From Sphaerodactylus townsendi (taxonomy: Eukaryota), in the NCBI RefSeq assembly GCF_021028975.2, contig NC_059440.1:32612001-32676000 (forward strand): a stretch of 64,000 nucleotides of DNA. The letters are read 5' to 3'. Below the pieces are notes generated by a model. The model saw only the letters and a list, made by a program, of their open reading frames with translations. It searched no databases and was not told the DNA's origin. Shown piece after piece: positions 1-64,000 of this stretch (position 1 is the stretch's first letter; every line of letters begins with the position of its first letter). A program made the position numbers and the translations under genes.

Positions 1-61
1 GTCGACATCATCAAAACTTCCATGAGGATCTGCCCAATCAAGTCTTTAAAATCTGAGAACA
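1..61 (-). CDS. UBE4B: UBE4B coding exon 6 (partial, runs off window edge): (V)FSDFKDLIGQILMEVLMMS(T)
   Basis: Acceptor tcttgacag at 62-70. Phase 1 matches the previous exon. Translation matches vertebrate UBE4B. Confidence 0.95.
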
Positions 62-300
62 CTGTCAAGAAGGGAGGAAAAGCATTAGCATGGCCTTCCT
101 TCGGGGTAACTGCCTCACTGAGGCCCTCGGTGCATTTGGAAGTGGATCTATGAGGCTGTTATCCCAGGATAACTGGTCCAAGCACGTGTTCTGCCTCATG
201 AAGAGCCCACTGCTGAAACATTCCACTCTCACACACCACTCCGGAGCATCATGTAGAGGTTGGGAGGGGAACCCCAGAGGATAGGACAGACAGAGGGAGG

Positions 301-599
301 GAGCAGCAGTGGCGTAGGAGGTTAAGAGCTCATGTATCTAATCTGGAGGAACCAGGTTTGATTCTCCGCTCTGCCGCCTGAGCTGTGGAGGCTTATCTGG
401 GGAATTCAGATTAGCCTGAACGCTCCCACACACGCCAGCTGGGTGATCTTGGGCTAGTCACAGCTTCTCAGAGCTCTCTCAGCCCCAGCTACCTCACAGG
501 GTGTTTGTTGTGAGGGGGGAAGGGCAAGGATATTGTAAGCCCCCTTGAGTCTCCTACAGGAGAGAAAGGGGGGGATATAAATCCAAACTCTTCTTCTTC
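301..599 (+). mobile_element. tRNA-derived squamate SINE (Squam3-like) with (CTT)n tail
   Basis: A/B-box-like head (TGGCGTAGGAGG; GGTTTGATTC), near-identical to the copies at 4085, 39401, 41080 and 47786. Confidence 0.85.
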
Positions 600-604
600 A
601 AGCA

Positions 605-752
605 CAGGGGTCTGCAACCTGCAGCTCTCCAGATGTTCATGGACTACAATTCCCATCAGCCCCTGCAAACATGGCCAATTAGCCATGCTGGCAGGGGCTT
701 ATGGAATTTGTAGTCCATGAACATCTGGAGAGCCGCAGGTCGCAGACCCCTG
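605..752. mobile_element. Fully palindromic hAT MITE (TIR CAGGGGTCTGC)
   Basis: About 148-bp inverted repeat, 8-bp TSD ttcaagca/ttctagca. Confidence 0.85.
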
Positions 753-1548
753 TTCTAGCACTTTCACAGCTCACACAAATCCCCTTCCACCCTTGTATCG
801 ACCAAAAGGGAGCCATGAACGATGGGGAGTTGATGGCAAATCTGACCTGCCCGTCTGCCAAAAGAACAGGATGAAACAGCTTTTCATCTTAAAGGTGTTA
901 AAGCAGTGGGAGTTGATCCAGTCACAGAATTTAGTCAAAGCTGCCCCACTACATACAAACACAGAATGTGATTCCCACTCAGACACCCTCTGTGGATGAC
1001 GAATGCATCTGGGGCTCACTGCCGCTAAGGGAAATCCAGCATTGCCAGATGGATGGAGTTAGCTTGCAGTCACCTCAAGGCAAATCCGCAGGAAAAAAAG
1101 GGGTGGGAAAGCTCATTTTTGTGCAAAAGGGGATGCTACAGGTGGGAAGGGAAGGAGACACATTATAGTCCAATCCTAGAAACTAAACGGGGTTGTTACT
1201 TGGATGGGAGACCACCAAGGAAGGCTCTGCAGAGGAGGCAGTGACAAATCACCTCACTTGCCTTGAACGCCCCTTGGCGGGGTCGCCACAAGTCGATTGC
1301 AACTTTATTTATTTATTACATTTATACCCCCGCCATATCTCCACGACTCAAGGTGGCTTACAATAAACAATCAAGAAATACTACAAATATAAACATTTAA
1401 AACATCATAAATTTCAAAAAATAACAGATACACAGATAGGAATAAAAACAACCCAACACAGGAGCACAAAAAACCAGAATGCACACGCCACATCCGAATG
1501 AGGTCTGGAGATGATGTAAGAAAAAAAGGAGCTCAGGCTGGCCCGATA

Positions 1549-1795
1549 CCGTGTTTCCCCAAAAATGAGACAGTGTCTTATATTAATTTTTGCTCCCAAA
1601 GATGCACTATGTCTTATTTTCAGGGAATTGTCTTATTTTTCTGCTCCACAGCTGCATGCTCTGGTTGATGGGCATGCTTCCAAACAAAAACTTTGCTACG
1701 TCGTACTTTTGGGGGATGCTTTATATTTAGCACTTTAGCAAAACCTCTACCACGTCTTATTTTCCGGGGTATGTCTTATTTTCGGGGAAACAGGG
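1549..1795. mobile_element. Tc1/mariner-type non-autonomous element
   Basis: TIRs CCGTGTTTCCCC...GGGGAAACAGGG flanked by TA, internal GTCTTATTTT repeats. Sits within an L2-like 3' fragment. Confidence 0.7.
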
Positions 1796-3006
1796 TAGAG
1801 AAGGCCCAGCAGAACAGCTCTGTTTCACAGGCCCTGCGGAATTGTGACAGACTCCGCAGGGCCCGGATGTCACCAGGAAGAGGGCTCCACCAGGCCGGGG
1901 CCGCAGAAGCTCTGGCCCATGTCAAAGCCAGCCAAACAGTCCTGGGGCCCAGAACCACCAGTAAATTCCTCTCCAAGGAATGGAGGGATCTCCAAGGGTA
2001 ATATGGGGAGAGGCGGTCACACAGATAACACTTGCTTATGTACAGGTGGAAGAAGCCCTAGCCATGTGGTAGACCATTTGTATAAAGGGTCACGATTAGT
2101 CCCAGGAGAAAAAATCCCCTGTAGCAGAGTTTAACATGACCCCCTCCCTGAGATATGGGAGGACCACTAACAAGAAGACACAGGCCTGGCTTCAACAAAG
2201 CCATATATCTGCAGATGGCAAAAATTATAATACTTTCACTCAGCCTATAGTCAACATCCCCAATCCTTCATTAATCTTATGGCTGAGGCTGAGATTAAGC
2301 TTGGGAGAGCCACTCTTATCCCACCTTGGTCTCGGGTCCTTTTCCCTCCTAATGACTCCAAACCAGCTGATTGTTCAAGGATTTATTGTAAAAGTTCAAA
2401 ACAAAGAAATAAAATATAAATGCAGTAAGAGATTGCTCAACTGGTTACATTCCTTTTGGTTCTTTGTCCCCATTCCGGGAACCCATGGCCCAGAGATGCT
2501 TCTCTGACCACGTCTCAACATGGAATTCAAAACCTTTTGTTTTCCCCTTCTCAGGAAAACTCTGTTCAGGCCACGAGGTAACTTAGGCCTTTGAAGTTTC
2601 ATCCTGGCACCTTTGTATGGCTTCCTGTCCTCTCTTCAGGAGACCAAAAGGCAAAGATGCTTTTCACAGTTATATGTGACTTCCCTTTACTGTAGCGATA
2701 GCATCTTCCATGACAAATCTTTATTATGGTGATGCTTACAATAGACTATACACAGCAGTATGGAACACAGGCTCATTTATCCAAGCAAGGCTGTACAGAG
2801 AACCCTATTACTTGCGTAGAAAAGTCACTTGAATAATTCAGCTTTGCAGTTTGCAGAAGGCCAGGAGAGCACGAATGTTCCCAGCCTCCTCGGGCAGCCA
2901 TCCCATGAATAAAACAATTGTTAAAACCATATAAACACTAAAAAAATGCATTAAAAGTCACAACTTATCCTTAAAAAGAAAGGGAAATGATGCCTGTGTT
3001 ACTTAC

Positions 3007-3151
3007 CCTCTTTGGGGTTCTGTTTAAATTGCTCAGAAAGTGAAGTTAGAAAGATGACGTCCCTGTCGCGGTCCTTCCAAGAGACCCTGAAGATCTTGCA
3101 GACCAACTGTAAGGCTTGCTCTTCTGATATTTCAGATCCTGACGGGGGCTC
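3007..3151 (-). CDS. UBE4B: UBE4B coding exon 5: [48 protein letters not shown]
   Basis: 145 nt, AG acceptor and GTAAGT donor, phase 0 to 1, recognisable UBE4B sequence. Confidence 0.96.
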
Positions 3152-3329
3152 CTTAACCACAGAAAAAAAGAAATATCAGGCATTCCTTTGAATTACCGAG
3201 GTCGTTCAAGAGCAGCTAACCCTCTCTTGCATAATTTTAAAATACGTTACTAAGCAACCCTCCAGACCCTTGCCCAATGGATATTTGTGAAAACTGGGAA
3301 TTTTAGCCAGGCTACAAGCTAGAAATTCA

Positions 3330-3524
<195 letters not shown>

Positions 3525-4084
3525 TCATTAAACTCCAGACACTCTGAGCAGGCTCGCTTATAGAAACTGCTGACCAAAGGGACAGCTGCAGTCATTGAAA
3601 GAAAAGACTGTAAGGAAATATTTGTTGCTATTTAGGGGGGTTTTTTGGAAAGGATTTTGTTAAATTGTGTTAACACCTGTAAGCCTACTTTGTTCCAATC
3701 TTGTTAGTAAGGCCTTTGAAAGCCTGCTGTTCCCTTCCCTTGTTTCTTACAGCTGGAAATGCTAACTAGTTGCCAATTTGGATTGGTTTGTTCAGCTTTC
3801 AGGGATGACTAAGATCACCAAAAAAAACCAACCTCTTTCTTAAAAGCAACTGTTCTTAAAATTTTGAGTTTACAAAGAGAGAAAGGCATCCAAACTCTAG
3901 TTCACAGGTGTCAAACTCATGGCCCTCCAGATGTTACACCTATGTAAGACTAAGAACAGCCAATTCTTGTAAAGGCTGCCAACCTAACTATCTGAAGGCC
4001 AGTTTAATCCATTATCAGTAGTCATGCTTATTCACACATTCTGGTTAAAACCGGGGGGGGGGGGGGGGGGCGGCAGGGGGGAAC

Positions 4085-4377
4085 AGAAGAAGAGTTTGGA
4101 TTTATATCCCCCCCTTTCTCTCCTGTAGGAGATTCAAAGGGGTTTACAATCTCCTTTCCCTCCCCACCCTCAAAACAAACACCCTGTAAGGTGGGTGGAG
4201 CTGAGAGAGCTCCGAGAAGCTGTGACTAGCCCAAGGTCACCCAGCTGGCGTGTGTGGGAGTGCACAGGCTAATCTAAATTCCCCAGATAAGCCTCCACAG
4301 CTCAGGCGGCAGAGCGGGGAATCAAACCCGGTTCCTCCAGATTAGATACACGAGCTCTTAACCTCCTACGCCACTGC
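4085..4377 (-). mobile_element. Squam3-like SINE
   Basis: Reverse-complement copy of 301-599. Confidence 0.85.
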
Positions 4378-4428
4378 ATTAACAGCATTAGAAGCACTCC
4401 ATAGAAACCCAGGCGCAACTCCCCTTAC

Positions 4429-4564
4429 CTTTTCTCACAGGAGACGCTGTCGATATCCATGCTCTGCGATCGCGAGAGGGACTGCGACTGGGTTTCAAGG
4501 CTGTTTGACGGAGAGCTGCTGAGCGAACTCACCCCTTCGCTGCTCTGGCTTCGGTGGGCCACGC
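4429..4564 (-). CDS. UBE4B: UBE4B coding exon 3: (G)[44 protein letters not shown]
   Basis: 136 nt inside ORF 4425..4619, ctccag acceptor and GTAAGG donor. Confidence 0.96.
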
Positions 4565-5477
4565 CTGGAGAGGAGACACCAAAAATGTAAGAGAAGTCCA
4601 GCCTGAAGATTAGCAACACATCTTTCCATAGGAGCTTCCCACGAGCCGCAGCTCACTTCAGATACGTGATGGGGAAGACCGTGCTGGGAACTCTTTCCTG
4701 CAAGTAAGATTGCTTGCGAGGCAGGAGTTGAGGCAGAGCTGTTCAAGCAGCCCATTGGCTGCCTTTTGGCAAACAAAAAAAGTCATTATAAAATACAATA
4801 CTGAAAGGTCAACTAAGGTATCTTAACCTACATATGAAACGTATGTCAAAGTAGCAGCAAAGCACATTCCCAAATTAAATTTAATTAAATTTACATGCAC
4901 ACACAGATACTCAAACCAGATCTGAACAAGGACCTGGCATTTATCACTCACTACAGCTGCTATTATCTTGCACACCGTGTCCTTTAGGGATGTTAGCAGG
5001 CTCAACTATGCACTGCAACTACCTATTGTACCATCTTATCTTGTTCTATCCTGCACTAATCCTACTCTGCCTAACAGTTGGGAGTGGCAAACACACTCTC
5101 TGAGTAAACTGATTACTCTTGATTGGATCTTCCTTTAAACAGACCTCTGGGTAGCATCTCTTTCCCACCTATGTTGTGCATACAAATGAATTATCCTAAT
5201 GGATAATTCATTGCATCCTCAATACATCTGATGAAGTGTGATCTGACACACGAAAACTTTCGCTGAAATTCGTTCACCTCTAATGCGCCTCTGGACTCCG
5301 GTTCCATTTTTCAGAACCAGGGATACCACATTTGCATCCAGCCCTCCATGCATTTGAACTGCATTGCTGAAGGAGAGTTTTATGGATTCTGTAGACCACC
5401 AAAAAATAAACGTGGATTCTAGATCAAGCCAAACCGGAACTCTACCTAAGAGCTAAAATTATTAACCAGAGCCTATC

Positions 5478-5706
5478 ATACTTTGGGGCATAATGAGTCA
5501 CAGGAAGAGTCTCACAGGAAAAGCGATAATGCCAGGAAAAGGTGAAGGCAGCAGGGAAAGAAGAAGACCCAACATGAAATGGACTGACTGACTAAAGAAG
5601 TCACAGCCTGCAGTTTGCAAGACTTGAGCAAGGTTATTAATGATAGGGCTTTCAGAGGCCATTAATGAATAAGGTCACCATAATTTGGAAGCAACTTGAT
5701 GGCATT

Positions 5707-5742
<36 letters not shown>
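5478..5742 (+). mobile_element. RTE/BovB-like LINE 3' fragment followed by (CT)n(CA)n microsatellite
   Basis: GGAAAAGGTGAAGGCAGCAGGGAAAGAAGAAGACC resembles the RTE ORF C-terminus (GKxEGxRxRGR-like). Confidence 0.55.
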
Positions 5743-5795
5743 AACTTTTCTTCAAAGCAGCTCAAGCCAGTATGAGAGGGTCCTCATGTCTCTCT

Positions 5796-5936
5796 GGCTC
5801 CTTCCGCACATGCAGAATAATGCACTTTCAAACTGCTTTCAGTGCTCTTTGAAGCTGTGCGGAATAGCAAAATCCACTTGCAAACAGTTGTGAAAGTGGT
5901 TTGAAAACGCATTATTTTGCGTGTGCGGAAGGGGCC
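5796..5936. mobile_element. MITE with imperfect long TIRs (PIF/Harbinger-like), copy 1
   Basis: GGCTCCTTCCGCACATGCAGAATAATGC...GCATTATTTTGCGTGTGCGGAAGGGGCC, flanked by tct on both sides. Confidence 0.7.
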
Positions 5937-6295
5937 TCTGTCTTTCCCAGGACACTACAATGTATTTTAGACAAAGACTTCTTAAGAGCCGCCCAACAAA
6001 CCCCGTTACTGGGTAGCAACATGAACCTGCCTCTTCCTGGTTGACGTTCAACGCTTTATGTCTCTAAAGCACCCTGGCGCTCTTGACAGCAGTGGCCAAA
6101 CCTGTTTCATTTCCAAGACTGCTGCCAAACGGGGCTGGAGAAGGACACATCTGGATACGCCTAAGAAGGAAGGATTCCAAGGAGGGTTTTCCAAAGAGGC
6201 TGCGCTCTCTCTCTTTGCACCAAAACAGAAGAAGACTCAACTCTCATCTGGCTCCAAGGGGATTTCTGCAAACTACGGAGTCTTTGTCTATCCTA

Positions 6296-6438
6296 GGCTC
6301 ATTCCGCTCATGCAGAATAATGCACTTTCAAACTGCTTTCAGTGCTCTTTGAAGCTGTGCGGAATAGCAAAATCCACTTGCAAACAGTTGTGAAAGTGAT
6401 TTTGAAAATGCATTATTTTGCGTGTGCGGAAGGAGGCC
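6296..6438. mobile_element. Same MITE, copy 2
   Basis: Near-identical to 5796-5936. Confidence 0.7.
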
Positions 6439-7424
6439 TAAGCACACATGGAAACTAATGGCAAATGACCAACCGCCAGAACAGATGCTGCCTCCCAGTT
6501 TCTCTCTCTTTTTAAAAAAAATGTATTTGTTTAAAGTTCTGATTTGCCTTTTGACCATGCCTCAAGGTGGCTCACAATGTAAATTAAACAATTAGAAAAC
6601 ATTACCTAAAAAGTCCACAACTAAAAACACCAGTTGGGACTGGCAACAAATTAAAAACCAAATTAGTCAAATGCAGTCACAAATAAAACTTTCTTTAACC
6701 GCCTCTTGAAGATGGAAGTGAGGGGGTCAGTCGCACTTCACTGGAGCGGGAGTTCCATATGATGGGGCTGCCCCCCAAAAGATCTTCATGCCAAAAATAA
6801 AGTATTATTTAGCTCTGGGAAGGCAGAATACAACCCTCAGTTGATCCTCAAATTAATTCTGTGCTAAACTGAAGGGTCACAATTTTTTAAAAAAGGACTC
6901 TCCCCTTCCCATATCCAGGTATGAACAACAAAGTACACACCTGGAATCCAGGTCAGCAAAGCTGCTTCAAGCAGGGGGGGAAAGCACAGTGTTTTTACTG
7001 TTATATTGCCTCTCAATCATAAGGTCAATGTGCAAAAATTAACCACAGTTCAGCCAACTGTTGCCTAAGACAACCACAGGAAGTTAAGGAAGGAGAAAGC
7101 AGAAGAAACTAGGGATATACAAAGACCTATTCTTAGCAATGTCTCCCATTGTACAGACAACTGGGACACAGAATTAAGGGCAGAGCTACAGAGAAGATTA
7201 CGCTTGATTCTCACTGGTAGAAATGTCCAGAAGTGGAGAGAAAATTCAGCTGGCCCCACTCACCCACCCAGTGTAAACTTACAAAGAGCCTACTCCCAGG
7301 GGTGATCACTGCCACCACGCTCGCATCCCCAGGGAGAGAATGTTTGCAGCAGGAGATGGGGTGGGGTGGGCACCTGACCCCACATAACACAGCTTTGGGT
7401 GTCTAACAGTGGGAGCTTCAATTC

Positions 7425-8033
7425 TTGAAAGCTTATACCCTGAAACCCCCTCTATACTATACACAGAAATATATCACTGCCCCTGCTCCTTATTTAACTT
7501 ATCTGGATGACAAAGATCTAAGGAGAGCTTTTACTCTTGCAAGAAGTGCACATTTACCTTCTGCTGTCTTAGAAGGGAAATATCAAAATATACCTTATGC
7601 TGCAAGGTTATGTTCTTGCTCTCTGAATTCTGTAGAAACTATAGAGCATATGTTATTAAAGTCTCCCCTTTATGAGGAGGCAAGGAAAAATGCCTGTCAC
7701 ATCTACTACACAAGATGACATATTGTTCTGATAAAGTTTATTGTGAAAAACTATTACAAGATAAGGAGAATATTACTAAATGGGTAGCAAAATTCTGTCT
7801 ATTCATTATGAAAAAGAAAAAACGATCTGAATATGGCATCCCCCTTAGATACTTTTGTTTTGTCTAGTATTTTTATGCTGTTTGGTGTGTTTACAATGTA
7901 TAATGATATATAGATGGATAGTGCTGGAATACGGGAGAGAGATCTGTATTCCTGTTTTATTGTAGATATTTTTACTAAATTGGAGATTTGTAATATATTT
8001 GGTCATTGACTGTAAATAAAGTCTTCTTCTTCT
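7425..8033 (+). mobile_element. Non-LTR retrotransposon 3' fragment (ORF2 C-terminal CCHC zinc knuckle, RTE-X-like)
   Basis: RRAFTLAR...LPSAVLEGKY...RLCSC...VETIEHMLL..PLYEEAR, then an AT-rich 3' UTR, AATAAA and (TTC)n tail. Confidence 0.7.
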
Positions 8034-8282
8034 ACCCTGAAATTGTAGTTAGTCTGTAAAGTGCTACTGGACTTGTTTGGTCTTCTGATGCAAACCAATA
8101 AGGCTACCCTCTGGGTTACACTCCAGGAATCTCCCCTCCAATACCTGTGAATTTTGCCATAGAGATCGGAGGGGAAGGGTTCCTAGAGTGTCGTCCAGAA
8201 GTGACACCACTTTTGGGACAGATGCACCCTTCCCCAGAAGCTATTAGGTGGTTGTCAGCAGAGGGTTTTGGTCCATCTAGCA

Positions 8283-8421
8283 CAAGGGTCTGCAACCTGC
8301 GGCTCTCCAGATGTTCATAGACTACAATTTCCATCACCCCCTGCCAGCATGGCCATTTGGCAGGGGCTGATGGGATTTGTGGTCCATGAACATCTGGAGA
8401 GCCGCAGGTTGCAGACCCCTG
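8283..8421. mobile_element. Palindromic hAT MITE (same family as 605-752)
   Basis: TSD atctagca/atctagta. Confidence 0.85.
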
Positions 8422-8646
8422 ATCTAGTACAACAGACTGACAGCAGTTCTGCAGGGTCACAGTCACAGACCAGCCTTTTCCAGAATATGAGAGATCCTTA
8501 TAAATGAAGATGTCGGGGGCTCCAACTTGGAATATTCTGCACCCAAAGCCCATGGTCTCTGACACCAAGCCAGGCAGCTCCTCCAGGGCACTTGGTGTAC
8601 TTCCTTGAAATATTTAAAGGATGAAAATGACTCAACCGTGGCTTAC

Positions 8647-8833
8647 CTGATGCGCCAATTGGAGAGGTAGCAGGGGTCATGCTGTGAACATTTAGCCCAA
8701 GGCTGTGGGATGCTCCAGGGGATGGTGCTGCTACAGGTGGTCCTGGCGGATTCTCTCTCTGAGGAGAAGTAAGCGGTGTGGTGGGCTGGGATGATGGCCC
8801 GCCAGCAAGCCGAGCAAGGCGCCTTCGACGGAT
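8647..8833 (-). CDS. UBE4B: UBE4B coding exon 2: [62 protein letters not shown]
   Basis: 187 nt inside ORF 8498..8854, ccacag acceptor and GTAAGC donor. IRRRRLARL is the UBE4B/Ufd2 N-terminal motif. Confidence 0.97.
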
Positions 8834-10864
8834 CTGTGGCAAAGGCATGCGCAACAGGGTTAATAAGCTTTTCTGAGCCTTAAGCTTCCAGGATCCTGAC
8901 CAGGAGAGAAAGGGGGGCTAGGAGCAGAATTCAAACACATACGAGAGACAAATTCACATAAGGTGAGTCTTACCAATTACCACAAGCCACACTGACAGAA
9001 AGGGACCTCCTGTTTGGATGCAGTTAACCTCTGAAATTAAGTGCTAGGAGGCAACACCAGGGGATGGCCTTGGACACTACGTCCTGTTGTTGGCCCTCCA
9101 GGAGAGCTGGTTGGCCACTGAGTGAGAAAGGACGCTGGACTAGATGGACCACTGGTCTGAGCCAGCAGGGCTCCTCTTACGTTCTTGAAGTGTAGTCAAC
9201 AACCACCGCAAGTTAGTTAAAGTGTCCACTTCCTATATGAGTCAGGACTTCTGGCTGGAAGAAAGAACTCACTAAGTTCAAAATAGTAGAACTGAAATGC
9301 AGATCAGGGAGTCCAAACAAAAGAAGGAATGCTGGATCAGTCCAAAGTTCTATCTCCTCATCAATCTGTTTTTCACAGGGGTCAGACAGACACCCCTGCA
9401 GAACTTATAAGCAGGGCACACGTAGTTTCCATCTTGCCTTCACAATGAATAGGCTATTCTCCATGAATACATCTCGTCCCCTCTAAGAACGTGTCAAGAC
9501 CCCTTTTGGACCATACTAGTAGCCCAGCTACCCTGGCATCCTGTCTCACACAGTGGCCAACCAATTCCCCTGGAGATCCAAGCACACGGCAGAGAGGTCG
9601 AAGCCTTCCCGATGTGGCCTCCTTTAAAATCACCCAAGTCAGAAGTCATCGTCTTATCTTGGGGCAATGAGTTCCAAAAATCAATTATGAATTGTGTGAA
9701 GCGGCACTTATTTTTGTCTACACTGGATTCACTTCCCATCAACTTCACTGGGTGACCAATAAGTTCTACCACTGTAAGAGACGGAAGGGAGAGAGGAGGC
9801 CTCTCTACTGAGCATGGATAGGGAAGGGCGGCCTAGAAGTTGAATAAAATAAACAAAACTGTACAAAACTGTGTAGTATGGACAAAATCATTTCCTCCTC
9901 TACTCTGTTAAAACTAAAAAGATCTCCCATCTCAAAAGGATATTGTAGAGTTGGAAAGAGTGCAGAAGAGGGCACTCAAAGCACACTTTTCAGATCTTTC
10001 CCCATGGGAAAGGTTCCCAAACCCCTTGCTCAGTGAGTGCATTTTTCTGCATCTTTTCTGGCTCTGCAATGCCTTCTCCAGGCTTATTCCTTACACAAAG
10101 TTCAACATGTCTGTTCAAGACTGATACGCCAGGAATTTAAAATATATTCCTTCCCTCCGCGCCAGTTTGGAATGGCTGAAAACGGAGCACTGTGAGGATT
10201 TCCCTCCTTAAAGGATGTGTTTCTGTTCTATTAGCTCAGCCGACTGCTTAATGTTCTAGCAGTTTATCACCTGGGCTCCTCTCAAGAGATTACCAAAGAG
10301 CATTTTCACAGAAACTGATACAGAACATGTGCAAAACACGGGTGGTGATCATTCCCCTGACCAGATGGAACACTATAATTAGAAGTGGTGCAAGTCCCCC
10401 CCACCCCATAGCCTTAAGCAACAAGGTCAACCCCACCCACTTTCTGGCTCTCTTGAGAGTACCTTCTTGGAAGTGCTTTTCTGCATCTTTACCAGATCCA
10501 TTAAGAACTGTTTTTTTACAAGACTGATTGTGAAAGGGTAACAGATTTCAAGGAAGTCTACCTCCCTCCTAAAAGCACAGCACAAATCCATGTTATCTGC
10601 TACCAGACACTCATGCAACTCCAAAATTCATTACATACATGTGTTTTCGGACTCATACATGCCTGCAATATTAGTTTTTTGAACGATGCAAAAGGACCAA
10701 TAATAATGATCTTTCAGTCACTTGGAAAAGATAAGAGCTTTGTTTACACAGCACTGATGCTACTGAATAAGGCTGTCTTCCTAGCAACAATATGGAAGGA
10801 GGCACGAACCTGCCCACACTGGTAGCAGCTACATCAGCTGAAAGCACTTCTACACTGTAATGTC

Positions 10865-11168
10865 TGAAGGGCATTAGATTCAGGACAAGACAAAAGGAAA
10901 TACTTCTTTACAGAGTGAGCACTTAAAGTGTAGAATTCATGGCAGAGGACATAGCAATGGCTACGGGCATAAGATGACTTTAAAGGGGGGTTGGACAGGT
11001 TCATGGAGGAGAGGTCTATCAGCATGTGACTAGAGGGATCCTCTATGTTCAGAAAGTGACAACCTCTGAAAACCAGCGCCAGGAAGCAACGTCAGGGGCA
11101 GGCCTCGGACTCTATGCCTTGGTTAGCCATTATGTGAGACGGGATTCTGGACTAGATGGACCACTTCT
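10865..11168 (+). mobile_element. CR1-type LINE 3' fragment
   Basis: AGGAAATACTTCTTTACAGAGTGAG...GGACTAGATGGACC, related to fragments near 9000-9190 and 9550-9990. Confidence 0.6.
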
Positions 11169-11323
11169 TAAATCACATTTCAGATTTCTGCTGTCTCTCT
11201 CATCCTTAAAAGGGCACTATGCTAGAGGGATGCACTGGCTGAAGAAAATGGGCTGTACATCAGAAAGTTGCTGGCTCGGATCTCATCCTTGCCATGAAGC
11301 AAATAGTTGACCTCAAACTAGTC

Positions 11324-11783
11324 CAGGGGTCTGCCGTGCTGGCAGGGGCTGATGGGATTTGTAGTCCATGAACATCTGGAGAGCCGCAGGATGCAGACCC
11401 CTGAACTAGCCACTCTGCCTCACCCTTATTCGCAATATGACCGTGCTGGCAGGGGCTGACAGGATTTGTAGTCCATGAACATGTGGAGAGCCGCAGGATG
11501 CAGACCCCTGAACTAGCCACTCTGCCTCACCACTGGAGCACCCTTATTCACAATATGGCTGTGCTGGCAGGGGCTGATGGGATTTGTAGTCCATGAACAT
11601 CTGGAGAGTCGCAGGATGCAGACCCCTGAACTAGCCACTCTGCCTCACCCTTATTCGCAATATGGCCGTGCTGGCAGGGGCTGATGGGATTTGTAGTCCA
11701 TGAACATCTGGAGAGCCGCAGGATGCAGACCCCTGAACTAGCCACTCTGCCTCACCACTGGAACACCCTTATTCGAAATATGA
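11324..11783. repeat. Tandem array of four MITE-half plus flank units (107/118/107/118 bp)
   Basis: Units begin at 11334, 11441, 11559 and 11666. Confidence 0.9.
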
Positions 11784-13469
11784 GAACAACACTGACCCAT
11801 CTAACCACAGTGCCTGAAACACTAAGAGAGCTGCAAAAATGCTCAATGTTATAAGCTATTCACAGATGCGCAGGGCGGTGTGTGTGTCTGAAGCAGCCAA
11901 TCACAACTGCCACCTAGCAGTTGACGGCAGCTCCAATCATTATAATCCCAGCATGCAGCAGAAGCAGACTTTATGGCCAGATGGGAAAGGGCCGTGACTC
12001 AGTTTCTTCCCATCTAAGCTGGGAATGATAAATAGCATCACATGGGAAGTGTATGAAAATAATGAGAGAGAAAGCTTACTGCAGATCAAAGAAACCCCAA
12101 CAATGGGCATTTCACTGTTTGCTTGAAGCCTGGATTCCCTTCGCCTCTGTTATCTGCCCCTCTCTTCGTCCCTGTTGCAGCTCTCTCTGCCCTCACACCC
12201 CTCTCAAAATATAAGCTCCTCGGACAAAAGGAACTGCCTTTTCTATTCCCACTTAGCAGAGTCCTAAACATACTGGTGATATACAAACAATAACTGGGCA
12301 AAAAGAGAACAGTCCATGTATTACAGAAGAGAAGAATTGTATTCCTAAAACAATACTCAGCCATAGGACAGTCACATAGATTATTCTGCATTCCAGTGCA
12401 AACTTTTCAGCTTCATAAGACGCATTTTTATCCAGCTTTTCAGCCAAAAATGGGCTCCCAGGAATTTAAAAAAAACTAATAAAGATTACCAGATTGCTGA
12501 GGAACTCCTCTTTGCTGCAGAGAGTTTAGGATGTACAGTGGTCTGGTGGACCTCACCCATGCTCTGCATGAGCCAAACATGTGTACTAAACTCTTGATCA
12601 ACGGTCCCTTTCTGAAGCAGGCAGCAGTAGAGAAGCTATCTTTGAGGGAAGCTCATTTAATGGCCTTCTCAGAGAAGAACTCCTAAGAAACAAACAAGTC
12701 CTCCCAGAGCACAGTGCTATGCAGTACATAAGCTCTCAGCCCAGACACTGGTAGAAATACAGTACCTTAAATGAAACAGTGAATTAAACTATCAATAAAG
12801 TAGACTTTGCATGGTACTGGTTTTGCTTTACCAACCCTTTCTTGGCTCTCTACACTCAGCAATGTGAAATGGGACTCTCAGGGCATAAGGAGGAACTGCA
12901 GGGATTCTACTGCAATCGTGAATAGGTATACTCGGCTGTTTCTCGCTTTGCAAAATAAAGGTCAGTTTGTGAATTCCAGCAGGGCTTCTTCTCCCCCCCC
13001 CCCCCCCCCCCAAAAAAAACCCCGTTGCCCTGGACTGTGGCCATTCGAGAAGCAAAGCCCCGGCACCTTCTGCAATGAGAGATCCACTTCCTGTTAAAAT
13101 GGCTATATGTTTTCATAATGTTGCCCTACCACAGCGTCTGCACTGCAGGACAGCCCGGCTACATCTGATGTGCTGTTATTTCACACTGGGCATGTCACTG
13201 CCAGCCAGAGTCAGTGAAAATCTACTGCTGCTGCCTTGGTGACGGGCTGTGGCTCAGCAGTAGAGAACCTACCTGCCTTGAAGGCAGAAAGTGCTGGGTG
13301 CACTCCCTGGGAACTCCCACTAAAAGGTCTCAGGTAGGATATCTTGAGAAAAGCCTCCTTCTGCCTGAAATCCCTGAGAGCTGCTGTCAGTCAAAGCAGA
13401 GGAAACTCAGCTAAGTGGACCAGTGATGGCAACAGTTTAAGGCAGTTTTCTGTTTCCCTACATATATAT

Positions 13470-13842
13470 CAGTGGTGGCGAACCTTTGGCACTCCAGATG
13501 TTATGGACTACATTTTAATGACTACTACTCGGTTTTAAACTTTGTATTAACCGCTGTTTTAAATGGGGATCTAGTAATTTATTTATATTGGAATCTAATT
13601 GTTTAGTTTGATTGTATTTAGCTGAATTATGATTTAACTTTGTTGTACGCCGCCCAGAGCCCTTCGGGGATAGGGCGGGATATAAAACTAAATAATAAAT
13701 AAATAAATAGATAAATAGATAGATAGATAAATAAATAAAAATTCCCATCAGCCCCTGCCAACATGGCCAATTGACCATGCTGGCAGGGGCTGATGGGAAT
13801 TGTAGTCCATAACATCTGGAGTGCCAAAGGTTCACCACCACG
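13470..13842. mobile_element. hAT MITE (TIR CAGTGGTGGCGAACC) interrupted by a LINE 3'-tail insertion (13513-13740)
   Basis: The left arm ends ...GGACTACA at 13512 and resumes ATTCCCATC at 13741. The insert ends in (AAAT/AGAT)n. Confidence 0.8.
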
Positions 13843-14658
13843 GATATATATATGCTCAAATACAAAAAAGCAAGCAGTGTTACACCCTTTAAAAATTGCT
13901 TTTCCTGCCTATCCACAAAGACACCTTGATGTCTTTTCTTTTGTTCTCTAAAGGAGAACAGTGGGAAATTCTTATCCAGCTCAAAAAGCCCTTACCTGCT
14001 CGTTTGGCAATTTGTAACTTGCCACCGGCAAGGAGCTATTAAGAAAACTGATAGTTAAAAACAAATACTAAAAAGTGAGATCTGACCCAAGGGACGACAA
14101 AAAATAAGCCTGCTAAGTAGTTGGGTTTCTTTTTTTAAAAAAGCCAAGTTATGTTGGTAGGGTCTTGCAGTAACTTCAAAGCAGCGCTTTAGGAGGTCAG
14201 GACCTTGTCAGAAATTGAATTCTACCCTTGATGACACAGCATTTCTGACGCTTGTAATGTGCACTGACAATTATCTAATCTAGTTTACATGGAACGGGCA
14301 GACCTACGATCCATAGTGAATTACCTATTTGGATGTAAGAGTAAGAAGAAGTAGAACTATTTTTTCCAGAAGACACTAATATTTTCCCAAACTCAAAGTC
14401 CCTTCCCCTTTAAGCACTGCCACTAATCCTTCTCAGTGTCTGATGGGAACTGTAGTCCTCCTTCCCAGGACATTTTGAAATCACTGGGGTGTATTTGTGT
14501 GTAGATATTATTGCAACATCGAAGGATTGCTAAATTGTTCTCTACAAACCAGACAACACAACTGTTAGGGTATTTTAGAATATACTCAATGACTTTGCAA
14601 TAAAAGTAGCAGTTATGACTAAATGGTCATCAGAAACAAGTCTTTCGCACAAGCAAAT

Positions 14659-14780
14659 TTCTACATAACAGAATCTACATTTCTACATAACAGAATCGAA
14701 AAAGATCACCTTTCTACATAACATTCTACATAACAGAATTCTACATTTCTACCTAACAGAATCGAAAAAGATCACCTTTC
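14659..14780. repeat. Compound tandem duplication (TTCTACATAACAGAATC... units)
   Basis: Direct repeats visible; GAATCGAAAAAGATCACCTTTC occurs twice. Confidence 0.8.
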
Positions 14781-14999
14781 ACAGCTCCCCACATGAATAA
14801 GTGTGTGTGTACTCAGTCTAACAATTTTCATGCTCTGAATTAAAACAGAGGTCTTACACAACCACCCAAATTCTGTGCACATATAACGATCTCATCAAAG
14901 TTGTTCTATTATGACAATATTTATACTGCTTATTCTAACGTCAAGCCACCAGTCAGAGAATTTCTTCTAGTAATGCTCTATAAAGCCAATTTGCTCTGA

Positions 15000-15175
15000 C
15001 CTGGATGGCCCATGCTAAGCTGATCTTGTCAGATCTCCAAAGCTAAGCAGGATTGGCCCTCATCAGTCCTTGGATGGGAGACCAGATGCAGAGGCAGGCA
15101 ATGGCAAACCACCTCCGAAAATCTCTTTCCTTGAAAACCCCACAAGGCCCTAATAAGTCAGCATTAACTGGAGGG
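15000..15175 (+). mobile_element. 5S rRNA-derived SINE fragment, followed by a half MITE (15188-15272)
   Basis: GATCTTGTCAGATCTCCAAAGCTAAGCAGG...TTGGATGGGAGACC resembles the 5S internal promoter. Related copies near 1170-1305 and 37265-37560. Confidence 0.6.
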
Positions 15176-18100
15176 CACCTTCTACCTCAGGGGTCTGCAA
15201 CCTGTGGCTCTCCAGATGTTCATGGACTACAATTCCCACCAGCCCATGCCAGAATGGCCAATTGGCCATGCTGTATGCTAGTCTGAGCCTGTATAGGGGA
15301 AGGCGGCCTATAACCCAAATAAAATAAAACAAAGGGCTCCTTGGATGATAAACGGGATGCAACTCTGTGTGCGTGTGCCACCAAGTTACAGCTGACTTAT
15401 GGCGACTCATAGGGTTTTCCAGCTGAGAGATATTTGGAGGTTGTCTGCCATTATCTGTTTCTTAACTATTTACTATACCACACTGCAATACATCTATAGC
15501 AGGTACATCCTTCCTTGGAACAGATGAAACCCTAAGCCTATGGAAGGCACATTAAGGTCTTCCATACACCACATAAGGCTTTGCACCCCATATCTCATCT
15601 CATTTGATGCACAGCATCACATGGTAAGAAAATAACAAGATTACTTACCACCCTGATTGAACACACACAAAAAGCCTAGGCTGAGTAGCTAAGGCTTTCT
15701 CACTTCCTTGTGATCTCTTCCAGCTCTTATGATTCTATACCTTCTGATCACAACGGAGGGGCAAGGGGTAGTAGATTCCTTGCCCCTTCCATCACACAAT
15801 ACTGACTCTGGAAAAACATTGAAGAAGGCTCATTTCTGGCACTGACGGCGGCTTTTTAAAATGTGTTAACCCTCTAGATGGGATAACTGGAATAAAGTTT
15901 CTGCTTGCCACTTGTGGCCATTATTTTTGGGTTTCTGCAAAATCTTCTGCTTAAGGAATATGTTGTCCAGTTTACAGAACTGTGTTCCTACATTTAAGAA
16001 GAACACACCCTTTTGTCATGCTTTCTACAGCCTATTTGAGAGACAGCAGTGATACTTTGAAACAGGTTTTTGAAGGATCACAAACATAATACAGATCCAT
16101 GTGACAATTTCCTCACCTCTTACTTGCTTTGCTTAACCGTAGTTTGCTGTGACGTTCAGATTATGGCTGGCACTAGCATGGCCTCATTGGTTTGGCCAAT
16201 GTCAACTCTGCAGCATATTAACATAGCACCTTGACTGAGTAAAACCTCATGAGCAGCTCATTTGAATTACTGCTTGCAAGGGAAAAGTCCTCTTATTTAT
16301 TTAAGACATCTGATATACCTCACAGAACTCAAGGCAGCTTACAATGTAAATAAGACAATGATTAAAAAATAGATAAAAATCACAAAATTTCCAATTAAGA
16401 ATGCCACTAAATAAAAAGTAAATTAGTCAAATGCAGTCCTAAATAAAACAGTCTTGTAACTGCCTCCTGAAGACATATAAGATTTGCTGCCAAGCTATTA
16501 GAGAATACGTGCCCATGTCTGGAGACTCAGTTTATAAGATAGAACATGCTTCCAGCTAATAACTAATTTTTTTCTCTCAAAGATCTCCAAGTCTTCAGGA
16601 AAAATGTGAAGAGCTTTCTGTTTAATTATTAGTCTGTGTTGTTGGCTCTGCCTTCTCTGCACACTCCCATCCCCATTTGTCCTCATATCAACCCCCTAAG
16701 GAAAGTTAGGCTGAAGGCTTGTGACTGCCCCAAGGTCGCCTAGAGAGCAGCAAGGCTGAGGGGGAGATTGCAATGTGAGATTGCTCTGAATTTGTGAATG
16801 AATAATTCATCAATGAATAGGGACACAGGTACAAATAAGAGTAGAGATCCCTGAGGCCATAGTCCCAATCAGAATGTGTGAGGGGCATTGCAAAGAAGGG
16901 AGTCAGGATGCAAAGGTACAGAACAAAATGTAGCCTCCTTAGAGGCAGGGAATACTGAAAATCAGTATCTGTATACAGAAAGGGAGCTATACCTCTGGAA
17001 AGCTTATATCTTGGAAAACTTTTGGGACTTCAAGGACACACTGGACTTGACTCTTGATATCCTACCTGCTATGATAGCTCTAGAAAACATAATGAAGCCA
17101 ATAACTTAGCACAAATTGTTGTGCTATCTGCCCCTAGATGCAAACACAGTTCAAAGTCTGCAACAAATCAAACTTCAAAAGCAACTGATCAGATTATTCT
17201 GAATGCTTTTACAGCCAACACTGTCTGCTCACAGATTTATATTCACACACACACACAAAAACCCACTGGAATTGTGGAGGAAAAAAATGAGAGGTAAGGA
17301 GAGACTGGAATTCAGCAACACTGAAACACTGCCACATGTTGACAAATGGATTTCGGTCATTAAAATTACAAACATTCAGAAGTGCCTAACTTCTAAAAGG
17401 ATAAACAATACACACTCTGAATAATATGCAGGATATCCTCTTAGTAAGACAGGAAATACACTCAGTCAACCTCATCACTATAGTATCCAAGCGCCTCCCA
17501 AGGATTCTATAAGCAACAATATTTACCTGACACATTGAGGTCACTGGTGTACATAAAAATATTGTCACTTAGAACAAGAGAGAAACCTGAACCTAACACT
17601 AGGTGCTTACTATGTAAACAAAGACCTCAAAGGAAGGTATGCCATAACGGCAGCCACAGTAATCTCCCTTGAACAGAAGCATCTGCCCAGTAGAAGAAAT
17701 GTTCCTCAACATCGGTGAACATGATGGTAAAGTTCAGACATCTCAGCAGGTCTGCTTACAATATGAACTTGAAGGGAGGGGAGGAATAAACTGCTCTATT
17801 CAAGTAACAACTATTACTTGAAAACACAAAAGAGAACACAATTATCCATGGTGGGGGGTGGGGGAAGAGTCCCCACCCTTTAGATAATTGTAAACTTTTG
17901 TGCAGTAGGCTGAAGTGTGTTTAAAAAGAAAAGAAAAACAGCAATAAACAAGACAGGGAGATCCTAACACTAGTGCTTTTTTTCTAAGTCGCAAAACATG
18001 ATCTAAACACCCACAGCAATGTATATAAATGTGTTACTTAAAGACATAGCTGTGATGTTAAAAATCTCTCTCTAGTACAAAGCCTCTTCCATGGAGCCAG

Positions 18101-18185
18101 TCACCTGTAATGCATATTTAAGCGTTCAGCCTCCCACATCACCCTCCTCCCATCCTAGACAAAAAAGAAGAAGCCCCAAACCTAC

Positions 18186-18209
18186 CTCATCAGCGCTCAG
18201 CTCCTCCAT
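18186..18209 (-). CDS. UBE4B: UBE4B coding exon 1 (ubiquitination factor E4B): MEELSADE
   Basis: acaATGGAGGAGCTGAGCGCTGATGAG|gtagg. Phase 0 joins exon 2 to give the known N-terminus [17 protein letters not shown]. Confidence 0.93.
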
Positions 18210-19149
18210 TGTTTTCCTCTTAATGGTGAAAAGAGGTTGGGGAAAGGGGTGGCTCTGTAAGTCTCTTGAGGGCTGTTCTTTCAGGAAGCAGACTTCTAGG
18301 GAATTCCTGTCCTGCTGCCTAATTCCTTAGGGGTATCTCAAAATTGCATAGTCGGAGGTTAAGAGTAACAGCACAGAACGCTCCCCCCTTGCACACTCAA
18401 CTTCCTTTGCTCCACCTGTTCAACAAGAGAGCCTCACACTCACAAACACCTCTGAGCCAACCTGCTCTCAAAACCTGAACCTTCCGGTATTTCCCTCTCC
18501 CGGTCCCTTAGCTGCCTCTCCTTCCACAAGGCACCCCAAAAGCAGCTCTATGGATCCCAGCTCTTTTTTTTTTAGCCTCTGAAGGCAGTTGCCCCTCAAA
18601 GCCTACCCCAGGCCACCTCCTCTACTATAGAGCACAAAAGTTGTCTCCACTGTAGCTCCTACCTCTACCAGCTTCCTGTATACCCGTTGGCTTACTGTCT
18701 CCCCTAAACTACCCTAAAGTCACAAGGTTGGCACAAGGTTCCTCTGTACCCCAAGACCTCTCTCTTTACTGTAGCCTGTAGACCCCAAGCCCCCAAAGGC
18801 GTCACACTTCGTATTCCAGACCCCCCACGGCTTGCTGCCTCGTGTGTTCCCCAAATGCAGGCTGCCTTCCGTGTAACTCACAATCCCTATTGCTCCCATA
18901 GACGTATACATGGACCCCACTCCCTTACCCTAAAGCCCCAGCGGCCTGCTGGCCCCGGTATACTCATATATACGAACTACAGTGCCTGCTGCCAAGGACG
19001 TTACACAAGCCGCCCGTGCCGGAGCCACAACTTATCCCCTGCCCCCTGACTGGCACCCTCGGTCACCCTACAGCTTCTAGGTTCCCCTCTGAAGTCCTGC
19101 AGGAAGAGAAGGGCAAGAGCACAGCCCAGCCCCTGCTCCGAGCCTCTCG

Positions 19150-19800
19150 ATGCCACCAACAGAGCCCCTGAGGCTGCGCCCCTTCCCCAGCTGCTGCTGC
19201 TCCTGCCACCCCACACAGAGATTATTCATCAAAACAAGAAGGCGGCGGCAGTGGCCATCTTGCCTCGGATCACGTGACACCCTCCTCCGTCTCCGCCTCC
19301 TCCCCGCTTTGCCTACGACCCGCCGAACGTGCCCCCACCGCCAACGCGCACGCGCGCGGAGCGGTGGCCAATGGGGAAGCGAGGGGCGGGAAGTCCTTTC
19401 CCTCTCCGCCATCGCTCCCGCCCCCAAACCCACGCGCAGCCAGACCCCCCCTCCACAGAGGGCGCGCGCTCGAGCGGCGGCCAATGGGCGAGCCGAGGGG
19501 GTGGGACCGGCCCAACGCGAAGCCAGAGCTGGATAGGCACACGCGTGCGAGCGCGCGCGCTCGGGGCGGCCAATAGCGCCGAGGGGGTGGACGTGACGTG
19601 CCCCTTTCGTTTCCCGCCCTCATCCCGCTTTCCAAATGCTGCTGTACAAAGCTTTGCTGAAGCGGTGGGGGGTGAGGAGAGTCAGGCGGGAGGAGGGGCT
19701 TATGGCCAGCGCCATAGCAACAGGGGCAGGGCAAGACCTGTCACGAGGCGGGGAGAAGCGGGAAAAAGGGCGCGGGGGGGAGGGCTCTTCGTTTGAGGCG
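19150..19800 (-). promoter_or_regulatory. UBE4B CpG-island promoter
   Basis: Dense CpG/GC content. CCAAT boxes at 19368, 19481 and 19570, GC boxes, E-box TCACGTGAC 19270-19278, YY1-like GCCATCTT near 19254-19261, E2F-like TTTCCCGC near 19610. Confidence 0.85.
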
Positions 19801-19984
19801 ATTTTGACAGAATCCTCAGTGGTGCCCACAGGCTCAAAAAGCTTGAGGACCCCCGTTGTAGATGATTCATACACACTTCATACTAGACACCATCTTACAA
19901 GAGACACCCCCACACCTTGTATGGTGTGGGATTGTACCCAGGGACTGTACCCTGCTGAAGTCCCTCCTCAAGCTTACCCTTTAA

Positions 19985-20160
19985 ACTGGTTGATGTGGCT
20001 CTGGTGGGTTTTCCAGGCTGTGTGGCCGTGGTCTGGTGGTTCCACCAGACCACGGCCACACAGCCCAGAAAACCCACCAGAACCAGTAGAATCCGGCCGT
20101 GAAAGCCTTCGATTGGTTGGTTGTGGGTTTTCTGGGCTGAGTGGCTGTGGTCAGGTGCCG
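19985..20160. mobile_element. Penelope-like element fragments in alternating orientation
   Basis: GTGGGTTTTCCAGGCTGTGTGGCCGTGG and its reverse complement, shared with 20950, 22540 and 62360. Confidence 0.6.
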
Positions 20161-20949
20161 GATTTCCTGCGTGGAAGAGCGGGTCAGACTAAATGACCTC
20201 AAAGGTGCCCTCCAGATGGAAGATCCTTGCTGGTGCGTGGGCCTTTCTGATGGACCACACAACAGCAAGGATTACTCTTAGCTACCTGCCCAGCTCACTT
20301 GCTTCTGGAGGCTGCGGTGTGCCCGCTAGCTGCACGACAATGTTGTGGTAGAGAAAAAGTAATGCTGATTGGCTCTCCCTGCCCACACACACAAACCACT
20401 TGCCTATCTAAGTACCAACCTGCTGCCTGTCAGTGGAGATCCCCAGGAAGATGTGGGGTGCAAGAGACTGGGTCTTAATAGTTTTATTGGTGGAAGCAAA
20501 TGTTTACATTGAGAGAAAGCCGTTCTGTGTAGTTGAAATGTTTGTGAAGATTCTATAGGGGTTCAGGAGCTCAGCCAGTAGCTGGAGAGGTCTCATTTTA
20601 CTAAAGGACGTACAGAACTCTTACAGTCAAAGTAGCAGGATTTTAAAGGTTGTAAGCGTCCTTTAGTTCATTAGTTACCTGTAACTTAACTTTTATTTAT
20701 TTGATTTTTGTTATAAAATGAGAGAGCTACTCTTTCCAGCAAAACTATGTTGATAGAACGCCTCCATTTCTTAATTAAAAGTCCTAAAATATTATGCAAA
20801 GGAGACATGAAGATGGATCTGTTACTCTCTCCCCCTGCCTCAAGGCTACTGGTGCCTGTAACGCTAGCCTGTACGCAAGGCTACTGGTGACTGACACAAC
20901 CTTTTTCTTTAAAAAAAAAAAGAGGAAAGTAAATGAAATGTTTAACTTT

Positions 20950-21170
20950 ATTGGTTGTTGTGGGTTTTCCAGTCTGTGTGGCCGTGGTCAGGTGGATTTT
21001 GTTCCTAATGTTTCACCTGCACCTGTGGCTGGCATCTTCAGAGGTGCATCTGAAGATGCCAGCCAGCCACAGATGCAGGTGAAACGTTAGGAACAAGATC
21101 TACCAGATCACGGCCACTCAGCCCGGAAAACCCACAACAACCAGTTGAATCCGGCCGTGAAACACTTCAA
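20950..21170. mobile_element. Penelope-like inverted-repeat (palindromic) fragment
   Basis: About 95-bp arms centred near 21045, containing CTGAAGATGCCAGCC...GAAACGTT. Confidence 0.7.
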
Positions 21171-21976
21171 CAATACATTACCCTTTAAAATTTCCAGGTA
21201 TTTTCTAACCCAGAGCTTGCAGCCCTATCAAATGCTTTGGACTTATCAAATACTGGTAACCTCAATTATTTAGCTTATTGCATTACAGCACCCTTTGCAG
21301 GCAAATTGGAGCCTGGTATCTGGATTGGTCTTGTTTACCTGATAGAAAATCCCATTTTAAAAGGCCATATTAGCCTTTTGAAGGAGAGTCTCCTTTTCCA
21401 ATTGCAATCAGTTCTGAATACAGAGAAGAGTTATCCCATCTCCCGTCACACTGAAGCAATGGAGACCAGAAGCATCTTGTCTGTTGGTGAATTAGACTGC
21501 TGCCTTGTCATTTTTATTAGAAAAACTGGCCTGCCTGCACTAATAGAATTTCCACACAGGAAAAAATATGCCAAATCTTTTTTTGTGTGTGTAACTGAAG
21601 TGCCATCTAGTGGATGACATGGTATAACTACTATCATCTTACTCCCCTGAAAAACGTGTTTAATCCTTCCTCTGAAGACCTCAAAATAGTTTGAGTGATT
21701 CTTCACCCCTGTAAGTTTCCAGTCTTGTTGGTTTGCTACAACCAACATAATTGGTACAGTGCTGTAAAATGTTAAGCAATGTGTTACATCAGGACCTTTG
21801 TTGATTCAAAGCCTCCTGGAACAAGGACATTTAATCTGAATTTCTCTCCTCAAATCTCTTTCACTCCTTTGATCATTTAAGCAACACCTTGCTAACCTAG
21901 CAGAGATTAATATGAACAGCCTTGGAAGCCTGAAAAAGGATCTATCTACACTCAAGTTGCATTACCAAAGGTTATC

Positions 21977-21982
21977 TTTAAT
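21977..21982 (-). terminator. Candidate RBP7 polyadenylation signal (ATTAAA)
   Basis: ATTAAA on the minus strand about 165 nt after the RBP7 stop. Usage unverified. Confidence 0.5.
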
Positions 21983-22146
21983 AAGTGCTGTTAATAGTTA
22001 CAGCTTTTTGCTTTGAAGATCCATAGGAAAATACAGTCAACAAGACACTTGAAAGCTGCCATTCTGATCTGCTTCGGAGCACCTGTGCATTCACACTTTT
22101 ACAAAGTTGTAGAGTTGTCTGCCATGTTACATCTCTGGAATTGGCT

Positions 22147-22197
22147 TCATGCTCTCTTGAAAATCTGCATGCTGACTTGGTCTTCACACCGGAGTTC
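22147..22197 (-). CDS. RBP7: RBP7 exon 4: ELRCEDQVSMQIFKRA*
   Basis: 51 nt, ctttatag acceptor, TGA stop. Completes the 73+179+102+51 = 405 nt CDS (134 aa). Confidence 0.93.
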   Translation of the reverse strand, partial: ELRCEDQVSMQIFKRA

Positions 22198-22539
22198 CTA
22201 TAAAGGAAGGCACATTAATATTTCATCATCTGCTACTTGGATTAGACCGTGACATCACAGTGCTTGGGAGGGAGCTTGTGGCTTAGAGACGGAGCTCCTG
22301 CTTTGCATGCAGATTCAGTCCCCAGTGAAAGGATCTCTGGTAGAGAGTGTTTGCCAAGATGACATCATAGGAAGGCTGCAGCCAGACAGCATAGGAAGAA
22401 TCACCAATGGTCAATTTAATAGTACAAGGCAGCTACATACATCCACATGACTAGCGGGTATTCTAGGTGGGCTGTCTCTCTCTAGACATAACTAATTTAA
22501 ATAATTAGTTTGATTACTCTCCAGGCACACACAGTTTAC

Positions 22540-22740
22540 TGGCTATTGTGGGCTTTCCAGACTGTGTGGCTGCAGCCTAGTAGTTTTTGCTCTTAGGGTT
22601 TCACCCACATCTATGGTACCCCACCATGACATGCCTCTGAAGATGCCAGCCATAGATGCAGGTGAATTGTTAGTAGAAAAAAAAACTACCAGGCCATGGC
22701 CACACAGCCAGTTGATTCAGTCTGTGAAAGCCTTTAACTA
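22540..22740. mobile_element. Penelope-like palindromic fragment (RBP7 intron 3)
   Basis: Same family as 20950-21170. Confidence 0.6.
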
Positions 22741-23054
22741 AACACACGGTTCATTTGAAGATTCAGATGAAAATGTTCTAAGAGCTGTCATTCAAAACAA
22801 ATCTCAATGGAAGATGAGTTTTTAAAACATAAAAAAGAATCAGAAGCCATTGTCAATGGGATCCTCTAATCAGCGTTATTTCCTGCGGGTTATGGCAACC
22901 AAGATACAGACCCTTAATGCAGCCTAAACTCTGTTGTACAGCAGGGATGGCAGAAATGATAGAAAGTGGCCGAAGTTAGTTGGGGTCAGAAGCAAATCTG
23001 GGGCAGAACATTCCTTCTGGACAGTCAGTGGCTTTGCTACTCAGTATTACATAC

Positions 23055-23156
23055 CAAATACAGTTCATCTCCTTCAATCCAATGACTCCATCCTCTGTTT
23101 TTCTTCTCTCCCGTTTGGACACAGACGAGTTTGTCACTGTCCCAAGAAACCACACT
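23055..23156 (-). CDS. RBP7: RBP7 exon 3: [34 protein letters not shown]
   Basis: 102 nt, AG acceptor and GTATGT donor. His in GWSHW, rather than the Gln108 of RBP1/RBP2, fits RBP7. Confidence 0.95.
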
Positions 23157-23442
23157 CTGCATTTGAAGAGAGAACAGCATCAACATGTTGCTTCTCACAG
23201 CGTCTGTGTTCCGAGTTAGACATCTCTCCCTGCGCTTCCATCCTGTCTTGAAAACCCTATCCTCTAAACTCAGTTTTAAATTTTGAACTCCCATCGCAAC
23301 TTACAATGCAACTGGAAAACATCCATAGCAAAGTTAACTAAAAAAAGAAACTGCAGCTCAGTCAGCCAACTCAGATATCGCCAGTCAATATCCACAAATG
23401 ACAGGGAATCATCAAGCTACAAAGAGTTTGAATCCGTAAAGG

Positions 23443-23720
23443 AGGAGAAGAGTTTGAATTTATACCACCCCCTTTCTCTTCCATAAGGAGACTCAAAGGG
23501 GCTTACAAACTCCTTTCCCTTCCTCTTGCCACAACAGACACCTCGTGAGGCAAGTGGGGCACAGAGAGTTCTGAACGAACTGTGACTAGCCCAAGGTCAA
23601 CCAGAAAGAATGTAGAAATGCAGAAACAAATGTGATTCATCTGATGTGAGTCTGCCGCTCACGTGGGGGAGTGGAGAAAAACCTGGTTCTCTGGTCCACC
23701 TGCTCTTAACCACTACACCA
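23443..23720 (-). mobile_element. Squam3-like SINE, diverged
   Basis: AAGAGTTTGAATTTATACC...TGTGACTAGCCCAAGGTCA...CTCTTAACCACTACACC. Confidence 0.7.
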
Positions 23721-24589
23721 GTTGGCTCTCTAAATAAAGAATTAAAACATATGCTGGAAAATCAATGAAGAAGCCCTTCTCCTGATACAACTACCAGGTG
23801 CCTTTCCACTGTCAGGGTTCTATAACCAAGAGCACCCCATTCTCGGTAGCCCTCCATTTAACTTTTGAAAGAGTTAATATTTTAAAATTTCAGCCAGGTT
23901 CGTGTAAGAACAGGTGGTCACTGGCTGTACTTCCTTAACTCCTTTGCTCTTAACAGCTGCAGAGCAAACCAAGATTTAACTTGCAAGTCTTCTTTGTAGC
24001 AGCAGTATTTCATTTGGGTAGTAGGAAATACCCTTACCTGTTGAGGAAGCTGACACAGGGGCCTCACCTGATAAATGCTAGGGGAGGGGCTGTGGGTCAG
24101 TGGCAAAGCATTTACTTGGTGTACAGAAGCCCCCCCCCCCCCCCCCGGTTCAATTTTCAGCATTTCCAGTGAGAAGGAACAGGTGGAAAGTGATATGAAA
24201 GACCTCTACCTGAAATCCTGGAAAGCCATTGCCACTTTGAGTGGACAGTACTGGTGGACCAGCAGTGGACCACCTGGTGGACCAGCGGTCTGATTCAGTA
24301 TAAGGTAGTTTCATGAGTTCATGTCCAGTATCTCTGGATATGAGGGCTGCTAATGGCTGCCACATTTTCCTCAATAATCAAGGGCTCGCTATGCCATATC
24401 ACACAGTGGATCAAGCTGTGGAATATCCCTATTCCTGATGTAGCTATGCAATACATATCATATTCATACACACGGACCAAGGACGGTGTGGTCGTTGGTG
24501 AACTGACACCACATTTAATGCTATCAAGAAGGGGAGTGAGAGTCTGTGTAATTCAACCTGCATGATTTTACCTTCCATTGGCCTCTCAC

Positions 24590-24768
24590 CTTGCATTTTC
24601 TGTTGTCCAGACCTTTGTTGTCTTCCTCAAACTCTTCCCCAATTTTGAACTGGACAAAGTAGTTCCGGAAAGTGCTTACTGTGCGGATAGAGAAGGCGTC
24701 CCCTTCCTGTTCAATAATCTTCTGGGGTTTCAGCATTTTTGCTATCTTCCGAGTTGCAAAATCAATAC
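24590..24768 (-). CDS. RBP7: RBP7 exon 2: (G)IDFATRKIAKMLKPQKIIEQEGDAFSIRTVSTFRNYFVQFKIGEEFEEDNKGLDNRKCK
   Basis: 179 nt, ccag acceptor and GTGAGA donor, cellular retinol-binding protein signature. Confidence 0.96.
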
Positions 24769-25222
24769 CTGGCAGAGATAAATAAATCCAGTCTATTTAT
24801 GTGTCTTGCCCGCTGGATTCAGCAGTCATAGCACCATTGGCCTGACTTCCCCCCTCCCCAACTAAGGCTGAAAATTAGACTCCAGTCAGACCATTGGCAA
24901 AGAGAGTTTGTAAGCTAGCATGTGGACAAAGACATGTCAGTTCTTCAGGATTTATGGTACTCCTCTGGTTCAAAGGCTCTGTCATAGTTTGGTCTTATAG
25001 GAACTTCATACAGGTGTGCTGAAATCAAATCTTCAGCTGCTGCTTTGCTGCAGCCAAATAGACACCTGCTTAGCCATATTTTCAGACCTATTTGTTATAT
25101 ATCTGCTAGAAATGGGAAAGCTTTGCATCCTACAAGTTTGCTGAACAAGAGCCAAATGCTTTTAAGAGTAGCCTTCCAAAGCCAATCAAGTTAATAGGTT
25201 GCAAGTTGAGATGGCATAAGAC

Positions 25223-25599
25223 CAGAGGTGGGATCCAGCAGGTTCTCACAGGTTCCCGAGAGTAGGTTACTAATTATTTGTGTGTGCCGAGAGGGGGTTA
25301 CTAATTGGTGATTTTGCCACGTGATTCTTGCCTTAGTTACGCCCCTCCTCTCAGCAGTAGCGCGCAGAACTTGAAGCAGTCTAGCAGGAGGTGCACCGGT
25401 GTGCGTGGCAGCCTGCGCCTGTGTGCATTCGTTTCCCGCCCAAGGACCAGCGCAGCAGCTGCGTCCTTGCCACAGCCCCGCCCCAGGAATGCCCAGCCAC
25501 GCCCCCGTCATGCCCCGCCCAGCCCCATTGGCGTTACACCACAGTTTGAATCCCACCACCATGGGAACCTGTTACTAAAATTGTTGGATCCCACCACTG
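25223..25599. mobile_element. hAT non-autonomous element (TIR CAGAGGTGGGATCCA)
   Basis: Perfect 8-bp TSD cataagac. CpG-rich interior suggests a young insertion. Confidence 0.9.
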
Positions 25600-26706
25600 C
25601 ATAAGACCTATTTTTAGATACTCTGCAACATATTTGCAGCCTGAAATTAGAAACAAAAGCACAGAATGCACTCCCCTCCCCCCCCCCGCACACTCAACTA
25701 ATGCTTGCTACCTTGCAAGGCTGTTGCGAAGAGGCTGCCTTGAGATCAGTGGGAATGAAACTTCAACAAACAGACCTGAGGCAGCAAGCTTTTGAAGAGC
25801 TCATGCAGCTTACTTCATAACAAATTTCAATTTTTCATTATACCCTCCTTATTCCATGAAATAAGTCATATAGACCCATTTTACAGATGGAGAATGCAAC
25901 ATACCTTGATAACATCATGGCCCAGACTTATTCCTCCTTTACACACATATTACATAATTTAAGATACCTCAGAAATCAGCATACAATGGTCCTCAGAAGA
26001 ACATGTCAGTAAATGAAATTTAACCTGGATTCTATCATAGCAAGAGAATTTTAATACTTAGGTTTTGACTTTCAAATAGCAATTTGGACTTTGCTGGCAT
26101 AGTCCAACTTGTACTGCATGCTAGCGGTAGAGTCATAGAGTCACACAGTCTCATTGCAACAGGCTTCTTGATATGCTGCTCATTTAAAACCAGTTAGTCA
26201 AAAGTAGAGGCATGCATGGGATTATAGTGTGGTTTATCAGAACGTCACAATTTGCCTGTGTGACAACAGTTGCAACCAAGACACTGACAGTACTATCCTA
26301 AATAGAGTGACATGCTTTTAAACCCATTGCTGTCAGTGAACCAATGTTAAGAAAGACGTCTTCTCCAAGACCTTGGAGAATCACCAGCAGACAGATCAAA
26401 CACTAAGCTAGATTGAAGGTGGGAAATTAAAAACCTGGTATAGTCTAAGGGCAATGTGACATCCCACAGCCAGGCTTACAAGCAGCCAACCAAGGACACA
26501 AGCTAGAACAAGAAGAAAAACTGCAAAGATTGGGACAAGTAAGTTTTTGTTACAAAATAGTGGCTTCTACATACAAGAAAAGACAGAGTACAATGTCCAG
26601 AATGGGAAACAGCTATCTTCCGGACAAAGACCTTGACCAGTACAAGGAAAGGTTTTAACATAAACCATGGGAAAAGAAAAAAGGGATCCGAATGATTCCA
26701 GCTTAC

Positions 26707-26779
26707 CTAAGGCCAGCATATAGCCTTCAAAATTATCACTAGAAACGAAGTTCCAGGTGCCACTGAAATCCACAGGCAT
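26707..26779 (-). CDS. RBP7: RBP7 exon 1 (retinol-binding protein 7): MPVDFSGTWNFVSSDNFEGYMLAL(G)
   Basis: 73 nt, GTAAGC donor, GxW motif of the intracellular lipid-binding protein family, syntenic position between UBE4B and NMNAT1. Confidence 0.96.
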
Positions 26780-26845
26780 TATTACAGGCAGGCAACACAC
26801 ACCAAGAGAAGACAATTGGAAGCACACAACTCTCCTTCCCCAGAT

Positions 26846-26860
26846 CCCCTATATATGGGG
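26846..26860 (-). promoter_or_regulatory. RBP7 TATA box (TATATA)
   Basis: ccccATATATAgggg about 70 nt upstream of the ATG, no CpG island. Typical of tissue-specific FABP/CRBP genes. Confidence 0.65.
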
Positions 26861-27335
26861 AACATAAGAGGGCTTTCAGCTGGCCTCCGTGGGTGGGGGC
26901 TCCTGATTAGCCAGGGGGTGGAAACTGGAGCTTGGAGGAGAAAGTTCACATTGGCTGCAATCTTTGCCGTGGAGTCAACTGGACCAGTCCCTGAGTCACA
27001 GGAAAGGAGGGTGGAACAGAAAGCAATTTAACCACTTCTCGGTCCTTTTTTGGGGTCAAATGCGGGTTTCCATTCAAATCTATGCATAACAACAAAAGGT
27101 GGGAGACAGTGTGTGGTGGTGGTGGTTTGACAGTCAAATCCAGACATTAAAGTTATTGAGCAGTCCCCCCACTAAAGAATGCTAGGGGGAGAAAGGTCTA
27201 GTGGTTTGTTTTTTTTTGGAAGGTGTGATTTAGAAAGCCCCGGGTCTAACCTCAGGTAACCAGAAGTGCTGCTCACAGGTGAGGGGAAAGGCACTCTGCA
27301 CATGCTCAAAGGCACTGCTAAACATGAAGTTTAGC

Positions 27336-27529
27336 CAGAGGTGGGATCCAACCAGTTCTCAACACTTCTCTAGAAGTGGTTACTAATTTTTTTTCTGAGT
27401 GCCGAGAAGGGGTTACTAAAGCAGCCTCCCTGCCCAATAGGGACTGGAGGTGTGTTTGTGCGGCAGCGCCACTGTTTGAATCCCACCACCATCGGAACTT
27501 GTTATTAAAAATTTTGGATCCCGCCACTG
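27336..27529. mobile_element. hAT non-autonomous element, shorter relative of 25223-25599
   Basis: Same TIRs, perfect TSD agtttagc. Confidence 0.9.
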
Positions 27530-30500
27530 AGTTTAGCATTATGGTTGTTTTGTGTGTTCCAGATGGGCGGGTCACCTAGGACTTGTACACAATCTGAAGA
27601 CCATTGAAAGTGTTTTGAGATGGGTTTTTCTTCCCATATAGTCTTTTTTTTTGTCTTTGGTAGAAGTGACAGGCTCCTGCAGAAAGAAATGATGTTTCTT
27701 CAATAGATGCTTAATGGGACTTTACTAACCAGGTGCTATTATTGGCCACTTTGCCCTGGAAATGCTTCAACTGCCCATTTCTGTACACTAAGCCTCTATT
27801 AAAGGGACTTTTTTTCTCCAGGCCTGTTGGCAACTGTATGCCTGACCCAGGTATTCTCCTCCATGTTTGTCCTTCCTCTTATCTCTGCCTTTACCGGGTA
27901 ATTGGTAATTAGAACAGCATTGTTGCTTGCAGCAAGGAGACAACCCAGGACCGAGCATATATTATTTTCAGGCCAATAGCTACTTCTTCCCTTTGTTATA
28001 ATGTCTACCCTGCAAAGACAAAATTGCAAACGCACCAGTGGCTCTTGCTCCTTTGCCCAGTGACCTTCAGCCAAGATATACTGCCCCACCCCCCATGAAT
28101 AGAATGAAGCAATTACCATGTGCTAAACTTTACTCTACCAACATGCTTTTGCCAGAGCTGCTTATATCCTCCTATCTGACAATGTGTGGGTGTTAAAAAG
28201 GAAGTCCCTTTTGTTCACAGGACTCATGGAGCAGCCAGCACAGACTCTGCTGCCCTAATGCATTGAGCAACCACAGGCTAAGTAAACTGGGAGCCCCTTG
28301 GGGACCTTGAACTCTGATCCCGTTCCTCAACTCAAGCTTGGCACAAACATGCTGACCTCTGCAGGAGCTGGTGACCCGGCCCTCTGGTTGGCTTCCTCTT
28401 CTTGGCATTGTTCTCTAGCCTCTGGTGTAATGAAAGACATAGTTAAACAAAAATAGCACCTCCACCCCTACCCAACCAGCCAGGACCACTAGAGCTTTTC
28501 TGCACATTATGGCAATGAACAAAGTCTGGAAGGGGGAGAAATGACCTGTCCCTTTAACAGAGGCTTCCTGTGTTGATATGAGCAACTGAAACTTCTCATG
28601 ACAGTAAGGTAAAGCCTTTCACCTGGTAAATAACACCACATTACGCCTCTATTAAAGAGACAGGCCATCCTCCTTCCAGAAAATGGATAATCCTAAATGT
28701 TTTCTTCTCTTGCTCTCTTTTGCTGTGATGCTGTTTTGAGATGACCCCAGAACAGGATGCGGCTGTGAATAGAACACAAATAGTCTGTTGTGCAAGTCTG
28801 GTTTTATTATAATTTGTTCACATGACCATTGAGCATGGTTGATTCTCGTGCAGCATTAAGGGCAAAGAAAAACCAAAAAAAATCAGCATTAGGATTTAAA
28901 AGAGCAGGATTTGGGGGGGACAGCAAAGTGTAAAGTCTGCAACGGAAGATGGCCAAGTAAAGATGGGATCCTCAGGTTCGAACTGCCGATGCCGGTGACC
29001 AAATGTTTATTGCTTCTGCTTCTCATCTCACATCAGCAGCGCTAAATCAACAGCATTTGTCTACATAAGTCAGAGCAGAAGTAATACTCTCTGTTCTCCT
29101 AGATATATTTAGATGATTGCACAAATCCCTCTCCCTCCCTTCTCCGGAACCAACCATGGTTAGTATGATGTGTGCAGTAATCTGAACACTGACCAGTGCT
29201 GGCTGCAACCCTGTGTTTTCAACCAAGGTTAGAACCAGGCCTTCACATCCAGATTTGAGCTATCCATGGTTAGCCCTCAGCTCAGAACAGACATAATGCT
29301 AACCATGGTTAGCTCTGTGTGATGGCAAATTCGCATGCAGGAGAGGAGAAGAGAAGAGGCAAAAGGAGGAGGAGAGCCAGTGGTTGCTTTGGTTTCCAAA
29401 TCAGGGTGAGAAGATCAGGCAGCGTTACATCTGCACCAGATCTGTAACAATCAATAAGATCACCAAAGCTGTGGAACAGGTTCAGATAAGCAATAAGAGA
29501 ACATAGTTTAGAATAGATGACCAGCAGGAACAAACCCTTATGTTGATGGTGCATGCTTGAGATGAGTAATAAAAAGCTGTACCCGTTGCAAGGCGCCAGT
29601 TTTTCATCAGGCAGCACCTTCCCTTCGTCACATTAGTTCTGAAGATGTTACCTTTGGAGAGCTAGCATGTGAACAGCAGCTCACTGGAGGGGGCCCTACA
29701 TGACTTGTCACCTGCCAGCTGAATGACTTCACCTGCCACTGGCAGTGCATGTTGTAAGTCATAGCATGTGGCTAGAGGGCTCCCTCTCAAATTAAATTGC
29801 GGAGGTCAACCTTAAAACCAAGGCCCTTGCTCTCAGTGATATTGCTAACTTGTACCTGCACATAGAAAACTAGCAGGCCAGCAAGTAAGGCTATTCCTGT
29901 CAATAAACCTTTTTTAAAGTGTATAGGTCACAGCCTCTGCCACTTCCAGTCTGGGGCAGTACAACCCAGACATGGGTTTTAGTACTTCAGTGAAAACTAG
30001 ACCATTCATTACAAATCCAGCATTTTTGAATCTCCTGTGGAGAAGCTGCATGTTAGAGTCATCTTGCCAGGAAGTCATGGCCTGTAGCATCCAGACAGTT
30101 TTGGCATGATCCACCTGCCCCTAGGCACAAATGGAAGACATCTCCTAATACGCATCCGATAAGGCATACGAGCTGCAATCCTATACTCCCTTGCACAGAA
30201 ATAAGCCCTTTGGAATCAGTAGGATTTACTTCTGAGTAAATGTGCATAAGATCAGAGCTGCCCATCCCTGTATGAAAGAGCACCAGAAAAAGGAGGTTCT
30301 TTCCCCCCTAAGAAATATTATCTGCATCACAGCCATATCTTAGCAAAGCACGCTGCTCCTTGGTTGGAACCCTCCCATCTCAGCAATCCACAAAGACGAC
30401 TCTTCACAAAACCCTAAATCAAAGGGCAACTTAGTTGTATTCACAGAGGCCATCTGAGAGTCAGGTCTACAGCAAAGAAAAGAGCAGGACTGGAGCTACA

Positions 30501-30650
30501 GGCTGTTACTATTCTTGCTGCCACATAAGGTCTACACATGGCCAGGTTTGGCAAAGGAAATCAGGTTCTCACAGTAAAAGTGACACTCTTAGGAAATAAC
30601 GGTAAGTCATCACTTTCCAGTTTTACCAGAACTTCACACTCTTGGTGACT

Positions 30651-30830
30651 TAGGGTTGCCAGCAGCAAGGAGAAGAAAAACAAAATCCTGTCCCTTTAAT
30701 AGAGGCTTAATGATGTTACTGACCAATTGATGTTAATTACTCTCCTTGCCATGAAAAGCTTCAGCCACCGATTTCTACACTGTAAACCTCTGTTAAAGGG
30801 AAAGGACATTTTCCTCCAGGCCTGCTGGCA
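30651..30830. repeat. Old palindromic DNA-transposon-like repeat (AGGGTTGCCA termini)
   Basis: CCTGTCCCTTTAATAGAGGC / CCTCTGTTAAAGGGA arms, related pieces near 27730-27835 and 28530-28680. Confidence 0.45.
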
Positions 30831-31424
30831 CCTCCTGAGTCACTCAAGCTTTTTTGTCAACGACAGTCTTGGGACTGTGACATTTCCAGCATAATATGGA
30901 CTTTGTGCGTACAGCTTCCCTGAATTTAGGCTCATGCCAGCTAACTATCACACGTGTCCAGATACACAGCAGCTTCACACACACAAACAAGCATTATGCA
31001 GCCTGATCCCAGTTTCCACCGAGAAGCTCAGGTATGGATCAGGCCCATTGCTCACAAGCGGCATCTACAATGCAATGGAAGAACTGGGGTTCACATTCAT
31101 AAAACCAGGGTTGCCAACTCCTTTGCTGGCTTCTGCTCCTGTGCCTTTAACAGCAATTAGATTTATAGACCTGGATAAGCAACCATGCTCATCTGTATTT
31201 TGTGGCAACTTTTACCTGCTGATTTCTGCTAACTAAAGGTGCTTGAAAAAGCGCAAGAGCAGGCCATGCCATGGTTGGTCAGTTGGCAACCCTTCATAAA
31301 AACTTGGGACACTATTGACTTCTGTGGCCAGAGAAAGGACCAAAGATTTCAGCTGCTACAGTACACATTTTTTTGCAAAGCATGCCTGTTTCCTCCTCCC
31401 CACCAAAGACAGATGGGTCAGGGT

Positions 31425-31822
31425 TTAACTAGCATCCTTAGCATACCTCTGCAAAGGAGCTAGAATGACACCACTATTCTGTTCTTCACTCTCTTCAGAG
31501 TATAATTTGTGCTTTTCAATGTATGCCAGAACACTGTCAGGCACCAAGTATCGGACACTCTGGCGCCTCCTCAGGGCTCTCCGGATTTTGGTGGCGGAGA
31601 TGTCATTGCTGATCCACTCCTCCACCAGGTGAATGTTTTCCTTGCGGCGCCAGAGAATGTCGGATTCATAGATGAATTTCTGGGCCTGGTTCCCAGCTCT
31701 GGTGATGCACACCATGCCATAGTCGGTCAGGATTTCCGAAATGTCTTCTCGCTTCCAGAGATTGGGGACAGCAAATGACTCCAAGATATCTGTACCACAC
31801 AGCAACTTCAGCTGGGGAGTGC
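31425..31822 (-). CDS. NMNAT1: NMNAT1 last coding exon: (G)[22 protein letters not shown]...[12 protein letters not shown]...YAKDAS*
   Basis: 398 nt, cttttcag acceptor, ISATKIR (SxxxxR) ATP-binding motif, contains ORF 31425..31805. Confidence 0.97.
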
Positions 31823-32713
31823 CTGAAAAGAGGTCATGAAGAAGAGATATATCTGAATAGCCATTTCCCCAGTTGAAAAGTAAAACCAGGGTGGTTTGTA
31901 CTGCATTGATTTAAATTCCACATCAAAATCCTGCACTACAAATAAACTGCTGGATTCTGCAATCTGCATGCATTAGGCAAAGTGAGCAATCTTGTATTCT
32001 GTCTTGTGTGGTCAGCTGCACAGTTTTCTTCCCCACGTTTTACTATCCTGAACTATTTATTTTGTGTTGTCTAATCACTGCGGGAAGTAAGAAGGTAAGG
32101 AGCTTTGGGCTGTCAACACTACGCATCCTAGTTGACTCTCTGACTTCTTAGATTCTTAACAGTGTTGTTCAAAACTGTTTTCAATGTTCAAGTGCATCTT
32201 TATAGCCATGAGAGCTAGAAACTTACTTTTCAAGAGTTTAGGTTTCCAGAGAAGCTGGATCTTTGTACCTTGTACCAGATTTTGTACTTTATTCCCCCGC
32301 CCCCTCTTCATGGTCCCACAGAATCATAACTGATACATAGTCGGGAGAAACGCTGAGCTTTCGTTAAAAGGGCCTGAGGGTCCTTTTGACATAATAGCAC
32401 CGAGATAATTACTAACATCCCCCAAGTGACTCACATTTCAAAAACAGTTGCAAAATCAGTTTAAGTACTGAATCGCTGAAGAGAGATTGACAAGGTTACA
32501 AGCATGAACCAATAGGTGCCTGCCAACCAAGCTTTTTCCTCAACACACTGGAAATTTGTGCACTTTAAGGTACATAACGTATGTTAAGTCACTTTCACTC
32601 TAGGTCTAGCACACTTCAAAAATTGAACATTTTCACCCAAAAGCTCCATTTTCAGAAACTAAGGGGGACTCTGCTCCCATCTCTATTCTCCTATAGTTGG
32701 ATATACAGTTAAC

Positions 32714-32859
32714 CTTTAGTTTCTGAATTAAGTTGGTTCCTTCTGATGGAAAGATGGCCGCCTGCTTCGTGTTTCCTCTTTCGGCCTGGTTTGCTGAGAG
32801 GAGGAACTTCATCAAAGTTCTTTGAGGAATACAAATTATTCAAGCTCTGTTGATGGTAT
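32714..32859 (-). CDS. NMNAT1: NMNAT1 coding exon 3 (isoform-specific targeting region with NLS): (R)YHQQSLNNLYSSKNFDEVPPLSKPGRKRKHEAGGHLSIRRNQLNSETK(G)
   Basis: 146 nt, tttgtag acceptor, AAG|GTTAAC donor, phases 2 to 1 match the neighbours. The PGRKRK NLS is diagnostic of nuclear NMNAT1. Confidence 0.93.
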
Positions 32860-33903
32860 CTACAAAAGAAACCAAGACTTTACCAAGAAACAAATGAAGG
32901 GGGTGTTGCATAAGGCCTTGAAATCCCCATTTCCTGAAAATCTTATTTGGCAACTTCGCTGGCTACTGAACGTTCACCGAGCATCACCCACACGCTTATG
33001 AGCATATTTTGGAAACCTCGCAGGCTAGGAATTTTAAAACCACGGCTGAGATTCTAAGGAAGCAGTAAGCCGCAACCAGCACCTTTGAACAGACCTGTTT
33101 CCCCGGCTGCTGGCTTTGCAAGGAGGTGTACAGAGAGCAGAAAGCAGGCATTATTCTCTAGCTGGATTTTTCTTTTTATTCAGAAAAATCTCTCCTTGGA
33201 ACCCTTTGAATTGACACGAGGAAAAGCACAATCCAGGGGCTTCCCGTCTGTTCCCCCACCACATGTGCAAGTCTCCATAATTTATTCTGTATCTGAAGGC
33301 AGTAATAAGAAGGCGCTCTCCAAATCACTCAGGCCATTTTTACACTGCTCATTCAGCCCCCTTGCACCAGTGGAGCCAGCCTTGGAAATACACTGCAGTT
33401 TTCACGGTGTATCTCTGCTTTCCCTATGGGGACTTTTAAAAACTGTAATTTTATATTGCTTATGTAGAGCATTTCATTATCATCTTTATTTTTCCTGGCA
33501 ATTCTTTGTTCAAATGTTATTTTTTATTTTTCTTGGTAATTCTTGTTTTAAAGTCTGAAGCACACTGTAGCTTTCAAAGCTGACCATTAAAGTATGCAGA
33601 TTATTTTCTTGCTCTTGAATCCTACTTGAGGTTGTGTGGATTTTGATTTATGCCTATTAAAGGTTAATGGTTGGGATGGTTGGGGCACTCGGGCCGTTTC
33701 TGTTCTCACTGACTTTCTTTCTGAACTTTCCTTGAGCAGGAATGGCAACTGGGACAGGTAAAAGGGGAATAGAGAACCCTGCCTCGGTCTGCTCTGCTCA
33801 GCCCGCCAGCTCCTTCAGGATCCGCATTTGTTGTTAAGCCACCCTGAGCCCTTCGGGGGAGGGCGGGGTACAAATCTAATAAATGAAATTAAATGAACTA
33901 TGA

Positions 33904-34008
33904 CATAAGAACATAAGAACAAGCCAGCTGGATCAGACCAGAGTCCATCTAGTCCAACTCTCTGCTACTCGCAGTGGCCCACCAGGTGCCTTTGGGAGCT
34001 CACATGAC
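33904..34008 (-). mobile_element. CR1 3'-end fragment
   Basis: (CATAAGAA)2 tail, near-identical to 38345-38445. Confidence 0.65.
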
Positions 34009-34115
34009 GACCAGAAACTTGTTCGTGAAAAGTGAGACTCTTAGCAAGCTAGACTGTGTGGCCAGCACCCCATTCTGAGGCTTTCTGGCATCCCTGCACA
34101 GATCCAGCGCAATAC

Positions 34116-34299
34116 CTTAGCACCTTGACGGTCTCCTGCCATTCGTTCTGGCTGCTTTCCCAGTTGCTCACTTCCACCCAATCGGAGCTTTCTGTGGCAA
34201 GCTTTGCCATGGTCATTCGGTGGCTGGAACTGATCAGACCCTTCTTCTTGTAGGCATCCCCCACTGGTGAAATGATCCCTTTGACCACTTTGTATTTCC
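34116..34299 (-). CDS. NMNAT1: NMNAT1 coding exon 2: (G)[60 protein letters not shown](R)
   Basis: 184 nt, acacag acceptor and GTATTG donor. Confidence 0.96.
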
Positions 34300-34440
34300 C
34301 TGTGTGGAAGAACAGAAATTGTTGACCGTTGGATCCCTCGTTTGGCTCAGCTTCCCAACATCAGAGAAAGGTGGGGTATAAATCTAAACTCTTTGTCTTC
34401 TCCCTCTTCATTTTGGGGTGTGTGTGTATTTCACTGTTAT

Positions 34441-34495
34441 TACTTGATATTAAATGAGATTTGATATTAAATGAGACTTGATATTAAATTAGATT
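34441..34495. repeat. 17-bp minisatellite x3 (TTGATATTAAATGAGAC)
   Basis: Direct tandem copies. Confidence 0.85.
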
Positions 34496-35884
34496 TATTG
34501 ATAGATAACAGCTGTTGTCGTCTTCAGTATGGGAACTAAAAGCTGCTGTGGAAGTTGCCTTGCTGAGAGCACCAGGCACGAATTATCGCGAATAAATAAA
34601 TCATTTAAGCCGCCACGGTGCCCATTACCGGATATCATTCCAGCAGGAGCATCTGGAAAGCCAAAAGCTGGCACGAGACCCTGGAACCTCCCCTCCCCAC
34701 ATGTCTCCTCTTTGCTGCCACCAAAGCAAACAGAGCTGGGAGCCAAGTCAGGATTTTTATATGTTCCTTGTTCTCTTCACTGCATTCGCCCTTCTACTTA
34801 CTGGCAGACCGTTCTCTGTTTAATTAACCGGTCCTGCATTCAGGTTCTCTCCTAGCAAGACTGGGTAAGGATATTATTACTATAAAGATGCTTTGGGGAG
34901 CCAACTGGCACTGAAAAAGCAGGGATATAAATTTCATCAGGAAGTACAGTCAGAGGATGACAGCGTTTCTGTCATCGCTCACAAGGAGAGGGAGGTAAGC
35001 GTATATTCCAGGAGGCAGACCACAGCAAGGCCCGGATGGGACTGCGAAAATGTTTCAAATGGACCTGCTGACTAGAACCTCCAACAGAATGTTCCAACTT
35101 GGATAAACTCAAGAAAGTCTTTATATACTCAACACATGTGCTAGCTTGGGCCTTGAACAATTGCAGGACTGGGGGGAAATTTGGACCCTCCCCCAATGCC
35201 CCCTCCTGGATACTATCAATTCTCTGGACCTTGAATAGGCTGATTTCTGCTTCCCAACCCCACCCCCCCCCCCCCCGCCCTTGAATAATTTTCAACTGCT
35301 CTGTACATTCAGTGCACGATCATTTCTCACTGGGCCATTTCAATAGATGCCTCCCCCCCTTTCTTTCGATTTACAGATTCATGTTTTTCTGCATACCTAG
35401 AGAGACCCTAAAATATACTAGGACCCCCAGTCAATCTGTGGGCAACCCAGCTTCAGTAGTTGTGGGACTGGTTCCACACACTTCACTATTATCATGAATG
35501 ATATGGCTTCAAGTAAATCAAACCATAGGAGTCTGAACCAGTCAAAAAACAAACAACAAACAGCAGAGAAGGGTTAATTGATTTCGACAACCGCCCAGTC
35601 TTTCCGGCTGGAGGACAGACTGCATGGTTGCCAACTTTGGGAAGGGAAATTTCTGGAGATTTGGGGAGGATTCAGAGGAGGGTGAACTTCATTAGGCTAT
35701 AATTCCACAGAGCCCACCTTCCAAAACAGTTGTTTTCTCCAGGGGATCCAACTTTTATAGCCCAGGTTAATCTTGGGAGATTTCCCACCCTCGGCCTCGC
35801 CTGGAGGTTGGCAACCGAACGGACAGACCCTGTGACAGTCAGAGCGTATCCTTGAGGACCTTCTTAAGCTAAGGGGCATTGCTA

Positions 35885-36800
<916 letters not shown>

Positions 36801-37069
36801 CCAGCTGTGTGCCCGAATTCTTCCTAGCCAATGATGCCAACCTCCCGGTGGGACCTGCAGATCGTCTAGAATTACAAAATATCCCTAGACTGCAGAGATT
36901 ACTTGCCCTGGAGAAAAGCGGGCTTTCTATATCCTGCTGAGGTCTCATCCCCAGACCCTGCCCTCTGCATGCTGCATCCCAAAAACAACTGGATTCAAAT
37001 CCCACCTGGATGGCGGGGCTCAACCTGGACAGACTCTGCTCTTTCTCCCCAGGTCCTTGGCAGCTGGCT

Positions 37070-37143
37070 ATGATCCACTTCTTCCTTGCTCACGCGGCCT
37101 ACCACTTCAGTCGATGGCTACCCAGGCACCACCGACTCCGACT
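37070..37143 (+). CDS. Unannotated 4-TM protein gene (TMEM274-like by position), coding exon A: MIHFFLAHAAYHFSRWLPRHHRLR(L)
   Basis: Acceptor ctctttctccccag|37053, gctATG start, donor CT|GTAAGC. Phase 2 matches exon B. Confidence 0.75.
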
Positions 37144-37398
37144 GTAAGCACCACCGGGCGTTCAGGTTGTTCCCAGCCTCACCCCTTCTAGTCTTCCTCC
37201 CCTGACATTTTGCAGCAGGACGCCAGCTCCCAAATCCCTCTGATTTTGGGCTTAGTGCCATGAGCTGACAAATCTCAGAAGCTAAGCTGGGACAGCTCTG
37301 ATTGGTACTTGGGATGGCAGACCACCAAAGAAGTCCAAGGTTGTGATGTAGAGGCAGGCAATGGCAAACCACCTCTGAATGCCTCTTGCCTTGAAAGC

Positions 37399-37510
37399 CA
37401 GTGGCGTAGTGCCAATGGGGCGGGGGGCGCCTGTGCGTGGGCATAGAGGGGACATTCTGGGGCGGGGCACACGCGTGCCCTGGGCGCAGTCCCCCCTCGC
37501 TCCACCCCTG
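37399..37510. mobile_element. Short hAT MITE nested in a 5S-derived SINE
   Basis: CAGTGGCGTAG...CTCCACCCCTG with perfect TSD ttgaaagc. Confidence 0.75.
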
Positions 37511-37971
37511 TTGAAAGCCCCATAAGATTGCTATAAATCTGCCGTGACTTGATAACACTTTTCAACAACCAATAAGAGTGCACCCACCCCCCACCCCAAA
37601 TCTTTGGGGTTCTGTGTTAGGTGACTCGATGGAGAACTTGAGCCCTGAGTGGACCTTGCCCACCTCCCATACAAACTGACTGCAAGGCACTGGGGCTTCT
37701 GTTGCACAGGGGCTCCTTAGTAAAAGATCCAATCTGGAAAGGGTTTTTAGAAATGTGAAAACGCCCTCCTAAGAGCCATAATCACCATATCCCATCATTC
37801 TCTGGTCCTCCATTCCTCTTTGAAGGCCTTCAATCAGATATGACCATTGAATGATGCTTGGAACCAGCCCACCCTCAAGCCTGCAGCTTGGTGGGAGAGA
37901 GAGAGATTCCCAAATGACAACCATGTGATTGCTTGGGTGTTTCCCCCCCGCCCCTGTCTTTCTTTCCCCAG

Positions 37972-38034
37972 CCAGGCTGTTGTCTTCATCCTTGGACTCT
38001 CTGCTCTCCTTCTCCAAATCTACATCCTGTTAAG
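37972..38034 (+). CDS. 4-TM gene exon B: QAVVFILGLSALLLQIYILL(R) (TM1)
   Basis: Strong polypyrimidine acceptor tctttctttccccag, donor AAG|GTACGA, phase 2 to 2. Confidence 0.82.
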
Positions 38035-38344
38035 GTACGAAGCGGCCATTTCTTAATTGATTTGCCTCCCTCGCAATGTCCCTTTGTATGTTCGCATACC
38101 TTCTCGAATATAAGGATAGCTGACCGGAATTTCTTGAGATGTTCTTGAGAGGATAGAACTTACAGTCTGGCCCATTGGGATTTGGGGATTGGTTTTGATT
38201 TTTTAAAAAAAATACAAATCTCTGTTGACAAGAAGGCTACCAGCTGCTTTCCTGAAGGTCTGAGGGTTCAAACTCCACATGCGGAGGACTGAAAATACAA
38301 TTGAAGGCTGAGTTGGGAAACAGTTAGGGTTACACTGACAGCTC

Positions 38345-38570
38345 ATAAGAACATAAGAACAAGCCTGCTGGATCAGACCAGAGTCCATCTAGTCCAGCTC
38401 TCTGCTACTCGCAGTGGCCCACCAGGTGCCTTTGGGAGCTCACGTGCAGGAGGTGAAAGCAATGGCCTTCTGCGGCTGTTGCTCCTGAGCACCTGGTTTG
38501 CTAAGGCATTTGCAATCTCAGATCAAGGAGGATCAAGATTGGTAGCCATAGATTGACTTCTCCTCCAGTA
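38345..38570 (-). mobile_element. CR1 3'-end fragment
   Basis: Longer copy of 33904-34008. Confidence 0.65.
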
Positions 38571-39223
38571 TGGTGACCATCCATTTCAGGCCTCTCTGAC
38601 CTTGGCCTGATTCTGTGCAGTGTTATACCAAGAGGCAAGACACGATTGAATTCTGCAATGCTCTAAGCGCAGAAATCAGTAGTGAATGCAGAACTCACAC
38701 CCCAACCAGCTCCAGTTGTGTCTGAAAAAGGAGGCAAGATTCCAGCTGTTAAGCAAGTGATTTTAGTCAGTAGCACCTTAAAGACTACATACACACAGAG
38801 TCTCAGATAAAAATGTTAGCATGGTCAGTTGAGGTGCAGCCGTCAAGAAAATTGCATGCTTCTGCATCAGAGCATAGAACAGATTTGAGTTCAGTAAAAT
38901 TTTAGAGATCAACAACATTTTGGGGGTATGAGTTTTCAAATCTGTTCTATGGCAGCCTTGGCAGACCAACACAGGAATCCTCTGAAACATAAACTGATTT
39001 TGTATCTCAAATATACAATTTTAAAAATTGCATCTTTTAATTATTTGGGATCAGCGGCCCTTGGGGGACAGGAGAGTTTGCACTTTGGAAAACTGGTGTT
39101 AGCTGTCGGAGCCCAGGGGTTAGAGCGGACTGCGAAAGGTGTGATCACACACAAAAAAATGATCAAAGATGAATATTCGGTACAGGAAGTGGACCTGTCT
39201 GGTTTCTCTGTGTCGCTTTGCAG

Positions 39224-39303
39224 ACCAAGGTCTTCTCACTACTGTGGGCAGCCTCTTCTTTACAACCTGGTCGGAAGCATCGTCTTTACTTTCTTCACCA
39301 TAG
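39224..39303 (+). CDS. 4-TM gene exon C: PRSSHYCGQPLLYNLVGSIVFTFFTI(G)
   Basis: Acceptor tgtcgctttgcag, donor TAG|GTACGT, phase 2 to 1. Confidence 0.82.
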
Positions 39304-39400
39304 GTACGTACAACAGCAAGCCGTCTGTCAAAGACAACTGTGCCATCGGACTGCAGTTTGAGGGTCTATTTTATTTTATTATGATGCTCAGACATGCTTA

Positions 39401-39697
39401 GGAGCAGCAGTGGCGTAGGAGGTTAAGAGCTCGTGTATCTAATCCGGAGGAACCGGGTTTGATTCCCAGCTCTGCCGCCTGAGCTCTGGAGGCTTATCTG
39501 GGGAATTCAGATTAGCCTGTACACTCCCACACACACCAGCTGGGTGACCTTGGGCTAGTCACAGCTTCTCGGAGCTCTCTCAGCCCCACCCACCTCACAG
39601 GGTGTTTGTTGTGAGGGGGGAAGGGCAAGGAGATTGTCAGCCCCTTTGAGTCTCCTGCAGGAGGGAAAGGGGGGATATAAATCCAAACTCTTCTTCT
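39401..39697 (+). mobile_element. Squam3-like SINE
   Basis: Full-length young copy. Confidence 0.85.
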
Positions 39698-39982
39698 CCT
39701 TATGCACATGGGCTTCTGTGTAATAGGGGATTTTCGTGGGCGTGCTTCCCCACTGTTTTTGGTGACTTTCTTGGAACAAACTGCTTGCAGTGATGGACGA
39801 TAATAGGCCTCCATGTCGTTTGTACCCCCTTTTCTTTCCAATGGGGGCTTAACAACATTCTCCCCTTCTGTTTTATCGTCACAACAACCCTCTTGAGGTA
39901 GCTTAGGTTGAGAAGCCGGATTGGCTATGGTCAGACAAAAGGCCACGCTGATTCTTTCCCTTCCCCTTTCTCGCCCTTCCAG

Positions 39983-40113
39983 GACTGGCCTTGCTCCTGG
40001 TCATGGTGGAACCCCTGACAGGGGAGCTGAAGATCATCTTCTCCATCTTTGGAATGGGCTCGTTTGTGGAAGGAGTCTGCACGGCCATATTGACATCATT
40101 AGCAGCACAGTGT
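39983..40113 (+). CDS. 4-TM gene exon D: LALLLVMVEPLTGELKIIFSIFGMGSFVEGVCTAILTSLAAQC
   Basis: Long polypyrimidine acceptor ...tctcgcccttccag, weaker donor TGT|GTTGGT, phase 1 to 0. Overlaps ORF 39991..40191. Confidence 0.8.
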
Positions 40114-40679
40114 GTTGGTATTGTTTTGGTTTGTGCTTGGCCCGCACACCACAGGATTTTGGGTATCCAGGGTTCTTTAGACACCTTCTGAAATGTATAT
40201 AAATAGAATTTGGAGATCCCCCCCACCCCCCCGCTTCACACACATATAATTGTGTGCCAAGGAATCCAAACCGTGTGCCAAGACAGACTTGTAGAGATGA
40301 TTGCATGGTAATCAGTTTTGCATATGCATGCTCATTTTGCATAAACTGATTTGCATAAACCAGGCTGTTTTGCATAACTCATTTTGTTTTTCTTAATCAT
40401 GGGGAAGGATTATCAAGCTAAGGGGCACTGGGGGTTGGTTTGTTGCTGTTGTTTTGGAAAAGCAGGATACAAAAGAAATAGACGACCACCCTCCATCTGA
40501 TAAATCCCACTCAACGATCTGGCTGCCACTGATCCCTTTGGTGGTTACGCCCAAGAAGGGGCAGATCAATCTGGCCCAACTGGGCACAAACCCAACCTGT
40601 TAGAAATCCCTCACTCCATTATATCCACTGATCCACTCTATCCTATCTAATCTCCAAGGTGCTCAGGGCAGAGTTCCCT

Positions 40680-40920
40680 GCTTCCCCACCACCCATTTTA
40701 ACCTCACAACACCCCTGTGAAGTGGGTTAGGCTGAGAACATGTGACAGGCCCAAGGGTCACCTTGTGAGCTTCATGTATAGGAACAGGGAAACACATCCA
40801 GTTCACCAGATTAAAGTCTGCTGCTCATGTGTAAGAGCAGGAAATCAAACCTGGTTATCCAGATTAGAGTCCACCTTCTCTTAACCACCACATCTCGCTG
40901 GTTCTCACCACTACACCATG
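40680..40920 (-). mobile_element. Squam3-like SINE, older and diverged
   Basis: CACAACACCCCTGTGAAGTGGGTTAGGCTGAGA...CCAGATTAGAGT...CTTAACCAC. Confidence 0.65.
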
Positions 40921-41079
40921 CCGATGTACTTATGGCCCTAGTCTAGATGGCTGTAAAAAGAACTGGATGAATTCATTCAGGAAATTCATACAAATTCATT
41001 AAAAAGCTCCCATAGTCAGAGGTAGTCTTTTCTGAGAATACCAGGTTTTTTGGGGGGTGGTAACCGCAGGAGGAAGCCT

Positions 41080-41373
41080 GGCAGCAGTGGCATAGTGGCT
41101 AAGAGCAGGTGCACTCTGATCTGGAGGAACCGGGTTTGATTCCCTGCTCTGCCGCTTGAGCTGTGGAGGTTTATCTGGGGAATTCAGATTAGCCTGTGCA
41201 CTCCCACACACACCAGCTGGGTGACCTTGGGCTAGTCACAGCTTCTCGGAGCTCTCTCAGCCCCACCTACCTCACAGGGTGTTTGTTGTGAGGGGGGAAG
41301 GGCAAGGAGATTGTCAGCCCCTTTGAGTCTCCTACAGGAGAGAAAGGGGGGATATAAATCCAACTCTTCTTCT
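41080..41373 (+). mobile_element. Squam3-like SINE
   Basis: Full-length copy. Confidence 0.85.
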
Positions 41374-41524
41374 TTTGTGTCTCGGCTTGTGGGCTTTCAG
41401 TTGCATTTGGATGGCCACTGTACAGAACAGGATGCCGGACCTTTGGTCTGATCCAGCAGAGCTCATCTGTTGTTCTTTCAGCACCAAACCCATTTAACCA
41501 CCATTACCCCTGTCTTTCATCTAG

Positions 41525-41591
41525 GCCAAAACGACCCCTGAGCTCTATTACATGTCAGTGGTTCTGTCAGTGAGCAGCATGTTATCAACTG
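41525..41591 (+). CDS. 4-TM gene exon E: AKTTPELYYMSVVLSVSSMLST(A)
   Basis: Acceptor tgtctttcatctag, consensus donor CTG|GTAAGT, phase 0 to 1. Confidence 0.82.
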
Positions 41592-42538
41592 GTAAGTGGA
41601 ACCATTTTTTCTTTGCATTCAAATCAGGCACCTCAGGACTTCAGAGGGAGGCAGCACCTGTCGTGGAAACCTGTTCAGGCGAATTGTGCTCTTAACAGTC
41701 AGGACTGCTGGAAAAACCCCAGGAGATGGAATGTGCCTGCATAGGCAAGTTGAGTGAGGTCAGGTACCACCCAAAACCCTAGATCTAGAAAATATGGAGC
41801 TGAAGGATGGGAAAGAGAGCTGGTCCCACTGGCCTCCTTGGAGGCCTGGGCCATTATGGTGAAAACAAAGAATGTTCTGTTGGTACCTTGAAGACAAACA
41901 GATGTGCTGATTTCTGAGTCACCAACGATCATGTTGGTCTGCAGTAGATCAGCTAGATTTTATTCCAGTAGCACCACAGAGACCAACAAGATTTTCAGGG
42001 CATAAGCTCTGGAGAAAGAAGCGTTAACTCTCAAGCTGATGTCCCCAAAATCTTGTTGGTCTCTAAGGTTATTATTATTATTTATTGTTATTTATTGTGT
42101 TTATAAACCGCCCTCCCCCGAAGGGCTCAGGTACTACAGGAATTGAAGCAAGGTGACAGCGGATGCTCTCCTTTTTTTTCTGGCATAAGAGAGAGTAAAA
42201 TTTCTGTCCACGGAAATAGCCAAGAAAATTATGGGCAGGGGCGGAATGTCCTCCCCCAGAGCCAGCAATTGCACTAGAGGCCTGTTATGCAAACATTCAA
42301 GTCACTTATTTGCTTTACTTAACTTATCCTTTCATGAAGGGAGTTCAAATATCTAGGCAATGGTAGCAAAAGAGAGAATGGAGAAGAAGTACATGCAGAT
42401 GTCCCTAAGGCTGTTTTTGCATACCGCCATGAGGACTAGAAACTTTGCACAGCGTGAAAATCAACCATCTTAGGATACCAAATACTCAGCAAGGGCTGCT
42501 CCTAATGCCATCTAATGCCACTTTTGTGTTTCTTTCAG

Positions 42539-42669
42539 CCTTCTTCTCTGTTCTGGGGCTATTCTGGTTTGCCAACATGGCTTCTCCTGGCCTTGTACTG
42601 AACAAGCAGGCAAAGAGTGGGATCTGTTACGGGCCAGTCTCTGAATGCAGCTGCCTGTGGCACGTCTGA
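42539..42669 (+). CDS. 4-TM gene last exon F: FFSVLGLFWFANMASPGLVLNKQAKSGICYGPVSECSCLWHV*
   Basis: Branch-like ctaat plus acceptor ttttgtgtttctttcag, phase 1, TGA at 42667-42669. CDS total 546 nt = 181 aa. Confidence 0.82.
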
Positions 42670-42976
42670 CCCTTCTAAACCTCTGCCCCTGTTTCCCCAG
42701 CAACCCCTCTGCCTGCCATGGATCATCACTGGCTAAGCTGCCTTCCCCCGCCTCCATCCCTGGAGAAATTGACTGATCTCGGTGGCAGCCTCAGTGGGAA
42801 GACCTTCAGAACTGGGGATATTCATAGCAAATGTCTTTAACTATTCATATGTGTGAGCATCAGGTAGCCTTTGAGTTGAAAACATTGGGCTTTAGCCTCG
42901 TTAAAAGGCACGCTGTGGGGGTTTGCAGCCTTCTAACCATTTTCAAGAGTTTTTGTAGAACATCTTACCACGACCT

Positions 42977-42982
42977 ATTAAA
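42977..42982 (+). terminator. Candidate polyA signal (ATTAAA) of the nested TM gene
   Basis: ATTAAA about 310 nt after the stop, followed by a T-rich tract. Confidence 0.5.
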
Positions 42983-45900
42983 AAGGAAAATATGCTTTTC
43001 TCTTTTTCTCTCTCTTTTGCACAAAATAGTGAATGCACAAAGCCCTCTTTGGGATGCGGCTTGAAGTCTAAGGCCTAACAGCGGCAGGAGAGTTGCTATG
43101 GGAACAGGTACAGAGCCAGAGATAAAGGCACTGAGGCTAGAATATCTGAAGCTCTGGTGTCAAAGGAAGGGGCCGTGTGCTTTTATCAAGCTCAAGGCCC
43201 AACTGCTTCTTTCTGGGCTCCAAAGGAAATTTTAGGAAAGAGCTTTCTTTATGTTCATTTGGCATTAAGTTTATTTAAAAAACCCCTGTAATATAGCCAC
43301 ACGTTCCAGGGGGATTCAGCAATGCATTCTAGCTATTCTTCCTCACACCCCCAAATTCAGTGGACAACCTGTTCAGCTGCCTTTATGGAATCAGACCACA
43401 GATCCATCTGACTTAGTACTGGGACCTCTGTCTGGCAGGGTGTCAGGCAGAGAAGGATCTCAACAGCAGCCTCATGATATGTTCAACCTGAAAAGGCCGG
43501 GGACTGAGGCTGGGAGCTTCGGCACACAAATGAAATCAACAGGCATGGACTGGAATAACTGTGTACGATTGCACTGTAGAACACACAAAACAAAGCAACA
43601 GCAACTACTGAAAACTATAGGCAGTGTGCTGTACTGGTTAGAGTGCTGGGCAAGGATCTGGGAGACCTAGGTCTGAACCCCCGCACCGCCACCCCCTTGG
43701 GTCACTCACGCACTCCCAGCCTAACCTACCTCACAGAGTTGTTGTGAGGATAAAATGGAAGACAGGTGAATGATGTAAGTTATTTTGGGACCCCATGAAT
43801 GAAGTAAACAAATAATAATTCCACCACGCTTTGGTCTGTGGAAATGTGAAGATTGCTCCTTCATCACACCAGCATTGACCAAAGAAACATGGCAGCAACC
43901 TCTGGACCCCAGTTTTCTGGAACTCAGAAGGGTGGTATTATGAGTGCAGTATTATCATTTGAAATCATCCAGTTGTGTTGGCCAATATAGACACCATAGA
44001 TATGTAATCCTAATATATTCATGATACCTAGCAAGAGCTCTTTCTGATATATATTAGACCTAACGGATATTGTTATATTTGTGGTTTGAAACTATTACTG
44101 TTTTATGTACTGTTTTATTGATTGGAATAAAGGGAAGGGCAGTGAATAAATCAAATCAAATAATAATCTGATGTGCTGGTAAAGGGTTGTGGATCCGTAG
44201 GATATAGCAGCCAAGATTTTTGATTTAGGATATGGGAAGCGCCTCCCCCAGCCCCAAAGTTCAACAGTTGGCCTTGGGCCAATATCTTACATTCTAGACT
44301 ATTTCACAGGATTGTTGTGAGAACGAGGTCAGCATTGTCAAGCAAAACCTTCCAGTATGTAAAAGTGAAACTGAAATGATTACTAACAGGGAGATGAATT
44401 TAAATAAGGTTGCAGGTCTGGTTTAAAACATTCATCCAGCTTCTTTCCATAAAACAAACTGGAATCAATTCATTTCCTGAATTTCAGGATTGGGTTCGTA
44501 GCCAAAAGGCATATCGACACTTGGGTCTGTGCAGAATTCATTCACAGCTCCACACAACACGCAGATGGCCAGCCTGCAGCTGCACGGGTCTGACGACTGC
44601 AAATTAAGCATAACTAGCCACAGGCCCAGGTTGTCTCAGAGCAGAGATTCCCTCACAGTCCTTTGACCATAAGATGGCCACCTTTTTTGTGAACAGCAGT
44701 TGTGTCATTTCTAGACACTTCACTAGTGAAGATATTTTTTTTCCAGCATAGTTTCAGAGGAGAGCTGTACTGGTCTGCAGTAGAACAGTTAGATTCAAGT
44801 CCAGAAGCACCTTAGAAACGAACACAATTATCAGGGTATAAGCTTTTGAGAGTCAACACTTGATGAAGGGAGTGTTGACTCTTAAAAGCTTGTACCCCAA
44901 AAATTGTGTTGCTCTCTAAGACACTAGTGAACTTGAATCTAGCTTTTCCCAGTATGGAAGCAATGAAGGAACAGCTGCTTCAGTAACATTTCTGCCTTAG
45001 GCAACTGTTAAAAGGTACAGACTCTCCTGCCCCAAGCACTTCTACTGAATCAACTCTGGTGGACAGCCACCTACACACAGACTGGGATTCCCAGCTTTTT
45101 TCTACTAGTCTTGCATCCATGTGTCCACAAGTAGCCCAACAGAGAGACCCTTGGAAAGCTGTACGTTCCTTACAACGTTATCTCAGTACCAGGAAAATGT
45201 CTGCTGTCAAATTTTTACATGCTAACCCATCTTCCCACCTTACAGAGCAAACCATTTTAATCGTTCCTGTATACAGCAGGCCACTCAAAACTCCATGAGA
45301 TAAATGACTGGGTAAGCCATGTTAGATTGCTACCCCAAAATTCAGCAGAAATCCAGTGGCAGAGTAAAATAAGCACAGCCTTGGATTGAGGAAGTTAGTT
45401 GCTTCTGGATTTCATGTCTCATAGTTCACCCTCGGCTTGGATCTGATCCTACTCTGCCCATCTATCTGCAGTCAGGAGCAGCTCTCGCCCACTCTTAACA
45501 GATTGAATTATCTTTGATTGATGATTGTTTCTAACCAACTTCTCTTTGTACTGTCTTCCCACTCCCACCTTTCTGCAGCTTGCAACTTTCAGTACAGGTA
45601 TATTTCTTATGGGTGGCACCTGGTGAAGCAGTTGTGACAGATGAAAGCTCCTGCTGTAATACATTTTGTTAGTGTTTAAGCTGCCCTTGGACTTCTGTTT
45701 AACAAAGATGGTCACAAATGCTCAGGACCTTGAACATAGGCCAGTGTAGCTGCTCTGTAGCTCAGTGGCTACCTTCTGGAGAAATGCCCTGCAACGAGAA
45801 AATAGCACCAACCCAGGGGACATTATAGTCGCTCTGCTTTCCTCTTTACACTTTTGTTCCCTCTTTCACTTATTGAAAGAGAAAGCGAGAGCTAGGCTAG

Positions 45901-46469
45901 CCAGATACGAAAGCCTGCCTTTACATTATAGCAGATCTACAAACTGAAGGCCAGAAATGTCAGATACTTCCATTATTGATGCCACACTAGGTTGAGTGGC
46001 TCTGGGAAATTCCTGAAGAGGGAGTTCCATTTCTCCTAGACAGGCTGTGAAGCTGCCATCTTATCCTGGAGAACTGGTCTCTGCAATCCGAAGATCCGAT
46101 GAAATTCTGGGAGAACTCAGAGACCCACCTGTTCGTTGGCAACATAGTCTGTACCACGTGGGAACATCTGCGTCCGTGTGGTCGATTCTAGCCTCTGGAC
46201 AGCGTCCCAAAACACGTGCAACCGGACACTGCTACTCCAGTTGCCCACCCCTGCTCTAGCGCTCTCCGAAAAAGCACCACACCCAGCCTCGCAAATGCGT
46301 GTGAACGGGATCGTCTCTGGTGAAAAAGGATTAGAGGGACTCCACCTACTGAAACTCCAGAGACTGCCCTTCTCCTATTACAACAGCCCCTCCGCACCCT
46401 ACAAGCAGTGCCCCGCCAGGAATTATGAGCCGCCGAGATCCTTTTCCCCCACCCCAAGGCCACTCTTAC

Positions 46470-46580
46470 CAGGCTATAGTTAACCACGTCGGGTTAAGGA
46501 AGACACGGTCTGAGTCACGGAACTAAAGCCCCACGGGTTGGGGAGCCGGGGGGATACTGTTGCCGCAGCGCCGCGACCGT
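46470..46580 (-). other. NMNAT1: Probable NMNAT1 non-coding exon 1
   Basis: Minus-strand donor CTG|GTAAGA at 46469 at the edge of a CpG island. NMNAT1 and LZIC are head-to-head in mammals. The 5' boundary is approximate. Confidence 0.55.
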
Positions 46581-46659
46581 GTCTTTCTATTGGACGCGAT
46601 TTCAGGAAGCTAGCTCGTGTGCGGCGCTCGGAGAGGCTCCCCCAGTACCCCGAAACCGG

Positions 46660-46780
46660 AAGTGCGGAGGGTTGGGCCCACGCGATGCAGTAGCTCGTTG
46701 GTCAAGGAGAGGATGTGATTGTGGGAACGGTGGCTGCTTGTTTTGGGGGCGGGGAGGTTGAAGAAGGAGGAGTATCTTGG
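46660..46780 (+). other. LZIC: Probable LZIC non-coding exon 1
   Basis: Donor TGG|GTAAGA at 46781 downstream of the ETS site. The start is approximate. Confidence 0.55.
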
Positions 46781-47523
46781 GTAAGAGGAGGGTCCTTATG
46801 GGCCTGGGCGTTGAGAAAGGGGGGGGGGGGGATTGGCAGTGTGGATAAGAAGGGGTTAACGGGCTGTGTGTCGGAATGGGAAGGTTTTGAAAAGCATGGG
46901 GTCGGCTCAGCATTTGCGGCTGAAGATGGTTTATCTGAACAGTCTCCAGTTGCCTGGGAAAGAAATAATAGTAGTCCTTATTCTCTGCTCATTGTGTTTT
47001 TATCTCACGCTTTGTCCACGAGTGCTGTAGGCTGTTTTCTATTTTCTGGTGTCTTCTCCTGGAAAACCCCCTTGTTTTTATTTCTCTCTCTCAAAGTCTG
47101 TGGGGAGGGAAGAGGAGAGGGATGACAGGGTCAGTGAAGATGATAGGCACTAGATTCAGGGCAAAGGAAATGTAGTGATTGTGGACCTTGCGGCCAGATG
47201 TTACAGTAGCTTAGAAGGGGGATTCAATGAATTTTTGGTGGAGAGATTTATTAATGGTTATTGGTTATGAGGACTAAGTGAAACCATTTTCAGAGTTTTT
47301 TGTTTATCAGTGCTAGTTAATAAAGCTGAAATATTCTCCAGTATAATATTCCTGTTCTGTAGCTCATGGAATAAGATGAGCTTTATGTTCCAAATAAAAA
47401 AAGATTAAATATTAACCTTCATACTAGTGCAAAGTCCTTCTATAATACTTTGGCTACAGCGTGTTCTCCACACCCACAAACCAAACCTGTTTCTTTTCTT
47501 TCAGACGTCTGCTGCGATTGTGA

Positions 47524-47631
<108 letters not shown>

Positions 47632-47785
47632 TGATGAGGAACTTGCTCTGTTGTGAAATCTTTCTGTGTACAGCAAGTGCAACAGGACAACTTTGTAATC
47701 TTCACTGTGTGTCCTTTACTATTTTATGGTTTCTTGAAACCCTGCTGAGATGACCTTTTACATGGAGTTTATGAGGTAGCCTGAG

Positions 47786-48098
47786 GGAGCAGCAGTGGGG
47801 TGGTGGCTAAGAGCAGTGGCAAAGAGCAGGTGCACTCTGATCTGGAGGAACTGGGTTTGATTCCCAGCTCTGCCGCTTGAGTTGTGGAGGCTTATCTGAG
47901 GAATTCAGATTAGCCTGTACACTCCCACACACGCCAGCTGGGTGACCTTGGGCTAGTCACAGCTTTTCGGAGCTCTCTCAGCCCCACCCACCTCACAGGG
48001 TGTTTGTTGTGAGGGGGGAAGGGCAAAGAGATTGTAAACCCCTTTGAGCCTCCTACAGGAGAGAAAGGGGGGATATAAATCCAAACTCTTCTTCTTCT
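47786..48098 (+). mobile_element. Squam3-like SINE with small head duplication
   Basis: Full-length copy, AAGAGCAG duplicated in the head. Confidence 0.85.
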
Positions 48099-48627
48099 AA
48101 TGTGGTATAGGCCTGCGGTCTGTCTGATTTTTAATTTGTTACTTTATTTAGTTTTTGTGCCCCTTTTTTCTGCTAGATTGGCTGCCAATACAATTTACAA
48201 TTCACATCTGTTACTTTATATGCACAGCTCCATTTTGATAGACGTTTTACACAATGAGAGAAGCATCACCAAAATATTGTCTCACCTGTTGGTTATTATT
48301 GTCCACTGTGATTGGCAGTGCTTCTCCAGGGTCCCAAGCAGAGAAACATCTTTCCCAGCATCTACCTGAGTCACAGTTTGAACCTGTATACAAAGCAGGT
48401 ATCTCTAAGCTACAGCCCTTCATCAAATATAGCTGTGATATGCTGTGGTGCTTTTTGTTAACGTTGGAATTACTTTTTGGGTTATGTGATTTTTAGTGAC
48501 AATATTTTACAAGCGGTCTGTTATAACAGATTTTCATTGACAGAATTCCCCCCCCCCCCTTTGACTTGAGAAGCACCAGTCCAAATAGTTCTGGACTTCT
48601 AATATGCTTTTTCATAAGGTCATAGAG

Positions 48628-48813
48628 CAGTGGTTCTCAACCTGGGGGTTGGGACCCCTTTGGGGGTTGAATGACCCTTTCACAGGGGTCGCCTAAGACT
48701 CTCTGCATCAGTGTTCTCTATCTGTAAAATGGATAAATGTTAGGGTTGGGGGTGACCACAACATGAGGAACTGTATTAAAGGGCCATGGCACTAGGAAGG
48801 TTGAGAACCACTG
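48628..48813. mobile_element. SPIN-like (hAT) non-autonomous MITE
   Basis: TIR CAGTGGTTCTCAACCT, subterminal GACCCCTTTGGGGGT..GACCCTTTCACAGGGGTCGCCTAAGAC and CACAACATGAGGAACTGTATTAAAGGG, degenerate TSD tcatagag/tcataatg. Confidence 0.8.
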
Positions 48814-49153
48814 TCATAATGGGTTATGTTCCTTGTGCTCTCTCCAATTTCAACTTTTTTAAAAGGAAGAAAGTATGAGGCAGATGTGAACCTACATGGG
48901 ATTGGACACAGTTTAGTGATCTAGCTTAAGGCTTTCCTATAGAAGGTCCCAGTTTCAGTCCTCGGCATCTCCACTGTAAAAGATTTTGGGTAGCTGGGCT
49001 GGGCAGGACCTCTGGAGAGCCACTTCCAGTTAGAGCATACAGTATGGAGCTAAATAGCTCTATTCTCTGTTTTGGTATCAGAGAGCTCTGTTTGTTCTTA
49101 TCCTCAAGAAAAGGGATTGTAGAAGGATGGACAATGAGACATGGATTGTGTAG

Positions 49154-49663
<510 letters not shown>

Positions 49664-49932
49664 TGACTGGAGTCTTCGAGCATGCTTGTCTTGCTCCATG
49701 TCTTGCTCCATGCGTGCTGGGGGGATTATTGGTGGTCTCAGGAAAGTGAAACAAACATGTCCTTTGCTATTTTGATCATTCAGGAACTAGAGCTTCCAGA
49801 TTGGTTGCTCTTGAAGTTAATGAGCTGCAGCAGTTTCCTTTCTTGCTGGCAACAGAAACTACTCAGAAGTCTAGTGCCCTTAGCTAGTGGTGTCTACTAA
49901 GGGGCTTGAGATGCTGTCTTAAGGAGGAATGA

Positions 49933-50154
<222 letters not shown>

Positions 50155-51422
50155 TGATTGGCAGAATAAACTTTCCAAATGTTCAGTTTGCAACAGGGGC
50201 ACGGCTTGCTGAATTCAGCTGTCCTTGGTATAACCTTTTGGCATCACGGTGGTATACTAGACTGGAATTCCTCTTTGCCATAAAGCTCACTGTGTTGCCT
50301 GTTGCCCATCATGCTCTTTTAGCCTTATCAGATTTAATTTCTGGTTGCTGAGCAGAGTTGGTTTTGCCTGGACAGATCTGGTTTGCAATTAATTCTAAAA
50401 TATAAGTTTATTTTGAGCAGTGGTTTAAGGATTGACAAAACTAATTCTGTCTGCCCACAAGCTCTTTAGGTATTTGTTCCGATGGCAACAGATTCTTTAG
50501 CTGAGCATTTTGAGTCTTTCAGCTGCTTGTTCCCTCTTGTGGCTTGGCTGACAAACAAGAATAGTCAACTGAGATGGGAGGGGGTCCCAAGAATTTTGTC
50601 TACCCTTGGATTTTGAGAGGGAGTGCCTGAAATGGTGTGTGAAAGGGATTTTTAGGCTGGGGGCCAAGCAGAAAACCCAGTGGGCGTGAGCAGCCAATTG
50701 AAATACCAGTGGCCTGACTGTATAAGAATCAGTTTCAGCCATGTTGGACTTGAGTCCAATGAGTCAGCATGGGATAGTGGTTAAGAGCAGCAGACTCTAA
50801 TCTGGAGAACTGGATTCAATTCCCTACTCCTACACATGAAGCTTGCTGGTGACTTTGGGCTAGCTACAACACTCTCAGCCCCACTTGCCTCACAAGGTGC
50901 CTGTTGTAGAGGGAAGGCAATTGTAAACTGCTTTGAGACTCTTTAAAGGTATAAAAACCAACCCTTCTTAAAACGCAACAAGATTTCCAGGATATACACT
51001 TTTGATAGCTGCCTTTGTCAGTTACATATCTCACAAAGGGTGCCTTGACTCTCACATCTTATACCCTGGAGGTCTTGTTGGTATTTAAGGTACTACTGGA
51101 CCCAAGTGTTGCTCATAAAGGAATAAGGTACTGGAGAATTCATTAAGCCCTTTAATTGTTCTTCAGAAATCCATTCAAAAATTCACACTGACGCATCAAA
51201 GAATTTCTGTTGGGCATCCCGTTTTCTCAGGCAAATGAAAAGCCCTTTAAAAAGTAGAAGTCCCAAAATGCTATCTCCCCTTGGAAGTTGATTGGAAGGA
51301 GGTGAGCCGTAAAGCAGAGAGAGATAATGGGCACACTTCTTTCTGCATTGGTACTTCAGGATTACAGAACTTGTGCTTTGTTATTTGGTTTCTCCTGGCG
51401 TGAATTTGAATTATTCCAGTGA

Positions 51423-51797
<375 letters not shown>

Positions 51798-51867
51798 TAA
51801 AAAATTATTTGCAACTCATCACGTTTCTACTCATTTGTGGATCTGGTTTGCAGGACAGATACTGTAG

Positions 51868-52020
<153 letters not shown>

Positions 52021-53057
52021 TGATCCAGGTGTTTGGCCACCGTGTCATCTGGTGGAAACAAACTACATCTCATAGTCCTGAGCTTTCCTATTTGCTGGTC
52101 AATCTTCTTGAATTCAGTGTGGGGTTTGGAGACCTGTGAGATGCAGATTGTGCCTATATTTCACCTGTTTCCTCTGTGTAACAGGCACAAAGCTGAGCTC
52201 TTCTAGTGTCATGCAGAAATATATATCATGTGGATTGACTTTATCAAATGGTTTTCTGGAATCCTTAGCAGTCCCTGGTTAAAAATTGATAGCTGTCGTT
52301 TAGCATTGACGAGTTTGCAAAAGTTACTGACCTACAACATTTTTCTCCTAGCCAGTCTGTCCATGCAAACCTATCAGCCATTTGTATCCTGGTTATGGCT
52401 GGAAAGTCAGACAGAACTTTTTCCTGTTTGCTGACCTTTCCCTGCATGGCCAACTGAACTTTTGACTCTCTCCAGGCCACTGGGTTAAAGGGTCATTTGC
52501 AAGCTCTCTAAGACCCCTGCTGAGTTTGCCATTTTTAAAGACTACCAAATCTAATGTAGGATAAGGTTTTATGAATTCTGGTTGGCTTCATCCAATTAAT
52601 TTTCCTGCAACAGATTAATGCAGCTCTTTGGAATGAATTAAAACATACAGCAGCTTTATGTTGCAAACACCTGCTTGCAAACCCAGACATTGCCAGCAGT
52701 GCCTAAGCAGAATTTGGGGATGGGCAATGGCTTGGTGGAAGAGCCTTTGCATGCAGGTCTCAGGTTCAATCCCCAGAACCTCCAGGCAGCTTCACGTGTG
52801 TAGTACAGACTTGTAGTATGAATCTCCAGCACAGATGCACTATTTCGTCTCATGCATACAGTGTCATGAGTCATGAAAGAAAATACAAACTTTATTTCTA
52901 AAACAACATACATGGACTGCATCACGGCAATAGGCTTGCAATGGTAATTGGTAGATCCTCCACTGGACTACCTGTAAAGTGTTCCCACGCCCCTTTCTCC
53001 TCTTATGCAGACAGGCACTCACCCCATTGAACTTCCTGCATAATTTTGCACAGACAC

Positions 53058-53424
53058 NNNNNNNNNNNNNNNNNNNNNNNNNNNNNNNNNNNNNNNNNNN
53101 NNNNNNNNNNNNNNNNNNNNNNNNNNNNNNNNNNNNNNNNNNNNNNNNNNNNNNNNNNNNNNNNNNNNNNNNNNNNNNNNNNNNNNNNNNNNNNNNNNNN
53201 NNNNNNNNNNNNNNNNNNNNNNNNNNNNNNNNNNNNNNNNNNNNNNNNNNNNNNNNNNNNNNNNNNNNNNNNNNNNNNNNNNNNNNNNNNNNNNNNNNNN
53301 NNNNNNNNNNNNNNNNNNNNNNNNNNNNNNNNNNNNNNNNNNNNNNNNNNNNNNNNNNNNNNNNNNNNNNNNNNNNNNNNNNNNNNNNNNNNNNNNNNNN
53401 NNNNNNNNNNNNNNNNNNNNNNNN
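53058..53424. other. Assembly gap (367 N) in the last LZIC intron
   Basis: Run of N abutting an L2 3' end. Confidence 0.99.
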
Positions 53425-54985
53425 TTCCACCCGGGAGGGCTCTGAGGCGGTCAATACAACAACTAATATAATCTAAAATAACAAGAAGAGCACATTCAAT
53501 AAATACATACAATATAATAAAATTAGGGCTCTAAATCTCACATTAAAACCTTTTAAAACAGCACACAAAACATCTGGCAATCTAAAGGTCCCTCTGAGGA
53601 GGGAACGGAAAGGCCCAAGATGTAAAAGGCTGCAGATGATAAAAAGGGAAGGAGGGGGCGCCATCAGCGGCCGGCTTCTCCAAAGGCCTGCTGGAACAGC
53701 TCGGTCTTACAGGCCCTGCGGAACTCTCTAAGGTCCCACAGGGCCTGGACGGAGGAAGAGCATTCCACCAGGCAGGGGCCAGGGCTGTAAAGGCCCTGGC
53801 CCAGTGGTGGGATCCAAAAATTTTAGTAACAGGTTCCCATGGGGGTGGGATTCAAACTGTGGCATAGCGCCAATGGGGCTGGGAGGGGCACGACAGGGGC
53901 GTGGCTGGGCATTCCGGGGGCGGGCCATTCCTCAAGGGGCGGGGGCTGTGGCAGAGGAAGACGCCAGGCCACTCGCGTTAAGCTCAGCAGACGAGGGAAA
54001 TGAATGCACGCAGGCGCAGGCTGCCACGCATGCCGGTGCACCTCCTGCTAGACTGCTTCAAGTTCTGTGTGCTACTGCTGAGAGGAGGGGCAAAAATCAC
54101 ATGGCAAACTCATCAATTAGTAACCCCCTCTCGGCACACACAAATAATTAGTAACCTACTCTCGGGAACCTGTGAGAACCTGCTGGATCCCACCTCTGCC
54201 CTGGCCCTAGTGGAGGCCAGCCGCATCATTGAAGGGCCGGGGACCACCAGAGAAGATTAGCCTCCGCTGAACGCAGAGGCCGAGACGCTGGGACATCTTG
54301 AGGGTCAGGCTTGTCGGTCCCGAAGGTACGAGGGTCCCAGGCCGCATAAGGCCTTAAAGGTTAGCACCAACACCTTAAAGACGATTCAGAACTCAACTGG
54401 CAGCCAATGCAGATAATGCAACACTTGCAAGATATGATCTCTAACGGCACCACCAGTGAGCAGCCGGGCCGCAGCATTTTGGACCAGTTTCAGCTTCCGA
54501 ATCAGACGCAAGGGCATGCCCGCGTAGAGCAAGTTACAATAGTCTAACCTGGAGGTGACCGTTGCATGGATCACAGTGGCTAGGTCCGCTTGGGAGAGGT
54601 AGGGGGCCAGCTGCTGGGCCTGACGCAGATGGAAAAACGCAACCTGGGTTATATGGGCCACCTGGGCCTCCATTGAAAGAGACGAATCCAGGTGGACCCC
54701 CAGGCTGCGGGTGGAGGAGGCCGGTGCCAATTTGGCCCCCTTCCACACCGGCGGTTGGAAATCCCCAGGCCCCCCTTTGCGGCCCAGCCAAAGGATCTCC
54801 GTCTTCGATGGATTCAGCTTCAACCTGCTCTGCAGTAACCAACCAGCGATTGCCTCCAAACATTGCTGTAGAGCTGCAGGTTCCCCACTCCATCAACAGA
54901 ATGAGCTGAGTGGCATCAGCATATTGATGACAAATCAGTCCAAAGCTCCATACCAACTGAGCAAGGGGTCGCATATAGATATTAA
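53425..54985 (-). mobile_element. L2-clade LINE, 5'-truncated, degenerate RT
   Basis: ORF pieces HQYADATQL (mutated YADD), LKLNPSKTEIL, RLDYCN, VQNAAARLL and LHWLPV, with a frameshift between ORFs. Confidence 0.9.
53802..54198. mobile_element. hAT non-autonomous element inserted in the L2
   Basis: Inverted relative of 25223-25599, perfect TSD ccctggcc. Confidence 0.9.
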
Positions 54986-55212
54986 ATAACAGCGGGGATA
55001 ACAGTTAGGTGTATACTTGTTGTCATACCCAGATTTGCTTCTGCATAATGTGTGAAGCTGCTGTTGGCAGTCCTCTTTTGCAGTCTCAAAACAAAGAGAG
55101 AGGTTGAGTTCAGATCTCTTATGGAGAAGCAAAGTAACTTAGAAGCAGATGATGATGATGATGGGATAAATGCAAGGTTAAATGTTTTCCTTTGTTTCTC
55201 ATTTAACTGCAG

Positions 55213-55271
55213 GGTCAGGAGATAAAGTCTTCGCTCTGGCTAGTCTGGAGGTAGAAAAATCAAAGCAGTGA
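55213..55271 (+). CDS. LZIC: LZIC last coding exon: SGDKVFALASLEVEKSKQ*
   Basis: 59 nt after actgcag. CDS total 573 nt = 190 aa. Confidence 0.93.
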
Positions 55272-57695
55272 AGGATGCTTGGGAGAGCTGCTTCAGTTTC
55301 CTGTGATCCATTATGTTAGATTTTTTTTTACACTACGTTGTATTTGTGAATTTCTTATAAACTTTTTGTAACACTCTTTCTCTCGACAAGATGCAAAAAG
55401 TTTTTCAAGTGCTCTTTGCAAGCTCGGCAGCCTAGCTTTGGAGGATGACACCTTCAAAGTGCTACATTTTAAACAAAGGAAAAACCTCACAATAATTGCT
55501 TTTTCAATGGAAGCAACTTGTTTTTGTCCCTGTCTTTGGAAATATGCATTTCTCTAGTAAAACATTTTTTTTGTGTATGTGTGTGTATACACGTGATGGC
55601 GGAACGTGCCCTCCTTGGCTAACGTTTTTTCAGGTTTGCAGCTTGCCAGAAATTGTTTGTTTTACTGCAATCCCTTCTGTTTATTTTAGGCAAAGGGGGA
55701 GGAGGGAGTGTAACTCTGTATCTAATGTAGCCGTGTTTTCCTGAATCAGCATCTGTCTGAAAGCCGAGACTATAGGCCAGCCGACAGTTCTGCTGTGGCT
55801 ATGAATGGGAGCCATTGTCTAGGAGAGGCTTGATTGGCAAACAAAAGCAGCGCAGTTTGGAATCTTCTGCATCAATTTAACTTTCTGTGTCGGAACGACA
55901 GGGAAGTGTTCCCAACCAGCTGCGAGAGGCCCTGTCCACGGCTGCCTTTGGGAACTTGCAGTGATATGGACTACAAGAGTTGCTATTCTTCCCTCCCCAT
56001 GTTTCTGGGGCAGCGTGTAATAGTTTCCTCCCTGGTCAAAAGAAACAAACAGAAGGCCCCTTGTGGCAGGCTGAGTCCCTTCTTTTTCTGAATGGAGGTC
56101 ATACTTGCACGCCACTAACCTTGCCTGTCAACTTCCAGGTGACCGAACAATATGCCGGCTTTGGTGTCCAGAGCTCTGCACCCCCTCTATAGCCTTGCTG
56201 CTTGGGGGGGGGGGGGGACTATTTACATTCCCCAGAGGAGATGTGGCTAGAATCCAGTTTCAGCATCTGACTTCAATACTTTTATGGGTTGCAGTGCTCT
56301 TTTCCTAAATAGCTGAAAGTTGCTGAGAGCCTCTGGCCATGTGCAGAATGCTTTTTATTTATCTGCATTTAGAACACCTGTGTGTTTAAGATTCCAAAAG
56401 CAAACCAGATAATGTGGTGCCCAGGCAGCGTTGGACCATGGTTGCGAGGAGTTGGATCCCAAAATCTCTGCTCAGCCTCAAAGTTCACAGGGTGAATTTG
56501 GGCTGTGCTCTTTATCTTAGTTTACCCTCCATCACAAAGCTGCTGTGAGGGTAAATGGATTTGCTGGCTGGAGCTGCTTGGAGGAAAAGCCAGGTAAAAA
56601 TGAGAATTCTAGAAGTGTGGAAAAACTCCTGGCTTTTAAAGAGTTGTGTAGAAGAGGGGTTGGGAGTGGGTGCCCTTGGAAAGCCCACTCCCCCCCCCCA
56701 CAACTTGCTGTTTTCTTCTGCACAATTATGAAAGACAAAGAACACATTCAGAGGCCTTCTACTGAGTAAGTCCATTAGTCCATCCAACCTAATTCTGCTG
56801 CCTCTGCTGGTAGCTGCTCTCGGGGGTCTCAAGCAGAGGAAGGGGCTTTCCCAAGGTCTGCAGCCAGAAAGGAAGCTGTCTGTCTGCAAACCCTCCCACC
56901 TCTTCAACAAAGAAACCAAACAATGGGAAACAGCCATGGTCCCACCAGGGCTCTAGGCCAGGGTGTGAGGCACTTGTGGGTTCTAACTCACCTGTTGAAG
57001 CTCTAGATGGCTTCATTCAGCAGCCATTAAGAGAGAGATCTTCCAATAGGCGACTGGAGGATCGGAAACCAAATTCTGCTCCTGCCAGTGAATGCCCTCT
57101 TGAAAAAGCAGGCATGCTCTCTGGAGCCCCACTTGTCTTGTGAACGCATGAGGTTTAACTGTTGCTCACCAAGAGGGATTGGAAGACTACTTTAATTAAT
57201 CTGAATGTAAAACTTCTCTGCCCTGCCCTGTTCATAATGAACCCTAATTATGGCTTTGACTTCAAGACTTTCACTGGCTATATTGACATCTCGGTGTTTG
57301 ACCAGAGATACATCCCAGCTCTCTTGCCATGTGGCCCAGTGGAAGATCCTCCACTTTGCAGAAGGTCTCATGTTTGATCCACATCATCTCTAACTAAAAA
57401 GATCAGGCAGCTGGTGATGTGGAAGCCCTCTACCTGAAACTCGAGGGCAGCTGCCAGCCTGAGTGGACAATACAGACCTTGGTCGACTGATTTAGTATAA
57501 CGCAGTTTTGTGTGTGCCATGACCGTATTCATGGTCTTCCTGATGATCTTTGCTGTATAGTCATTTGAGAAACTGTTTTGCTTTCTGTCTGGTTTGAGAA
57601 GTAAACACAAAGCCTATATTCTCTTTTCCTGGCTCGCAGACCTGTGTAGCCTGCCAAAAATGCTGGCTGCGTCACACTGCAATGTTGCTATAGTG

Positions 57696-58198
57696 CAGTG
57701 ATGGCCAACCTTTTTGAGACCGAGTGCCCAAATTGCAACCCAAAACCCACTTATCGCAAAGTGCCAATACGGCGATTTAACCTGAATATTGAGGTTTTCG
57801 TTTAGAACAACAGTTGGCTCCAAGGCATGTGTTACTCGGGAGTATGCTTGGTGGTGGCGGCTTTGTTTTGAAGCAATCGTGCAACTCTTCCAACGGGTGA
57901 ATCAGGACCCTAGAAGGGTTTACTCAGAAGTAAGCCCGATTGCCAGCAACCGAGCTTACTCCCAGCTAAAGGATCACGCTTTAGTTCTTCGCATGAAAAT
58001 CAGTGGGGTTTAACAGCACTTAACAGGATTACCTACCCTGCTTCCCCAAAACTAGGTCTTAGGTTTAATGCTAATAATTGAGCCCAGTGGGCTGGGCCAG
58101 CCTAGATGTGGGGGGGGGGGCTACTCTGTTTGCGCGTGCCCACAGAGAGGGCTCTGAGTGCTACCTCTGGTACCCGTGCCATAGGTTCCCCACCACTG
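57696..58198. mobile_element. hAT non-autonomous element (TIR CAGTGATGGCCAACCT)
   Basis: 503 bp, perfect TSD ctatagtg. Confidence 0.85.
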
Positions 58199-61100
58199 CT
58201 ATAGTGTGACTCTCTCCCCCTTGTTCAGCTTTTTGGAGGTGTAATAACAAGGAAAGGGACAGTGGGCTCAGCAAAGGCACCACAGAACAGATGCCCAAGA
58301 GCAGAGGATGGTGAAAATCTTCCAGCGGCTGGAACCAGCCTTGACAGCAGCATTCCTAATAGGATTAGGAGGGATTTGAGCTGAGCAAGCGGAACGTGCC
58401 CTGCTGCTGTTCTTTTCTGTTCTTGGTATAATTTCTACTTCGTTCCTCATATTTACATCCTCGTCCAGGCTGTAATACTTGGATGGGGTGATCCCATCAT
58501 GGAGCCGGGTGGGGGATTAACCTTAAGTGAGAGAGACTGAAAAGGCCATCACCTACAGAATGTCATAGCCCTGGGAGTAAACACAGATTTCCCAAGACCA
58601 AACCTTCAGAGGCAAAGCTTTTCCTGGTCTATGGACCAAGAATGGTGACTGAGTTTGTGTGTCTGAATGCTTCTGCACCCAGAAAAACTACATCAGGGCA
58701 AAGGCTAGGCTGGCATTATTCCTGACTGCTTGGCTTTCTGTATGGAGGGAGGATTTGGTGAAGGAAAAGCTCTCCAATAACTTCAGTGGACAGTGACTTA
58801 GCAGTTATGAATAGCATCCTTTTCATGGTTTTAAGAATAATCTAACAGTTAAGTAACAGCTGGGACAATTTTTTGGTGACTGTGGATCTCTTGTTCCTGA
58901 AACACTGCATCTGACTCATTAGGGGTGATTAGAGGGTTCTTTTGCTGCCTGCAGAAGGGAAGCCCCGCTGCTGTCTTGCCACAAAGCCCTGCCTTGAGCC
59001 AAACACGGCTCAAAACCAGGTGCCACTTTTGATCTCTTTTTCTGCAGCAAGATTTGCATTTACTCCTCAGCCTTTGTGGAGGGTGTGTCTTCCTTTATTA
59101 ATGCGCCGCTGAGAAATGCATTTGAATCTTGTCAACTTTACACGTCAACTCCTCCCTCCCCCCTTTTCAATCTTAACCACTCCATTAAACCACTACTTCC
59201 TCCCAAAAACATGTTTTTGTGGGAGGAAAATGATTTTTGTGCTCAAGCATACAACTCTAAAACTGCACAAAGCAGCTGAGAATGAGGCTCAGGGTTTCTA
59301 ATCCTTTTAAAATTTTGCCTGCAAATAGGTAAGATACTGATACAGGGAAAAAATGAACCAATGATTTATGAATTAGAGGACTAAGGGAATAGAAAAATGG
59401 ATATAATAAAGAAAAGTCTGAATCCTACTTCGTAATAACAATTAAGAATTAAGTGACATAATTTTGTAATTGTAACTAGGGAGCTAGTGTTAATTTTTTA
59501 AAGATTTGGTGCAGAGGAAACCAGGTCCCCTCTCTTTCCTTCTTATACCATAGTTTTTGTGAATATTCTTTTGTCTTTTAAAAAGTTCTAATAAAATTAG
59601 GTTGCATAACGAAGATTATAGTGGCAGGGCTAGGTGCGGGCGGGGGGTTAAGGAGAGGAGATTGGTGCAGAGGAACTGTCCAGTCTGAAAGAGTGCCCTG
59701 GAAATAGCAATGGCTCCTGATGACTGAGCTTAACTGCTGTACCAAGGAAACAAGATCAGGAAGCAGAGGAAGCTAGAGATCTCTTGGACACATACTGCAC
59801 ATAAAAATGTAGCGTTAAAAATATGCAGCTTTTACAAAAAGCACAACAGACGAGTCCTAGCTCAAAGTGGCTTATGGTCTACATTAAAAAAAACCCCAAA
59901 CCATCCAATACAACATAATTTCCAATAGTTTCTAAGATTGTGACATTTCCTAATGGGATGAGATGCATGGTATAAGCTATGGATTTGCACTTGGGGAAGG
60001 GATGGTGACCGATGTAGGCTGCCAAGTTATGTTTGTTTTAGGGGGGGGGGGGTTATAGGGTTTAGGACCTGGGGTGCCTCCTGCTCAAAGCTCTAGAAAA
60101 TCAGATCATCTCTTTGGCTGAGAACTGGGTCAGGAGCAACAGCAGCTTGTAAATCCCTTCCCCACCCCTTCTCTTTGGTGCTTGGCCTCTCCCCTCTGCC
60201 TCCCCTCCTTACACACTTTTTTTTGCATTTGCTCTACTCTTCACTTACTGGTGTTTCTTCGCGCTCTCCCTCTCACAAAACACTGATGTTCAGGTTAGGC
60301 AAATCCCATTTCTGAAGCTAACCTATGTTTAGTTGATGTTTGCATCCTTTGGTCCCTATTTCTCATTAGGTGAGGTGTATTCTGCCAGTTTCTGCTACCT
60401 CATAATGAAGAAAGCTGGGTGTTTTGCAGAAATGTAGCCTACATGTATTATAAACAGGAAATCGAATATGTTCATCTGTGGCAAGCAAAATAACAACTTA
60501 TTTTCTTTGTTCATTTTTTAAAAAAATTGTTAATATATTGGATGATAAAATAATGCCAAAATAGTAAAATATTAATATTAATAAAAGCTAAATGAGGTTT
60601 CAATTTCACAGGGAAATATTTTTAGCTAGGGTACCTAAATTTTACATGGGCCACTAGATGTTATGGAGATGGTTTCCATCTTTCAGAATTGAGAACTGAG
60701 ATACATAGCTTTTAGCAGAGTTGTAACAGATGATCCATTTAAACATGCATTTTATACCTTAGTGCATAAATCACCTAACTGATAATATATAGTTCTGAGT
60801 TATCAGCTTGTGAAGTTGGAATTTCCTGAGTATGAAATGGGGAATTTGTTCATAGGGTCCTTAACCAGTTACCTGATCAAGTGGCCAAGTGATGGGAAGA
60901 CAGAATGTAGAGGGTTTTCTAAAAATTATATTAAGCCTATAATTCCTTCAAAAGCATTCTCAGTCAGTTACAAAGGATAAACAGATGCCTTAATTGCAGG
61001 TCTCTCACCTCACAGGAGAATAAAACATCTTTGGATATTTCTCTCTCCCTTGCATGCTGCTCTAATTAACATGAATCTGACGGAAGGATCCCAGAGTGAG

Positions 61101-62359
61101 GTTTCCGCATCCCTATCCACCTCGCCTGAGCTGACGTGCTGCTCAGGTTCTTTTTGTAAATAATTAATAATCAGCACTGCTTGTCGCGCACTGTGTATGT
61201 GTTAGTGGTTGTCTCAGATCCCAGCATATTTCCACCCTTCCAGTTCCTGTCTGCGGTTTGCTTTTGCTCTTTTCATGGGCTTTCATGTGAAGGTTTTCAT
61301 TAACTAACTCTGGTTGTAGAAATGTGACAGATGACTTTGATGTCATGTAAATACCAAAACAGAGAATAAGAGGCACAGATCTATTAATCGACTATGATTT
61401 ATAGGACACTAATACAACAGGGGGGCAGTGGCAATATTTAACAATGCTGTGGGTAGCCTGATAAGAGGTTGTAGAAAAGTGCACCCATATGAAACCAGGG
61501 GGTTTTCATTGGCCCACCTAAATAATCTGTGCCCCATTTCACTTTAATTTTGTGGAGGGGAAAGCCTTGCCTGTCTTCCTTTATAAGCTACTTGTTGATT
61601 ACATCCCTGTGACTTCAAAGGTTGGACCTTTTTGTTCTTCAATTCACAACCTGGAGGTTGTCCTACAACCTGCATATCCCTTTGCAATTCTGTTTCTGTA
61701 TCAGCTAATATGGAAATATGTAATTAGCATTTAGCAGTGCCTTCTCCCCTGCTCTAAAAGAAGCAGTCTCACCTAGTGTTACTCCAACCTGCCGATCCTC
61801 CTGCAATTCTCTCAACAGGTCCAACTTCCTCCTTCATTTGATGACTTAAGTCTCAGGAGAGGAGAATCCCTCTTCCCTGAAAAAAACCCCCACATCTTGC
61901 ATTACAAAAATGAACAGATTTATTGTAGTAGGTTTGGGGGACTGTAGTGTGCGTCATCAGATGCATTAACAGACATGCACATAGAGACAGATAAATATTT
62001 GTGAACATTGGGAACAAATAGCTGTGAAATGTAAGAGGTTTGTTCTTCCTGGCAAAGATACTTCCTGGCAAAGTTCAAATATATATAAGTTCAGTGATTA
62101 TCTACAAGTGCAGTAAATATCACCAACATAAATCTAGTAAGGACACTTCCATTGAATACTTTTGAACCTTTGCATGGAAATATCAGACTGTCCCTCTGGC
62201 AGTTCATGGTCATTTGGCTCCATTGTTTACCATTTTTTCCTCTTTGTGTGCATGTGTGCATGTGTTAAAAATCACTAGATTTAACAGTGAAACGACTGTA
62301 CATGGATAATAAAAGCAGAACTACACAGCCACATACAAAGCAGAAGTCTCTATGTACTG

Positions 62360-62620
62360 TTGAAGGATTTCATGGCTGGAATCAACTGGCTGTTGTGGGT
62401 TTTCCAGGCTGTGTGGCCGTGGTTTGGTAGTTTTTGCTCCTAACATTTCACCCGCATCTATGCCTGACACCTTTGGAGGCAAGTCACAGTAAGATTTGTT
62501 ACTCTACTTGGCACAAAGGAACATAACTGACCATGACATGCCTCTGAAGATGCCAGCCATAAGTGTGTGTGTGAAAACTTCCAGACACGGCCACACAGCC
62601 CAGAAAACCCACAATAGCCA
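62360..62620. mobile_element. Penelope-like palindromic fragment
   Basis: Same family as 20950-21170. Confidence 0.6.
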
Positions 62621-63924
62621 GGCTCTCTGTACTTGTTCAAGTAAGGAGAAAATTCACTGGAAGAAAAATGGGGTGGGGGGGAGCTTAAATATACCCACGA
62701 AGGGGATGGATGGTGATGTTCATTTTGGAATGATCGAGATAGCTGGCTGCTGCCTCCCCAGACTCTGCTGGTCCCAGTGATGGCAAATGGGCATCAGCTG
62801 GATCTGGCCCTACCAAGTGATTCTTGGATGCTGCCTTCCCTCCCTCTGATAGCCTTATCAATAGTAACTATAGAAGCAAGGGGTATTGTCAGCTCCATCC
62901 CAGTGTTATGGAAGGTCCTAGTGGCTTCCTTCACTCAGTGATGGCCCCAATAATGGCAATAATGGCCAAAGGACCTAGCCTGAAACTGCACACTGGGTAC
63001 CCAGCTGCAGAAAAAAGATGTTAACAGCTGTCTGTACTGGCTCCCACAAAACCTGGAACAAGAAACCAAATCCCTAAATCTGATAGGGATAATGCATTTT
63101 TTTCTTCTAGTACTTCCATGCATGTTGCTAGAATCTTTCCTGTTAGACTCAGATGTTCTCATTTTGTAATCTGCTTACTGATTGAATTAAATAAAAGGTA
63201 TGGGATGGCATCTGGTACCCAGTCGTTGCCCACTCTTCCCCTGACACTCCCATTTTTGACTGTTATGGGGAAGCTATGTTAGACAGTTGTAGCAAAAGAA
63301 ATAGCACTCCAGTGGCACTTTAAGAAATTTCAACATTTATTTCAATATGAACTTTCCTGAGCCAATGCATAGCAGTTGGTAAGACTGTCAAACCAGTATC
63401 TGGAAGGCCTCGGTTCGAATCTTCACTCTGCTCATGGGCACTCACTGGGTGGACTTTCAGCCTAAACCTACCTCACAGGGTGGACGTGAGGATAACATGG
63501 AGGAAAGATAAACAATGTAAGCTGCTCTGTATCCACAAAGAGGAGAAAGTCTGGGTTTAAAATACATAAAGTGACTGCTCACTTTGTCAGACATGTCGAA
63601 ATGAGCATCCTTCTGAAGGGATCAGGCCTTGTAACCTGCCCCACAGCAGAGTCTCATTTTGATTTTCAGACATATCTGATGAAGTGAGCTGAGACTCAGG
63701 AAAGCACCTGTAAAGATAAAGCCATAATGGCAAACATGCATGTCAAAGGTGACACCCCACAATGTTTTGGGTGTCACGCTGGCGGTCCCTAAAACCTGAC
63801 AACTGAGTTTCTTTTACTCCCATTTCATTTTTGCAGTTATCTGACGTTTCTTGGTATAACAAATAGCACCCCACGAGACTGGTTGGTATTAAAAAAAAAC
63901 CGAATATGTAAAGCGGGGGTGTCC

Positions 63925-63999
63925 AATTGGCAATGCTGGCAGGGACTGATGGGAATCGTAGTCCACGAACATCTGGAAGGCCAGAGTTGGATATCCCTG
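63925..63999. mobile_element. Right half of a palindromic hAT MITE
   Basis: ATGCTGGCAGGGACTGATGGGAATCGTAGTCC...CCCTG. Confidence 0.65.
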
Positions 64000-64000
64000 A

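What the first reader, a model, noticed from the sequence alone, without database searches (positions are those of the whole stretch)
37053..42982. Hidden intact six-exon four-TM protein gene antisense between NMNAT1 coding exons and the NMNAT1/LZIC promoter
Seen in sequence: six plus-strand exons (37070-37143, 37972-38034, 39224-39303, 39983-40113, 41525-41591, 42539-42669), all GT-AG with polypyrimidine tracts. All five junction phases (2,2,1,0,1) match and give a stop-free 181-aa ORF: MIHFFLAHAAYHFSRWLPRHHRLRLQAVVFILGLSALLLQIYILLRPRSSHYCGQPLLYNLVGSIVFTFFTIGLALLLVMVEPLTGELKIIFSIFGMGSFVEGVCTAILTSLAAQCAKTTPELYYMSVVLSVSSMLSTAFFSVLGLFWFANMASPGLVLNKQAKSGICYGPVSECSCLWHV. An ATTAAA follows at 42977 and a CpG island lies upstream. 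The ORF track shows only fragments because the exons are short. Inference: a functional, uncharacterised small membrane protein nested in NMNAT1 intron 1. I recall a human pseudogene TMEM274P at the syntenic spot, so this may be the intact orthologue of a gene lost in humans. That identity is not verified.
Basis: partly seen in the sequence, partly recalled or inferred. Interest (0 to 1): 0.9.

Follow-up and report, generated by a model that had tools for sequence, protein, structure and literature searches.

The report
Gecko TMEM274 gene beside NMNAT1
The six-exon gene is real and intact, but it is the gecko copy of TMEM274, a small four-helix membrane protein family described in 2019 (a working gene in mouse, a dead one in humans) and already listed for this gecko, so only its function remains unknown.

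Summary
The six plus-strand exons, their AG/GT sites, the phases 2,2,1,0,1 and a stop-free 181-codon frame are all there.

It is not a chance ORF. A search with exon 4 alone returned full-length vertebrate proteins whose other parts match exons 1, 2, 3, 5 and 6 in order. A profile search gave 66 relatives, including proteins named Tmem274 in rodents; 181 aa is the usual length from sharks to lizards and in two snails.

All six exon peptides are 100% identical to UniProt A0ACB8EFA6 of Sphaerodactylus townsendi. That entry has 5 extra residues from a donor 15 nt further on. So the gene is already annotated, not hidden.

The order NMNAT1(-)/TMEM274(+)/LZIC(+) recurs in Lerista, Podarcis and mouse. 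dN/dS is 0.13-0.21 among three lizards, and exon lengths and splice sites are identical.

Function is unknown. There is no Pfam, NCBIfam, PDB or fold match. The model shows an N-terminal helix, four membrane helices and a disordered Cys-rich tail.

No RNA evidence could be obtained for this species. Verdict: real, conserved, already known.

The parts
37053..37143 (+). First coding exon of TMEM274. ATG at 37070. A conserved acceptor at 37052|37053 lies 17 nt upstream of the ATG, so a non-coding exon probably lies further upstream.
   Evidence: ATG and GT donor; 92% identical to Lerista P0018; the pyrimidine tract plus AG 17 nt upstream of the ATG is conserved in Lerista and Podarcis; the upstream in-frame ATG at 37010 is absent from Lerista and Podarcis.
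37972..38034 (+). Coding exon 2 (TM1)
   Evidence: AG/GT, and the same 63-nt length in Lerista and Podarcis.
39224..39303 (+). Coding exon 3. It encodes the conserved loop RPxSSxYCxQPLL, with an invariant Cys, and the start of TM2.
   Evidence: 92% identical to both Lerista and Podarcis; Cys, Pro and Leu-Leu columns invariant across 39 sequences.
39983..40113 (+). Coding exon 4 (TM2 end and TM3). The existing annotation of this species reads on to a GT at 40129, adding VGIVL.
   Evidence: this exon alone retrieved the family (E 3e-9); the extra 5 residues align to a gap in all other family members, and Lerista and Podarcis have good donors at the position equivalent to 40113|40114.
41525..41591 (+). 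Coding exon 5 (TTPELYY motif, start of TM4)
42539..42669 (+). Last coding exon (TM4 end and the Cys-rich tail ending CLWHV, then TGA)
   Evidence: the tail is conserved in frogs, lizards, non-teleost ray-finned fishes, an eel, sharks and two gastropods.
42670..42982 (+). Likely 3' UTR, up to ATTAAA at 42977
   Evidence: ATTAAA is the first poly(A) hexamer after the stop; 42670-42876 aligns collinearly with Lerista and Podarcis. The actual cleavage site is untested.
35801..36800 (.). CpG island between the NMNAT1 first coding exon (minus) and TMEM274 (plus). It is a candidate shared or bidirectional promoter.
   Evidence: GC and CpG o/e. (NMNAT exon at 35885-36004, minus strand). The promoter role is inferred, not tested.

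Best explanation
Window 37053-42982 (+) holds the intact orthologue of TMEM274 in a gecko, almost certainly Sphaerodactylus townsendi. It has six coding exons and encodes 181 aa.

Predicted protein: a short N-terminal amphipathic helix, four transmembrane helices, and a flexible C-terminal tail of about 25 residues that is Cys-rich and ends in CLWHV. It is an ancient, slowly evolving small membrane protein kept by purifying selection.

Inferred, not shown:
- Topology is N-in/C-in by the positive-inside rule.
- The two invariant cysteines, in the TM1-TM2 loop and the TM3-TM4 loop, would then lie on the same extracytoplasmic side and could form a disulfide.
- The tail would be cytosolic, with cysteines that could carry lipid and a hydrophobic C-terminus that could dock a partner.
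- On that reading it acts as a small structural or accessory membrane subunit rather than an enzyme.

Its biochemical function is unknown.
For: Homology:
- Exon 4 alone found full-length relatives, with the match at residues 74-116 in two of them, as in the model.
- All six exon peptides tile those relatives in order.
- The profile search gave 66 relatives including 'Tmem274' of Phodopus and Peromyscus. The 181-aa length recurs in lizards, ray-finned fishes, sharks and gastropods.

Identity and species:
- All six exon peptides are 100% identical to UniProt A0ACB8EFA6 of S. townsendi.
- That protein is 55% identical to rodent Tmem274, E 2e-58.

Synteny:
- The order NMNAT(-)/this gene(+)/LZIC(+) holds in the window, Lerista, Podarcis and mouse (coordinates in PMC10376023).

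Selection:
- dN/dS is 0.175, 0.208 and 0.132, with Fisher p below 1e-13, and differences are concentrated at third codon positions.
- Exon lengths and AG/GT sites are identical in three lizards.
- Collinear DNA conservation is limited to the exons, about 200 nt of 3' UTR and one intronic stretch after exon 2.

Structure and expression:
- AlphaFold2 model of the Paroedura orthologue: pLDDT 76.7; helices 2-16, 19-45, 57-80, 86-112, 121-153; tail 159-181 below pLDDT 50.
- A 938-nt frog-like Logan contig carries the whole ORF without introns, so it looks like spliced mRNA from a relative.
- Mudge et al. 2019 describe Tmem274 and TMEM274P.
Against: - There is no RNA evidence for this species.
- The exon 4 donor is weak at both candidate sites, so the 181-aa and 186-aa products cannot be told apart without reads.
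- The literature reports at best weak expression in all species examined.
- Topology, disulfide, lipidation and partner binding are inference only.
- No fold or family match gives functional support.
Confidence: 0.93

Rival explanations
1. The six exons are a chance or reader-assembled ORF in non-coding intronic DNA, with no real gene behind them.
For: Short exons joined by abundant GT/AG sites can be stitched into open frames by a free choice of boundaries. No RNA support was obtained for this species.
Against: - A search with one exon recovered proteins that match the other five exons.
- Exon lengths and splice sites are identical in two other lizards.
- dN/dS is 0.13-0.21.
- Four of the five intron positions are approximately shared with a gastropod.
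Confidence: 0.01
2. The locus is a recently inactivated or non-expressed relic in this gecko. The frame is still intact but the gene is transcriptionally silent, as a step towards the human TMEM274P state.
For: There is no RNA evidence here. The exon 4 donor is weaker than in Lerista and Podarcis. The literature reports weak expression everywhere.
Against: - There is no stop, frameshift or lost splice site in 546 nt.
- The gecko branch is included in pairwise dN/dS of 0.18-0.21.
- Exon peptides are 94% identical to Euleptes and 88% to Paroedura.
- A CpG island and a conserved 5' acceptor are retained.
Confidence: 0.05
3. The true product in this species is the 186-aa form of the existing annotation (exon 4 donor at 40128|40129), not the reader's 181-aa form.
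For: UniProt A0ACB8EFA6 uses that donor. It is in frame and scores 5 of 9 against the donor consensus, versus 4 of 9 for 40113|40114.
Against: - Every other family member lacks the 5 residues.
- Lerista and Podarcis have strong donors exactly at the position equivalent to 40113|40114.
- The insertion would lengthen the short conserved TM3-TM4 loop next to the invariant Cys.
Confidence: 0.25

Closest known systems
Mouse Tmem274 and the human unitary pseudogene TMEM274P (Mudge et al. 2019, Genome Res 29:2073, PMC6886504)
   Same: - Same family: the gecko protein is 55% identical to rodent Tmem274 over 160 aa, E 2e-58.
- Same position and orientation: antisense inside or beside Nmnat1, next to Lzic.
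- Same four-helix membrane core.
   Different: - Rodent and other placental proteins have 162-163 aa and end in a different short tail (…CPRPDAKPTV).
- The gecko keeps the 181-aa form with the Cys-rich tail ending CLWHV, shared with frogs, sharks, non-teleost ray-finned fishes and gastropods.
- The human copy is broken, by a stop in the fourth exon and loss of the second coding exon according to the paper. The gecko copy is intact.
UniProt A0ACB8EFA6 (Sphaerodactylus townsendi, 'Uncharacterized protein', 186 aa; P0022)
   Same: All six exon peptides of the window are 100% identical to it. It is the same gene in the same species.
Annotated lizard orthologues: Podarcis muralis LOC114602951, Anolis carolinensis LOC134294530, Paroedura picta LOC143824133, Lerista edwardsae lerEdw1_003116
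   Same: - Podarcis, Anolis and Paroedura (isoform X2) have 181 aa.
- Exon lengths and splice sites were checked and are identical in Lerista and Podarcis.
- The NMNAT/LZIC neighbours were checked and are the same in Lerista and Podarcis.
   Different: Exon-peptide identity is 66-88%. Some models carry annotation artefacts: a 24-aa insert in Lerista, and an N-terminal extension from an upstream ATG in Euleptes and in Paroedura isoform X3.
Generic four-TM bundles (MARVEL domain, CD20/MS4A, claudin-like proteins)
   Same: Four membrane helices, short loops, small size. One family member gave a weak MARVEL hit (E 0.023) and the atlas gave TM 0.50 to a MARVEL cluster.
   Different: There is no significant sequence or fold match: Foldseek found none at E 0.001 or better, and VIA Z was at most 8, which is background for helical bundles. 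It is not a member of any of these families.

Membership tests
TMEM274 | Significant full-length sequence similarity to proteins named Tmem274 | tested here: met
   - Phodopus 'Tmem274' (E 5e-56) and Peromyscus 'Transmembrame protein 274' (E 3e-52) match the profile built from lizard and frog relatives.
- the S. townsendi protein is 55% identical to Phodopus Tmem274, E 2e-58.
- window exon 4 alone against Phodopus Tmem274 gives E 7e-12.
TMEM274 | Position antisense to NMNAT1, between its coding exons and the LZIC promoter | tested here: met
   - Window: NMNAT exon on the minus strand at 35.9 kb; LZIC/ICAT exons on the plus strand at 49-52 kb.
- Same order in Lerista and Podarcis.
- Mouse coordinates place Tmem274 (+) inside Nmnat1 (-) next to Lzic (+).
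TMEM274 | Four transmembrane helices with the conserved loop motifs (RPxSSxYCxQPLL; C..TTPELY) | tested here: met
   Hydropathy, the alignment's invariant columns, and the AlphaFold2 model of the Paroedura orthologue.
TMEM274 | Intact reading frame under purifying selection (a gene, not a pseudogene) | tested here: met
   No internal stop. dN/dS 0.13-0.21 with p below 1e-13.
TMEM274 | Spliced transcript in this species | not testable with these tools
   No RNA run holds the stretch. The only indirect support is an intronless contig from a frog-like organism.
CrcB/Fluc fluoride channel (a name attached to the Vicugna member in UniRef) | Match to the CrcB family models | tested here: not met
   No CRCB hit in Pfam for 39 members at E up to 1, and none in NCBIfam at E up to 10, including the Vicugna protein. 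The name looks like an automatic mislabel.
MARVEL domain | Pfam PF01284 above threshold, or a clear fold match | tested here: not met
   One of 39 members matched, at E 0.023. Atlas TM was 0.50. No PDB match was found.

The most novel reading that the evidence does not exclude
The 181-aa form with the Cys-rich tail (…GICYEPV..C.CLWHV) is the ancestral bilaterian state. It is kept from gastropods to sharks, frogs and lizards. The tail was replaced independently in placental mammals (162-163 aa, …CPRPDAKPTV) and in percomorph-type teleosts, while an eel keeps it. If so, the tail is a separable functional module, for example a lipidated or partner-binding cytosolic anchor, and reptiles rather than mouse would be the better model for the ancestral function of a gene that humans have lost.
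Probability: 0.4. Interest if true: 0.35.

Novelty: already known. Interest (0 to 1): 0.22.

Why it matters
TMEM274 is one of the few ancient, widely conserved vertebrate genes reported as lost only in humans, and nothing is known about what it does. This window adds no new kind of gene.

It does give three things:
- A clean reptile gene model, with evidence of strong purifying selection.
- A probable 5-residue correction to the existing annotation of this gecko.
- The observation that non-mammalian orthologues keep a conserved Cys-rich tail that the mouse protein lacks.

These points are useful to anyone choosing a model organism for studying the function of the family.

Tried and rejected
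RNA evidence:
- The look-up of sequencing runs found only runs that hold the whole stretch, none on record as RNA.
The local blastn used only 36800-39400, 39700-41050 and 41400-43100.

Joined protein:
- The joined 181-aa protein has no reference, so it was never sent to a search, fold or family tool.
- It was built only inside local scripts, to check the frame and the hydropathy.
- All searches were done exon by exon by reference, or with database homologues.

Family and fold searches that gave nothing usable:
- Pfam on the six exon peptides and on 39 family members.
- NCBIfam.
- PDB sequence profile.
- Foldseek against PDB.
- VIA-align wide: Z at most 8, which is helical-bundle background.
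- ESM Atlas by features: only unnamed eukaryotic clusters.
- ESM Atlas by shape: TM at most 0.50.

Other:
- The UniRef label 'Fluoride ion transporter CrcB' on one member was tested and rejected.
- The look-up of encoding contigs had no record for Paroedura (P0020 and P0026) or Anolis (P0023), and gave no DNA for the white shark.
- The search of earlier findings never opened.
Full report
**1. The observation**

The sequence at 36900-43100 and a script confirm every structural claim.
- The six plus-strand segments are 74, 63, 80, 131, 67 and 131 nt long.
- Exons 2-6 are preceded by AG and a pyrimidine-rich tract. Exons 1-5 are followed by GT.
- The cumulative phases are 2, 2, 1, 0, 1.
- The joined frame has 181 codons plus TGA, with no internal stop.
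- ATTAAA lies at 42977 and is the first poly(A) hexamer after the stop.
- A CpG-rich stretch lies at 35801-36800.
- A hydropathy scan gives four hydrophobic segments.

The joined protein was built only inside local scripts for these checks.

**2. Context**

- On the minus strand at about 35.9 kb there is an ORF beginning [32 protein letters not shown]. It matches the start of the cytidylyltransferase-like domain (PF01467). This is the first coding exon of NMNAT1.
- On the plus strand at 49.2-51.8 kb lie LZIC exons, one with the ICAT domain (E 6e-14).
- A second CpG island lies at 46.2-46.8 kb.

**3. Is it a real gene?**

Homology:
- I searched 1.84 billion representative proteins with exon 4 alone (43 aa).
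- There were eight hits, the best at E 3e-9. They include full-length proteins of a lizard (Hemicordylus), a monitor (Varanus), frogs and a monkey.
- In two of them the match falls at residues 74-116, as the model predicts.
- The rest of those proteins matches exons 1, 2, 3, 5 and 6, which were not part of the query. In an alignment the six exon peptides tile the homologues in order, at 67-92% identity to the skink Lerista.
- This independent check excludes a chance ORF.

Family:
- A profile of nine homologues found 66 proteins.
- Among them are 'Tmem274' of Phodopus roborovskii and 'Transmembrame protein 274' of Peromyscus.
- Many have exactly 181 aa: Podarcis, Anolis, Paroedura, paddlefish, bowfin, gar, eel, several sharks, and the gastropods Babylonia and Littorina.

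**4. Species and prior annotation**

- All six exon peptides are 100% identical to P0022, which is UniProt A0ACB8EFA6, an 'Uncharacterized protein' of Sphaerodactylus townsendi with 186 aa. The window is therefore almost certainly from that gecko, and the gene is already annotated there.
- The only difference is five residues, VGIVL.
- Both donors are weak.
- All other family members lack these residues.

Only RNA reads can settle it.

**5. Synteny**

- In Lerista edwardsae the orthologue lies on the plus strand inside the span of a minus-strand PF01467 gene, followed by a plus-strand ICAT gene.
- Podarcis muralis has the same order.
- In mouse (table in PMC10376023):

| Gene | Position on chr4 | Strand |
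|---|---|---|
| Nmnat1 | 149,552,029-149,569,659 | - |
| Tmem274 | 149,561,883-149,567,796 | + |
| Lzic | 149,569,686-149,581,125 | + |

- Mudge et al. 2019 (PMC6886504) introduced Tmem274 as a new mouse coding gene and TMEM274P as a human-specific unitary pseudogene. They report synteny back to coelacanth and possible relatives in scallop and Trichoplax.
- The gastropod locus fetched here is not syntenic. It does share about four of the five intron positions (aa 25/26, 72/73, 116/117, 138/139).

**6. Selection**

The six exons map without gaps onto the Lerista and Podarcis loci. Exon lengths and AG/GT sites are identical in both.

Nei-Gojobori estimates used the 177 whole codons, taken exon by exon. 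The p values are Fisher tests.

| Pair | dN/dS | Fisher p |
|---|---|---|
| gecko-skink | 0.175 | 9e-16 |
| gecko-lacertid | 0.208 | 7e-14 |
| skink-lacertid | 0.132 | 1e-21 |

- Differences concentrate at third codon positions, for example 32/12/61 for gecko-skink.
- Collinear nucleotide similarity between the gecko and the other two lizards is confined to four kinds of sequence: the six exons, a few tens of bases of flank, about 200 nt after the stop, and a stretch after exon 2. That comparison was run beside the barred places.

**7. The 5' end**

- A pyrimidine tract plus AG lies 17 nt upstream of the ATG (window 37052|37053). It is conserved in all three lizards, so an upstream non-coding exon is likely.
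- An in-frame ATG at 37010 exists in the gecko and is used in the Euleptes and Paroedura isoform X3 models. It is absent from Lerista and Podarcis. If the acceptor is used, that ATG would be intronic.
- The promoter could be the 35.8-36.8 kb island, shared head-to-head with NMNAT1, or the 46.2-46.8 kb island. It cannot be decided here, so strict nesting in NMNAT1 intron 1 remains open for this species.

**8. Expression**

- No RNA run holds the stretch.
- Indirect support comes from a 938-nt Logan contig of a frog-like organism. It carries the complete 180-aa ORF without introns, which suggests a spliced mRNA.

**9. What it does**

No known family or fold matched:
- Pfam and NCBIfam.
- PDB sequence profile.
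- Foldseek against PDB: none at E 0.001 or better.
- VIA-align wide: Z at most 8, which is background for helical bundles.
- ESM Atlas: only unnamed clusters by features, and TM at most 0.50 by shape.
- The UniRef label 'CrcB' on the alpaca member is unsupported.

The AlphaFold2 model of the Paroedura orthologue, built with 39 sequences, has pLDDT 76.7 and pTM 0.65. It shows helices at 2-16, 19-45, 57-80, 86-112 and 121-153, and a tail (159-181) below pLDDT 50.

The family alignment shows invariant C53 and C116 (Paroedura numbering) in the TM1-TM2 and TM3-TM4 loops. It also shows the motifs RPxSSxYCxQPLLxNL and TTPELY.

From the charge distribution I infer an N-in/C-in topology. That would put both invariant cysteines on the extracytoplasmic side, where a disulfide is possible, and the Cys-rich tail (…C.CLWHV) in the cytosol. 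This mechanistic sketch is inference only.

The tail is present from gastropods to lizards. It is replaced by unrelated short tails in placental mammals and in several teleosts.

**10. Verdict**

The gene is neither hidden nor new.
- The family was described in 2019.
- The same exons are already a database protein for this species.
- Orthologues are annotated in many reptiles.

What remains open is the function of the family, the exact exon 4 donor, and the promoter in this gecko.

Noticed in passing
window 40114-40128: The existing S. townsendi protein (UniProt A0ACB8EFA6) includes 15 nt beyond the conserved exon 4 end, adding VGIVL. No other family member has these residues, so this is probably a mis-called donor in that annotation.
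   Followed up: yes
window 38035-38300: The intron stretch just after exon 2 aligns collinearly with Lerista and Podarcis at 66-68% identity, unlike the other introns. The Lerista model has a 24-aa insert at this junction. It could be a conserved regulatory element or an alternative exon extension.
   Followed up: partly
window 39400-39700 and 41090-41370 (also 4008-4226 and 47913-48143, among others): Several copies of one SINE-like repeat lie in the TMEM274 introns and elsewhere in the window. The read laying filter tripped inside one copy (39530-39565), so these copies were not searched further.
   Followed up: no
window 37010-37069: An in-frame upstream ATG would add 20 residues (MAGLNLDRLCSFSPGPWQLA). 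It is annotated as the start in the geckos Euleptes and Paroedura (isoform X3) but is absent in Lerista and Podarcis, and it lies upstream of a conserved splice acceptor.
   Followed up: partly
window 19001-19800: A strong CpG island (GC up to 0.70, CpG o/e up to 1.0) lies about 16 kb beyond the NMNAT1 first coding exon on the low-coordinate side. It is presumably the promoter of another gene and was not examined.
   Followed up: no
window 54389-55004 (-): Long minus-strand ORFs here have a reverse-transcriptase-like look (…LLSPLLFNIYMRPLA…), so this is probably a LINE/retroelement fragment downstream of the LZIC exons. An assembly gap lies at 53058-53424.
   Followed up: no
L003:10001-18115 (Babylonia areolata): The gastropod homologue also has 181 aa and shares about four of the five intron positions with the gecko gene. 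The intron between gecko exons 2 and 3 is absent, and the neighbours differ (DUF543 and CSD genes).
   Followed up: partly
alignment A3: Placental mammals (162-163 aa) and several teleosts end in unrelated short tails in place of the Cys-rich …CLWHV tail kept by lizards, frogs, sharks, gar, bowfin, paddlefish, eel and gastropods.
   Followed up: partly
P0005 (Varanus komodoensis KAF7239376.1) and P0031 (Vicugna pacos): Two family members carry misleading database names, 'Chitin synthase 2' and 'Fluoride ion transporter CrcB'. Neither name is supported by the family searches.
   Followed up: partly
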